Made by a program: the position numbers and the translations under genes. A stretch of 64,000 nucleotides of DNA, from assembly GCA_025594325.1 (NCBI GenBank), contig JANHCV010000001.1:1240001-1304000 (forward strand). Reading direction: 5' to 3'. The stretch comes from Blastocladiella emersonii ATCC 22665. Lineage: Eukaryota > Fungi > Blastocladiomycota. The notes under the pieces were generated by a model. That model saw nothing but the letters and a program-made list of their open reading frames with translations, was not told the origin of the DNA and did no database searches. This document shows positions 1 through 64,000 of the stretch, piece after piece (within the stretch, counting starts at the first letter, position 1; every line of letters begins with the position of its first letter).

Positions 1-467
1 TCCGGGCCCGTGAGAGGCGGGAGGGGCGACGGGTTGAGGGCCGCAGAGACGGACACGAGGGCGAGGAGCAGCGCGAGCAGCGTCGTCAGGCGGTTCAGGG
101 ACCGCTGCGGCGCCGGCGCCATGGTGCGAGTAACGTCGGTGATGGTGATGATGGTGTAGGGGCGGTCTATTGCGGCAAGTGCGGGCTCGCTATCTCTAGC
201 GCTCGCCGTGAATCAAGTTGCATCAAGCGTAGCATGCGATACATGGCGGAAGTCGGACTGAAGGGTAGAGCGAATCCGCCAAGGTGGGACGAAGTGGCGT
301 TGCTGTGGCGGAGGAGGCGCCGCTGCGGCTCGCTGCGTCATGAAGTCCGACTGAGGTCGATGACCTGCACGGAGACGTTGCAAACCAGCGAAACTGAGTG
401 ATTAATGGACTAGTTCATATTACGACGGGGGGAGGGTGCAGGGTTCATGAGGTAGACGCGGGATCCG

Positions 468-1460
468 CTACTGCGTCTTGCCCTTGCCCTTGCCCTTACC
501 CTTGGCGGCAGCGGCAGCAGGTACTCCCCGCTCCTCCTCGAGAGCGATATCGCGCATGAGCTGCTCGACCTGCTGCTGCTTGCCGGCGGCGTCGCGCTTC
601 TTGCGCTCCTCCATGAGGCGCTCGAGTTCGGGGCGGTAGTCGTCCTCGTACTGCTTGCGCGCAGTGTCGAAGGCGTCGAGGACGTCGCGAGCGCCGAGCC
701 CGGTCACGGCCGAGAACTTGACGGGGGTGAGGATGCTGTAGAACTCGTCGAGGACGAGCGACATGCTCTGGACGAACGAATGCATGTACGGCGGGTCGGC
801 GCCCTCGGGGGTCGATGCGTGCAGGGCGGCCTGGAACGCCTCGAAATCGCGCATCCACTCCATGGCAAACTCGCACGACGTCACGTCCGACTTGTTGAAC
901 AGCACCACGAACGGCAGCCGCGTGCGGTACAGGATCGAGCATGCGTACAGCATGTTGGACATGAAGGTCGCGGGGTTGGCGGTGCGCGGCGTGTCGACGA
1001 CAAAGGCGACGACCGTCGGGTACGTCGCAGCCAGCGTGTCGGTGATGATGGTGCCCGACGCGGACCACGTGAACACCTCGATCTGGCCGGGGGTGTCGAT
1101 GAGCACGTAGTCGACTGAGTCGGCGCGCTTGTCGAGCAGGCTGAGGACCTGGTCGAACTTGGTGGTGAACAGGTTGAGCGACGTCAGGATGGCGCCGTTC
1201 GGGCCCAGCTTGTACTGCTTCATGACCTCGCTGTACTGGACCGTGTCGCGGATGTCGATGTTGGGCGTGTACGGCAGGTGCGTCACGGCCGGGTCCAGGT
1301 TCACAATGTACGGCTTCTTGCCCTCGGCGTGCAGGTGCGAGTGCATGCGCTGCATCGTGGCCGTCTTGCCCGACCCGGCCATGCCGATGAGCAGCACGCA
1401 CGTCGGCTTCTTGCGCTCGGCACCGGGCGCGGTGGTGGCGGTGGCGGCGGTCTGCTCCAT
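468..1460 (-). CDS. GPN1: GPN-loop GTPase 1 (XAB1/NPA3 family), single exon
   Basis: P-loop [27 protein letters not shown] (GPN loop), [22 protein letters not shown] (MEQT...) at 1460, stop at 468-470. Confidence 0.95.
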
Positions 1461-1662
1461 GGTAGTGCGGCAAGTGGTGGGGCGATTCAAGGGTCCCTTG
1501 CTTGGCGAGGAGTGTGTTCGGGGGAGGAAGGACGACGGCTTCGAGGTCGGCCGGTCGTCGGTGGCCGCTGACACAGCTGCTCAGTCTGCCAGCTCGCGGT
1601 CGTGGAGGAAACGTGTCTATCGATTGATGCCAATGGAATAACAACACAAAAATACACTACTA

Positions 1663-3246
1663 TCACTGGTGGTGGACCGGGTGGATCTGGCGCAGCGGGA
1701 TCTCGCCCGAGCTCGCGGCCAAGTTGGCGGACGAGTCGACCATGCGCTGTGCCGGGGTCCGACTGTCGACGTAGAGGACGATGCCGCGGGATCCGGCGCG
1801 CGAGCCGTTGGCGAGATCGCGGTCGGCGCCCGAGTAGTGAGACGGGAGCACCTCGAGGTCGCGCGCGCTGGTGATCCCGGCGACCGAGATGGTCACCCCG
1901 GCGAAGCCCTTGATGTACACTTTTGCGCAGAGGAAGGCGATGTAGGTGCCGAGAAGCATTCCGGCCGTAATGTCGAGGTAGGAGTGCCTGTTATCTAGGA
2001 TGCGGGTGAGGGCGATGGCGGCCGCGCCGCACGTTGGAAGGTGCGCGGCGAACAGGCGCAGTCCCTTGGCCTCGTCGCGGCCGGCGTCAAAGACGTGCAG
2101 GCGCGTGGCAATCCAGAGCGACAGGTACACCATGCCGGCGAAGGAGACTGGAAGAGAGGGGTGGGGCAAAGGTCAGTGGACGATCGAGTACGACGAGAGT
2201 CTCGATGCGCGCGCGTACCAGACGAGTGGCCCGAGGGGAACGAGCGGCGGCCCTCCTTGATATCAGCAATGTTGCCCGTGCACACGGTGATGTTCTTGGG
2301 GTCGGGCTTGCAGCGGTCGAGAAAGTCGGGGCGGAGGGCGCCGACCAGGTTCTTGAGCGCGCCCGTGACGAAGAGCGTCAGGCCCGTGGCGACGAGCAGG
2401 CCGATGACGGGGCGCACGCCGCGCACGCGCTTGAAGGCGAGGATGAAGATGGCGGGGCCGAGGATGGTGATGACCTAGGTGATCCGAGCGACGCAAGGTC
2501 AGCGTCGCCGCAAGGAGCCGTTGAGCAGCAAGACGTACACCGGCGAGCCACTCGGGAATGGTCTGGGCGCGCATGGGCCGCTGGATGGCCACGTCGTTGA
2601 CGTTGAAGGACTGCTCGAGCGGCGGCAGGATGTTGAGGATGCCGCCGGCGACGAACAGGAGGACGATGCTGGCGACCTCGAGGTACAGGTGGCGGCGACG
2701 CGACGCCCCGAGCAGCGACCACGCCACCGAGTCGGTCGCAGACTTGACGGACGCGACGTCGGCGGCGGGGACGTGCTGCGTCGTCGGGGGCAGGGTGCCG
2801 CCGAGCTGCACGTCGGGACCACCAGCGTAGTGGGACTGCGGCAGGGTGCCGCCGCCGAGATGGGCGTCGGAGGCCGCGCGATGTTGCGAAGCGGGCGGCA
2901 TGGCGATGATGGGTGTGCGTGCGGGAGCGGGTGCGGGCGCAGCAGCAGCGGCGATGGGCGCAGGGGCCTTGTAGTCGGCCTCGGTGGTGTAGGCGCTGGC
3001 GGGCGCAACGATGGCGGGAGGAGCGCTCACGGGGAGGTCGCGCGGGCGCACGGCGGGTTTGGACTCGTTGCGCAGCGGGCGGAGGAGCGGGGCAGCGTTG
3101 GGGTCGTAGCGGTCGCGGTCGGCGGCGTCTTCCCAGAGCGTGGCGAGCGAGTCGTTCGGGGACTCGCGCAGGAGAGGGAGCGTCGGGCGCACAGCGGCGT
3201 CCTGCCAGTCGAAGCTGGCGTGGCGCGGCGGGTTCGTGGTCGCCAG
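1663..3246 (-). CDS. PAP2-family lipid phosphate phosphatase (DPP1/LPP1-like), 2 introns, start codon uncertain
   Basis: The three PAP2 motifs lie across exons: KNLVGALRP, FPSGHSS, TRILDNRHSYLD, with several hydrophobic TM segments. First in-frame ATG is at 2901; coding-like sequence extends to a CTG at 3246. Confidence 0.85.
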
Positions 3247-3493
3247 GGTGAAGAAACGAGAGGAGAGAGAGCCTCGGACGGGAGGCTCTTGGCACGGTTC
3301 GAGGCGCACGGTGCGGGGCGCAGGGCAGGGCGCAGGGCGCAGTCAGGCGTGGCAGCGGAAACAAGCACGAAGGGCGTGAAGCGGAGGGGAAGCGCAACGT
3401 GGGCCCGACCTCCAGATCAAGCTCAGGCGTGGATGCACTCGGTTGCGGTTGGGACAGCTGCCGAGTTGAGCAGCTAGCGGTAATCGCGGTCGG

Positions 3494-3526
3494 AGAAGCG
3501 TCGTAGAAGCGTCGTAGAAGCGTCGG
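3494..3526. repeat. 11-bp tandem repeat (AGAAGCGTCGT) x3 upstream of the PAP2 gene
   Basis: Read directly: agaagcgtcgt agaagcgtcgt agaagcgtcgg. Confidence 0.8.
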
Positions 3527-4103
3527 AGCGGCGGGAGAGAGAGGACCGAGAGCGACGGCGGCAAACTTGAGACAGGGTCCGAGCAGGCGGGCCAGCACCG
3601 CAGAGGCCAAGCCGGGATAGGTGCACGAGCGTCGCGGCGCACGTCTGCCGCGCTGACCTCGCGCGCGCAAGCGGGGCGAGTGGTGCGTGTGGTGCGGCGA
3701 GCTTGTCGAAACGCCAAGAGCCGGCGCTGCGGCGGTCGGGTTGGACCAGGCCGCCGCTGGCCGCTTCACAGTCGCCGCTCAGCTACCTGCTATGACTGCA
3801 GGGAGCGAAGAGGAAGCACGGCCTGCGGGTCGGTCCCGAGGAACCCTGAGGGAGAAGAGGTCAAGCTCACGGCGGCGGCCACGTCAGAGGAAGGCGGAGC
3901 GCCACAGTGACGGGAGTGGCGGGCGGATCAGATGACGGCCGGCGCGCCCTTGGTGGCCGTGGGCGCCGCCCTCACGCCGCCGCCCACCGCCCGCGGCCGC
4001 CGCGCCCGGGGCCCCTCCCCTCTCCTCTTCCTGCCGGCGCCCGATCATCGCTGGAACCGCACGCACCCGCTCTACGCAACGCATCAACCACCTGCACCCC
4101 ACC

Positions 4104-4490
4104 ATGTCGTCCGAGAAGACCAACATTGATGCGACGACGGCCGCCGGCTCGTCCGAGCTGCTCGACGCGCCCATGTCGTTTGTCAAGCAGTCGCAGATGC
4201 TCATCAACCGCTGCACCAAGCCCGACCGCAAGGGTACCGCTGCTCCCGTGGTGCCGACCCGTGTTCGGCGCGCTGACCCTCCCTCCCCCCCGGTCCCGCT
4301 CCGCAGAGTTCTGGCGCATCTTCCAGGTCGTCGGCATGGGCTTCGTGATCATGGGCTTCATCGGCTTCGTCGTCAAGCTCATCCACATCCCAATCAACAA
4401 CATCATCGTGTACGTGCTCCCTGAGCGGTTCCCTGTTCGCGGACCTGACTGACGCTCGCCCGCGCGCTCCCTCGTAGTGGTGCCGTCTAA
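4104..4490 (+). CDS. SSS1: Sec61 translocon gamma subunit, 3 exons (4104-4233, 4307-4409, 4478-4490)
   Basis: Spliced product contains [20 protein letters not shown]...[29 protein letters not shown]; GT-AG introns restore the frame. Confidence 0.95.
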
Positions 4491-5169
4491 GCACGCCCGC
4501 CTCGGCGTACCATTTTGATTTACTCCTCCAGCATCCCCCTTGTTACATACACGTTCAAACCTTCGCCCTCTGCCCTCCCTGCGATCCGCCCGGCTGTGCC
4601 TCCCCTTTCTCCTGTAAATCCTCCCGTGGCCGTGGCCCGCGGCCGTCTTTTTGGCCGGTCCGGCGTCGCGCGACCCACCTCCTCTACCAACATGATCAGG
4701 ATCAGGGCTGCCAGGAGTGCTTTCACGCGAGCGAGCCGTCCCTGAGCGCAAGGAGCGAGAGCGTTGCCGTAATCGGCTGAGCGAGCAGCGCGCTCGTGTC
4801 TCCTCTCACCTCCACCCACGCTAGTACACCTTCAACCCAACGTAGCTGCGATTTGTATCGACCCCCACTCGGCGCATTGCCCGCGTGCTCCTCGCCACGC
4901 CCTCCTTGTGCCGCCGCCGCCCCGTTCCGAGCGGGCGAGAAAGCGAGGCGCACCACCGACCGCTTCATCCGAAGCCCGCACGGCGTGAACGACGCGTCGA
5001 CCACCGCCGCCGCCGCCACGGCTCGGCTTCCCTGCCCGCGTGGTCGCTGCGCAACGCCACTCCTTCTTCCGGGCCCGTCGTGCCTGCCCTCGACGCCGAC
5101 GACAGTGAGGTGCCCGCCCGGAGAACCGCTTCATCGTTCATCGGCCGGCCGCGGCCCTGAACCGGCACC

Positions 5170-7662
5170 ATGGCGCACTACTCGAACGGCAACATGGCCT
5201 CGCACCAGCACTCGCACCACCCGCTGCCACCACCCACACCGGCCGCGGTACCGGCGTCCGCCGCCTCGTCGTACTGGGTCCAGCTCAAGGACCCCGACAC
5301 GGGCGAGCCGTGGTACGCCAACCCGGACACGGGCGAGTGCGTCTGGCAGCTCACCCCCGACATGCGGCTGTGCGTATCTCTTGGCAATACCCCGCTGCGC
5401 CGCTCGCCGGCACTCACGCTCCATCACGATTGTAGACTCGACGGCGCTGGCGCCGAAGTGTGGTGGCAGCTCTTTGACGAGCGCCAGCAGGTAAATACTC
5501 TTTCTCGAGACCGTCCGCTCACACCGACCCCCTGCTCACACGACCAGCGCGCGTAGACGCCCTACTACTACTCGACCCGCTCGGGCGTCACGCAGTGGCC
5601 GCGCCCCGACTCGGGCCTCGTCATCAACCTCTCCACTATCCAGAAGCACGCCATCGGGAAGCGCGTCTCGCTCGCCTACCAGCCCATCCAGGTCTCCGAC
5701 TACCTCCCACGAGAAGACTCGTCCGGGAGCCAGCGGCACGTCGTACCGCTGCAACAGCCGTCGTCGCACCACCATCACCCGCAGCAGCAGCAGCAGCAGC
5801 AGCCACGACCACAACAGCAGCCGCAGCCGCAGCCGCAGCAGCCGTTCCCGCGTACACTCCCCTCGTCGACCTCGAGCAACGGCGGGAGCAGGTACATGAC
5901 GCCGGGCGCGGGCGCCGCGACGCCGATCGCAATCCCGTCGTCGGGCTCGTCGACGGGGCTCGCCGGCAACAAGCGCCCGTCGAACCTCAACCTCATCGAC
6001 GACCACGCGCTGCTCGACCTGGTCGTCGTCGACACCCCGATCGACGACGACCACATCCACAGCGGCATCGTCGACCCGGCCGCGAGCGTCACCGCCGGCA
6101 TGTCGTCGTCGGCACCCGTCCTGTCGCACCTCCAGGACGTGATGGGCGCGCGCCGCCACCACCCGCAGTACCAGCACCTCACCGACCCGCCCATGTCCGC
6201 CGGCCCGCTCTCGACGCCGCACAGCAACCCGCTCGCCGATCCCGTGGGCGGCGGCGGCAGCGGTGCGCCCGCCACCATGACGGCTGGCCCGTCGGCGCGC
6301 ACCAGCACCTTCCTCATGTCGACGGGTGACCCGGTGCGGCTGCTGCAAAAGTCGGCGAGCACGACCGACCTCGCCAAGTCGTCGGGCATCAGCCAGCCGA
6401 TCCCGAACCCGTCGGCGGCGGCCGCCATGCACCCGCTGGCGCGGCCCGCGACAATGCTGCCGACGGAGCTGCAGCGCGAGCTGTCCCAGTTCCGCATCGA
6501 CGGGTTCGCGAAAAAGTACTTTCGCGAGCAGAAGCGCGGCTTCTTCCGCCGGCGCGTGCCCGTCGAGAAGCTGCTGGTGTGGAGCAAGGAGTCGCTGCGG
6601 CTGCCGCTCATGGTCATCTCCAAGCCGCAGCACAAGGACGCGCTCAAGTGCTTCAAGCTCGTGCAGCGCATCATGGGCGACCGCACCGCGCCGCGCGGGT
6701 ACAAGCCGACCACCGACATCATGTGGATCCTCGACAAGGGCGTGACCAGCGGCGAGATGCGCGACGAGATCTACGTCCAGGTGTGCAAGCAGCTCACGGC
6801 CAACCCGTCTCCCGCGTCCGTGCGCCAGGGGTGGAACCTCATGGCGTGCCTCGTCCCGTGCTTCCCGCCGTCCAAGAACTTTGAGCACTACCTCCAGTCC
6901 TTCATCGCCGGGTACACGACGCACGCCGACTACGCGGTCGTCGCCAGCCACTGCCTGCGCCGGCTCGAGCGCAGCTGCAAGATGGGCCCGCGCGGTAAGG
7001 TGCCGACGGCGCCCGAGATCGAGCGCATGCTCGAGGCGCCCTACGCGCCGTCCGTGTTCGGCGAGACGCTCGAGGACATCATGCGGCTGCAGCGGCAAGA
7101 GTACCCGCACCTCGTGTACCCGCGGCTGCTCGTGTTCCTCGCGCAGAAGGTGCTGGACCTCGGCGGGTGCACGACCGAGGGCATCTTCCGGGTCCCCGGC
7201 GACGCCGACGCCATCACGGACCTGCGGCTGCGCCTCGAGAAGAACCGGTACGACGTGACGGGCATCGCCGACGCCAATGTGCCCGCGGGGCTCCTCAAGT
7301 TCTGGCTGCGCGAGCTCGCCGAGCCCCTCATCCCCGAGAACCTGTACCAGGCGTGCATCGCCAACGCCGACTCGCCCGAACACGCGCTCGCCATCGTCGA
7401 CCAGCTCCCGCCCGACAACTGCCGCGTCGCAAAGTACATGATCGCGTTCCTCCAGATCTTTGCCCAGCCCAAGTTCATGGCCGCCACCAAGATGACGGTC
7501 CAGAACCTCGCCATGGTCTACGCGCCCAACTTTCTCCGCTGCCCGTCCAACGACCCGACTAAGATCTTCGAGAATACCAAGTACGAGCAGCAGTTCCTCC
7601 GCCACCTCATCTCGGACGCGAGGTACGACGACATCGACGTGCGCGCCGTGCCCTGGCAATGA
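5170..7662 (+). CDS. ARHGAP39: WW-WW-MyTH4-RhoGAP protein (ARHGAP39/Vilse-like), 2 introns near the 5' end
   Basis: WW-like YWVQLKDPDTGEPWYANPDTGECVW and WWQLFDERQQ/TPYYYSTRSGVTQW. MyTH4-like CFKLVQRIMGDR...MRDEIYVQVCKQLTAN...GWNLM. RhoGAP TEGIFRVPG...LLKFWLRELAEPLI...TKMTVQNLAMVYAPNFL. Confidence 0.85.
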
Positions 7663-7701
7663 CCCCCGTGTGTGTGTGTACTTGGAATCGGATACATTTG
7701 C

Positions 7702-9479
7702 TCAATCGTCATCCTCGTCTTCGCTGGGATCAGACGCGAACAGCGGCAGCGCGTGCGTCGTCCACTCGACGTCCCACCGGTGCGTCGCAAAGTAGCTCTG
7801 GATCGTGGTCGACATGAGCTCGCGGCCCGTACGGTCGCTCAGCAGATCCTACGCGACACATCGTGGTCAGTAAGCGCCGACGGACGAAGCTCGCGGGTCG
7901 TGCGCGTACCTCGAGGTGCTTGGCGAGCCCAGCTGCCGTCGTGAAGGCGCGCCCATTCGACGCGTTGACGAGTTCCGAGAGACTGTTGGGACGCGTCAGT
8001 TCTGGTTCGGCTCGGTGCCAGCGCCGCGGAGAGTACCGTACCACGCAAAGTCGAACGCGCAGACCGGCAGCCCGCAGCCGAACATGTCGACGACCTTCAT
8101 GGGCAGATCGAGCCCCGACGAGCTCGTGTGCAGCGAGATCCCGACGTCTGCCGCGCCTAGACAGCCGGTCGAGGTCAGTCGCGTGTGCTGGCCGCACTCG
8201 ATGATGAGTTGGACGTACCGAGTAGCCGCGGGTAATCCTCGACCCGCAACCAGGCCGTGACGACGCGGACGCACTGGAACGCGTGCGCACGCGCCATCTC
8301 CTCGAACTGCGCGCGGTTCGGGCCCTTTCCCGTGATCACGACGTAGAGGCGGCGTGGGAACGTGGCCGGGAGCGTGGGCGACGCGTCGAGCTGGGCAAGC
8401 GCGTCGAGCAGGACGGTGAAGTCCTCGTCGTCGGTCCAGCTCGTTGCGCTCACAGCCACGGCGTCCTTCGCCGGATCGAGGTCGGCGAGCGAGGGAAGGT
8501 CGGTCTCGGCGATCGTGGTGAGGAACTGGAGGGCGTGGTCAGTGGTGAGCGGTGATGGTGTGGGGAGAGAGTATGTGGAGCCTCGTACCTCGCGGCGCTC
8601 GTTTGCGGTGAGCCGGCGAAAGTGCTCTGGCGGGCGGTCGTGAAGCACGACCTTCTCGCCGCTGTGAATGTGATCGATGCCCGTTAGAAGGAGTCGCACC
8701 GTCACTCAGCGGATACTACGAAACGCACATCAGGCCCCACTCGGCTGAAAGGTGGTCGCGCATCGCCTCGGTCACGAACAAGTGGCCCCACGCACTGGCG
8801 CCGTATGTCCGCTCAATCCTACACGCCGGAAGTCGTGAGAAGCATGGAAAGGCGCACTCGAGGGAGCCACTAACCATCGGGCGACGCGAACGAGCCGGCT
8901 GTCGTCGCCCACGCGCAGGGCGAGGATCGAGTAGCCGAGGTTGTGCCAGTCGATGACAAGCTTGGCGCCGCGGATCCACGACGTCCACTGTGCGACAATC
9001 AGCGTCGGTATCGATGGAGGGTTCTAGAACGAGAAAGTCGTTAGCGTAGCTCGGCCCGCGACCGTGCTCGCTGGTGCGTACCTGGACCAGAATGTGCGAC
9101 GGAGCCGGGAGCGACACCATCAGAAGCCAACACAGCATCATGATCTGCATCATGACCTTGATGGGAGCCCACACGAGGAAGAGCCCGCGCGGCGCTGGCG
9201 GCAAGACCGGGATCGCGTGGATCGTCACGTCGTGCTGGAGCAGCCGTTCGGGGATGATCGTCTCTGCGCGCAGTACACCGTTGCCACGTCAGAAACTCGT
9301 ATGGCAGATGCTAGGAGCTCGAGCGGACCAGTGTAGCCGACAAAGTCGACGGCGAAGCCCGCCTTGGCGTGCGACTCGGCGTGGTACTGCATGCGCGGCG
9401 ACCGGCCAATGTCGCCGAGCACGATGACCACGACACGCTTTCGAGGCGGCTCAGATACATGGGGAGCTGATTCATTCAT
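7702..9479 (-). CDS. ALG1: Chitobiosyldiphosphodolichol beta-1,4-mannosyltransferase, multi-exon
   Basis: [59 protein letters not shown]. Last exon ends ...EDEDDD* at 7702. Confidence 0.93.
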
Positions 9480-9677
9480 TTCCAAGCGTTCATTGCGGGA
9501 GAGAGGATGCTCGGCGCGGCGAGTCGCGCGCTTCATCACCACGAGGTCGCTGCCGGCCGCCGATCCCCTCTAGTCCGGTGAGGAATACCCCGCTCACCAT
9601 GTAAGCTACACAGAATGACTTGATGCAAAGCTCATGAATACGATTGCTGATATGGTTCCTGACGGTTAGACGTCGAG

Positions 9678-11319
9678 ATGGGCTCGCGCATTGATCCGCG
9701 CGCGATGCGCGCCGACATGGACCCCGACACTGCGCTCACCCTGTTTGACCGGGCTGCGAAACTACTCGTCCGCGGTCTGCCCGACCACTCGGACTTTGGC
9801 ATCGACTTTGCCGAGTGGGAAACGGGGCCGCGGTTCCAGGGGCTCAAATTCATCCCGCCGGGCCTTCATCTGGTCCATTACCGGTATGTGCGCCGTCAGT
9901 TTAATGCTGAAGATGAGAAAAGACCCTGAGTTTGGTGATGGTCCTTCATGTAGTCCCGGTAAGCTCTCGGGCGAACATCGTCGTGCCAGCGAGTCGATGC
10001 TGGGCGGTGACCTCGAATTTCGCCTCGGTTTCTTCCACCATTTCCAGGAGGGCGAGGTATGAGTTGACTTATGTGATGTTTTTGGCATCGTTCCGGTTCA
10101 CAAGCTCGGAAACCGTAGACACTCGTGTGCGAATGGGACGCAGCAAACGAGGAGCTGGTCCTCGAGCCCGCGCTCGATCCTGACCAAGTGTCGCGCTACA
10201 AGCTGGGTACAGATGTCGCTATCCGCTTTGTAACGGGACCAAAATTCATCCCGTCGCGTCGATGTAGCGATTCGCGAGTTTGATCCGCACCTCGGAACCT
10301 ACCCCATCAACGAGACTGCGGACAAGTGGCGGCGACTGACGCACCTCATCACCCCGCAGCTGCTTTGTCGTGCGATCCCGCCGCCGCCGCGGTACGCGGG
10401 TAAGGACCTGTACCTGATCTCGGCGACGTGCGAGTCCAATCTCGATGCGATCCCTCAGCGCGGCGGTGCTCGCCAAGCGCCATCGAGCGCCGTTGTCCCC
10501 GCGTCGACAGAAAACGAGCCGCGGCTGTTCTTTGCCGACTTTGACCTCAAGCGCAGCTGGGACACGACTGCTGCGTCCGCTGGCAAGCTTACGCCCGCGC
10601 AGATCACCCAGCACAGCCTCGACAAGTCGTGGCTCCTCGGTCATGTCTTGGGAAACCGTCCAGGTACGCGAATCCGCTCGGAACGCTGCCGGTTCCCGCT
10701 CACATCTCGTCATCGTACGTCGTGTATAGGGGATCTACTCGCCGAGGTCCAGCTCGCGTTTGTCTGCTTGCTTGTGGCTCACAACTTTGCAGGTTTCGAA
10801 CAGTGGAAGCGCATCATGCACCTCGTCTGCCAGTCTCACGACGCGGTCGAGGAACGGCCCGACTTTTTCGTCGACTTCCTCAGTACGTCTCTCCTCAAGA
10901 TCCGTGTGCTTTGCGTCAGAGCTAATCATTTGGTCTCGTGTTGTTAGGCGTGCTCAAGATCCAGCTCGAGGAATGTCCCGCCGACTTTTTCGTGGACGCG
11001 CTCGCCAGCGGCAACTTCATCCATCATCTTCTAGTGGTACGGCCACTACTCTCCCACGTAAGCTTTGAAGCAACACTGACTCGCGATTCCACTCCTGTAG
11101 GAACTCATGGAAAGCATTCACGAGGCCGAGGACCGTGTATCGCCGCGACTCGAAACCGCCATGGACACGCTCACCGAGTTTGTCCATCAGCGGTTCGGCA
11201 TGGATCTTCGCGCTTCGCTCAACCATCGACTTGCCGGCGGCCGTGGTCTCGGCACGCTTGGCTATTCAGGCGCTGACAGCGAGGACGACGACGATCTTCC
11301 TGTGCTCGTTGAGCTTTAA
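9678..11319 (+). CDS. AAR2: U5 snRNP assembly factor AAR2, multi-exon
   Basis: FGIDFAEWETGPRFQGLKFIPPGLHLVHY, RLGFFH, LLAEVQLAFVCLLVAHNFAGFEQWKRI, C-terminal DDDDLPVLVEL*. Confidence 0.9.
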
Positions 11320-11393
11320 TGAATTGAACCTGTTGCTCTAAAGACTATTGATACCAACCAGTTCAACTGGTTTCCTCGCCATCCGAGCTATAC

Positions 11394-12252
11394 ACACCAT
11401 CGACCAATTGATCCTGTGGTCGCGTCCAACCTCTCCTCCGTTTTTTGCCCATCTCCACCCGGCGTGGTCGGTCCTAGCAGTACAAATTGTGTTCTTTACC
11501 ATCGCTCGCTCGTCGAATTGAGTGAGGCTCCGGGTCACGGTTGAGCCCTCATCACCTTCGCCATCACTGGCGTGTGCGTGATCCATGGGATGAAACTCAA
11601 GCGTCAATGGCTCTTGCTTGGATGTGCTCGAAAGCGTGATGGACGTGGTGAAATGTGTGATGTTATTCTTGCTGAAAGTCAAGGTAGTGGCGCAACGCGC
11701 CGTCGTCGCGCCGTCGTCGCGGCGTCGCGTACCTCAATCTCGATTTCTCAACGAGGCTGCGGTCGCGGTCGCGACCGCAGCCGAACGATAACTCATAGCC
11801 GATGTTCGCATGCTAAAAAGTACCCTTTGCGACTCTTGCGCGCAAACTTGGGATATTAATTGGTCGACCTCAAACGACCCGACAACAATGTCGCCAAAGC
11901 ATTGAGATTGAGGTACGCGACGACGCGACGACGGCGCGACAACGACGCGTTGCGCCACTACCGCCACGTTCAGCAAGAATAACATCACACATTTCACCAC
12001 GTCCATCACGCTTTCGAGCACATCCAAGCAAGAGCCATTGACGCTTGAGTTTCATCCCATGGATCACGCACACGCCAGTGATGGCGAAGGTGATGAGGGC
12101 TCAACCGTGACCCGGAGCCTCACTCAATTCGACGAGCGAGCGATGGTAAAGAACACAATTTGTACTGCTAGGACCGACCACGCCGGGTGGAGATGGCAAA
12201 AAAACGGAGGAGAGATTGGGCGCGACCACAGGATCAAAATGGTCGATGGTGT
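11394..12252. repeat. Long inverted repeat: arms ~11394-11741 and ~11904-12252 (~348 bp), ~160-bp spacer with an internal 12-bp stem-loop (11755-11782)
   Basis: Manual alignment: the reverse complement of the left arm matches the right arm. The central ~220 bp are identical and mismatches lie near the ends. The ORF track gives the same peptide on both strands (11338..11682 - and 12038..12259 +). Confidence 0.92.
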
Positions 12253-12353
12253 AGGGTAGGGAGAGGGATGGCGGAGACTGGAGTGGTAAGCACGTTACGT
12301 GCTTACCCACGTATGAACAGGTTTGAGGGAGAGGGAGCGGGTTATAGGAACAT

Positions 12354-13869
12354 CTAGTGGAGCTCGTTCGTGTGCGAGGGGAGGATGGCCTTGCCATCGT
12401 CGTCCTCCATGTCCAGGGGCGACGACTCCTCGCGGAAGCGGCCCTCCCACTTGGCGACGACGACCGACGCGATGCAGTTGCCCGAGAGGTTGACAGCCGT
12501 GCGAGCCATGTCCATGAAGGCGTCGACACCCAGGATGACGAGAATGGCCTCGGTGGGGAGGTTGAACTGGGCGCAGGTACTGGCGAGGATGACGAGACTG
12601 GCGCGAGGAACGGCGGCGACACCCTTGGAGACGAGCATGAGCGAGACCATCATGAAGAGCTGCGTGCCGAACGACTGCTCGACACCGCCGGCCTGGGCGG
12701 CGAAGCGGGCCGCAAGGGCGAGGTAGAGGGTGGTACCGTCGAGGTTGAACGAGTAGCCGAGCGGGAGGACGAAACTGACAATGTCCTTGGGCACGCCAAA
12801 CTCGGCCATGAGCTCCATGGCCATGGGCAGGGCTGACTCGGAACTGGCCGTGAAGAAGGCAAGCATGGCCGGGCGGTAGAGGTACTTGCCGAACTCCATG
12901 AGGTTGATGCGGCAGAAGAGCAGGACCGGGATCAGGACGACCAGGACGAAGATAATGAGCGTGACGTAGAGCGTGCCCACGAGCTGGCCGAGGTTGACGA
13001 GCACACCGAAGCCGTTCTTGCCGATCACCGACATGAGAGCGCCGAGGATACCGAGCGGCGCAAGGCACATAACGAGCCAGGTGAACTGGAACATGATGTC
13101 GCTGACGGCGGCGCACCAGTTGACGAAGACGCGGCGGTGCTCGCGCTTGGCCCAGAGGAGCGAGCACGCGAAGGCGATCGAGAACATGACGACGCCGAGC
13201 GTCTCGTTGCTGGCGGCCACGGCAAAGAACGAGTCGGGGAAGATCTTCTCGACCTCCTTCTCGATGGTGATGTTCTGCGTGTTCTTGAGGATGGCGTCGT
13301 CAAGCTTGCCCTCGACCTTGAGGTTGACGCCAGTACCAGGGCTCACGATGTTGGCCGCAGCAAGACCAAGAAACAACGCAAAGGTGGTCACGATCTCGAA
13401 ATATACGATGCTGGCAATTTTTGAGGTTGCAAGTTAGTAGGGGAGCGAGGCAAAGGCGTAGGAGGCGCTGGGAGGAGAGGGGAAGTGAGCTGAAGCCGTA
13501 CCCCTTCACGAACATGCGACCAACACGCCCGAGGTCGTCACCATGGCCAGCAATGCCGACGATGAGCGTCGAGGCAATCAAAGGGACAATGAGAGCCTGT
13601 TCGAAGTAGGGTATTCGAGTCAGTCAGGTCCGGTCGCCGCGGACGGACCCGATCAGCGAGCGTACCTTGACGGAACGGAGGAAGATGGTTGAGAAGATGT
13701 TGCCGAGCTTGACTACATCCTTGCCGCAGACACCACCGATGAGGAGACCGAGGCCCATGGCGAGGATGATGTAGTGCGTGAGACTGGTCTTCTCGCGAAG
13801 CCAGCGCCAGGGCGTCATGGGCTGCGCCGGCTTGTCGGTCTTGGGGTCGAGTGCTGGTCCTCCGGACAT
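12354..13869 (-). CDS. Dicarboxylate/amino acid:cation symporter (DAACS), bacterial GltP/DctA-type, 2 introns
   Basis: IFLRSVK|ALIVPLI, GIVYFEIVTTFAL, FFTASSESALP, FVLPLGYSFNLDGTTLY, SKGVAAVPRAS, GVDAFMDMARTAVNLSGN. Confidence 0.92.
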
Positions 13870-15043
13870 GGTGATCGTTGGTTACGTGGCAAGGGGGCGA
13901 AGGGTGTGAGGCGAGAGAGAGCGAGGGCGGCGGGGGCACGGGTCCCTTTTGTACGCCCGAGCTGGCGGCCAGGCGCGAGGTGGGCTTCGGTTGATCACAG
14001 CGGGGCGAAGCGGGGGAAGGCGACCTCGTCCCCGTTTCAGTCTTTTTTTTGTGCAAATGAGCGTGCCCATGAGGCTCACCCCGCGGGCATCCATGGCCAT
14101 GCGGCCGTGGTCAGCTGGCCATGCCTCGTCCCACCAGCCTCGCAGCCCGCCCTTGTCTGGGAAATGAGCTGTGCACATTGCGGCGCCACGATAATCCTTG
14201 TCACCGCGTCACCGATGCTCTCGCCTCGCACCCTCTGCAACACGCTTCAAGGCTTCGTTCTTCATGACGTGCAGTTCGCGCGCGTAAAGCGAGCGGTGGC
14301 CAGGAGCTCGTGCGGCTGCCGTCGCGGCGACCTCAGGTCCTTGGAATGCTCATGAGTTAGCAGACAGGCGTCGGCCGTGAGCGCATGGGGCCTCGTGGGC
14401 TCGGCCCATCGATGGGCCCATCACAAGCAACGCCCATTCCGGTGCCCAATTCCAGCCGAACACCGCAATCGCCACGCTGTCCGCGCGACCGAGTCGCGTC
14501 GTGACAGCTCTCCGAGCGACTTGGATCCTCAGCGTACGGCCCAATAAATATCCGGAGTGTCGCGTCGGGCCGTGGTCTGGAAGTTCGAGCGGCCTTCGCG
14601 GCGGTTGCCGTTTGCATCCGAAGCGCGTGCAAACGAAGATCCGCGACGCGCGAGTGGCTCACCGCGCCCGGGTGGCGCAGCCCTGTCCCGTCCCTAGCTC
14701 CATTTTTACCCCGCAGCGCCGCCGCTCCGTCGGGCGATCCCGCCGAAGAGAACCCGCGATCCGAGAACAAAGAGTTTGCCCGAGGGTCTCATGACGCAGG
14801 CCTTTCTAACTTTGTGGGATGAGAAAGTCATGGAGGCAGGACCGCAGCGAATCTCGCCGGTGATTGGTCGGAATCTTCTCGATCGACGCGACGCGACGCG
14901 TCGCGCGCGAGGTCCGCGGTCCGCGAAGCAGTCGTTACGGCAGACAGCAAGTCGGCCCAGCGCTCAACGTTGGGCCCACGTCAGAGTAGTGTGCAATTGC
15001 GTGTAGTAGTGAACAACCAGCTGAATGTAGGCAAAGACCATCG

Positions 15044-17423
15044 CTAGCCCGTCAACGGCGCTCCGCTCTGCCCCGCGGCCACAGCGGCGCTCTTCTCGAG
15101 CGCGGCGATGAGCCTTTTCTTGTGAAAGTGCATGGCGACGTAGAGCGCGGCAGGAACTAGCAGGCGATGCTGCTGAGTCAGCAACCGGATCGAGGAATCG
15201 TGCGAGAATAGAGCGAGACACGTACCCATGACAACGATCCCGGCGACCGAGCCAATGATCGCGTACATGGTGGTCTGGTCCTCGGACACGCGGCCCTTGC
15301 CGTCGCCCGGGATCGTCGGCTGCGGCTGCTGCGTGATCGTGTTGTTGGGGAGGACGACGTTCGAGACCCAGCCCGGGATCTGGTCTACACGGGCGTCGAA
15401 CGACACGTCAGTGGACCGTTATCCATTGAGAGCGCATCAAACGCGACGTACACGCGACGGGCAAGCTGTACGTGTAGACGCAGTCGCCCGCGGGCGCGCC
15501 GACCACGACGAGGTTGCCCGACGTCGCGATGGCCTTGCCAAAGTGGTCCGCGGCGTACGTCGATGCCACGGTACTCGCGTTGCTGGACGTGACAAGCGTG
15601 CCGAGCCAGTCCATGGGCACCGTCGCGTTGGTCGACTCGCGGATCACGTCCTCGAACCCATACACTTGCATGCCCGCGACGCGGCGGTGCATGAGGTACA
15701 CGGCGCCGCGGCCCGTAAGCCCCGCCGCGTCCGCGATCCACGTCGCGCGGCCGTCGGGCGTGCTGGCCATGGACCCGCCGAAGAAGCTGTGGTCGCGGCG
15801 GACCGGGTTCGCGACAGTTCCGTCGGCCGTCCACGCGTCCCACACACCAAACTTGTTGCTGATCATGCGCAGGACCTTGGCCGCGAGCCGCGGCGCGCCG
15901 ACGTGCAGGACGCCCATCTTGGACGAGGCGTCAATACCGAGCGCGAGGCCGAGACCGAACCAGTCCTCGTTGGTCCACGTCGACGGGAAGCCGACCTCGG
16001 ACCCGACGACCTGCGTAACGCGCGTGAACGTGTTGATGTTCTGGCGGTACAGCGTGACGATGCCTGACGAGCTGTTGGTCGCAGTGTCGACGCGGTAGTC
16101 GCGCACGGCCAGCAGCGTGTCGAGCGCGCCCGTGCCGGCCACGGCAAAGTCGATCCCGATGGTGCCGAGCGGGACGGGCGACTGCGCGCCGAGGAACGAG
16201 ACGCCCTGCCTACACGCGCGCGAGAGCGGTCAGGGTCGAACTTTCGCGACAACGGGGTGAGCTCGTACCATGTGTCGCTCGCCGACGTGAGGCGGAAGAC
16301 AGCGACGCCAAGATTGGTCGTCGACGACGTGGGCAGCAGCGGCCACTGACCCGCCGCGACATCGGCGCCGTACTGCGGCGGGTTTCCGTTCGACTTGACG
16401 CCGCCGGGCGCGCTGACGCCGTCCCACGCGCCGTTGCTCGAGACAAAGAGGAACGGGTTGGTCGTGTCGGGCGAAAAGCGGAGCTTGGACCCGAACCGGT
16501 CAAAGTACCGCCGCGACATGCCGCTGATCCGGGTCAGGTCGAGCTGGCTGTGCAGCGTCGCGGTGCCCGCGGCGTCGATCTTGTACAGCACGACGGACCC
16601 GTGGTACGGGTGCCACGCAATGTTGCGCAACGGAAGCGACGTGAAGTTGGTGAAGGAACGCCCCGGAACGCCGATGGCGAGCCAGTCGCCCGCGGCGCTG
16701 AAGTGCACGTCGTAGCCGAACAGGGTCAACGGCGATGAGGTGCCCGTGCCGTTCCACAGCTGGCCCGTCGAAGACTGGGCGAACGGGTCGGTGAGCGTCG
16801 TGACGAGCGTCCATGCGGAGGATGGCGGGTAGTTGGACAGCCGCACGTCCTGCGTCGTGGTCGTCGTGTTGGTGCACGACGTGGTTCCTGCAGATGATGA
16901 ACTCGCACTCGATGAAGTCGAGGACGCCGACGTCGCGGCAGTCGACGTCGCAGAAACTGTTGTTGCGGAAGCGGTGCTCGTCGGGGTCACGGTCCACGTC
17001 GCTGTGCCGTTGTTGCAGACCTGCACCGTGCTCGTGACGTTGACGGTCGAGACGTCGACTGACAAGTACGGCGCGCGGTACAGGTGTACTGACGTGTCCC
17101 ACGGTTGCCCGACTGCCTGTTTCAAGTTTGGGGTGGGTCAGCCTATGTTTTGTGTTCACTGAGCAGAGTCGGCGACGCACCATCCAAGTCCAGTTTCCGC
17201 GTGTGACTGAAGCGACCGAGTAGCCGAACATGCCACCCGCCCTTGTCGCGCATAGCGGGTTTCCGAGTGGTGGCACCGTTTTGGACGTGATGGCTGCTGC
17301 GGCTGGCGATAGTAACGAGCAGAGGGTGCCGAGGGCCACGCAGAGCCCGAGCGCGAAGCTTCTCAGGGCTTCCGACCCGTGTTCGCGGTTTCGTTTCATG
17401 GTATGTCTAGAGGATAGCTTCAT
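15044..17423 (-). CDS. Type-I membrane protein with signal peptide, FG-GAP-like beta-propeller repeats, one TM helix and a short cytoplasmic tail (706 aa model; exons 17181-17423, 16269-17116, 15452-16209, 15226-15384, 15044-15156)
   Basis: Four GT-AG introns give a phase-consistent 2121-nt CDS. Repeats: MFGYSVAS..AVGQP, LFGYDVHF..LAIGVP, RFGSKLRF, WFGLGLAL..LHVGAP, FFGGSMAS..GAVYL, HFGKAIATSGNLVVVGAP. TM AIIGSVAGIVVMVPAALYVAMHF, followed by HKKR. Confidence 0.8.
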
Positions 17424-17499
17424 TGTGTTGTGCTGCAGGTTTGGAGGGTCTGAAGGGCTCCGCGATGGAAGCCGAAGCAACAGCGCGCCGCGAGACAGA

Positions 17500-17513
17500 A
17501 AAACGCGTCGCGT
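17500..17513. promoter_or_regulatory. AAAACGCGTCGCGT (MCB-like ACGCGT core) in the divergent promoter of the FG-GAP and phosphatase genes
   Basis: The exact 14-mer also occurs at 60499-60512; function is inferred only. Confidence 0.3.
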
Positions 17514-17670
17514 CGAGCATCGCGTGATGCCGCGTGCACTTGAGCCACTTTGAAGCGATCGGCTGCGCTTCGCCACCCCCGACCTCCCCCTCTCATTCCT
17601 CGCGAATGCAATGCAGCACGGACCACGCAACTGAGCGCAACTGAACCCATAGACCCCTTGCTCCTATCCC

Positions 17671-19071
17671 ATGATGCCTCGCGCGCTCGGCCCGTTCCTC
17701 CGGCGCGGGCTCATCGCCTTTGTGCTCCTGTTCACCGTCCTCGGGCTCCTTTTCCGGTACATGTCGTCGGATCCGCAAGAGGAAGCGCGCACCGCCCCGT
17801 CCAAGCTCGACGAGACCGACTCGGTAATGTTCGCGCGGCAGTCGACGGCGCCGTGGCCGTACTGCGAGGCGCCGCTCACGGCGCCCGGTGAGACGGCCTC
17901 GCTCGACTCTGCGCACCGCAACGTCGCGTGGAAGGACACGCACGAGCTGCGGCACGTCTACGTGATGGCGCGCCACGGCGACCGCACGCCGACCATCTGG
18001 CCGAGCGAGGCCGACGGGTTCCACGCCAAGCCGTCCGAGGCGTCGATCCCCGTGTTCCCGCTCTACTCGCACTGCGACCCCGTCGTCGAGCCGTCGCGCA
18101 CGGGGCTCAAGCGGTACCCGGACCCGGGATGGAGCGGCAACTGTGTGCTCGGCCAGCTCACGGCGCTCGGCGCGCGCCAGCTGCAGAACATGGGCCGGTT
18201 CTACCGCCTGCGGTACCAGAGCCTGTTCAAGACCGAGGACGGGCACGCCACGTTCCGGAGCACCGACTTCAAGTGCGTAGCGCTCAATTTGCTCGGACGC
18301 TCAAACCCCGCTCACCTCGGTTCAATCTGTAGCCGCACGATTGCGAGCGCATGGCACTTTGCCCGCGGCATGTTCCACGGCTCGTCGCACCTCCCGGACC
18401 CCGCAAGCCTGATTATTACCGAGCACCCGCAGACCGACGCGCTGTCGCTCGCGAACCCCGCGCTCGGCCGGTCCATCTTCGCCGACTTTGACCTGACCGC
18501 GCTCTCGCTCCCGGCCGTCCGCGCCTTCCCGACGTACCCGTGGACCAACAGCGACCTGGGCCGTCTGTTCGACGTGTTCGCGACGTCGCGGTGCCAAGGC
18601 ATCAAGGCGTGCTTCCGGACCAACGCGACCAACGAGTGCATGTCCGACTCGGACGCGGACGCGCTGCTCAAGTGGGCGGACGCGCAGTTCAACCGCCTCG
18701 ACCCGGCGTACGTCGACAAGACGGGCGGGCGCGCGATCCGCGAACTCGTGCTCGCGCCCGGCCGCGCCGCCGACCTGCGCCGCGGCGTCTCGGTCATGGC
18801 TACCCACGACACGACGCTCGCGGTCGTCCTGCGTGCGCTCGGGTACGACATGCCCGCGTGGCCGCCGTACGCGAGCCATATCGCTTTCGAGGCGTGGCGG
18901 TCCCGCAAGGGCGACGGCGAGACCGTGTTCCGCGTCGTGTACAATGGCGAGGAGATTTGTGGCGCGGCGCGGCGGTGCCCGATCCTCATCTCGTGAAACT
19001 TCTTCTCTCGCGCACATAATACATGTCCTAGGTTTGTGATCGAGTGGTATCGGAGCGGCCAGCGCCCATAA
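17671..19071 (+). CDS. Histidine acid phosphatase (clade 2) with N-terminal signal anchor, 2 probable introns
   Basis: RHGDRTP catalytic motif, GQLTALG, spliced RSTDFNRTIASA, THDTT, WPPYASHIAFE. Confidence 0.9.
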
Positions 19072-19185
19072 TCTATTCGGTGGGATGGTGGAGTGGAGCG
19101 GGATGGATACATGCAAGGTCATGATGAGTGGGGAGGGGGGTCTGCGCAAGGGAAAGTCGAAGTCGAGGGAGAGCGCGTTGCGCGC

Positions 19186-21502
19186 TCAGTTGAGCAGCCA
19201 GCTCAGCTGCAGCCGCTTGTCGGGGACCGAGTGCCGGCCCGTCATGTTGGGTGCCGACGACGACCGCGCGAGCGGCGGGTGCTGCAGGACGGCGACGGAC
19301 GCGGGTTTCGGGGTCGACGACGACGGCGGGTGGTAGTAGAAGCCCGACTCGGCAGCGGGCGCAACCGACGGTGCCGGCACCGGAGCCCATACCGGCGCCG
19401 CGGACGCCGCCGTGTACTCAAGCGGCTGCGGCGGAGGCGACGGCGAGGCTGACGTCCCGGACCCGCCCGACGACAGCGACGGGGCCGACGAGTCCATGGA
19501 CCGCGACGCGGCGCGGCTCGCCGCCTCGTTGACCTCGGCCATGGTGAACTCGGGGACCGCCGGGTCCGTGGCGGCTGCCGCAGTCGAGCTCGACTCGTCC
19601 GTCGTGGCGGCGGCAGCAGCAGCAGCCGCGGCCTCGGCGGCCGCGAGGCGGCGCGACTTGCGCGCGTCGCCGATCTTGAGCAGGAGGTACATGCCCTCGC
19701 GGGCGATGCGCTGCTCCCACTCGGGACTGAGGCTCCAGTACGAGCAGCGGCGGCCGGGCCCGAGCTTGCGCGGTGCGCCCGCGGGCGACTTGACGACGAC
19801 GGCAACGGGATCCGAGCTCACGCCCGCGGCCTGCGCGGAGGCGGTCGCAGCGGCCGCCGCCGCGGCCGACGACGCGGCGGCGACGACCGTGGGCTCGTGC
19901 TTGATGAAGATGCCCGAGCGCGACAGGTTGAACCGGACCGTGTTCTGCCACGACGTGGCGCCGGCGGTCCCATTCGCGTTGCCGCTCGTCGGCCCGTAGA
20001 AGGCCGGGTACCGCTTCTCGATGGCGTTGTACAGGTCGCGCAGTGTCAGCCGGCGGTCGGGTGCCGCGAGGATGCACTCGGCGATGATGTACGGGTACGG
20101 CTGCGGCGGGCGGATCCGCTGGCGCAGACCTGCCGTTGTCACGACCGTTGGACCGAGCGTCGCGCACCGCGGACCCGTGGGTGCGGGCGCCGGCAGCTGG
20201 GCGGCGACGGCCGCCGCGAACGGGTTGGTGGTGTGGAAACCGCCGACGGCCGGGTGGGACAGCTGCTGATGCTGCTGGTGCTGCGCGTGCTGCTGCGGGA
20301 GGATCGCGACGTCGGTCGGGACGACGTCGGCGGCGGGCGGCTGCTGCGAGCCCGTGACAGCTTCGATGCTCGGCAGGTCGGCCGATCCGGGCGTCGAGTA
20401 CGTCGCCTCGGACTTGACGACGACCGCGGCGGGCATCGGGACCGACGCGTGGCCGTGGTGCGGGGACCGCGAGTACGGGTCGCTCCAGCGTCGCTGGTCT
20501 CGCGGGCGCGACGACGGCGACGCGTGCCGCTGGTGGTACTGGGCGGCAGTCGGGGTCGGCAGCGGTGGCGAGTGGGTCGCCGACAGGCTGAGGCGCGAGA
20601 GTGTCGCGGCCGAGTCGAGCTCGAGGGCCGAGAACTGGTGGTACGCGGGATGCTGGTGTTGATGGTGGTGGTGTCGCTGGGCCGGGGCCGGCGACGACAT
20701 GCTCGGGAGCGACGACATGGAGTGCGGACGCGTCAGGACTGGGGCCACGACCGCGGGGGCGGCCGACGACGACGACCGGTCGCCCATGATGTACGGGGTC
20801 GGCCAGCCCGTGTAGGTCGCCGAGGACGCGGTCGAGGTCGAGAGCGGCATGGTCGAGGACGGCGAGTGCATGGCGTTGGCCGAGGTACCGGGGTGGAAGG
20901 ACTGGGAGCGCGGGAGGAGCGGGGGCGCGGTCGGGTTTTGAAGGCCGGCGGGCGCCGTCGCGTACGCGTGCGCGTGGGCGACGAGATCCTGCGAGACCCG
21001 GCGGCGGCTGTGCGACGAGAAGGCAAACGACGCGAGCCTCGTACCAGCGGGCGGTCCACTGGGCGTCGTCGTGATCGGGGCCTAGAGATCGCGCGCGCGC
21101 GGGGCCACGGCGCGTTTGTTAGCGGACGTATTCTTCCGGCGGCGGCGTCAGGGCGCGAAGCGGACGTAGAAGCCGCACCAGCAGGTCCGACGGCGCGTCG
21201 GCGCGCGAGGAATCGGGCGAAATCACGTTGGGGCGTGCGCCGTGGGCCAGTGATTGGAGCAGTGATCTCGTGGCGCGGCGCGCTGCGAGGGACGGCTCGG
21301 CGGCACGGAATGGCTGCGGCGGCGACGCGAGCGCGGGCGCACCACTCGGCGCGATGGCAGGTGCGGCCGCGGCACCAATGGCGGCGCCGGGCGGCGGCAG
21401 AGATGAAACGGAGGAAGAGGGGGTCGGCGCCGCGTCGCGCGGGTCGCGCGCGCCGGCGGCGGTGCACGATGGCTGCATCGCGGAGGAGAACATGGCGTGC
21501 AT
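19186..21502 (-). CDS. Forkhead-box transcription factor; model exons 21179-21502, 21045-21081, 20966-20988, 19186-20901
   Basis: Winged-helix PPQPYPYIIAECILAAPDRRLTLRDLYNAIEKRYPAF...WQNTVRFNLS...SYW. Three phase-consistent GT-AG introns link the upstream MHAMFSS exon; an alternative start exists at 20871. Confidence 0.85.
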
Positions 21503-23670
21503 CTAGCTGCAGGTAATAGTGCAAGGGCGTGAATGGGGAGGAGCGAGAGGGAGCGCGGGCCGGCAATGGGCGGGCGGCGGGCGAACGCGGCGGCGACGCG
21601 AGCGATGGGAGCGCGAGGTGGGCGACGCGTCGCGCGGGTCACGCGATGCTCTACGAGAACAAGTTGGGCGAGTTGCGACCGAGTCAGTCGATGATGAGTA
21701 CGCGCAAATCGCTCGCAGCGAGGGAGAAATGAGGATGCAGGACGCGGGGTGCAACGGAACGCGAGTCGGCGGTGGGGTCCGAAGCCGGACACGGCCGCGT
21801 GTCGGCACTCGCGCGCGGAAGGCAAGATCGGATCAACCAGTGAGTTTGCAACGCAACGCAGCGGCGCAGCAGACCCTGCGTCGAGTGGACTGGGCGGCGC
21901 ACGAGTGGGGAGGGACCAGTTGCCGGTGCTACGCCCGCAATCTGGAAGGAGCGGGTCGAACGCCGCGTGGCTGCACACGCAGGCCAAGAATACGCGTTGA
22001 GCGCACGTTTTCGATTGAGGGAGCAGGAGATGGGCGAGTTGATGGCGAGGTTGCGAGGGTTGGAGGCAGGATGTGGTCGCGGAGGATGAGGATGCGAGGA
22101 TGAAGACCACGGTCAACAGTCGTTGGCGACGCGCGGAAACGTGTGAGGGGACGAGGGCGAGCGAGGCAGAGACTATAAATACCGAGGCGTAGCGCGAGGT
22201 TGGCCAGGGAGCTGCTATCCCGAGCAGCAAGCGCGGGGGTCGGCGGCGATCAGGGAGGGACACAAGCCACAGCTCGTTTGACGGGCAATGACGTCGGTGA
22301 CGATGGTCGCTGGGACGACGAGGATCTACGACGGCAGGGAGGCAAGAGCGGATTGAGGTCTGAGTGGTGAGCGGAGATAATAAGAGAGTGGGATGGTCGG
22401 TGGCCGGCGGCGGTGGCCTGGCCACGGGCTGGTACGAGCTGGCGGACGCGTACCTGGTGGTCGGGACGCGTGAGCACTGCGCGATCCGGACAACGAGACG
22501 TCCGTGAGGAAGGAGAGAGAGAGCGGGAAGCCAGGGAGGCGCAGCTCTTGAAGAAGAGGGCGCCGAGTGTCGGCAGGAGTGATGGGCGAGGACGAGGGCA
22601 CGCGCTCGCGTGCGCAAACGCGGAATGAAACGGGCGACCAGCGGATGAGGTGACGTTGCTACAAAGCGGAGAAACGTTTGGATCGCAGCAACGCGGCGTT
22701 CGTTAGCGTTGCTCAAACAGGGCCGGGCGGATCAGAGTCTACGAGTCCCGCCGGGATCAACAGCACCCGGAAGGCGGCCGTCGAGGTCTTTGACCACGGC
22801 GAGACCGAGAGATCCCGGGCATGTCCGACGTGTTGATGGCCTTAGCCTTGACGACGGTGAAGGCGACCGTGACCACGCACATGCCGCGTTTCAACAGTCG
22901 AAACGGGTATTCATCTCGGTGGGTCGAGCGAAGCAGGTCATCGCGTCGGCGGCGCCTCCACGTGAGAGCGTGTCCGACAACCCACCAGGTTTGAGCCTGG
23001 GGCCGCAAGATGAGCAAGGACAAGCTGGTACGCACAGTTTCGACGCTCGACGAGCGTCACGGAGGGCGAGAGTTGAGCAGCAAGATGCACGGCGCCAGCG
23101 CTCGTGCAACGTGTGGTCGACTGTACAAGGTTGGGTATACCATCCCCGAAGAAGAGCAGAACCGAAAGGGAGCGTCGAGGCAGGGACGACGGGCTCGCGC
23201 TCCAGGGACGGCGATCCGAGTCCAAGAATCAGCGCGCACGGCAGTGGAGGTGGCCGGACGCCTGAAACAGATAAGTTCATGCTCCCGAGGCGGGACGCAC
23301 CGGGGACTAGCGCGATCATGAAGCTTGTCGCTACTGAAGCCGATGCACGCTCGGCTGGCCCCTGCCGTTCAGAGGCGAGGGAGGCGCGCCACGGCGCGGT
23401 CGCCGGTTTTGCGCGGGAGCGCCTGCCCGCTCATCGACCGTCGGGATTACCGCGCCGCGTGCGCTTGTAGCAACGTCAGCATCGCCTGGCGCCCGGCGGG
23501 CAGCGTCGGCGGGCGAGGTGGCGCAGCCCGGCCGCGCCCTGCTGCGGACGCGGCGCGCCACACGCGCCGATCGGCCCACGTGACGGGCGCTTTCCCTCGT
23601 TTCTCCGCGCGCTTGGCCGAAGCTTGAACCTCCCTCTCTCTTGCATCATCCCAAACGCAAACGAATGAAC

Positions 23671-24245
23671 ATGTCCTCGCGACCACGAGTCTTTGCAACG
23701 GTTGGCACCACGCGCTTCGCGGCGCTCGTCGACCAGATCACGTCCGAGGCCGCGCTTGCGGCGCTCTTCGAGCACGGCTACGGCTCGCTGACCGTCCAGG
23801 CCGGCACAACGGCCGCGAGCGCGACCGCACCGTCCTCGCCCGTCCGCCGCGGGCTACCGTCGGTCACCATCTACGACTACAAGCCGACGCTCGCTGCAGA
23901 CATGGCCGAGGCCGACCTCGTCGTATCGCACGCCGGCGCGGGCTGCGTCATTGAGGCGCTGCGCATGGGCAAGCGGGTCGTCGTCGTCATCAACGAGGCG
24001 CTCATGGACAACCACCAGGCCGAGCTGGCCCGCGCGCTGCACCGCGAAAACTATATCGTGTCGTGCCACCCGAGGTATGTCCGATTGCTCGGTGGGGGCG
24101 AGCGAGAGCTGACCCTTCGAGTTCGTGTAGCGAGCTCGTCGATGCGATCCACGCGATCCACGCCGTGCGGTTAACGCCGTTCCCGCAGCAGGACACGTCG
24201 CGCTTCCCTGCCCTCCTCCGCGAAACCATTCTGTTCGGCAACTAG
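23671..24245 (+). CDS. ALG13: UDP-N-acetylglucosamine transferase subunit ALG13, 1 intron
   Basis: VFATVGTTRF, ADLVVSHAGAGCVIEAL, VVVINEALMDNHQAELA. Confidence 0.95.
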
Positions 24246-24290
24246 CAGCAGTCAACCACCGCTCATATATACCCCACGGATCTGCCACCA

Positions 24291-27200
24291 CTACGGCCCC
24301 TTCATGAGATCCTCGAGCCGGCGCGTGAGGTCGCGGTGCTCGCGCTGCGCCTTAGCCGCCGCCATCGCCGTGGCCTTGCTGTCGGACGCGAGCCGGTCGT
24401 TGAGCGTGGCCACGTCGTACATGAAGTCGAGCATGTTGCGGTACTCGTCGAGCGTGTACGTGGCCCCGTGGTCCGCGATATCATCGAGCATGCGCGTCGC
24501 CCCCGCCAGGTACAGCTCGTAGTACCGTCGCGCGTGGTCGAGCCGCACGTCGCGGCACAGGTCCGCGTGCAGGAGGTGCTGGTGCAGCGCGCGGATCGAC
24601 GTGACCATCTTGCGCACCCCCGCGTGGTTGAGCCGCCGCAGGTACCGCACGTTCGCCACCAGGTAGTGCGTCAGCAGCAGACCGACCCCGTCGAACACGA
24701 ACGTCGCGTCCGATGTCGGCAGGATCCGCAAGCACAGCTCCTCGATCACACCGAGGTCTGTGTTGAGCTGCAGAATGTACAGCTCGGGCTCGACCGTTTC
24801 GCCCGCACCCGCGTCCGCCACCGATGACGCGGCCGCCGCGCCCGCACCGTTGCCGACAGGCGCGCCACCCTCGACGAAATAGTTGCCCTCGCGCATCGCC
24901 AGATCCGTGTGGTACATGGCGTGCACGCGCACCTCGAGGTGCAGCGTCACGAGGCAGCTGTCGGCGAGCGCCTGGTACGCCTCGAGCAGGTCCTTGAACC
25001 GCTCCGCGCGCGCCGCCGGGACGTGCAGCATGCGGACCGACCCGAGCTCGTCCTCGTCCGCACCGCCGTCGCCGTTGTTGCCCGCGAGCCGCGCGATGTC
25101 CGACGTCGGCGACTGCACCATCATGCCGCCGCCGCTGACGCGGGACGACGGGGACATGGGGCCCGCGCTGCCGCCCATCATCTCGTTGTGCGAGCCGAGA
25201 TCGGTCGTCGAGCCGTCGGCGGAACCCGAGGTCGCCGTGGTCAGGAACGCGTCCTCGACCTTGGTCTCCATGAGCTTGATGATCTCGTCGCGGAACCATT
25301 TCTACACGTAGACGCGGCGTGAGCACCAAGCGCCCCCGAAAAGCAAGGCGCGAGCGAGCGTACCAGGCTGACGCGGAGGTACGCGAGCAGCTCGAGCTTC
25401 TTCTTGTCAAAGACGATTTCGGACCGCTGGAACGAGCGGTCGTTGCAGAGGCGGGCCTGCATGAGGATCTCCTGGACGTTGTACCGCTCGTTCATCTCGG
25501 CGTTGAGCTGGGCGTCGTTGCCGTGGAAGTGCGTGTTCTGGCACACGACGTGGAGGAGGTCCGGGTTGCGTGCCCAGGTGCCCGACACGGACTCGGCGAC
25601 GCGGCCGTCGGGGGTGACGCCCGACACGCAGTGGCGGTACTTGGCAAAGCACCGCTCGACGTACCGCGCGAGCATGTCCTCGATCATGCGCAGGTACTCG
25701 GCGCTGCGGAACGGCACCTGCCACATGGTCGCGCACAGCGACTGGATCAGCGACATGAGGTGCACCGCGCTCTGCAGCAGCCCGCCGTCGCCCACCACGA
25801 ACCCGTCGGGCCCGTTGATGTACTTGTGCACGTGCGCCTGCACCTTGGCCTCGATGCTCGGGATGTACGACGTCAGGATGAACTCGTCGAGGAACTCCGA
25901 GTACGTCGCGCGCGTCCGCGCCAGCGACGCCAGCTGCGTGAAGAAGTCGCACGTCGGACGGTACACGACGCACACGAACTCGGGGTCCGCGTCGAACAGC
26001 GGCGTGTGCACCACCGACTTGACCGACGCGTACCGGTCCATGACGTGAGTCTCGATCACGGCGGCCGCGCCGCCGCCGGGCGCGCTGCCGGCTGCAGGAG
26101 GACCACCGGGCGTGGGCGGCAGCGGCGGCAGCTGCGTGCGGTAGAACTTGGCGACCGAGCTGAACGACTCGCTCTGGCTGAACTTGAACAGGTTCGCCGG
26201 CGGCTGCGACCCGTCGGGCAGCGTGCCGGGCGCCGGCCGCGACGACGAGGCCGCGGGCGGCTTGAACAGGTCGCTGATCAGGATCTCGCTCGAGCTGCCC
26301 TTGGTGCGCAGGTAGTCGAGGAGCACGGTTTGGAGCTACGAAGGTTGCGATGTGAGTGTGAGAAAACCGTGAACGCGGAGCGAGGCGCTGCAAAACGTAC
26401 CTCGTCGTGGACCGCCTCGCCAATATCCTCGATCGTGTACACGGGCTCCATGTCGGGCGGGTTGCCGCACTTTTCGAACGCCGGGTGCCGGGACATGGCG
26501 TCGACCATGTTGCACGTGAGCTTGTGCCCCTCGACGACGGCCTCGAGCTTGGCGAACAGCGTGGTGCACAGGCCGCGGAGGGCCGCGAACCGGGACTCCT
26601 TGGCGCGCGTGTCGCGGAGCGCGTGGCGGTCAGCGATCGCAAGCGTGAGCAGGTTACCTGCGGGCGCGGTCCCCGCCACAGCCGCCGCCGATGACGCGGA
26701 CGTGCCCCACGTCGGGTTCGGCATGAACTGCGCGGCCTTGTACTCCTCGCGCGCGTCGACGATGCACCGCTCGACGAGCAGGAACAGCTCCTTGGCGACG
26801 CGCTGCTTGATCTCGGCGAGCGCGGGCGCGAGCGCCCCGAGCCGCGTCAGCGCCTCGAGGCACAGCGTGATGAACCCGAGCGAGTCGATTTCCGGGTTCT
26901 CGTCGCCGTTCTCCTGCGCGAACCCGGGGCCCTCTTCGTCCTCGCCCTCGGCCTGGCTGCGCGCGAGGGACCCGCCGTCGACGGCGGGATTCAGCGTGTC
27001 GCGGCCGATCGAGAGCAGCGCGGCGCCCGAGTTGCGCGACCCGGCGGCGTCGGACCCGATGCGGCGGTGGTGCGTCGCGGACCCGGCGCTCGACCGGTCG
27101 CCCGCGCCAGCGCCGAGCCCGCTGATCGAGTTGAGCGGGGACGCGTGCGAGCGGCGGCGCGGACCGGTGCCGCGGCCGGCGCCGCCGAACCCGCTGTTCC

Positions 27201-28370
27201 GGTTCGGGCTGGTCGGGCGACCGCTGCTCCCGTACGCGGCGTCGGCGTGGGTGTGGTTGCCGTGGCGGACAAAGGCGGTCCATCGGTCCTCGGCAAAGGG
27301 CGACTTGAGGTAAATGTGGTTGTTGATGTCGTTGAGGATGGCTTCGAAGATGGACTCGCGCAGCGCCGTGAGCTGCTTGCGGGTCTCGTCGAGGGCGCCG
27401 ACCTTGGCGCACTCCTTGCCCTGGATGAGCTTGGACGCCTGGTTGAGCAGCGACACGGCCGACAGGCAGTACTTGCCGGCGACGAGGCTCTCGATCTTGA
27501 AGGGCGCGCGACGCATCTCGTCGCTACGCGAGCGGGGCAGGGTGAGTGTAGGCGGCGGATGGGTTGGCGGGGGAGGGAGCGTACACCATGTCCATGATAC
27601 GCAGCATCTCCTTGTAGACGAGGTTCTTGTTCCACAGGCCGAGGAGGTCAAACTGCTTGAGCTGCAGGTTCTCGCGGCTCTGGAGAAGCTTTTCCTTCAT
27701 GTCGCGGATCTTGTCTTGCGTGTCTGCAGGCATGGTGTCGTGTTAGCCAAGGGAAAGCGTCAGTGTCGCATGAGGCGTACCGTTGAGGCCGTCGAGCGTG
27801 TCCGAATAGTACTGGACCGAAAAGTTGAAGCTCGAGTGATAATCTACACGTGCGCGAGCGGTGTGAGCGGATCGCACTGCCCGTTGAGACCGCCCGTCGT
27901 ACCGTTGACGACCGTTTCGACGGCGGGCTCGAGCCGCGCGAGGAGGTCCTGGAACGACCGGACCGAGCGGCCGCCTGGTCCCTCGAGCAGCTGCAGCGCG
28001 AGCTGGACCTCTTGGAACTGACAAGCGGGCGGAACGCGTGAGCCCTCGCCTACGCCACGCTCACACACCGCACACGACGTACATCCTCCTGCATCATGAA
28101 CGGCCAGTTGATCCTGACCTCGTTCATTAGGTCCTCGAGGTCGCGGTGGAGCGGGATCATGGACCCGCCGCTCTCGCTGCGTGGGATCCCGCCGCCGCCG
28201 CCGGGCATGGGCGGTGGCGCCCCGCTGCGCATGGAGGGCGAGGGCGGGACGCTGTCGCCATAGTTTTGCCGGTACTGCTCGATGCGGTCCCTCGAGCGCG
28301 ACGACGATTTGGGCGGGAGGCCCGCGGCCGATGACTGCTGGGGCGGTGGCGCGCCGCGGCGGCCGAACAT
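24291..28370 (-). CDS. SEC8: Exocyst complex component Sec8/EXOC4, multi-exon
   Basis: MNEVRINWPFMMQED, KEKLLQSRENL, INNHIYLKSPF, NPEIDSLGFITLCLEALTRLG, CLVTLHLEVRVHAMYH, TYTLDEYRNML. Confidence 0.88.
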
Positions 28371-28581
28371 GGTGACTGGCAAGGTGGGTGCCGATGCGTT
28401 GCCACGAGTGGTCTAGGCGCGCCGGCGCAGATGCATGGAAGAGTGGTTGGCGGGGAAGACAGGGAGTGGGGTCGAGGCGCGCGACGGCAACAACCACGCG
28501 GTGGCGCGTCACGACGCCCGAGCTCGCTCGCCGACCACGAAAGCAGCACAGCCACGCCATGTGTATATTCGCTCTCAGGAC

Positions 28582-29106
28582 TCACTGCGCCATCTCGCTT
28601 GGCTCGTTGACCGAAAGCAGGACGTGGAGGAGCGACCGGAACCCGATCACCTCGTCCTGCAGGCGGCGGATCACGGCCGAGTTGGCGCGCCACGTCTCGC
28701 GGAGCGCCGCGAGTTCCGGGTCGCTGCTCTCGTCGGCAGACGAAGCCGGCGACTGGTCCACGTCCATCTACACGCATCATCGCCGTTCAGTGGCCGCAAA
28801 GATAACACGCAACCACACGCAAACACGCACCTCGTTCTCCCGCTCGTCGAGCGACTTACACAGCATCGTTACCGCCTCGAGCTCGGCCGTGCACTGGGCA
28901 CGCAACCGCTTGAGCGTGGCCTGGCTGAGCGCGACCTCGGCGGGGCTGGCGGGGCCGGACTGCGCTTCGAGCGAGGCCACGACGGCGACGATCTCCTCCA
29001 TGAGCCGCTGGAGCGACCGCACCGACGCGAGGCCCGCCTTAACGGTGGCGTGAACCGTCTGCGGCTGCGTGACCGGGTCGGTTGCAGGGAGTGGTGCGGA
29101 AATCAT
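28582..29106 (-). CDS. Small coiled-coil hypothetical protein (2 exons: 28831-29106, 28582-28767), weak resemblance to Mediator MED30-type subunits
   Basis: Clean GTGCGT...TAG intron joins two helical, codon-biased exons; C-terminus NSAVIRRLQDEVIGFRSLLHVL. Confidence 0.55.
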
Positions 29107-29264
29107 GGCGACGGCAGCGATGGAGAGGGAGAATGAGGGCCGACGCACGTGGTCGATGATCGAAAGCGAGTGGCACCTCCGTTGCTGTTGCGACCGCCTC
29201 CTCTCTCTCTGCGCACCTTCTCGGCCCTGAGACTTCATCGCTCACGGCAACGCAGCTCATCGTC

Positions 29265-30052
29265 ATGACCGTCAGTCTCGCCGCAGTACTGGCCAACGGC
29301 GGCGACCTCGGCTCGGTCGAGACCCTCAACTCTTCCGCATCGGGCTGCGCCGAGTCGCTCGCGGACTCGGTCGAAGCCGCCACGCTGGCCGACCCGGGCC
29401 ACGCCCCAGACGATGAACACGACCACGATGAAGATGCTGTTGCTGCTGCTGTCCACGACTCGAACGAGACGGTCGCTGAGATGGCCGAGCCCACCAACGA
29501 CGACAGCGAGCCAGCACCGCCAGCACCCGTCGCCGCCGAGACCGAGGCCGACGCGGAACCCATCCCGGCGCACCTGCAGGGCCTGTTGCACTGGCAGGCG
29601 CAGCGCAAGCAGTGGCTGAGCCGGCCGTGCGTGCCCGACTACGAGCCGCAGGAGCAGGCGCCCAACGTGAGCCCCGAGCGCTACGCCTACGTGTACCACC
29701 GCATGGTGCGCGAGTGCTGCCCGCTGAGCCGCGGCCAGCGCCTCAACCTCGCCGTCGCCATCAAGCTCATCATTGTTGGGTGGAAGGAGGACGGTACGCT
29801 GCTCCGCTCGCTTCCGTCTGAGAACTCCATTGACGAGTCGTGTTGCCGTCTGTAGGCCTGCTGCCACCATCGTTTGTCACGGCGCCACCATCGCCACCAC
29901 TGGTGCCGACCGTGAACCCGTACGCGGACCGGTCGACCGCCAACGGGGACGCGGCCGCGGCCGCGGCCGGCGGCGCGCACGGCTACACGGGGATCGTCGG
30001 TGCGACGCTCACTACCCTCTGGTCCATGCTGACGCCGACGACGCGCCGCTGA
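29265..30052 (+). CDS. DUF4050/Gag1-like domain protein, 1 intron
   Basis: GLLHWQAQRKQW...YAYVYHRMV...LNLAVAIKLIIVGWKEDG pattern; intron GTACGC...TAG leads to a GLLPPSF...RR* exon. Confidence 0.65.
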
Positions 30053-30239
30053 CGTCCTGCCTGCCCTTCCTCCTCCCTCCTTGCTTCGCAGACCCCTTCA
30101 ACCGGAACCCTGCGCGGAACCGGAACCGGGCAAAGTAGTAACCGCTGCACCTGTACCCCTACCTATTTCGATGATAGATTCCGTTGTCCATTGTGTACAG
30201 CAAGCCGAGTGTATTCCTCACCCCCACCTTTGTGTGGGA

Positions 30240-31231
30240 TCAGCGGAACTTGAGGATCAGGACCATGAGGATCAGCACGACCAGCATGCACACGATGGCG
30301 GCCGTGATGAGCTTGTTGGTCGACAGCCGGCGCGCCATGGTGCGCAGCGTGCGGCCCGCGCGGTCCACGTTGCCGTCGACGTCGCGCAGCTACCCGGAGA
30401 GCGCGTCAGCGAGATTTGGTTGGCGTGGGTGTCGCGGATGGAGCGTACCGTGTTGCGCGCGCGCTCAAGCTGCTGGCGCTGGCGGCGGAGCTCCTCGAGC
30501 GTCTCGATACCCGTTTGCTCTGCACGCGGAGCGCGAGGTCAGTGGTGCTGAGTGAGACGAGGGCCGCAAAGGCGTACCCGTCTCGAGCGCGATGCGGTGG
30601 GTGTTGGTCAAGCGGTCGCCCGTCTGCTGGAGGCGCTCGGTGCCCTGGAGCAGGCGCGAGCGCTGGTCGGCGCCCGCGTCGTCAAAGTTGGCGGGGGCGC
30701 CGGCGGGGCCGAGCAGGGCCTCGCGTGCGGATGGCGAGCTCGTCAGCTTGAGCTACACTCGTTTGCAGGCAGCGTGGGTCAGGTGGGAGGGTCTCGATGG
30801 GACGATGGATGGGTGCGACACGCACAAACTCCTTGCGGTACTTTTCCTGGTCCGACTTGTACTGGCGGAACTTTGGCTGCAGCTTGGCGCGGGTCGGTGG
30901 CGGCAGGGCAAACAGCTCGTTGTCCATGGACGCGACCTATCATGGGCACTACCGTGTGAGACATGGTATCGCGCAGATGCACTGCGGCAGCCGTACAATC
31001 TCATCGGCCTCATCGAGCTCGCGCTCAGCGGCGCGGAGGAGCGTCTTCCATTGTTCTAAAGCAGACGCGATGGCATCGTGAGCTCGAGGGGTCACTTCCC
31101 ACTCACAGCACCGCTCTCATACCGCCGACAAGGGCGCCCGAGCCGAGGTCGCGCAGCTTGGCCGAGAGCGAGGTGGTCAGGGTGACGAGGTCCTGCTCGT
31201 AGTCCTTGAAGAGCTCGGAAGCGTCGGCCAT
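30240..31231 (-). CDS. VTI1: Qb-SNARE Vti1, multi-exon
   Basis: SELFKDYEQDL N-terminus, YKSDQEK, DQRERLLQGTERL...RIALET, SNARE motif LRRQRQQLERAR..DGNVDRAGRTLRTMARR, C-terminal TM anchor. Confidence 0.92.
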
Positions 31232-32215
31232 GGTGGATAGTTTAGATGGTTGGCCAGCGGCGGCAAAGATGCATGGAGTGTCTTCGAGGCACAGCGACGG
31301 CAGCGCTGGGAGCGGTTACATGGACGGAGAGAGCAAGCGCTGCGTCCCGCGGCGACGGCCGGAAATGTTCGACGCGTCCCACCTCGCTTCCCCAACGCCT
31401 CACCGCCACGGCCGCCGCCACGCAGCGATGTCTCCTCGCCTGTCTCCCCCACGTCTCAGCCGCCGAGTCTGCGATCAAGAGGACGGATAGACGGCGATCA
31501 CGGCTCGGGAGCGAGAACCGGCCACGAGCGCAGACGAGCGAGGCATCGATCGGAATTCACGCGGCAGAGGCCCCGGCGCCGCACGCCGACATCACTCGGC
31601 GCGAGAGTTTTCATCATGTCGCCCACGGCCGGGATCAGCAGGCAGGGCAGCTGGCCGCGAACGTGGCCCTGCTGACCGCCCGCCGCCCGTCATCTCCCGC
31701 CCAATTTCCCACCCCGCAGCAACGTGTCCCGCTGCCGACGTCACGGCGGATCGGATCAGCCGGTCGTCGCCGACGACGCGACGCGTTGGGATCAACACGA
31801 TCAGCGAGGAGGGCGGGTGTTGAGGTCGGCGGCCGCGACGGCGACGAGGAGAAGGACGGATGGCGGCGGCGACGAGAAGGAAAAGAGAAGAAGGGGCGAC
31901 GCTGCGTCCGAAGTTTGATTTTCCAGTCGTGTGACCAATTTATCGCGGGTAAGAATAGCCGGCGAGTCACGGAACACGTGCCGCAGGGTCCGCGGATTCG
32001 GGCTGCGGTTGCCAGCTTCCGAGGCCTCGAACGGCTGCCCCTACAAAAGGGAGCGGCTCCCCCCGCTCTCCCTGCCGCCCGTCCTGATTCCGATCCTTCC
32101 TCTCGTGAAGATCCCCTCCTGCTGCTGCTCGTCCTCGCTGCTTCCGGCCTTCGCCTCCTCCCTCGTCCCCCCTCCTGGTCTAATCGCGACGCACCGCCGG
32201 CGTCGCTAGTCCAAG

Positions 32216-32227
32216 ATGGCCTTCTAA
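32216..32227 (+). promoter_or_regulatory. uORF1 (ATG GCC TTC TAA, Met-Ala-Phe-stop) in the bZIP leader
   Basis: Read directly; 255 nt upstream of the main ATG and downstream of a TATA-like CTACAAAAG near 32041. Confidence 0.75.
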
Positions 32228-32291
32228 GCTCCGCGCCCTTCGCTCGCTACCCCCCACTACTCGCTCCCCGCCACCCAGCCCTGGTAGTACC

Positions 32292-32375
32292 ATGGCATTT
32301 GCCCTCCAAAATGACGCCCTCCGTGCCCGCCTCCTTCGCGAACATCCCCCTCCGACCTTGAATCAAAATCAGTGA
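32292..32375 (+). promoter_or_regulatory. uORF2 (27 aa, MAFALQNDALRARLLREHPPPTLNQNQ*) with nested out-of-frame uORF3 at 32311-32361 (16 aa)
   Basis: Read directly; ends 95 nt before the main ATG at 32471. Confidence 0.65.
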
Positions 32376-32470
32376 ACGACTCGCCCCCAGCCCCGCGACC
32401 CGCCCCGCCTCAGCCCCCTCCCTTGTCTGACTCCACTTTTACTCCACCCGCCACCATCCCGCCATCCAGA

Positions 32471-34228
32471 ATGTCGCACCACTTTTTCCTCGGTACGCTG
32501 CTCCCTTGCCGCTCTCCCCGCCTCGCCGTTCAACCGGGGTCCGCCCACCGAATCATGGACCCGACGCTGACCGTGTCCTTGACGCGCCTCGCAGACTCGG
32601 GCTTCCCCGCCGCGGCCCAGCTCGGCGCCGCCTTTGACGAGGGCCTCGACGCCAAGCTCGCGCGCGACGCCTCGCTTTACGCGGACCCGACGCCCTCGGC
32701 CGTCGCGCGGTCCACGGCCACCACCTCCAACACGTTTGGTCCCGGCGGTGCCGGTGCCGCCGACTACGGCCTGCTCGGCGACGCGGCCAACTACGGCTTC
32801 GGCCTGTTCGACGCGTTCGGCGCGCTCCCCGCGGCCGCCGGCGACGCGTCGGGCAGCGCCGACGGCGCGGCCAAGCCCGCCGACGACGACCTCGCGTGGC
32901 TGTTCGGCGACGACTTTGCCGCCTTTGGTCTGCCCGCGCTCGCGCCCGGCAACCTCGCCAATGCGCCCGCCGCGCCCTCGGCTGCGGTGCCCGCGGCGGC
33001 CATGCCAGCCGTGACGCGCCACGCGACGCCCGACGTCGACGAGATGCCGACGCTCGAGCCGCCGTCGCCGCCGCCCGCGCCCGCTATGGCGATCCCGGCG
33101 TCGTGCCCCGAGCCGCCGCACCCCGCGCCCGTGCTGTCGTACCTCGCCGCCCCGCACCAGCAGCAGCAGTTCCAGCAGCAGCAGTACCAGCCGGCGCCCG
33201 TCCCGCAGCAGCAGCCCATGCAGCAGCAGCCCATGCAGCAGCAGCCGGTGCCGCAGCAGCAGATGCACGCGGTGCGCCCGCTCGAGGCATCGGCGATCCC
33301 GCCCGGCGCGCAGGTCTTCTCCATGGTCAACGTGCCCAGCCCCAACGGCACCTCGTTCCAGACGATCCTCGTGCCCGTGCCGCAGGGCGCGCCCATGATG
33401 ATGCCCGCGCCCGCCCCGGTCCCGGTCCCGGTCCCGGTCCCGGTCCAGCAGCAGCCGATGCAGATGCAGCAGCAGCAGATCCAGCCCATGCCGATGCACG
33501 CGCCCGCGCCCGTCGCTGTGCCCATGCCGGCCCAGTCGGTGGCGGCGCCCGTGCAGCAGCAGCAGGCCGCGCGCAGCGTGCCCATGGCCATCTCGGTGCC
33601 CATGTACCCGGCGCCCGCGACGCTGCCCTCGCCCGTGTCGATAGCGGTCCCCGCCGTGCCCGTGCCCGCGGTGGCCAAGTCGGCGGCCGCGTCGCTGTCG
33701 GCGTACCAGCAGCACCGTCTGCAGGAGGCGACCAACGGGTCGGTGCCCTCTCCCTCGCTCAAGTCGCTGCTCCCGTCCTCGCAGGCGACCTCGCCGACGG
33801 CGCCCTCGACCGGCTCGACGACGACGACAATGGCGGCGACCACGGTGACGGCCGACGGGCAGCGCAAGCTGGCGATCCCCGAGGACCAGCTCAAGTACCC
33901 GTCGCACCTGATCCCCATGGACGCGCCGATCCAGAAGAAGCGCAAGCACGCGGCCATGGCTGCTGGTCCCGCCGGGTCGTCGTCGGGCGACGAGGACGGG
34001 GTCCACGGCGACGACGGCGGCAACCCGACCGACTCGAAGCGCGTCAAGAACACACTGTCCGCGCGCCGGTCGCGCGCGCGCCGCGCCGCCAAGATGGACT
34101 TCCTCGAGACGCGCGTCGTCGACCTCGAGGCCGAGAACGACCAGCTCAAGGCCGAGCTCGCCCTCATGCGCCAGCAGATGGCCGCCCTCGCCGCGGCCGC
34201 GCCGAACCAGCAGCAGCAGCAGCAGTGA
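32471..34228 (+). CDS. GCN4/CPC1-like bZIP transcription factor; probable intron 32493-32594
   Basis: C-terminal basic region KRVKNTLSARRSRARR followed by a leucine zipper LETRVVDLEAENDQLKAEL; acidic/aromatic N-terminal activation-like region; Q/P-rich middle. Confidence 0.85.
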   Translation: MSHHFFLGTLLPCRSPRLAVQPGSAHRIMDPTLTVSLTRLADSGFPAAAQLGAAFDEGLDAKLARDASLYADPTPSAVARSTATTSNTFGPGGAGAADYGLLGDAANYGFGLFDAFGALPAAAGDASGSADGAAKPADDDLAWLFGDDFAAFGLPALAPGNLANAPAAPSAAVPAAAMPAVTRHATPDVDEMPTLEPPSPPPAPAMAIPASCPEPPHPAPVLSYLAAPHQQQQFQQQQYQPAPVPQQQPMQQQPMQQQPVPQQQMHAVRPLEASAIPPGAQVFSMVNVPSPNGTSFQTILVPVPQGAPMMMPAPAPVPVPVPVPVQQQPMQMQQQQIQPMPMHAPAPVAVPMPAQSVAAPVQQQQAARSVPMAISVPMYPAPATLPSPVSIAVPAVPVPAVAKSAAASLSAYQQHRLQEATNGSVPSPSLKSLLPSSQATSPTAPSTGSTTTTMAATTVTADGQRKLAIPEDQLKYPSHLIPMDAPIQKKRKHAAMAAGPAGSSSGDEDGVHGDDGGNPTDSKRVKNTLSARRSRARRAAKMDFLETRVVDLEAENDQLKAELALMRQQMAALAAAAPNQQQQQQ

Positions 34229-34612
34229 GCTGCGTGCTCATCGATGTTTTTGTTTCCCTTTCCTCTCGCTCATGTAATTAATCAACCCCTTTGGCTTCCA
34301 TCGACTTGACTTGGACGCGAAAAGGTGCGTGGCAACGGCCGGCGTGACCCGCAGCGGCACGTCAACAGATCGCTCATGCATGCATGTGAGCACGCGTTCG
34401 GGCAACGCAGGGTCACGCGCCCATCCGACCGACCGGCGGCCCTTCCCCTGGCCGCGGCTCCCTCCTCTCACGCTCGTCCGCGTTGCTCACTCTCGCTCTC
34501 TCAACGACGAACGGGTCAGACTGCCGCCGCCCTCACCGGCACTGACCACGACGCCGACGAGCCGGGCACCCTCAACCCGAGACTTGCTTGCACACTGCAC
34601 TCACTCAGCACC

Positions 34613-37308
34613 ATGGATCATCACAACGCATCGAACCACGCCCCTGCCGAAGCGGCCGGCGGCGCCAAGAAGAAGACAACGAAGCGCGTGCGCTCCGACT
34701 CGCTGCACGCCGAGACGGAGCGGGCGCGCGGCGCGAGCAAGAAGAAGCAGGGTGCGCTGGTGTCCCTCCGGCCTGCTGTCATCGCTCGCGCGCTCACGGA
34801 CAGACCCGAGTGTAGAGTCGCGCCCGGCACCACCACCACCCGTCCCGCGCATCACCGCTGCCGCTGTTGCCGTTGCGCGCGACGGCATCGCCGCGCAAGC
34901 CGCTGTCGCGGGCGTCGTGCCGAGCCCGGACCTGCACCGTCTCCGGTCGCTCGCTATCGGCACGCCGCCGTCGACCCCCGCCACCGCGCGGACCGGAGCC
35001 GCTGCGGCGGCAGGAGCAGTGGCAGCGGTGCCCGTCGAGAACGCATGGACGGCGCGCGCATCTGCCGCATCGTCGCAGCAGCAGCAGCGGCAACAGCAGC
35101 TGCCGCCACCACCCGCGGCGCCCGCGGCGCAGACCAGGGCGACGCCGCAGCAGCAGCAGCGCTCGGTCGGGCCGCTCGGCGGGCGCCGTCGCTCGACCGC
35201 GTCGGCCGCAGCCGCCAAACCTCCTGCAGCGCCCAACGCGACCCCGGCCAAGTCGGCCGCGGCCCCGCTCGCGTCGCCCAGCTCGCTGATCACGCTCAAG
35301 AAGGCGCCTGCTACGCGGGTACGCTTCCACGCCGTGCACCCGGCACGAACCCCGTCCTGACTCCCCCCAAAACATGTAGCCCGCCTTCAAGTTCAACCTC
35401 GCCGACCTGACCAAGCCGCTGCGCGTCGAGGACCTGCGCGACCTGGTCCTGTGGTGCCTGCACGACGAGGGGACCAATCCGCGCCACCTGCTGGTGCAGA
35501 ACCGCCACCACATTGCCAAGGTGGTCGTGACCTACATCCCGCGCCTCGACCCGGACCTGCTCGTCGCCACGCTGTCCAAGTCGGACCCGCCGACCGCGCC
35601 CGTCGAGCTCCCGCCGTCGCGCCGCGCGCGCGCGCACCTGCCGTGTCCCGCCGCAGACCTCGCGCACCTCGTCACCCCCGCGCCCGCCGACCTCCACCCG
35701 CCGCTCGCCCCGCTCGCCAACATCTTCCCGTACCTGTTCCCGACGCGCATGGAGGGCGACCGCAACCGCGTCGTCAACCCCGTCCTCACCTTCCTCGCGG
35801 TCCCGCCGACCGAGGCCGAGAAGCGCGCCCAGAAGCAGGCCCGCGCGCAGCAGGCCGCCGCCGCGCTCGCCGCCAAGGATGGCGACAAACCCGCGTTCTC
35901 GGTCGCCCCGCTCATCCTGACCCCGCGCGACCTCGCCGTCCACGGGTACCCGCCGCACCCGGCGTGGGCCGAGGCGGCGGGTGGTGCTGATGCCGCGGCG
36001 ACGGCGCTGCCCGCGGGGTACCTCGCGAGCGACGTGCCGTCGGCGGACCCGCTGCCGGACCCCGTGCACCGCGTGCTGCTCGCCATCGACTGCGAGATGT
36101 GCGACACCGAGGACGGGTCGGAGCTGACGCGCATCAGCGTCGTGACCGAGTCGGGCGACGCGATCCTCGATGAGCTCGTCGTCCCGCGCAAGCCGATCCT
36201 CGACTACAAGACGCGGTACTCGGGCATCACGCCCGCCATGCTCGACGGCGTCACCACCTCGCTCGAGGACATCCAGCGCCGTCTCCTGCCGCTGCTCACC
36301 CGCAACACGATCCTCATCGGGCACAGCCTCGAAAACGACCTGCGCGCGCTCCGCATCGCACACCCGTTCGTCATCGATACCGCCGTGTGCTACTCGCACC
36401 CGCTCGCCCCTGCCGGCAACGGCGGCGCGGCGAACGCGCCCGGCGGCATCATGCGCAAGCCGTCGCTCAAGCTCCTCGCGTCGACCTTCCTGCAGCGCGA
36501 GATCCAGACGCGCAACGGGCACTCGTCGTCGTCGTCGTCATCGACCCCGGTCCCGCCGTCCGACGACGCCAACCCGAACGCGCGCCCGCGCAGCACCACG
36601 CCCAGCGTCATCGCGCACCCGGACGGCCACTGCAGCGTCGAGGACGCGCTCGCGTGCATGGACCTGGTGCGGCTCAAGGCGGCGCGCGGGCCCGACTTCG
36701 GCGTGACGGCCGCGCAGGACTCGCTGCTCGACCGCCTGCGCACGGGGTCGCGCCCGCGCACGTCGGCGTGGTGCGATAACGCGCGGTCGTGCGCGCGCGA
36801 GGGCGCCGCCGCCGACCACCAGTACGTCGCGTACACGGACGACGACGTGGTCCGCAGCGTGCGCCACGCCGTCGCCAACACGGACGCGGCGTTTGTCTGG
36901 AGCCGACTGCTCGATGTCGAGCGCCATTTCTCGGCCAGCAACAATGCTAGGAACGGGCGGCCGCCCACGCCGTCGGGCGGGGCACCCCCGCCACCTGAGG
37001 CCGCAGCGGCGTCAAATGATGGGCCCGTGGCCGAAGATCTCGACCCGATCCTCGCGCGGACCGCGGCGCGCGTCAAGGACATGTGGGAGTCGCTCCCGCC
37101 GGGCGCCGTGTTCCTCGTGTTCTCGGGCAACGGCGACCCGACCGAGATGAACCGGCACCAGGCCGAGCGGCGCGCGGCCAAGGCCGACGGCGGTGGCGGA
37201 CGACGCGACGAGGACGAGGACGAGGGCCGCGCGCGGCAAGAGGAGTGGTGGCGCGCCGTGGCGCTGGCCAAGTCGGGCTGCGCCATGTTCGCAGTCCGCG
37301 AGTGGTGA
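34613..37308 (+). CDS. REX1: DEDDh 3'-5' exoribonuclease, REX1/RNH70-REXO1 family, 2 introns near the 5' end
   Basis: LAIDCEM, ILDYKTRYSGIT, ILIGHSLENDLRAL, DTA, HCSVEDALAC. Confidence 0.88.
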
Positions 37309-37403
37309 ACCAATAACAACAGCAGTGCCAAAACGATGATACAACAAGAGACCCAGTGTATGTGATGGAATGGAATAAATATGATACAGAGAGCGAGGGA
37401 GGT

Positions 37404-38510
<1,107 letters not shown>

Positions 38511-39233
38511 TCACCTGACGCGTCGCCCGGGGGAAATTCTTTTGGGATTCCTCCCCGCACCTGCCTGAAACGGTGCCCCACCGCGTCGGGCTAAGCCACC
38601 GCCGCCGCCGCCGCCCTCTGTCGCAGAGATCCCTGCACGAAGTAGCACACCGCACACCTTGGCGACGCCGCTACGCCATGATCACGGACGTCGTCGTCGT
38701 GATCGACGCGGGCTCGCAGTTGCTAGAGAGGACGGCGGCCGGGGATCTGATCCGCAGGCAGCGTTCGCAGCAGGCGGGGCAGCGGTGAGCGCCGCGAGTC
38801 ACCACCCCTCAAACTTGCAAACGATCGCTGCATCGAAGCACTATGTGATCCTGCGCCGACCAATGAGCTTCCCTCGTTGCAAACCTGGTGAGGAGTAATC
38901 TCGGCGACACAACGGCGACCGGGGGCCACAGTCGCCTTGGCCGTGGTCGTCGAGCGATCATCGGTGTCCATGCGGCGGCCGGGGTTGCGACGGTCGGCAA
39001 GCCGCGCTGGGGGAGGCGGGCGAGCCGGGCCGTTGGGCGACTACAAAAGGCCGGCGCTCCCTCCCGTACCCCCCGCTCTCCCCGACTCTTAGGCCTCGCC
39101 GTACTCCATGCAGCTCGAAGACCTCCTCCCCGCCCGCTGTACCTCGTGGCGCCAGGCTCTCCTCCGCGCTCTCCCCGCCCTCGCCTCGCACCCGCAGACG
39201 CCCTCGCCGCTCCTCTTCCCGCGCTCCCGCAAC

Positions 39234-40494
39234 ATGGCCAACCCCAAGACCAAGGTCATCTTCGACACGGACGTCGGCGTCGACGACGCCGTCGCCCTGC
39301 TCTCGCTCCTCAAGTCGCGCAACTGCGAGGTCCAGGCCATCACCACCGTCGACGGCAACGCCTCGCTGCAGAACGTCACCGAGAACGTGCGCACGCTCCT
39401 CTCGGTCGAGTACGAGAAGTTTGGCCACATCCCGCTGTTCGCCGGCGCCAAGGGGCCGATCGTGCAGCCCGAGGGCTTCAAGAAATATTTTTGGGACGGG
39501 CATGGACCAGGCGCGCTTCATTTTCTTGTTTACAGCGCGTAGGGACGATATCTGACCCGGGAAGAGCGATCTGTAGACGGTATGGGCGGTGGCCGCGCCC
39601 CGTACACGACCGAGCTCGCCGACAAGATCGCCAAGGTCCAGGTCCAGGACGAGCACGCCGCCATGGCCATGATCCGCATGTGCAAGGCCACCCGCGGCAT
39701 GACCATCATCGCCGTCGGCCCGCTCACCAACGTGGCCCTCGCCATCCGCCTCGACCCCGACTTCCTCTCGTACATTGACCGCCTCTACGTCATGGGCGGC
39801 TCGCTCCTCGCCAAGGGCAACGCCTCGCGCACTGGTACGCTCTCGCTGCGGTTCCGTCAACGAAAGCGCCGAAACTGACCATCTCGACCCGCCCGTCCCA
39901 CTAGCCGAGTTCAACTTCGCCTGCGACCCCGAGGCCGCGCAGATCGTCTTCACGTCGTCGACCAAGCACTCGATCGACCAGGCCAACCCCAAGGTGGTGC
40001 TGGCGACGTGGGAGCTGTGCCTCGAGAACGCCTTCGAGTGGGACCTGATCGACGAGCTGTGCGCGCGGCGCGCCGCGGCGTCCTCGCCGTGGCCGCAGTT
40101 CCTGCACCGCATCACGGGCTCGCTGCGGTCCATCTTCCGGTCCGAGAAGCACATGGCGGCGATCGCGCAGGCCAACGGCGTCAAGCCGCCGCGCCACGAC
40201 GTGCACGTCCCGGACTTCCGCGTCGGGCGCCTCGACACGACCGAGTCGCACTACGTGGCCATCTGCGACTCGTGCGCCACGTTCCCGCTCACGATCCCCG
40301 AGGCAGTCGAGCGGTCCGTGCCCCTGCACGTCGAGATCGAGCTGTCGGGCGCCCAGACCCGCGGCATGATGTGCCTCCAGTGGGCCGAGTGCGCCGACGA
40401 GCGCAAGCTCGCCAACAACTGCACCATCATCACCCACCTCAACCACGACGTGCTCGTCGCCGAGCTCAAGCGTATCTTCTCCGACGACGCCTAA
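39234..40494 (+). CDS. Inosine/uridine-preferring nucleoside hydrolase, 2 introns (the first is GC-AG); possible upstream in-frame ATG at 39108
   Basis: DTDVGVDDA, TTVDGN, spliced HGPDGMG, VGPLTNVALA, MGG...GN, AEFNFACDPEAA, ICDS. Confidence 0.92.
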
Positions 40495-40714
40495 GTGTTC
40501 GTTCTCCTCGGTCGGTTGTGCGGCGTGTGAATCCTCCACTGGGGACGGCGTGACGCGGGTGGACCGCGAGTGCCTGCCTCCCCTACCTATTGTCCATATC
40601 ATACACCTTAGTAGTAGCCAGCACCAGCTAGTTCTTAAACGAGAGACGCGAGAGTAGAGAACTAAGAGATGACTATTAAGAATATCTACACACGCTTCAG
40701 GGTGCGCGAGCCGC

Positions 40715-42665
40715 CTAGCTCTCGGCCATGGCCACGTCGCCGTCCGCGTCCGTTTTCGCGCCCTTCTTCTTGTTCTGCTTCTTCTGCTTCGTGGCCTTGG
40801 ACTTGGGCTTGTCAGCGGCCGACGACGAAGCGCCCTCGCCGGCCTCGGCGGCGGCGGCGCGCTGCTTGGCCTCGCGGTGCTCGCGCATCTCGCGCTTGGC
40901 GAGCTTGCGCTGGCGGCGCTCCTCCTTGAGGTCCATCTTGGACATGGTCGAGATGGTCGGGCGGGCGGGGGCGACGCGCTTGAGCTGCTTGCGGGTCTTC
41001 TGGTCGGCCTTCTTGAGGGTGAGCATCCACTCGGGGACGTCGCACCCGGACTCCTTGACGACGTTGACAATGGAGCGCAGGTACCCCGCGTCGTCCTTGG
41101 TGAAGTAGGTGATGGCCTTGCCGCGGCGGCCGGCACGACCGGTACGACCGATGCGGTGGATGTACGACTCGGTCGAGGTCGGGAAGTCGTAGTTGACGAC
41201 GGTCTGGACCACCATGTCGATACCGCGGGCGAGCACGTCGGTCGCGATCAGGATCCACAGGTGGCCGAGGCGGAACTGCTCGATGATGCGGTCGCGCTGC
41301 GCCTGCGTGCGGTCGGCGTGGATCACGTCCACGTTCATGCCGTCGTACACGAGCTCGCGGAACAGCTCCTTGGCGCGGTCAATCGACTGCACGAAGATCA
41401 GCACCGGCGGCTTCAGCTCGCCCGTGCGCAGGTGCTGCCGGATCGACATGAGCTTGCCCGACTCGTCGCCGACGTAGACGAGCGACTGGTCGATGGTCGA
41501 CGAACCCGTGTTCTTGACGCCGATCAGGACGCGCAGCACGTCGTCGCGCATCACCGTCTTGGCGAGCGTCTCGATGGTGCTCGACAGCGTGGCCGAGAAC
41601 ATGCACGTCTGGCGCTTGGTCGGGCACGCGGCGAGGATCTCGTCGGCCTGCTCGAGGAAGCCGAGGTCGAGGAGGCGGTCGGCCTCGTCGAACACAAGGT
41701 GCTGGATCGTGTTGAGCTTGATCTTGCCCTCCTGCAGCGCCTGGACGAGGCGCATGGGCGTCGAGATGAGGATGTCGGTCTTGGCCTGCTGCGCCGGGTC
41801 GATGGACAGGTTCGACGACTTGGTCAGCGTCAGCACGCGCCACTTCTTGGACACAAGCTTGCGCAGCTCGCGCTCGATCTGCAGCACCAGCTCGCGCGTC
41901 GGCGCGATGATACACACGCGCGCGCCCGTCTTGGCCGGCTTCTGCAGCTTGTGCAGGATCGGCAGCAGGTACGCCAGCGTCTTGCCGGACCCCGTCGGCG
42001 CGCACGCCAGCACGTCGCGGCCGTGCATGATGATGGGCGTCGACTGCATCTGGATCGGCGTCGGCGCCGTGTACCCGGCGGCACGCACGTTGGCCCGCAG
42101 GTAAGGCGCTACCTCGTACGTGTGGTACAGGTCGCCGAACGTCTGCACGGGCGCCGGCGCATCGTCGCCGTCGACCTTGATCCGGTTCGCGCGGCGGAAG
42201 GCGTGCATCGCCTCCTCGTCGGCGAACGGCTCGGCCGGCGGCTCCTCGTCCGCATCATCGGCGGCGGCCGCGGCGGGCGAGGACTCGTCCACTTCGGCCT
42301 CATCGTCGGAGCCGGCCTGCGCCTTGGCGGCCTGCTTCTTCTGCTTCTTCCCTCCGGCCTTGGGCTCGGGCTTCTTGGCCGAGGCGCCAAAGAAATCGAG
42401 CGAGCTCTCGTCGGCTTTGACGGCCTTGGTGGCGACCGGCTTGGCCTACACACACACATCGTCGACGACGATTCCATCGTCAGCATCCATCCATCATCGA
42501 TGGGCCCGCCCATCATCGCATCGCTGCAGGGACCACCGCGGCAGCGATGCGACGGAATGGCGGCGCAACTTGGTGCAACGGACTCACCTGGAACAGGTCG
42601 ACGTCGCCCTGGAACCGCTTGGTGTCGAACTTGGCGCCGCCCGTCAATACGCGGAAGATGTCCAT
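40715..42665 (-). CDS. ROK1: DEAD-box RNA helicase ROK1/DDX52, 1 intron
   Basis: MDIFRVLTGGAKFD N-terminus, APTGSGKT, PTREL, DEAD, SAT, HRIGRTGRAG, GCDVPEWML. Confidence 0.93.
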
Positions 42666-43232
42666 GGCGAGGGTGAGGTGTGTGCGCGGTCAATAGAAGG
42701 CACGTGCGCCGTCGCTTTGCGGGAGGACGAGCGGGCCCCAGCGGCAGCGGCCAGCCCAGCCGAGTGATGCAAGCCCCGCTGAAGCGAAATTCGGATTTCC
42801 CTTTTTTCAGCCTTACAGAGTCACGCGCGTGAGGCGGGCGCGTCGCCGTGCTCGTCCCTCCTCGGCCGCGGCCGCCGCGACGCCACGGTTCCCGCTCCCC
42901 TCCCCCTTCTCTCTGTCTAGCGTGAGAAAAGAGCAAAGGAGACAAAGAGGACGCGTGCTCGCCCTCACACTCTACCATGTATGCAACCTTCGACTTCCAT
43001 GCAGCACCATGAACTCGCTCGGATCCGCGGTGCAAGGCTGACCACTGCGGGATCCGCTTCCTCGGCGTAGATACGCTCCTCCTCTCGCCGCTGCCCGGCT
43101 GCCGTGACGGTTGCGCGTTGCCCACTCGACACATGTACGTGTCGCCGCCGACGCCACCACCCGCGCGAGCGAGCGCTCATCGCCGTGCCCCGCTGCTCTA
43201 GCTAGCACACCTGCTTCTTCACGATCACCACC

Positions 43233-43829
43233 ATGGACTCGGTCACGCGCTTCATCCTCGACCCGGCCAACCGCGACCTGCTCGCGCTGGTCAAGGGCTT
43301 CCGCAATGGCATCGTCTACGGCGCCAAGGTGCGGTTCCCGCACGCGCTGGTCATGACGTTCCTGTTCCGCGACGGCAGCCTGCGCAGCAAGTTCAAGTTC
43401 ATCTTCGACGCGACGCGCCAGCACTCGTGGAACCTCGGCCGCTTCGTACTCATCTACAAGACGCTGCTGCTCGCGCTGCGCCGCGCCCGCGGCGGCAAGG
43501 AGTCGACCGCCGACGCCTTCCTCGCCGGCACCGTTGGCGGGTACCTCATCTTTGGCGCCAACAACAACATCAACCAGCAGATCGTCCTCTACCTCTTCTC
43601 GCGCATCATGATCGGCATGGCCAAGTACGCCGTCAAGGCCGAGATCGTGCCCTCGCCTGAGCAGGACGTGTTCCCCGCCTTTGCCGCCGTCGTCTGGGGC
43701 ATCGTCATGTGGCTGTTCCGCCACCACCGCGACACGCTCCAGTCGTCGCTCCAGGCGTCCATGCAGTACCTCTACAACGACTCGGACGTCTGGAAGTCGC
43801 TCAAGACCCTCCTGTGGCACAACAAGTAA
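43233..43829 (+). CDS. PXMP4: Peroxisomal membrane protein 4 (Tim17 family), single exon
   Basis: GFRNGIVYGAKVRFPHALVMTFLF, HSWNLGRFV, INQQIVLYLFSR, LQSSLQASMQYLYNDSD. Confidence 0.93.
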   Translation: MDSVTRFILDPANRDLLALVKGFRNGIVYGAKVRFPHALVMTFLFRDGSLRSKFKFIFDATRQHSWNLGRFVLIYKTLLLALRRARGGKESTADAFLAGTVGGYLIFGANNNINQQIVLYLFSRIMIGMAKYAVKAEIVPSPEQDVFPAFAAVVWGIVMWLFRHHRDTLQSSLQASMQYLYNDSDVWKSLKTLLWHNK

Positions 43830-45309
43830 CTGGCGGTGTCGGCGCGTGTGGTAGTACCGGATTGGGAATGAAATACCATCAATTTGACCTAGATCCACGT
43901 CTCGCACTTGGTGATCGCGGTGCCCGCGTTCGGTCGCGCGACTGAGCACACGAACTGGCTTGCTGGCGGCCGCACAGGGTTCACGTCCGCCATGGCGGTG
44001 CGGTGGTCACGGCCTTTGATCCTGCCCTAGGGAGCCCACATCGCACGACCAACAGAAGTCGCAGGACATCGTCGAGAACTAGAAGTCGCCAGGAGACTCG
44101 CGAGCAAGTCGCCCTGCGTCGATACATCCACTCCATGTTACACCGAGGCTCTTATCGGTGTCTTACACGGACACTTGTATTGACGGTCGGACAGAGTCCG
44201 CGCCCGCCGTGATGACACTGGCGGTCACGGCCGTGAACTGCACCAACTCATGGATGCGGATCCCACATCAGCTCGTCCATCAACCCGGGTCACCGTCCAG
44301 AACAGGGCCAAAGTAGCAACGTAGACACGATCGTGTCAAACGAGAATGAATGAGGGCTGACTGAGAGAGCAGCGTGAACACCAGGACGGCGAGGCCGCGC
44401 TCCTAATTTGTTCCCTCGTAAATCTTGCGCGCCTGAATGAGTTTCGTCGGGGTGGCGATCCAGTGACGGATGCTAAGGTGCCGCGGAGGGCTTCCCGTGA
44501 ACCAAATAAACGCGCATGAGCAACACAGAAACAGCAATGGTGGACGAGGTGGAGGGAGAGAGAGTTGCTCAGGACCGAAGTTATCGCCAGCGAGTGGTAC
44601 GACAATGTAGATAAGGTTGTTTTCGTTTGTTGGTCATCACGGCGAACTCGTCGAGGGAGAGCATTAGCTAGCAACGCATGACCGTGGCCGCGGCGGCCAG
44701 GGTCGTCGATCGAGGGGGAGGAACAGGTGAGGGAGCGGTCGTGAAGCGGATCGGAGGGCGGACCAGGGCGGAAAGTTGGGTGAGGGCATCGTGTAGTCGG
44801 ACGCGGGCGAAGCAGGTCGGGTGAGGTTGAGGTTAAGGGAAGGCAGGGGGGAGACTGGTGGATGATCGTGGTCGTGGGGGAGGGCGGGACTCGCGGCATG
44901 CGCAGGGACGAAGGATGTTGAGCATGACCTCGAGAACAGGCGTGGGGAGGGCGGGAACGAGGGGGTGTCGAGGGTAGGTGTGGGTTGGGCAGGGTGCCGT
45001 AACGATTGAGTTGATCCATGTGTCGTTTTCATGCGTCGTCAGCATCATCGCAGAAGAGCGATCAAGGTCATTTGAAATACGCAGAGTGGATTAGGTTTTG
45101 ATCTCGGCGAGGTCGCGAGGCGAAAAGCGGAAGGGCGGCGGTGATCACGTTGGCCGTTTCCAGGCGACCCCGCCGCACGTGGCGTCACCCGATGTCTCAC
45201 TGTGGCGCGGCTCGCGACGCGTCTCGCCGCCCGCTGCAACTTTTGCTCGCAAACTCCTTCTTGTGAGGAACCGCAACCATCCACCAGTCCATGAATCACA
45301 CTCGCCACC

Positions 45310-47060
45310 ATGTCGACGTGGCGCACCTCACGGCTCGACCGTGATCGCGAGTATCGCAAAATCAACTTCTCGTCCGACATCAATGACTACGAGGTCCAGG
45401 AGCCCATATGCGGCGTCGACGATATGTCGTACCTATACCTCGCGATCCACAAGCCGTCCGGCCGCAAGGTCGCGATGAAGTTCACCGACTTGAAGATCTC
45501 GCGCGAGATGGCGCTGCTTGACGAGCTCACGGTCCGTTTGAGTGCTTCGCCACAGCTTTCGTTCTCCCGAGCTGATCTTGATGCACATCGTAGACGGTTG
45601 CAGTCAACACGATGCGGTATCAGCACGAGTCGCTGCTGCCCTACTTCAACACGTTTGTCAACGACGAGAACCTGTGGAGCGTCACTCTCCCCATGAAAGC
45701 TGGTTCGTATGTTAGCTAGCTCCTAGCCGTACCGATCCCTGCTGACGGAAAACCGTACAGGAAGCTGCCGAAACATTCTCGACGAGTGCTTCCCTAACGG
45801 CTTCTCCGAGACGGTCGTCGCGACCATGCTCAAGTACATTCTCCGCGGCCTCGACTACCTCCACGATCAAGGTGTCATCCACAAGTACGTATCGTTTGCT
45901 CCTGCACGACGTGAATCAGTGAAGTCTTCTCACGAACTAACGGCTCTCCCTTGTAGCGACATTCGAGCAGAAAACGTGCTCGTAGCCTTTGACGGCGACG
46001 TGCGCCTTGTCGGCCTGCACCAGGTCACCAACCTGGCCGAGGCGCGACCGGCTGCCTTCGACTACGTCGGGCTGCCCGAGTGGATGGCCCCCGAGCTCTT
46101 CGAGCAGCAGATCTCGTTCGACCCGCGCTCTGATATCTACAGCCTCGGGATCACGGCCATCGAGCTCGCGTGCGGCCGCACGCCGTACCACGAGTGGCCC
46201 GCGCTCAAGGTACGCGCTCGAGTCCATCGTTCACTGTGCGGATCGTGCGCTCACCGTCCCTGTCACAGATCATGGTCGCAAAGCTCAAGTACCTCCCGCC
46301 CATCTTCGAGTCCGAAATCAACAGCGGCAAGCGCAAGCCGTACTCAAAGCACTTCTTCTCGTTCGTGCGCGCGTGCCTCGAGCGCGACCCGAACGCGCGG
46401 CCGCACGCCCACGAGCTGCTCAAGCACCCGCTGCTCAAGTCGGCCCAGGGCGCGAGCTACCTCGTCAAGCGCCTCGTCAAGGGCACCAAGCTCAAGGACA
46501 AGTTCCGTACGTACCAGGTCCGTGATCACCGGACCTCGCACTTCGCTCACTGCTCTGAACCGCGCGTAGTCGACGACAAGAAGAAACGCGGTGCCCGCAC
46601 GCCGACCGCGTCGCCACCCAAGACCCCGACGAAACCGAGCTCGCCCTCGACCGCCGCCCCCGGCGGGAGCAGCGCGAAGCTGAGCAGCGGCGCACCGCCG
46701 ACGGCGTGGGGCGAGTCGGCAAACCACCTCTCGCGGATCGCGTCCGAGAGCTCGGCCACCAACTCGGCGTCCACCTCGGTCTGCCCGTCCGCCATCAGCT
46801 CGTCGACGGCGCTGCACCTGCCGTCGGCGGCCGCGAACGGGAGCCGCGCGGGCTCGCCGCTCTCGTACCTCACAGCCTCCAGCATCTCGAACGTGTCCGA
46901 GGCGTCGTCCATGGCCTCAGGCTCGAGTATCGGCGGCAGCGCAAGCGAGACGCGGCGGCCGTCGCTCGCGCCATCGCACATCAGTCGCAGCAGCTACCTC
47001 TCGACGGATCCGCAGGAGGACCTCGGCGAGGAAGAGGAGCTCGAGGTGCAGGAGCTCTGA
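45310..47060 (+). CDS. STE20-related pseudokinase, STRAD-like, ~5 introns
   Basis: Kinase fold (VAMK, WMAPE, SDIYSLGITAIELACG) with no Gly-rich loop, HRD->HND (IHNDIRAEN, across an intron) and DFG->GLH. Confidence 0.78.
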
Positions 47061-47182
47061 CGATGGAGTGGCGCAAGAACGAAGAATACACGACACTTTT
47101 TCGCACGAAGCGACTGGAGGTGAAGAAAGGCGAGGATCAAAACTAATCATCGTGTATTCAGATGAGCTAGCGTCACGGCACG

Positions 47183-49871
47183 TTAGCGTGGCAATGGTGG
47201 GAGCGGAGGGAGCGGCGGCAGCTCATTGAACTGGCCCGTGGGTGAGAGCAGTCGCGCGTCGGCATCATCCGCGAATAGGTGCGACTGGGCCGGGTCCCAC
47301 GCGAGGTGCGGTCCACTGTACACGGCGCGCCACACGTATGGCACGAAGAAGGCCTCCGAGTCGACGTCCTCGGTGTACTCGAAGCGCATCGATGGGAGGT
47401 GCTACATGACACGGGCGAGATGAGCGACGGGGGCGAGGGACCGTACACGATGCAGACGTACCAGATCCGCGGGCTGGAACGTCTTGGCTACGTCCGAGAG
47501 CTGTTGCAGCACGCCCTCGGTCGTTGACGGCGCGTCCTCGCCGATCTTGGACCGAAAGTACTCGAGCGTCTACGCGCAACGCGACAGCTGTCAGCTCGCG
47601 GCCACGCAAGCCGGCGAGGATCGACGTACCGCACTGATCCCGGCCACAAGGTCAGTGAACGCGGGATGCGATTCGACGGGGACGAGGAGCGCCTGCTTGT
47701 ACAGCAGGGCGTGGACGAGGTTCGGGTTGAAGCGCAGCGAGGAGGGATGCAGGACCGTCTTGATGATCTCGAGCAGCAGCGTCACGAGGTCCGTGTAAAT
47801 GATCAGGTCCGTGTCCTACATCGCGGCGATGAGTTGTTACCGTGAGCCGCGAGGCACACCTCGGAACAAGCGTAGCGTACCGGATTCAAGTCGTGCGCGT
47901 CAATAACACTTGTCCGCCTTGACAGCGAGAAGGGCGACGGGCGGTCCCCGGGGAATGGCGATGGGAGCGGCGTGGACACGGCCGACAGCGGCATCGGCGG
48001 CGGCGAGTCGCCGGCCCGAATCGCCTCGAGCCGCGCGTACCGGCGCGACGTCACCTCGAACCACGAAACGAGCTTGAGCGCAACCGTCGGGTGCATGTTC
48101 CGCCACGCGCGCGACAGGTTGGACAGCACCGCGACGCAATTGGCGTGGAGGTACTGGTCGCGGTCGCCGGCGAGGTTGTACTGCGTGACGCGGATCACGA
48201 CTAGCGCGGCGACGCTGCCGAGCGAGATGGACGCGACGCGTCGCTCCTGCAGCCAGTCGGGCGCGGTCACGGTCACGTTCATGAGCTTGTCGAGGTACCC
48301 GTCGTCGCTCGTCAGCACGATCAGCGTGATCATGAGGATGTAGACGTGCGAGAAGGGAATGTGGCTGCTGGTCGCGCCGCCGCCAGGTAGCGGTGTTGGT
48401 GGCGGGGCAGACGCGAAGAAGGCCTGCGAAATGAACTTGAGAATCGGCAACACCTAGACGACGACGAGCGATGCGAAGTGAGGGAACCGATGAGCAGCCC
48501 AGCGAGCACAGCGGCGTACCAATCGCTCCGGGTCCATCTGCGCGAGCACAAAGTCGAGGAACGCGTCGTTGCAGAACAGCTGCGAGTAGAGGATGACGGC
48601 GTAGTGCGGGATCGAGAGGCGGTCTTGTAGCAGCTGCAGGAGGCGCTTGTACGAGAACGAGTTGTTGGACGCTGGCAGTTTGAGATTGGAGCCCGAGCGA
48701 GTGCTGTCGCCGAGTTTGAGGAAGGCTGAGGACCAGTTTCCGAGGACAGACCGCTGTACGGCGAGCACGGCGAGCAGGTACGAGGACAGGTCGGCGACTC
48801 GACTCGGGTCCACGGGCGTCGCGACGAAGAGCGCGTGCAGCGTGCCGAACAGTCCAACACCACCCGGCGCGACTGGCGTCGCGGCAACGGGGGTATTTGG
48901 GACGATTTGGTCGAGGCCGACGTTGGCGAGGAGCCGCACGACGAGATCCTCGACCAGATCCCTTGGGCTACATGGCAGCCAAGGCATGTTAGAACTCGGA
49001 CAACGGATCCGCGCGCACACCGCGTACCAGGCCTCGTCAAACAGCGCGACGAGGAACGGGCGCTGCGACTCGTCGTCGCTCTCCCACGTCAGTTGTTCGG
49101 AGAGAAAGCATAGCAAGAGCTCTTGGAGGTCCTCGTATAGAGTGAGAGAATCGTGACTAGACGGTCGTGAGCGGAAGTTTTGAGCGGCGGACCGCACACG
49201 GCAGGGCTGTACCTCAGAGAAACCTTGGCGAGCACCGTGCAAGCCGCGCAGATGAGCCCAGTGACTGCGATGACGGAGCTTGTGAGCGTCCAGGACGGTT
49301 CCCGGTCGGTGGAGCGGGAAGGGCGTACCGACTTGCCGATCAGCAAAGTACCGCGCGAGATCGCGGTGCGGCGCAGCGATCAAGTGTCCGAGAAGTAGCG
49401 TGATTACACGCACGAGGTTCTGCGTCTCCACCGCCCAGGGACCCGTGTACGTTTCTAAGGGCTCGTGCGTCTTGACGGCGTCGTTGAGCAGACCGGCGAG
49501 CCGGATCATGAGAGTCCCGAGGTTGTGCGACGTCACCTCGGTGCGGACTAGCGTGAACGGACGGTCAGCACCGTTTGATGGCATGCAGCACCGCCCGGAC
49601 GCACCGAGATGCTGACCAAACTCGCGGGACGCTTCCCACCTCGCCACCTGGTCGTCCCTGCACACGACGCGTTAACCGACTTCCCTGGAGCATGGGCAGC
49701 AGATCGAAGCCACTCTCACCTTGTTCTCGCCAGAGGAAACACCTCCTTTCGCAGTGTGGCGTAGAACGAGTCGCCCATGGTGCTGATCGGCTGGCCCGAC
49801 GCGACGATGCGGAGGAGCTGCCGCTGGAGCACGGAGAAGGGCGTCACAGCAGTCATGGCTGGCAGTTGCAT
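47183..49871 (-). CDS. DYM: Dymeclin-like Golgi protein, multi-exon
   Basis: SHNLGTL, QELLLCFLSEQL, LLEIIKTVL...NPNLVHALL, C-terminal FEYTEDVDSEAFFVPYVW resembling the dymeclin FKYVEE..PEEFFIPYVW motif. Confidence 0.8.
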
Positions 49872-50029
49872 GTAGTGTTTTGTCCGGGTTGCATGGTAGG
49901 CGGTACGAATGCGCCACCCTCGGCCTCGGCGCTCGCGACGCGTTTTTGGCCAAGTCGGCCGGTGCCACCCATCAGCTGACGCGGAGCGCCACGCTCGAGA
50001 CGCGTCGCGACGCGACTCGCCATGGAAGG

Positions 50030-50580
50030 GCCGCCGAGTGGCTGCTCGCGGCCGACCACTCGATCCGCATCTGGAGCCCCGCGCGCGTGCCCGGCGAGGT
50101 CTCGGGCGGGCCGATGACGCCGGGTTCGGCGACTTGGTGGGTGGCGGCGGTAACGGTGGTGTTACTGCGACCTCATCGTCGGCCACGGGCGCCGCGAGCA
50201 TCCACTCGAACCAGCCGTTCCTGTCTTTCGTGTTCACCGGCACTAGCCAGGAGGTACGCTCTCAAAGTTTGCTACGACGGAACTCGCATTAACTGTCTTG
50301 ATCCATCGTGCGTGCAGCTCCTCATCGCGGCGCAGGCCTACGCGCTGCGCGTGTACAAGGGCCGCACGCTCGCGCTGCTGCACACGTTCCACCTCGACCA
50401 CCTCAAGCTGCAGCGGCTGCCCGTGACGCACCTCGCCGTGCTGACCGGCGGTTCTGACGCTGGCGGTGCTGCGGCCTCGGATCCTTCGCCGCCGCCCGTC
50501 TTCTCCGCCTCGTTGACCAAGGCCACGCTGAGCGACGACCTCGGCTACTCCTACTACCACCCGGGCCGCAGCACCAACTC
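50030..50580 (+). pseudogene. Inverted partial duplicate of the neighbouring WD40 gene (source ~54217-54899, minus strand) with an internal deletion and a retained intron
   Basis: Near-identical nucleotide blocks (gccgccgagtggctgctcgcggccgac; cactcgatcc..; ctcctcatcgcggcgcaggcctac..). About 130 bp are missing between two CGGCCGAC repeats, and a frameshift is present. Confidence 0.9.
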
Positions 50581-52100
50581 GGTGAACATGCTACACCAGC
50601 TCGCCGAACTTGGCGGCGCCGCTGCTGTGTCGTAATTGGTTGCCAAGGCCAAGGGCGCCCAGTTGGTCCAGCTCCTCGCCCACGCGCTGCTGATCACGAT
50701 GCAGCTGCCCGGGTTCGACGAGCGGTACCGCCAGTTCCGTGACGTGACGTGCAAGGCGTCGCCCGCCGCGCACGAGGAGGCCATGAACCTGATCAACTCG
50801 CCCTTCTCATTCTTCGATGTGCTCCCATCGCTCATCTACGAGCACGACGTGCCCGTCGTCAACCACCTCATTGCCCTCGACATGTACGTGCGCCGCGCCT
50901 ACAGCACCTACGGCGTGCATGCCGTCAAGAGGCACTTCGCGTTCCCCGCCCCTCTCGTCGAGTGGCACTTCCAGTTCCCCGTCCATGACCTCGGGATTGA
51001 GAACGCGTCGGCCGCCGTCTGCGGTGGGACCACGTACGACGACCTGAGCACGGCCTAGGTCTTGGGCATGGCGCTCATGATCAAGCGCGGCGACCTCGGA
51101 CCCGTCCGCGTTGGTGTCATGGCCGCCGTCCGCAACGCCGCCGAGCTCCAGCAGCACTTGTCCGCGTTCCTCGCGCTGTTCCCGCAGGTCAAGGCCAAGG
51201 AGCTCGGCCGCACCGAGCCGTGGCACGTGCTCCACGTCGCTGTTGAGGTGCCCGCGGCCAACCCCGAGGACGACGAGGCCGACGGCGCCGATGCCGACCC
51301 GGCGCTGTCGTCGCTGTTCGGGTCGCTGCTCGCATTGTCGACGGCGACACTCCGGTCGTGTGGGATCCGACGCGTTACCCCGGTCGTTTACTGGAAGGGC
51401 CAGTAACTGCGGCACTACGCGAATTCGCGTTCCGCGAGCACCTGGCGTTCGTCTAGAACACGACGATTCGCAACATTTCTTGAGCCGTTGCACGCGTTTG
51501 AGCTCGAGCTGTTCTGCCTCGCGTGCTTCAACAGCGTGCTCATCGCCATGCCACCAACCGCAGCATGCAAATCTATCACGCCGTCTGCAAAGGACAACGC
51601 ACTTGACTGGAGCTTCTTCGTCCGCGCCCCCATCCGCCCCAGCCGCTTCACGCCTGGCGCCGGCCAGCGGTCAGCCGCTGAGTACCCCATGGTCAAGGCC
51701 AACAGGATCCTCACTGACGCGCTCAACGCGCTCGAGCTCGCGGCCAAGCGGCTCCCCAACACCAACTGCAACCACCTGTTTCTCACCCTTCTGTCTGAGC
51801 TGCCAGTTTCGCCTGACGAGATACAGGACTTGATGCGGCCGTGGAAGCTGCGCATGATGGGCGCTGAGATCTGGCTCCTGTGTCAGCCGCCGACGGCGGG
51901 CGCCGAGAGCTGCACGTACCGGTTCCTCACGTTTAACGTCTGCGGCGTCATCAAGGCCAAGCGGTACCGCGAGATCAAGGACGGCTGCGGCGCGTCGTTC
52001 CGCACATCGCTTGGTTCTGCACGTTGTTGCTGCCTCATCACTACTCTTCGTTCCAAGGCGTCACTAACACGCTTGCCATCGTCTCCGTCATCCGCAGGAC
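50581..52100 (+). pseudogene. Acetyl-CoA carboxylase central-domain fragment, disrupted
   Basis: FFDVLP...ALDMYVRRAY, EPLHAFELEL, FFVRAPIR, NCNHLFL, WKLRMMGAE. In-frame stops at 50633-35, 51056-58 and 51404-06 plus frameshifts; BC, BCCP and CT domains are absent. Confidence 0.85.
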
Positions 52101-53422
52101 CTCGTAACCGCGTTGACACGCGCCACGGCGACATGAAGAACGCGTCAGCCAGCACCATCGGCAACCTCAAGGAAGCGCGCGAGAGCAGTGCCGCGCGCTC
52201 GAATGGATCGAGGCGATCTGTACAAACCTCGCAACAACGCGACAAAGTGAGCTCATGTCATAGCACTCGCGCTCGGTTGAGTTCGCCTGAAGACTGAACA
52301 AGGGTCAGTCGCGCAAGCGATCAACCAAGCTGTGAGGCTGTGCGACCACGCTCCCCGCCCTCTTTAATCCTCGGAGTGCTCGAAGAACATGTGCATTCAT
52401 TCAGACCTCCACGATGCCCTGACCACGCGACAGTGATCCGTTTCGTGATCCGGTCGTTCATCGCAACGCACCACGTGATCCCAGAAGATCAAGGCCGCAA
52501 CCGAGCGATCACCGCCGCTGCCGATCCGGCCTTAAATTTCGCTTTTATGACCACCTGTTGGCTAAAGTTGCACAAACCCAACTCCACGCAGGCCCATGCG
52601 AAACCCATGAAACTTCAAGCACACGCACCACCTACTAGTTTATACCGACCTCGACCATGTCCTGCCCGCCTCGCATCACCACGAGGCCACGCCACTCGAA
52701 CGCCGCCGTTTCCGTTTCCTCCACGCGCCCCGCATCAGCGCACGCTGCACGCGCGCGCTCCCCGCGCGTCGCTGCGCAGTCTCTCTCCCCTCTTTTTTAC
52801 TCTCGGGCTGCAGTCCATCCGCCTGGTCGAGCAAGCAGGAGTTGGGTATATCGATGCTGTGGCCATCCGTTCACGCGGGCGGCTGCATCCCACGGCGACT
52901 TTGAGTACTCTTGGTGATGCGAGGATCCACGGGTAATACTGTTCGACGACAGTCTCTTCCTCTTCTCTCTTGCTACTTTTGCACGCGCGCGAAGGCGCAC
53001 GTTTGCCGTTGATTATAGTTGGTGGCGACACCGAGGCTGGACTACGTCCCATCCGTGGGACTTCCATGGCAGCCCAATTGACTACGATGGTATATGAGGC
53101 ACCTTTCTGTTCCGTGGCGAGCGCTGGCTCGCATACGTTGCTACTTTCTGATCCTGATGAGCTGCGCCGGCGGTCCGTGCTGTTGTCGGTCACATTGATC
53201 GCTCAACCATCCCGTTGCTAGCGCAGCTTGCGGCCCGCTCTTAGCGAGGCCAAATCCGTCCCTCGCGGGCAGCCCGACGTCAGGTTTGCGCGCCCGTGTG
53301 CCACCGAAGTCAAACGAACTCACGACAGACAAGGTCGTAGCCGCGGGCCGGCGTGAACACGACGAAAACGAGGTAGGCAGTTCGTTCACCCTCAAAGTGC
53401 CGCAGTGAGATGAATGGGTAGA

Positions 53423-56400
53423 CTATTGCTGCCATACATGGATCGTGCTGCGCATGCCCGTGCTCGCCGCGGTCCCGCCGCCCGACCCCGCACCACCGCC
53501 GTCGTGCCCTGACGCTGCCGATGAGGACGCCGACGGCGGCGCGTGCACGACGACGGCCGCGAGCTTGGCCCCCGCCGCCGCCACCGGCTCTCGCTGCCGC
53601 GCACCTCCACCAACCCGCGGCCGGACCCACGCGACGTGTCCGATTCCGACCGTCCCACCCGCCCCGCCGCCGCCGCCCTCGATGGGCGACTGCGCGACGA
53701 CGGCCGGATCCGCTGCCTGCGCGATCCCGCGCGGGTCGAGTTTGGCCGACGCGACGCGCCACAGAAGCACGGGCCGGTCCGCGCCGTGGCCGGGCGCCGC
53801 GACCCACGTCCCGCACGGCGCCACGGCGGGCCGGACGCTCGCGTCGAGCGGTGCAACGTGTGGACCGGACATGCTTCCGGCGCCGCTGCCACCACCCGCG
53901 GAACCCGCAGCTGCCGACGCGTTGAGGCAAGCGCCGACGGGAAACAGCGCGAGCGGCATACTCGCGGCGGCGCTCGCGGGCGCGCTGGCGGCGGACGCGG
54001 ACCCGTTCCCGCCGACGCCCGTGCTCGACGCGGACCCCGCGGCTGCACCGGCGGTCCGTGGGCGCGCGACGCGCAGGTCGAGCTCGCGCGCGGGGAACGC
54101 GCGGGTGAAGGTGCCGGACATGACGTGGAACGCGCGGACCTGGATCCCGCCCGCCGTGACGAGAAGCGTTGGGCCCGCTGCCGCAGCCGAAGTTGGTGCC
54201 GCTGGGTTACCGGAGTTGGTGCTCCGGCCCGGGTGGTAGTGGTAGTAGCCGAGGTCGTCGCTCAGCGTGGTCTTGGTCGACGACGCGGAGAAGACGGGCG
54301 GCGGCGGCGCGGGATCCGATGCGGCGGCACTGCCAGCGTCGGAGCCGTCAGTCAGCACGGCGAGGTGCGTCACGGGCAGCCGCTGCAGCTTGAGGTGGTC
54401 GAGGTGGAACGTGTGCAGCAGCGTGAGCGTGCGGCCCTTGTACACGCGCAGCGCGTAGGCCTGCGCCGCGATGAGGAGCTGCGACTACACGCATGGATCA
54501 AGAGCGTTAGAGCGAGTTCCCTCGTAGCAATATTGAGAGCGTGCCTCTTGACTCGTGCCGGTGAACACGAAGGACAGGAACGGCTGGTTCGAGTGGATGC
54601 TCGCGGCGCCCGTGGCCGACGATGAGGTCGCGGTTACACCGCCGCCGCCCGTCGAGTCGCCAAACCCGGCCGCCGTCGGCCCGCCCGAGACCTCGCCGGG
54701 CACGCGCGCGGGGCTCCAGATCCGGATCGAGTGGTCGGCCGAGCAGCTGGCGAGGTGCAGCGGGTCGCGGCCGGGGAACCCCGCGAGCTGGTGGACGACG
54801 CGGCGGTGCCACTTGCGCCACGTATACCGGAGCCCCGACGGCCAGTGCCACGCGTGCACATCGACCTCGGTGTCGGCCGCGAGCAGCCACTCGGCGGCAG
54901 CGCCGTGCGGGCCGAGGAACGTGAGTGTCGACAGCGGCTTGGTGCCGGGCACGGCGATGCGCGCCACAACGCGGTTCTGCGTCGCGTTGAGAAGGCCGAT
55001 GCGCCGGTCGCCGCCGTCCGTGTGGAACACGACCAGCGTCTCGCCGTGGTAGTCGGCCACGTCCATGAGTCGGATCAGGCCCGGGAACGGGCCGTGGACC
55101 GCGCGCAGAACGAGCGGTGGCGGGGCGGTGCTCGCGGAACCGAGCGAGTGGTGGGCGCGGTCGGAGGTCGTGTCGGGCCACGGGAGGGGCGGTGGAAGGG
55201 GGAGCGCGGGATCGAGCGTAGGTGGTGAAAAGATGAGCCCGCTCGTTGCCGAGGATTCGGTCAGACCTGTAGGTGGGATGGGCGGTGGCGGTCGGTGCGT
55301 GCCCGCCGCGGCCGGGCGCTTGGTCGGGCTCGTGCTCGGTTTTCGGGCGGGTGGTGGAGGAGGTGGATGGCGCGGCGGCGTCGCGGTTGCCGGCTTGCTG
55401 GTGCGGGCAACGCGGCCGAGCGAGCTGCCGCGGACCACACGCGCGGCGGCGGCCGCGGCTTGAGTTGAGGTGGACGAGAATGAAGATGTCGAGGACGCAG
55501 AAGCCGCGATAGCTCCTCGTCGAGATGTCGAGGGCGCGAGGTCGGGTTTCGGTGGATCGGGGACGAGGTCGGCGGGCAGGAGCGAGACGGCGCTGTCCTT
55601 GCGGTCGGTCTGGCGCGGCCACGAGTGGTTGGTGGTACGAGTTGCCGACGGCTCGTGTACAGGCCGCGTCGACTCGTGCCGCGGCGGCCGATGAAGCGGA
55701 GCGGGTGCAGCCGTAGCTGAAGATGCGGTCGACGAGCGACTTCGGTCGCTCTGAAAGCTACCCGAGCGCGAGCGCGGCGGCGGGCCCGCGACGAGGTCGG
55801 GCGGGTTTCGTGGAAGCGAGAAGTGGTCGGAGGACTTGAGAACGGCGCGAGCGTCGCGCAGCCGGCGATCTGCGTCGAGCCAGTCGGCCACGTTGCCCGA
55901 GACGGCGGGCGACGGGTCCCAGAAGTAGGCGACGAGAAGCGGGGCGACAGCGTCGAACCAGGCCTGGCCGACATCCTCGCGCTTTCCAGACGGTGCGTCG
56001 TCAGGACGAGCCCCAGTCGCCGCGTGCTGGGCGGCAGTCCGCCACAGCGCGTCAATGGCGAGGCCGACCTCGCGGTCGCGGCCGGACGGTGCGGTGCCCG
56101 GGGCGAGCATGAGTCGGCGCAGCGTGGACCGCATCCTCGCCGAGTGGATGTGGTCGAGGAGCGGCTTGGCCGACTCGGGCCCGCACCCGGCAGCGCTGCC
56201 GGTCCCCGTGCCCGGCGCGCGGCCAAAGACGTGCAGGATGTGCAGCCAGGTGAGCACGTCGAGCAGCAGGGCGAGGTCCGGGTGGTCGGCGGGGACGGTG
56301 GCGCGGACGAGGCGGCGGGCCTCGTCGAAGCGGCGCTCGGCGAGGGCGCGCTTGAGGCGGGCGTGGTTGGTGGCCAGGGTCGGGATCGAAACGCCCGTGT

Positions 56401-57004
56401 CCAGCGCTAGCGCAGCCACGGTGCCCCACCACTCGCGCGCAGCGCACACGTGGTGCAACGCGGCGACAATGACGGTGTCGTGAACAGCGGCGGGCGCTGA
56501 GGTGTCGAGCAGCCGCGCAATCTGGTCGAGCGCGGACCGGAGGCGGGCTGTATCCGGAAACGGGGCGGTCGTCGTCGTCGTCGTGGAGGCAGCCCTCGGT
56601 GGCGCGGCGGCGGATCGAGGTGGGGTTGGTGGCGCCGCAACCGAGGTTGGAGGCAGGTTGCGACACGAAGAGGATGGCGGAAGTGTCGGCAGCGACACGG
56701 CAGCGCGGCGGAGCGGCACGCGAGGGTCGGCCGGGTCGGGATGGCCCCGCGACGCTGTCGCAGCCGCAGCAGGCTCGCCCCACTGGGACCGCTGCCGGCG
56801 CGCGACGGGCGCAGACAGCGCAGCAGCCGGTGCCGTTCCCGGAATGTAGTTGTCGCGTGGTTGCTCCATAGCAGTCTGGCGCAGCGGGAGACGCGATGGC
56901 GGGTGGTGGCGCGCTGACGGAGCAGGAAGAGCCGTGCGGGCCGCGTAGGAATCCGCGACTGGGCGGGCGAGCGGCGGCAGGCGCGGCGTCTCTGCGAGAT
57001 GCAT
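53423..57004 (-). CDS. Large WD40-repeat protein with an N-terminal helical (CTLH-like) region, 1 GC-AG intron (54479-54544)
   Basis: WD-like WHRRVVHQLAGF...LASCSADHSIRIWS, IHSNQPFL, VAPCGTWVAAPG...VLLWR. Long Pro/Ser/Ala linkers. Start may be 57004 or a downstream ATG. Confidence 0.7.
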
Positions 57005-57780
57005 GGTGTTGCGAGCGTTGCGTGGGCCAGGGCCAGGTGGTTGGGAAACAAATTCCGGGCCATCGCGCGGCGGCGTAGTCGGGCGCGGCGCGTCGCGTCC
57101 CGCCGCGTGTCTCTCCGCTGCTGCGCCTCCCACATCCCGCACGCCGGGACGCTTGCTTGCGCAGCGGGAAGGTCATTTTGAGTCGGCGCAACTTGTTCTC
57201 CGCGTCACCCGGGACTCATCCCTGCCGTGTGAAAACGGCCGTTGCGCTGGGTCCCAAACCGGGCGCTCGGCGTGGCGCGTCGCGTTTCACCGCGTCACAT
57301 GTACGCGCCCCGCTTATCATGTGACAGACGCGAGACGCGCGTGTCTCACGCACGCGTCGCAGCCGAGCCGGAGGTCCCGCGTTCCCGTCGATCGTCCTGG
57401 AAGCGAGGAAGCACCGGATCGATCCAATCTCGCGTCCGCGTCGTCGACCTCGGAGAGTCCCGCAACGGGAAAGCGGGCACGGTCACGCCGCAGCGCGATG
57501 CGCGTGTCGCCTGCATAAACTCTCGCCTCACTTGGTGGCCTCATAAGCCCGCGAAACCACTCGCACCGCCCTCATCAAGGCGAATGCTCTCGGATCCATC
57601 GCGGCACGCGGAGTTGCATAAAGCACGCGGATTCTTGCCGACTTGAGCGCGGGCGACGACGCGCGTGATCCGTCGCATGACCCGTACTCTTCTCAGGGGT
57701 ACGGGGTTCTACCGCGGCCGCTTCGGGTCGGCTATAAGCGATGCCGCACAGTCGACTACCCGCCCTCGCCGTACCCGAGG

Positions 57781-57786
57781 TATAAA
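57781..57786 (+). promoter_or_regulatory. TATA box of secreted peptide gene A
   Basis: TATAAA 72 nt upstream of the ATG in GC-rich surroundings. Confidence 0.7.
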
Positions 57787-57852
57787 GTGCGACGGCTCCC
57801 CCGCGGCGAGCTGCTCTCCGTCCATCATCTTGCTGATCAACAAAAACCAACC

Positions 57853-58113
57853 ATGCGCGCCACCTCGATCTTCGCCGTCGTCTTCGCCCTCATCGCTGCC
57901 GTCGCCGTCCAGGCCGCGCCCGCTCCCGCTGGTAACCTTCTCTCCGAACCTTGATCCCCGCCACGCCGACCGCGACCTCATACTTCCTCCCAACGCGTAG
58001 CTGGAGATGTGGTCGCCAACGCCCTGCGCCCGTGCAGCTGCAAGTGGGCCTGCACCAACCCGACCTCGGACCGCTGCATGGACTGCTACGCCAACTGCGG
58101 CATCGCCAACTAA
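57853..58113 (+). CDS. Small secreted 6-Cys peptide A (63 aa; exons 57853-57931, 58001-58113)
   Basis: MRATSIFAVVFALIAAVAVQAAPAPA|AGDVVANALRPCSCKWACTNPTSDRCMDCYANCGIAN*; phase-1 GT-AG intron. Confidence 0.85.
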
Positions 58114-58589
58114 GCGACTTGTTCCCGACCACGTCGGCTGCCGTGCCCGCAACGCGTTCCACCTGCGAGGACAAGTTTTGATTATGATACATCATCCTCC
58201 TTCTTTGAACGCTACATCGATCATGTTCGCCACTGAGAGTGTAAGAGAACCAAGTGTGATCATCACGGTCACGCCCGTGGCGCGACGCGTTTTACACGCT
58301 TCCGCCTGTGAGGCCATCACCCATGCACCCACATCTCCAGCGATGCCGCATGGTCGCTCAAGTCGCGCGCGTACAACGAGAGCGCGTGCCTGCTCAACCC
58401 TGAGGTGCCATATGGGCCACGTGTTACTCGACGCGTCGGCCTGCAGCGTTTCCCGCGCGAGCAACGACGCGCGTGACACATCGCCCGCATGGGCACGATT
58501 CCCGACAACGTCTCCCGACAACGTCGAAGTCGGCAAGTTGGCAGCGACTTCGCGTTGGCGCGGGTCGGGATGGAAACAACCCGCCGGAG

Positions 58590-58596
58590 TATAAAA
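58590..58596 (+). promoter_or_regulatory. TATA box of secreted peptide gene B
   Basis: TATAAAA 80 nt upstream of the ATG. Confidence 0.7.
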
Positions 58597-58669
58597 CGCG
58601 GCGATGCCCCACGTCGAGCGGCGCTCTCACCATCACGCCAAGGATCAAGAACCATAGAAACTATCAACC

Positions 58670-58951
58670 ATGCGCGTCACTCCGCTCTTCGTCATTCTCG
58701 TCGCTCTCGTCGCCACCGTCTCGGTGCTGGCCGTTCCCGCCCCCGCCGGTAATCTCTCGTCCGCCACCCTCCGCCACTGAAGCTCGCTGACACTTTCTAT
58801 CTCACCAGATGTCGACGGTGCCATCGGCGCGGCTGCTCCTGACGCCGGCCTCAACTTCCTTCCGCCCCCGTGCCGCTGCAGTTGGGCTTGCTCGGGTAAC
58901 ACCCCTGATCGGTGCGAGCGCTGCCTTGCGGGCTGTGGCTTTGCCGGGTAA
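58670..58951 (+). CDS. Small secreted 6-Cys peptide B (73 aa; exons 58670-58748, 58809-58951)
   Basis: MRVTPLFVILVALVATVSVLAVPAPA|DVDGAIGAAAPDAGLNFLPPPCRCSWACSGNTPDRCERCLAGCGFAG*; same 79-nt first exon length and intron phase as A. Confidence 0.85.
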
Positions 58952-59528
58952 GGTCGGATACCTCAAGGATATGCGCAGGAGGGCCCGCAGGTCAGAACTG
59001 AAGTAGAGCAATACACGTCCTCACCATGTTCTTGTCACTACCCTCGCGGTCATTTACATGTGAAGCCCGTGTCGCTAGACGAGCGAGATTCTTGAGCTGT
59101 CGACAGGATGCTTCTCCTCGGTTCAGTATCGCAGCGGCGCGCACGAACGAGGCATCTGCCTCGCGCACTTCGTCCGCAAGCTCGTCCTCATCTCTGACAC
59201 GACGCCGTTCCTCCGCAAAGGCGTTTGCACGCGACGACAGAGGTGCACGAGAGTTGACTTTGAGGTACCGCATGGGCCAGAAGTTGAGCACACGCGCGAG
59301 CCCGACGCCGACCACGCGTGCGTGTTGCCTCCGTTACGCGTGATGCGTGCTGCGGCCGCTCAGCCCATGTGGGCTTACAAGTGAATCAGGAAAAGGTCGA
59401 GGTGGCCTTGTGCGGGAGCTGAACGGCTCACAGTGTCCTCGACAGAGACGAGGGGTGAAGGAGCCGCGGTGTTCCGCAAGGCAGTCCGCAAGGTCGACGC
59501 GCTCGCCATCAGCTCATCGATCATCAAC

Positions 59529-59606
59529 AAGGGAGTCACTATCCTCCTCGCTGCTTCCCTCGCAGTCGTTGCCTTCACCATTCAGACTGCGGTTGATCCA
59601 GCGGGG
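59529..59606 (+). pseudogene. Possible decayed leader exon of a fourth peptide paralog
   Basis: atcaac AAG GGA GTC ACT versus gene B atcaacc ATG CGC GTC ACT; translates KGVTILLAASLAVVAFTIQTAVDPAG. No ATG, and no Cys exon found. Confidence 0.35.
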
Positions 59607-59994
59607 ACATCGTTCAAGAGTCCAAAACAACTGCCGCCCAGGCGCGGTCTGCAGTCCCGAGCGACCGTACGAATCCTCCTCGGAAGCCTTCCGCTACGAA
59701 ACGCGTCGTGTTTCAGGACCACTTGAGCGTGTGGCGTATCGACGTCACCACATCGCGGCTCTGCGTGCACACGAGGGATGAACACGTGCTCGGCTTCGAT
59801 CGAGGTGCCACATGGGTTAGACCTTGAGCGCGTGCGTGACGGGCACCGAGCACGGGCGACAGCGACCAAGCACGCACCTCCGCCGTACCTGATGGATGAT
59901 GCAAACTTGCTGTCCATGTGGGCTCGCGCTCGTCGTGTGCCACAGCATGCCAGCGCCCAGAGCCGGGTAGTCCTCGCGAGTCGGCAGCCAGCAG

Positions 59995-60000
59995 TATAAA
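59995..60000 (+). promoter_or_regulatory. TATA box of secreted peptide gene C
   Basis: TATAAA 69 nt upstream of the ATG. Confidence 0.7.
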
Positions 60001-60063
60001 GCGCGGCGGCGCCCCCGCGCTCTCTCACACCTTCTCCTAGATCAGACACAAGAAGCCCTAGAT

Positions 60064-60407
60064 ATGCGCGTCGCTACCCTTCTCACTGCTCTCCTCGCCG
60101 TCGCCGCACTGACTGTCCAGGCTGCCCCCGCTTCCGCCGGTGCGTCGTCGCCGACGCAACCAACCGATACGGCCGCCACCCCCGCTCACCCATTCCGCTT
60201 GTAGCCGTCGATGTGTCGCTCCTGACCCGCTCGAACGACAACCCTTCAATGGAGATCAACGGCGTGCGCCCGCGCTGCAACTGCATGTCGATCTGCGCAA
60301 ACCCTAAGAATGCGAACCGTTGTAAGAGCTGCATGATGGGCTGCGTTCAAAAGTCATGGGTGTTTCGAGCGCGTCCGACTCTCGTTGGCAGGAGCCGAGT
60401 CCCGTAA
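60064..60407 (+). CDS. Small secreted 6-Cys peptide C (92 aa; exons 60064-60139, 60205-60407)
   Basis: MRVATLLTALLAVAALTVQAAPASA|AVDVSLLTRSNDNPSMEINGVRPRCNCMSICANPKNANRCKSCMMGCVQKSW...; phase-1 intron at the same position as in A and B. Confidence 0.82.
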
Positions 60408-60719
60408 TAAAGCGCTTAACTTTCTCTGTTTGACACAAATTGCGAGAAGATTGCTCGGGATGACGCGAGGGACTGACCAGGCGAAGTGTTGAGCTGCGAA
60501 AACGCGTCGCGTTTCACCTCGCGACTCGGGGCATGTGACGTTGCGAGACGCTTCTGCTGCACCGCGACGCGTCGCGCGCTGCGCCCCTGGCCGCCCACTC
60601 CCCACCTTCTCGCCCTCACCCTGTCGCATTCTCGGCGATCGGCACCGTCTAGCCGCGTGCAATGCATCTCTATCCGTCCCAGCAATAAGTCAACGAGCTC
60701 CATTTGCGCCGCCGCTGCC

Positions 60720-63700
60720 ATGACCGACGTCGAGACCCTGCAGCGCGAGAACGAGGCGCTCAAGGCCAAGCTGCGCAAGATCGAGGAGCTGTCCATCGAC
60801 AAGATCAAGGTGGAGCTCGTCAGCCTGCAGTGCATCTGCGGCCGCGACCCGCTCAAGCACGGCCTGCGCTGGATCGACTGGGAGTCCGACTACACGTTTG
60901 AGAATGGCGCTAAGTGTCCCGCCTGGCGCCAGGAGCTGGGCGAGCTCGGCTACCTCGTCGTGAAGCCCGTCGACGCCGAGCCGTTCCTCATCACCGCCAC
61001 TGCCACCGGCTACTTTGTCAACAAGGGCTACCGCATCGGCCAGGACGGCGCCTCCGAAATCAACTACGAGCGCAACGGCGACGTCTACCCGACGCTCCTC
61101 GCCCTCATCCAGTCCAAGAGCCAGCACTTTAGCTCGTTCATCGCGCGCTCGCTCCGCGAGGAAATGATCGCCCTCAACGCCGCGTCCACGGCTACCGCAG
61201 CGGCCTCGGTCGGTGCGCCCAAGCAGTCTCCCTCGAAGCCGAACTCGGCCGCCAAGGACGGCGCCGCCGCGGCTGCGGCCGAGTGCGACGCGAGCATGAA
61301 CAGCAACGCCGGGTACGCCGACGACGACGACAAGGTGGACCAGCTCGAGGCCAAGCGCAACGCGTACCTCAAGAAGTACGACCTCGCATGCGGTCGCTCG
61401 CTGTGCATCCCCGCTGACGCTTGCCCACTTTGTAGGAAGGACGAGCGCAAACCCGTCGCGTCGGGCAAGCCCATCGAGCCGTCCAACAAGTGGAAGTACG
61501 TTTTTGTCCCTCAAGCTCGCGATGCGACTTAAATTCACGCCACGAAACAGGCAAATCACGCCCGACAAAGGCGCCGACGCGGGCCACCACCGCAAGCGCG
61601 AGCCATCGCCGATCCGCCGAGTACGTTCTTACGCCCCACACCTCGGCCGCGTCGAAACTAACCATCGCACGTAGAACGCACGGTCCTCGCACTCGCCGCG
61701 TACCAACCTGCGCTCGCGGCACAAAGTCCTCGAGGAGTCGGGCGACGAGTCGGCGGATTCGTCCGAGGAGGAGATGCAGGACAAGCGCCAGGATTGTACG
61801 TACACGCGCAGACTACGGCGCGCTCAGTGCTCACCGTCATCGCCGTGTAGCCGAGGTCCCGCCCGAGCAGTGGCAGATCCAGAAGCTCGTCAAGTACCTC
61901 AAGGCCGGCAACCAGACCGCGACCATCATCGCCATCTGCTCGCTACGCGACTACGACCTCCTAAACGGTATGGCCGCGGTCCACACTCCACTCGCTTCGC
62001 TCCGACTCACCACCGATTGATACAGAGAACAACCAGCTCGCCATCCGCAACGTCGGCGGCCTCGAGATTCTTGTCAACCTGCTCGACACGGACGACCCGA
62101 AGTGCAAGATCGGCTCGCTCTCGATCCTCAACCAGATCTCCAACAACTGTACGTTCTCCACCCGCCGCGTCCAGCTCCGATCCCGCTCACATCTACGCTC
62201 GTTAGTCGTGATCCGCAAGACCATCTCGGAGCTCGACGGGATGCGCCCGCTCGTCGACCTGCTGCACGACGACCACGTCGACGTCAAGTGCCTCGCGGCC
62301 GAGACCATCGCCAACTGCGCCAAGTACGCCAAGAACCGCCGCATGGTGCGCAAGTACGGCGGGATCCGCAGCCTGGTGCGCCTGCTGCACCCGGACCCGG
62401 CCAACCCGGACACGGAGCGCATCGCCATCAGCGGCGCCCTCGCGCTCTGGACGTGCAGCAAGTCGCAGAAGAACAAGGAGGCGATCCGCATGGCCGGATC
62501 GATCCCGCTCCTCGCCGAACTGCTCAAGAGCCCCAACGAGAAGCTCCTGATCCCCGTCGTCGGGATTCTGCAGGAGTGCGCGTCCGACGGTACGCGCGTG
62601 CTGCTCGCGACTGGCGAATCCAGTCTCTGACTCTCTCCCTCGCGCGCGCAACGTAGACCAGTACCGCGCGGCGATCCGGTCGAGCGGGATGATCAAGTTC
62701 CTGGTCGAGAACCTGAGCTCCAAGAACGAGAAGCTGCAGGCACACTGCGCGTCGGCCATCTTCAAGTGCGCCGAGGACGCCGAGACGCGGATCCTAGTCC
62801 GCGACTTCAACGGCATCAACCCGCTGGTCGCGCTCCTCGACAGCATCGGGAACAAGGAGCTGTTGGCCGCGGCCACGGGCGCCATCTGGAAGACGGCCCA
62901 GGACATGGCCAACGTCAACGCCTTCAACCGCCTCAACACCATCAAGAAGCTCGTCTCGCTCATCGAGAACCAGCCCGAGGACGTGCTCGTCAACGTCGTC
63001 GGCGCGCTCGCCGCCTGCGCCAAGGCGCCCGAGGGCCGCCAGGCGATCCGCGAGTGCGGTGGCATCACGCCGCTCGTCGGCCTGCTCAAGGGCACGAACC
63101 AGGGCCTGCTCGTCAACGTGACCACGGCCATAGGCGCGTCCGCGCTCGACGGTACGCGCTGAAATGTTTTTCTGCCGTACGTGAGACGCGACTAACGCCA
63201 GCACATCGTGTAGCTGAGAGCATGGGCATCATCGACCGCCTTGACGGCGTCCGGCTGCTGTGGTCGCTGCTCAAGTCGCCCAACCCGGCGGTCCAGGCGT
63301 CGGCCGCTTGGGCCATCTCGCCGTGCATCGAGAACGGTACGCTCGCATTGTCGTATGACGCGTCTCTCCCCTCATATCTAACCCACCTCGCCGCACCATA
63401 GCCAAGGACGCGGGCGAGATGGTCCGCTCGTTCGTCGGCGGACTGGAGCTGATCGTGTCGCTGCTCAAGTCGGACCACGTCGAGGTGCTTGCGTCCGTGT
63501 GCGCGGCGATCGCGCAGATCTCAAAGGACGAGGAAAACCTGGCCGTGATCACGGACCACGGCGTGGTCCCGATGCTGGCCAAGCTGACGCAGACGCGGCA
63601 CGACCGCCTGCGCAAGCACCTGAGCGAGGCCATTGCGCGGTGCTGCCACTGGGGGAACAACCGGATCGCGTTCGGCGCGGCCGGCGCCGTCGCGCCGCTC

Positions 63701-64000
63701 GTCAAGTACCTCAAGAGCCCCGACCCCGAGGTCCACCGGTCGACCGCGCAGGCGCTGCACCAGCTCAGCAAGGACCGTACGTGATGTTCCTTGTTCCGTG
63801 GAGCGACTTGGTTCGGCCACTAACAGCGCCGTGTAGCCGACAACTGCGTCACGATGCACGAGCACGGCGTCGTGCAGCTGCTCCTGGGCATGGTCGGGTC
63901 CTCGGACACGGTCCTGCAGGAGGCGGCCGCAGGCACGATTGGGAACATTCGCCGGTACGCCCTCTCTCTCGTCGATTGATGTACTCGGCACATGCTAACG
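60720..64000 (+). CDS. ODAD2: Outer dynein arm docking complex armadillo protein ODAD2/ARMC4, many introns, truncated by the window end
   Basis: N-domain [37 protein letters not shown]...INYERNG. Spliced [56 protein letters not shown] repeats to [23 protein letters not shown]. Introns link ORF 60486..61532 to the ARM exons in frame. Confidence 0.92.

Follow-up and report, generated by a model that had tools for sequence, protein, structure and literature searches.

A gene on the minus strand of Blastocladiella emersonii ATCC 22665 contig JANHCV010000001.1 encodes what is, on balance, probably a type I membrane glycoprotein with a single seven-bladed FG-GAP_2-type propeller, vertically inherited in zoospore-forming Holomycota, that would combine metal-free binding at the cell surface with coupling to the membrane. 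The protein is integrin-like in its layout only and is not a true integrin. The family to which it belongs is undescribed, and among its best matches the clusters that carry a name come only from zoospore-forming Holomycota. It is best read as a lineage-specific surface receptor or adhesion protein, a putative function. All coordinates below refer to the window, the 64,000 nt stretch of this contig that was analysed (positions 1,240,001 to 1,304,000), and all features lie on its minus strand.

Gene model and correction of the deposited annotation

The gene spans 17423..15044 and comprises five exons with 706 codons and a stop codon. Its splice sites were derived by hand, based on sequence signals, the deposited model and collinearity with orthologues. 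The exons lie at 17423..17181 (exon 1, 81 codons), 17116..16269 (exon 2), 16209..15452 (exon 3), 15384..15226 (exon 4) and 15156..15044 (exon 5, stop codon included). The codon sum over the five exons (81+282+1+252+1+52+1+36 = 706) is consistent in phase. The four introns are 59-69 nt long, all of them have GT..AG borders, and a branch-like site, CTGAC, lies in intron 1. This re-derivation reproduced the phase-consistent model of five exons and 706 amino acids given in the original prediction, which had been made from the sequence without database searches.

The deposited counterpart is H9P43_000442 (626 aa), referred to here as P0001, and it has the same four introns as the hand-derived gene. 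Its start is the ATG that forms the last codon of exon 1, so the signal peptide is missing from it, as are a conserved cysteine and the first FG strand. Through PLC…GGMFGYSV…W.W, the translation of exon 1 can be aligned to the N-terminal ends of the orthologues from Sorochytrium, Allomyces, Catenaria and Coelomomyces. Given this match, we consider the longer 706-codon model to be better than H9P43_000442, whose truncated 5′ end is corrected here. A different splicing that removes the transmembrane segment had been named beforehand as a possible objection; P0001 has the four introns and the transmembrane helix.

Architecture of the protein

Exon-1 residues 1-44 (17292..17423) make up a signal peptide, as judged by hydropathy: the start is basic, residues 20-43 form a hydrophobic core, and an AAA motif stands ahead of the likely cleavage site. 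Hydropathy reaches its maximum of 2.2 at residues 24-38. N-terminal hydrophobic segments are found in the orthologues as well, in agreement with the signal peptide that had been proposed. Two features at the end of exon 1 (17181..17252) were located by the orthologue alignment: the conserved Cys58, which belongs to the PLC motif, and the strand with which blade 1 begins, its first FG strand (GGMFGYSV…W.W).

There are seven FG…GxP-type repeats. One begins in exon 1 and six begin at P0001 residues 134, 209, 301, 368, 427 and 507; the earlier count of about six is therefore revised to seven. Conservation in the ectodomain is highest at the FG and G.P pairs, at a G-W-D-G motif in blade 3 and at an R-D motif in blade 4. 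The core of blade 2 (16661..16720; FGYDV…AIGVPGR), placed by motif position, has F, G, G, P and R residues that are 80-100% conserved in the family. The cores of blade 3 (16421..16495; FGSKL…NGAWDG) and blade 6 (15720..15782; FGGSMA…WIADAAG) were assigned from motif position and family conservation. The G-W-D-G loop of blade 3 is among the most conserved motifs of the family (G259, W260, D261 and G262 of the Sorochytrium orthologue, P0004, are 80-96% conserved). In blade 4 (16095..16160; IGIDFAV…LAVRDY) the FG and GAP motifs are degenerate and R-D is conserved in their place, with R351 at 96% and D352 at 90%. In the core of blade 5 (15888..15959; FGLGLAL…HVGAPR), F400, G401 and P422 are 100% conserved. 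The core of blade 7 (15468..15542; FGKAIA…VVGAPAGDCVYTY) is the only stretch of the B. emersonii protein that Pfam FG-GAP_2 picks up (E 1e-4, 22.8 bits), and this blade holds the conserved Cys527 of P0001. The exon-1 Cys58, ahead of blade 1, is 94% conserved and Cys527 is 92% conserved. Judging from these alignment columns, a Cys58-Cys527 disulfide probably locks the propeller ring by tying the N-terminal strand to blade 7.

A Ser/Thr-rich insert in the first repeat interval had been noted from the sequence, and we place it within blade 1, at P0001 residues 41-95 (16835..16999; 64% Ser/Thr), as the tip of a long beta-hairpin. The tip is flanked by a conserved cysteine pair (P0001 C35 and C82) and is probably O-glycosylated. 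The length of the insert varies among orthologues; Sorochytrium has a short version, and the clade of aphelid and environmental sequences has none. In addition, the B. emersonii protein contains nine N-glycosylation sequons.

Blade 7 is followed by a Pro-rich stalk of about 39 residues (P0001 537-575; 15269..15452) that has N-glycosylation sequons and spans intron 3. A single transmembrane helix comes next (P0001 576-598; 15131..15268; hydropathy 2.2), split by intron 4 (15225..15157), and then a cytoplasmic tail (P0001 599-626; 15047..15130). The single helix is as predicted. The tail had been described as about 25 residues starting MHFHKKR; the basic HFHKKR start stands, while the length is 28 residues, beginning H-F-H-K-K-R-L-I-A-A-L. 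The gap between blade 7 and the transmembrane helix is only ~35-40 residues, which leaves no room for thigh and calf domains. The original prediction had drawn the same conclusion from a gap of ~45 residues; we measure about 40, and none of the 33 family members matches Pfam Integrin_alpha2.

The transmembrane helix and the first residues of the tail stay conserved between clades with only ~30% identity elsewhere. In 22 of the 24 family members with a transmembrane helix, a proline occupies a fixed position in the depth of its inner half. A small-xxx-small motif in the outer half occurs equally often (22/24), which is weak evidence because such motifs are frequent by chance in transmembrane helices. 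An H-[KR]…hydrophobic…L motif stands immediately after the membrane in 19 of the 24, and the membrane-proximal consensus of the family is [KR]-[RH]-H-K-x-x-[LV]-L-x-x-L. The family thus has a signature of its own: the transmembrane helix carries a fixed proline, and the membrane-proximal helix after it is basic, with an H-K/R…L…L pattern.

Predicted fold

The fold of the B. emersonii protein is inferred from the complete Sorochytrium orthologue (P0004), which is 47-49% identical to it and was modelled with AlphaFold2 using 33 family sequences (pLDDT 81.7, pTM 0.78). A shallower model from 7 sequences had a pLDDT of 52.8 and was too poor for use. The orthologue model has a signal helix and seven four-stranded blades over residues 25-567, with an N-terminal strand that adjoins blade 7. 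A beta-hairpin (81-93 and 118-130) is inserted in blade 1, and its low-confidence tip is the place of the Ser/Thr-rich insert. The equivalent of the stalk is an unstructured, low-confidence linker of ~35 residues, and a single continuous helix (602-641) covers the transmembrane segment and the start of the tail, so that the tail start is modelled as a prolongation of the membrane helix. The beta-propeller that had been predicted is therefore what the model contains, with seven blades.

When the orthologue model was compared with the PDB by Foldseek, places 1-32 were all integrin alpha headpieces (E from 2.5e-10; 10-13% identity), the comparison by which the prediction was to be checked. In the ESM Atlas, all near fold neighbours are FG-GAP_2 (PF14312) propellers of bacteria or viruses. 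The leads from a language-model atlas were FG-GAP_2 proteins too, all of them below the threshold (best score 0.83).

Placement among FG-GAP_2 and integrin alpha propellers

With exon 3 alone, Pfam FG-GAP_2 scores 22.8 bits, just under the cut-off of 23. FG-GAP_2 matches were found in 20 of 33 family members (best E 1.3e-13), and no other Pfam family gave a significant match in the 33. The 63 sampled HMMER matches from outside the family are all FG-GAP_2 proteins, and bacterial accessory domains are present in many of them (Reinekea provides an example). Aligned by hhalign against these 63, the family matches blade to blade over 351 columns (99.9% probability, E 6e-33). The family-level Pfam matches and this alignment make the repeat call secure, despite the sub-cut-off score of the B. 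emersonii protein itself. FG-GAP_2 proteins are also present in other eukaryotes. The UniRef label "DOMON domain-containing" of the Allomyces orthologue has no Pfam support.

Searches of the PDB by sequence gave no real match for single exons, and a 4-sequence profile found only low-complexity matches to KCMF1. The profile of the family reached integrin alpha-L (E 0.013) and alpha-4 (E 0.017), and otherwise only beta-dystroglycan. For comparison, the profile of generic FG-GAP_2 proteins matched integrin alpha-M at 2e-18. By these sequence comparisons the family is homologous to integrin alpha heads at the superfamily level and stands far closer to the metal-free FG-GAP_2 type (hhalign E 6e-33 versus 0.013 for the best integrin).

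Integrin alphas are recognised by several features, and the criteria of Kang et al. (bioRxiv 10.1101/2020.04.29.069435) ask for cation motifs in some of the blades. The seven-bladed FG-GAP propeller on a type I membrane protein is present, as indicated by the P0004 model, Foldseek and hydropathy. A regex scan for D/E-h-D/N-x-D/N-G-h-x-D/E cation loops found none in P0001, P0004 and P0006, in keeping with the earlier remark that no clear DxDxDG calcium loops are seen, and the loops from the FG strand to the next strand have only 4-5 residues. The thigh, calf-1 and calf-2 legs are absent from the 33 family members, none of which has a Pfam match to Integrin_alpha2 or to FG-GAP PF01839. No G-F-F occurs in 24 tails searched for the K-x-G-F-F-K-R motif, the B. 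emersonii tail opening with H-F-H-K-K-R-L. In sequence, too, the family is nearer to other FG-GAP proteins than to integrin alphas. As cation loops, legs and GFFKR are all missing, we do not class the protein as an integrin alpha.

Distribution and descent of the family

An exhaustive profile search returned 459 proteins at E≤1e-3, of which 31 were at E≤1e-30. Blastocladiomycota members come from Blastocladiella, Catenaria, Sorochytrium, Coelomomyces and Allomyces. Other named members are from Sanchytrium tribonematis (E 2e-39), Gonapodya prolifera (E 6e-93) and the aphelid Amoeboaphelidium occidentale (E 4e-69), and many further relatives are metagenome and run-assembly proteins. Among the 30 best clusters looked up, no name belongs to core chytrids, non-flagellated fungi, animals or bacteria. 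A word-index search with the family alignment added no new named taxa, and six locus tags of the family have no mention in the literature searched.

In a maximum-likelihood tree of the family, the Blastocladiomycota form a clade (100/100) in which Blastocladiella stands beside Catenaria. The aphelid sequence groups with environmental sequences (100/99), and there is a separate clade for Gonapodya. The placement of Sanchytrium and one EukProt sequence is unsure because of their long branches. The tree, the phylogeny called for by the original prediction, is congruent with the lineages, and its topology fits vertical descent from an early holomycotan ancestor rather than recent transfer.

Proposed role

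In the reading that we favour, the entire ectodomain is one seven-bladed FG-GAP_2-type propeller. Its blade 1 bears a protruding hairpin with a mucin-like tip, and a stalk of ~40 residues, one transmembrane helix and a short tail follow. At the cell surface, the metal-free propeller would bind a protein or glycan outside the cell. The unusually conserved transmembrane helix and the basic, amphipathic membrane-proximal helix may couple the propeller to a partner that lies within the membrane or below it. The analysis shows the gene model, the fold, the superfamily, the phyletic range and the signature of membrane helix and tail, whereas a location at the surface, the binding of a ligand, the coupling and a function in adhesion or sensing are inferred.

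Zoosporic fungi are reported to keep talin, vinculin, paxillin and IPP-complex scaffolds and to lack integrins, and what the scaffolds attach to is an open question (PMC5042518). A conserved single-propeller, single-pass family is a concrete candidate for a surface protein attached to such scaffolds. There is a small chance that the family is the missing transmembrane receptor, or one of them, of this integrin-less adhesion machinery. The transmembrane helix and the H-K/R…L…L helix would in that case pair with a second membrane subunit or with a FERM-type scaffold, such as talin, and the protein would be an alpha-like subunit linking the surface of the wall-less zoospore to actin. Should the family be unrelated to adhesion scaffolds, it would still be a lineage marker, so far uncharacterised, of the flagellated grade of fungi.

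Alternative explanations

The original prediction left two branches open, an integrin relic and a bacterial-type FG-GAP protein anchored in the membrane. A true relic would trace back to the integrin alpha of the opisthokont ancestor, would have shed the legs, the calcium sites and GFFKR, and would still serve the talin/PINCH scaffolds retained by zoosporic fungi. The type I topology, the seven-bladed propeller and the Foldseek ranking speak for such a relic, as does the deeper family profile, which finds in the PDB only integrin alphas, at marginal E-values, and beta-dystroglycan. The lineages in which the family lives would suit it too, since basal fungi have been reported to retain focal-adhesion scaffolds with no integrins (PMC5042518). 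Against it, cation motifs, required in some blades by the criteria of Kang et al., do not occur here in the D-x-D/N-x-D/N-G form, 0/33 members match Integrin_alpha2 or PF01839, only ~40 residues separate propeller and membrane, and the tail has H-K/R…L…L instead of GFFKR. The closest outside relatives, moreover, are generic FG-GAP_2 proteins (63/63 of those sampled). We therefore regard descent as a relic as quite unlikely, and an FG-GAP_2-type head on a transmembrane helix fits the second branch. The horizontal transfer from bacteria that this branch had allowed for is a different matter. Recent acquisition of a bacterial FG-GAP gene, or bacterial contamination, would agree with the bacterial accessory domains of many outside relatives, such as that of Reinekea, but other eukaryotes have FG-GAP_2 proteins as well. 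Four spliceosomal GT..AG introns interrupt the gene, the genes that flank it are eukaryotic, and its orthologues occur in at least four deep lineages, with a tree congruent with the lineages of zoosporic fungi. The introns and the tree rule out such an origin for practical purposes, leaving it extremely improbable.

An internal-membrane role has been proposed for some plant ITFG1-like proteins, and the B. emersonii protein could similarly act in secretion or in the handling of glycans, as an FG-GAP protein of the Golgi or endosome and not of the cell surface. Its layout equals the ITFG1/LINKIN type (PMC4275582), and sorting might be the task of the conserved membrane-proximal motif, which is basic and rich in Leu. 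However, no member matches a Pfam family besides FG-GAP_2, and no KKxx or other recognised retrieval signal was seen at the C-terminus of the B. emersonii tail. The nine sequons and the mucin-like tip are typical of exposed proteins, although internal residence is still compatible with them, and we consider this role unlikely. A sensor of stress at the wall or surface, comparable to Wsc/Mid2, with an O-glycosylated Ser/Thr segment as mechanical probe and a tail that signals inward, would share the type I topology, the 64% Ser/Thr segment and the short basic tail. The Ser/Thr stretch, however, is an insert at a hairpin tip and not a stalk, and its shortness in Sorochytrium and absence from the aphelid and environmental clade indicate that it is not a conserved element. 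The conserved parts are instead the propeller and the transmembrane helix with the tail, and a stress sensor is thus highly unlikely.

Comparison with known systems

The generic FG-GAP_2 (PF14312) propellers of bacteria, algae and giant viruses have the same D.FG.SVA…VGAP…Y.F blade with short, metal-free loops. These proteins are mostly long, multi-propeller or multi-domain and secreted, with anchors such as Por_Secre_tail, SLH and IPTL-CTERM. In contrast, a protein of the B. emersonii family starts with a eukaryotic signal peptide and carries exactly one propeller, a single transmembrane helix and a conserved tail peculiar to the family, and several blades of the B. emersonii protein are degenerate, Pfam detecting only blade 7. 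Beta-dystroglycan shows a weak likeness over the stalk, transmembrane helix and basic juxtamembrane segment (Pfam DAG1 E 0.08; PDB 9c3c_B E 0.22), with scores below significance that are probably compositional, and its ectodomain is unrelated to the B. emersonii propeller. From integrin alphas, to which direct similarity is marginal (E 0.013), the family differs in having no Ca-binding loops, legs, GFFKR or known beta partner.

ITFG1/LINKIN has a layout in common with the B. emersonii protein, namely a signal peptide, seven atypical FG-GAP blades, a single transmembrane helix and a short tail, and ITFG1 has been described as a protein conserved among Metazoa (PMC4275582). Compared by description only, it is also alike in working without integrin legs. 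No link in sequence emerged from the Pfam searches, in which FG-GAP_2 was the one model that family members matched. The B. emersonii protein would work like a legless integrin alpha or like LINKIN in its layout, without being an orthologue of integrin alpha.

Gene Models and Names of the Propeller Protein and Its Orthologues

The minus-strand propeller gene is represented in the databases by H9P43_000442, a 626-aa model (P0001) whose start codon is the final codon of exon 1. Exon 1 (window 17181..17423, minus strand) therefore falls largely outside the deposited model, and the signal peptide, one conserved Cys and the first blade strand are missing from it. At the level of sequence comparison, the N-termini of the orthologues support the 706-codon model over H9P43_000442.

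The deposited Catenaria orthologue (P0002, BCR44DRAFT_91569) departs from all orthologues past blade 5, at residues about 480-554, and stops without blades 6-7 and without the TM helix. A frame or splice error in the Catenaria gene model is the probable cause of this departure. The UniRef cluster of the Allomyces orthologue (P0006, AMAG_00064) is named "DOMON domain-containing." Pfam does not support a DOMON identity for this protein: it detected no DOMON domain and returned only a weak FG-GAP_2 match. The UniRef label looks like a mis-propagated name.

Genomic Context

A branch-2 histidine phosphatase gene (window 17671..18996, plus strand; His_Phos_2 match, E 9e-21) is divergent from the propeller gene and lies 247 bp upstream of its start. 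The short region between them is a bidirectional promoter region common to both genes. The encoded phosphatase has an N-terminal hydrophobic segment.

Architecture Variants, a Distant Relative and Weak Resemblance to Beta-Dystroglycan

Two proteins from run assemblies, P0015 (922 aa) and P0017 (888 aa), represent a sub-clade of the family that has an extra Asn/Ser/Thr-rich insertion of ~250 residues separating blade 2 from blade 3, together with a Cys-rich stalk ahead of the TM helix. A distant relative (E 7e-16) was identified in a EukProt transcript (P0041, 573 aa); its FG-GAP_2 repeats are clear, it has both a TM helix and a basic tail, and it lies on a long branch in the family tree. Both the TM Pro and the H-K motif of the family are absent from P0041. 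This protein may indicate a wider eukaryotic spread of single-pass FG-GAP_2 proteins.

In beta-dystroglycan, the basic juxtamembrane cluster is a known binding site for FERM proteins. Residues 551-604 of P0001, which run from the stalk through the TM helix into the basic juxtamembrane stretch, have a weak Pfam DAG1 match (E 0.08), and positions 516-574 of the family profile weakly match beta-dystroglycan in the PDB (9c3c_B, E 0.22). The resemblance of this stretch to beta-dystroglycan is probably compositional.

Follow-up and report, generated by a model that had tools for sequence, protein, structure and literature searches.

Three paralogous genes arranged in tandem on the forward strand of Blastocladiella emersonii ATCC 22665, together with one dead copy, occupy positions 57780-60407 (+) of the 64-kb stretch of DNA that was analysed (the window), and we consider it probable (about 0.6) that they represent a lineage-specific family of secreted mini-peptides, stapled by disulfides and evolving by birth and death, that parallels the alpha-hairpinins by analogy and has defence or competition as its likeliest role. 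The locus lies between a WD40 gene and ODAD2. Each of the same-strand, two-exon genes would be transcribed from its own TATA promoter and encode a small pre(pro)peptide, with exon 1 supplying a classical N-terminal signal peptide and, after a phase-1 intron, exon 2 supplying a variable spacer and a six-cysteine core. The features of the array are as follows.

57780..57787, + strand: gene 1 TATA box (GTATAAAG), 72 nt 5' of the ATG
57853..57931, + strand: gene 1 exon 1, putative signal peptide MRATSIFAVVFALIAAVAVQA followed by APAPA; the last base is the first of a split codon
57932..58000, + strand: gene 1 intron, 69 nt, GTAACC..GTAG, phase 1; junction as in the GenBank model
58001..58113, + strand: gene 1 exon 2, spacer, six-cysteine core CSCKWACTNPTSDRCMDCYANC, GIAN tail and stop
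58402..58416, + strand: gene 2 upstream element GAGGTGCCATATGGG, 268 nt 5' of the ATG, conserved
58589..58596, + strand: gene 2 TATA box (GTATAAAA), 80 nt 5' of the ATG
58670..58748, + strand: gene 2 exon 1, putative signal peptide MRVTPLFVILVALVATVSVLA followed by VPAPA
58749..58808, + strand: gene 2 intron, 60 nt, GTAATC..CCAG, phase 1, with a GCTGAC branch-like motif
58809..58951, + strand: gene 2 exon 2, acidic spacer, core CRCSWACSGNTPDRCERCLAGC, GFAG tail and stop
59245..59790, + strand: ghost (decayed fourth unit), ~270 bp shorter than a live unit
59802..59816, + strand: gene 3 upstream element GAGGTGCCACATGGG, 262 nt 5' of the ATG, conserved
59994..60001, + strand: gene 3 TATA box (GTATAAAG), 69 nt 5' of the ATG
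60064..60139, + strand: gene 3 exon 1, putative signal peptide MRVATLLTALLAVAALTVQA followed by APASA
60140..60204, + strand: gene 3 intron, 65 nt, GTGCGT..GTAG, phase 1
60205..60407, + strand: gene 3 exon 2, spacer, core CNCMSICANPKNANRCKSCMMGC and basic 20-residue tail

The sequence-only reading of this DNA had proposed three same-strand, intron-split genes with a phase-1 intron directly after the leader, and both the gene models and the splice sites agree: all three introns are GT..AG, interrupt the frame in phase 1 at the identical position after the leader and carry CTSAY-like branch motifs ~18-20 nt 5' of the AG. The TATA boxes it placed 69-80 nt upstream were measured at 72, 80 and 69 nt, and its leaders and six-cysteine cores are reproduced by the translations, which give precursors of 63, 73 and 92 aa for genes 1, 2 and 3, respectively. 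As it had remarked, none of the genes is intact in the track of open reading frames, where only pieces of each are displayed. The 20-residue basic tail of gene 3 is due to the absence of the stop at which genes 1 and 2 end, for which reason this gene may itself be decaying; it closes with a double stop (TAATAA) that overlaps an AATAAA. Five long alternative reading frames on both strands (57003-60049) had no Pfam match at E<=1, and no competing gene is evident.

The leaders consist of MRA or MRV followed by an 18-residue hydrophobic core (mean Kyte-Doolittle 2.0-2.6) and then V-Q/L-A and A/V-P-A-P/S-A, between which a putative signal-peptide cleavage site, with small residues at -3 and -1, was read by eye. 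Cleavage here would leave a secreted part of 42-72 aa with six cysteines in each case. The cores of genes 1-3 follow the motif C-x-C-x3-C-x7/8-C-x2-C-x3-C over 22-23 residues, and invariant among them are the six cysteines, an Asn and a Pro before Cys1 and, in three of three as originally described, the Arg before Cys4. The earlier description of fixed cysteines set among diverged residues also stands, since the copies share 31-50% identity and differ at almost all positions but the cysteines, all 18 codons for which (six per gene) are retained in the three live copies.

In the mechanism that we favour, the leader would route the peptide to the ER, where signal peptidase would cut after V-Q/L-A, and the six cysteines would form three disulfides that staple the CxCx3C segment of the N-terminal part to one face of the C-terminal Cx2Cx3C helix. 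Geometrically the simplest pairing would be a C1-C6/C2-C5/C3-C4 ladder, and the product set free outside the cell would be a compact, stable mini-peptide of 42-72 aa, or shorter if the spacer is removed. AlphaFold2 models of genes 1 and 3, built from a 3-row alignment, are of modest confidence (mean pLDDT 64-66, core pLDDT 74-82) and yield no disulfide map; both place Cys4-Cys6 on one C-terminal helix, which in gene 1 is the single core helix (residues 23-32), and in gene 3 a short helix (10-13) between Cys2 and Cys3 precedes a long one (16-37). No beta strand is predicted in these models. A Foldseek comparison, which like the structure prediction had been proposed beforehand, found no matching fold in the PDB, a wide fold search with VIA reached Z<=3.2 with generic helices only, and an ESM Atlas shape search returned only unrelated proteins at TM<=0.51.

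No named family matches the array by sequence or by fold. The search for a known family recommended in the sequence-only reading gave no Pfam family for the three mature regions at E<=10, and there was no match to PDB sequences at the same threshold and no candidate in a word-indexed protein search with the mature region of gene 2. An exhaustive HMMER search of 1.84 billion protein representatives returned only the GenBank product of gene 1 itself, the profile (46 positions, three sequences) being blind to relatives that share only the cysteines. ESM Atlas features scored at best 0.78 with the whole precursor and gave nothing with the mature part, and of 310 pattern matches in JGI metagenome contigs none was confirmed. 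Absence from other Blastocladiomycota (Catenaria, Allomyces, Paraphysoderma) refers to their predicted proteins. Within the B. emersonii genome, searches with the family profile, two single proteins and leader DNA recovered no locus beyond this one, the leader search being of low sensitivity because it missed the gene 2 leader at 73% nucleotide identity to that of gene 1. Patterns of cysteine codons in the genome were either drowned by CTG/TTG repeats or at control level. Three in-frame look-alikes from the genome were rejected as they lack the CxC and the last cysteine, and a further site that was inspected encodes a secreted-looking leader of no relation to the family.

Among known systems the alpha-hairpinins offer the analogy that we propose. 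These are plant helix-loop-helix defence peptides with the motif C1X3C2XnC3X3C4, of which 6C variants exist; more precisely the motif is C1X3C2X(4-20)C3X3C4, X being any residue but Cys, or CX3CX3C-X(4-20)-CX3CX3C, and the class is known to include members with additional cysteines 1-3 residues away from the main ones (PMC11591084). They are short and secreted, as the array peptides are predicted to be, with the cysteines as the sole conserved residues, and the array motif embeds CX3C twice, as Cys2-Cys3 and as Cys5-Cys6, with a loop in between; its C-terminal half is predicted to be helical, preceded in the gene 3 model by a short helix. However, the strict 4C motif is broken because the loop between the pairs holds Cys4, the 6C motif would require outer spacings of 3 and 3 where the array has 1 and 2, and the canonical pairing together with a C1-C4 bond could not form in a simple antiparallel hairpin. 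The sequences show no similarity, the array comes from a fungus and not a plant, and its precursors are single-module with their own exon for the putative signal peptide rather than vicilin-derived or multimodular. Membership was therefore rejected on cysteine motif, origin and precursor type, leaving an analogy only.

The CS-alpha/beta defensins of fungi, plants and invertebrates (e.g. plectasin and copsin) share with the array six cysteines, CxC and CxxxC elements, a small product, putatively secreted in the array, and the division into a signal exon and a mature exon. Their helical CxxxC is followed by a C-terminal CxC strand, whereas in the array this order is reversed, the peptide is far shorter and has no predicted strand, and no Pfam or PDB sequence match was obtained. 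Helical hairpins with six cysteines (PcF / Ole e 6 type), among them the PcF toxin family of Phytophthora, are, as is proposed for the array products, secreted peptides of ~40-50 aa that carry three disulfides and have a mainly helical predicted structure, and they too are found in a zoosporic microbe; the cysteine spacing is different, there is no match to Pfam PcF at E<=10, and PcF is the toxin of an oomycete plant pathogen whereas B. emersonii is a saprotrophic fungus. By size (<300 aa, at least four cysteines and no other domain) the peptides fall among the fungal small secreted cysteine-rich proteins, a descriptive class and not a homologous family, and they resemble arrays of these in their small size, a putative signal peptide, the even number of their cysteines, duplication in tandem with rapid divergence and pseudogene relics, and a lack of homologues outside the lineage. 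Described examples are mostly from pathogens and symbionts (Dikarya, Glomeromycotina), in contrast to the free-living Blastocladiomycete studied here. Orphan families of such proteins are common in fungi, and the array is one of this ordinary kind.

The likeliest role of the peptides would be extracellular defence or competition, antimicrobial or anti-grazer, by comparison with other diversifying disulfide-stapled helical peptides. The net charge of the products is 0, -2 and +8 for genes 1, 2 and 3, respectively; the cationic gene 3 product would be the best fit to a defence role, and the neutral and acidic products 1 and 2 are atypical of membrane-active antimicrobial peptides. Antimicrobial, toxin, effector and signalling functions had all been suggested for the family, and as B. 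emersonii is a free-living saprotroph, effector is the least apt of these. A more specific proposition, which we put forward tentatively as a possible one, is that the array specifies a new three-disulfide framework (CxCx3C...Cx2Cx3C stapled on a single helix), expressed and secreted in Blastocladiella only and acting either as an antimicrobial or anti-grazer agent or as a zoospore or sporulation cue.

It is also conceivable, albeit unlikely, that the peptides are not weapons but signals of the organism's own life cycle, acting in an autocrine or paracrine manner in sporulation, zoospore release, encystment or density sensing. The near-neutral rather than cationic charge of products 1 and 2 would suit such a function, as would the upstream element, whose pattern occurs at only three sites genome-wide, all inside the array (genes 2, 3 and the ghost); an array-specific conserved element suggests shared, possibly stage-specific, regulation, and the life cycle of B. 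emersonii is tightly staged (PMC9730499). However, signals usually retain the residues that contact their receptor and the copies here are only 31-50% identical, and neither a receptor nor a processing site is evident. Precursors of the Kex2-processed, alpha-factor-like type carry repeated cores and KR or RR sites, whereas each array precursor has one core in a single module, and no dibasic site was found in any of the three.

We regard as improbable a further alternative, namely that the genes are non-functional, being left over from a duplicated segment and either unexpressed or decaying, with the GenBank entry for gene 1 an ab initio over-prediction. The public annotation is indeed ab initio only, one unit is certainly dead, gene 3 reads through the stop position of the other two genes, and the single locus has no relatives in the genome, protein or metagenome searches. 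Against this, the live copies retain their ATG, TATA box, GT..AG sites, intron phase, open frames and all cysteine codons despite near-saturated dS, all of which the ghost lost. Leader exons share 67-73% nucleotide identity as opposed to 36-45% in introns and 44-49% in upstream DNA, exon lengths differ between genes by multiples of 3 so that the frame is preserved, and overall dN/dS is 0.4-0.6, below 1. With pS of 0.5-0.8 in the core, we estimate the odds of six of six cysteine codons being retained by drift in two independent comparisons at roughly 1e-6. The motif GTATAAAR occurs three times in the window, against 0.13 expected, and every occurrence lies at one of these genes and on their strand. 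The substitution pattern argues for purifying selection on the leader and cysteines and for divergence of the residues between cysteines, and the three genes look real and constrained.

The decayed unit between genes 2 and 3 gives a picture of unconstrained decay at this very locus. It retains the upstream element (59262-59276) and, at about 59521-59606, a stretch resembling the leader, and has lost the TATA box, the ATG (now AAG), the GT donor and the cysteine codons; a 3-nt deletion in the leader is common to the ghost and gene 3. Such a copy is consistent with birth-and-death turnover, in which the array would be renewed by duplication and decay with one dead member left behind. Taken with the coding constraint and the lack of a sequence or fold match, it supports the initial view of a lineage-specific, unnamed family of secreted cysteine-rich peptides, and the zoosporic fungus surmised as host is indeed a Blastocladiomycete, B. 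emersonii.

It is very improbable that the products are secreted metallothionein-like metal binders or structural peptides of the wall or cyst coat cross-linked via their cysteines: although the peptides are small, have no other recognisable features and contain CxC and CxxC spacings known from metal-binding peptides, metallothioneins are cytosolic, very cysteine-rich and recognised by their own models, whereas the array encodes a signal-peptide-like leader into the oxidising secretory pathway, where six cysteines are normally disulfide-bonded, has only 6 cysteines in 42-72 secreted residues and matches no metallothionein family in Pfam even at E<=10.

To our knowledge the extracellular chemistry of the Blastocladiomycota, a lineage under development as a cell-biology model, is almost unknown. 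If expressed and active, peptides of the disulfide-stapled family favoured here would bring a new cysteine framework to the known disulfide-stapled mini-proteins and count among the first candidates for secreted bioactive peptides described in this group. Gene 1 is already on record, its spliced product being identical to the independently predicted ab initio "hypothetical protein" KAI9189034.1 with the same splice model, which speaks for the gene model, and hence is not unseen. The products of genes 2 and 3 were not found in the protein libraries searched; therefore the annotators' pipeline, which used ab initio predictors only, seemingly called neither. These two genes and the dead copy thus seem to be missing from the public protein set, and ab initio annotation of the B. 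emersonii genome overlooks small, intron-split genes for secreted peptides.

Inspection of the window from 57400 to 60900, with exons joined by script, gave three tandem two-exon genes for predicted secreted six-cysteine peptides (genes 1 to 3), and alignment of their repeat units revealed a decayed fourth unit, here called the ghost, between genes 2 and 3:

57853-57931 and 58001-58113, + strand: gene 1, exons 1 and 2 (intron 69 nt; precursor 63 aa; predicted secreted part 42 aa, net charge 0)
58670-58748 and 58809-58951, + strand: gene 2, exons 1 and 2 (intron 60 nt; precursor 73 aa; predicted secreted part 52 aa, net charge -2)
59245-59790, + strand: ghost
60064-60139 and 60205-60407, + strand: gene 3, exons 1 and 2 (intron 65 nt; precursor 92 aa; predicted secreted part 72 aa, net charge +8)

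The three-gene array proposed in the sequence-only reading was confirmed by exon assembly, splice sites and translated motifs, as was its remark that none of the genes appears intact in the ORF track, the mechanical ORF list giving fragments only. All three introns are GT..AG and phase 1, splitting the codon right after the predicted signal peptide (leader) encoded by exon 1, with a CTSAY-like branch motif ~18 to 20 nt 5' of the AG. Leaders start with MR and comprise an 18-residue hydrophobic core (mean Kyte-Doolittle 2.0 to 2.6), V-Q/L-A and then A/V-P; read by eye, their predicted ends fit the -3/-1 rule for signal peptidase. The exon 2 translations contain CSCKWACTNPTSDRCMDCYANC, CRCSWACSGNTPDRCERCLAGC and CNCMSICANPKNANRCKSCMMGC, in which the six cysteines of the core motif (C-x-C-x3-C-x7/8-C-x2-C-x3-C, numbered Cys1 to Cys6), Asn and Pro just N-terminal to Cys1 and Arg preceding Cys4 are invariant. 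Gene 3 has AAA aligned to the TAA that ends genes 1 and 2, and therefore reads through into a 20-residue basic extension ending at a TAATAA that overlaps AATAAA (window 60344-60410). This tail could be a neofunctionalised cationic addition or a first step of decay.

All four repeat units can be aligned, and the ghost serves as an internal control for constraint on the live copies (genes 1 to 3). Nucleotide identity between live copies is 67 to 73% in the leader exon; it is 36 to 45% in the intron region and 44 to 49% over the 280 nt upstream, 36 to 49% being close to what G+C-rich DNA yields when alignment is forced. Exon lengths (exon 1, 79, 79 and 76 nt; exon 2, 113, 143 and 203 nt in genes 1, 2 and 3) differ only by multiples of three, and GC3 is 0.72 to 0.89 compared to an intron G+C of 0.57 to 0.68. 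Overall pairwise dN/dS was 0.41, 0.58 and 0.40 (Nei-Gojobori; dS 0.75 to 1.4), with core dS saturated in one gene pair. At this divergence it is very improbable that genes 1 to 3 would each have kept their six TGY codons without selection, the chance being roughly estimated as ~1e-6 from core pS values. The ghost, shorter by ~270 bp than the live units, retains a 15-nt upstream element, GAGGTRCCRYATGGG, and a stretch still recognisable as leader-like. Its TATA box has become GAGACGAGG, its ATG AAG and its donor GGGGAC, and cysteine codons are lost. It probably arose from the gene 3 lineage because the two have a 3-nt leader deletion in common. On this evidence of constraint, genes 1 to 3 are very probably real (probability about 0.8 to 0.85).

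The live copies have TATAAA 72, 80 and 69 nt 5' of the ATG (genes 1, 2 and 3), and the octamer GTATAAAR has just three matches in the 64-kb window (66% G+C; 0.13 expected), in each case at one of these genes and on the same strand. The E-box-like GAGGTRCCRYATGGG was located by pattern search:

58402-58416, + strand: element of gene 2
59262-59276, + strand: element of the ghost
59802-59816, + strand: element of gene 3

It lies 262 to 268 nt 5' of the ATG in genes 2 and 3, at the equivalent place in the ghost and, in degenerate form, upstream of gene 1. These three window matches are the only ones in the 32.6-Mb genome (3 forward, 0 reverse), all within the array. The element may act as a regulatory site common to the units, or it may simply be the best-preserved part of the duplicated unit. 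Another motif recurring in the array spacers is a near-palindrome of ACGCGTCGCGTTT type, whose core, ACGCGT, resembles an MluI box (5 pattern matches in the window, 0.47 expected):

57084-57103, 57271-57290, 58276-58295, 59699-59715, 60500-60516 and 60563-60576: ACGCGTCGCGTTT-type motifs

Several lie 90 to 165 nt 3' of a unit's coding end, and the motif could be a candidate 3'-end/terminator hairpin or a transcription-factor site.

The database check for known families suggested by the sequence-only reading (Pfam, profile, Foldseek) returned no match. We found no Pfam family (E<=10) and no relative among PDB sequences (E<=10), in a word-indexed protein search, in JGI metagenome contigs, with Foldseek against PDB or in the ESM Atlas by shape and features; VIA wide reached only Z<=3.2. 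When 1.84 billion representative proteins were searched exhaustively by HMMER, with a short profile blind to Cys-only similarity, the sole hit was GenBank KAI9189034.1, identical to spliced gene 1. Neither the gene 2 nor the gene 3 product was matched there, and both therefore seem absent from the public protein set. The 21-contig B. emersonii genome was annotated by funannotate with ab initio predictors only (PMC9730499), so the agreement on gene 1 splicing is that of a second, independent computational model rather than of transcripts. Family matches within this genome were confined to the array locus; the absence of relatives covers protein, fold and metagenome collections and the species' own genome and, for other Blastocladiomycota, predicted proteins only. 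Together with the constraint, it supports the cautious interpretation made from sequence of a lineage-specific, unnamed secreted cysteine-rich family.

Structural models suggest a helical core. The gene 1 mature region (3-row alignment; mean pLDDT 65.8, core blocks 74 to 80) was modelled with a single helix, residues 23 to 32, bearing Cys4 to Cys6; in the gene 3 region (mean pLDDT 63.7, core blocks 78 to 82), a short helix links Cys2 and Cys3, a long one begins shortly before Cys4 and extends beyond Cys6, and the basic tail is disordered. Cys4, Cys5 and Cys6 stand at i, i+3 and i+7 and so fall on one helix face, along which the N-terminal CxCx3C segment could run antiparallel. The simplest geometry would be a disulfide ladder C1-C6/C2-C5/C3-C4, the alternative being C1-C5/C2-C6/C3-C4, of a reversed "cysteine-stabilised" type.

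Plant alpha-hairpinins, defined by C1X3C2XnC3X3C4 and a helix-loop-helix fold and admitting extra cysteines 1 to 3 residues off the main ones (PMC11591084), are the nearest functional analogy. The Blastocladiella motif likewise has two CX3C pairs and two extra cysteines of that kind, but the peptides fail the strict 4C and 6C motifs, are fungal, have another precursor type and lack sequence similarity, making them an analogue rather than a member. A CS-alpha/beta defensin is ruled out by reversed element order and the absence of predicted strands, a PcF-type toxin by the lack of a Pfam match, and a metallothionein by the same lack and the presence of a leader. The three precursors contain no N-glycosylation sequons and no dibasic processing sites, the latter ruling out a Kex2-processed repeat precursor. 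With its predicted leaders, the array matches a descriptive class known from fungi, that of small secreted cysteine-rich proteins encoded in tandem and diversifying.

Genes 1 to 3 are thus predicted to encode secreted disulfide-stapled mini-peptides specific to the Blastocladiella lineage. For their role we tentatively rank defence or competition first, at somewhat below even odds, followed by self-signalling; that the genes are non-functional relics ranks third. The family would represent a new cysteine framework inside a well-known kind of gene, forcing no revision of current understanding.

The array occupies a 3.7-kb gap between a WD40 gene (ending near 57004) and a gene directly 3' (window 60720-61530) whose product has a CLU-N/GSKIP-like domain at its N-terminus. 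Neither neighbour shows an evident functional link to the array. Genome-wide cysteine-codon pattern searches were uninformative, their three look-alikes being rejected, and encountered identical 52- to 57-nt strings at several distant sites:

C1:2601709-2601765, - strand, and 2630712-2630768, + strand: identical-string sites
C3:91559 (+) and 97276 (-); C3:642978 (+) and 680705 (-): identical-string sites
C3:316279, C5:1031183 and C5:1185757: identical-string sites

Some pairs are inverted, 6 to 38 kb apart. The strings suggest that this genome contains dispersed or inverted repeats, which may be transposons or segmental duplications. On the minus strand of C1:4139600-4142600, a leader-like start unrelated to the six-cysteine family, MRAFVSAFVLALLVVLGAAAHGA (ATG at locus position 1117), is followed by a stop, suggesting an intron after the signal peptide.
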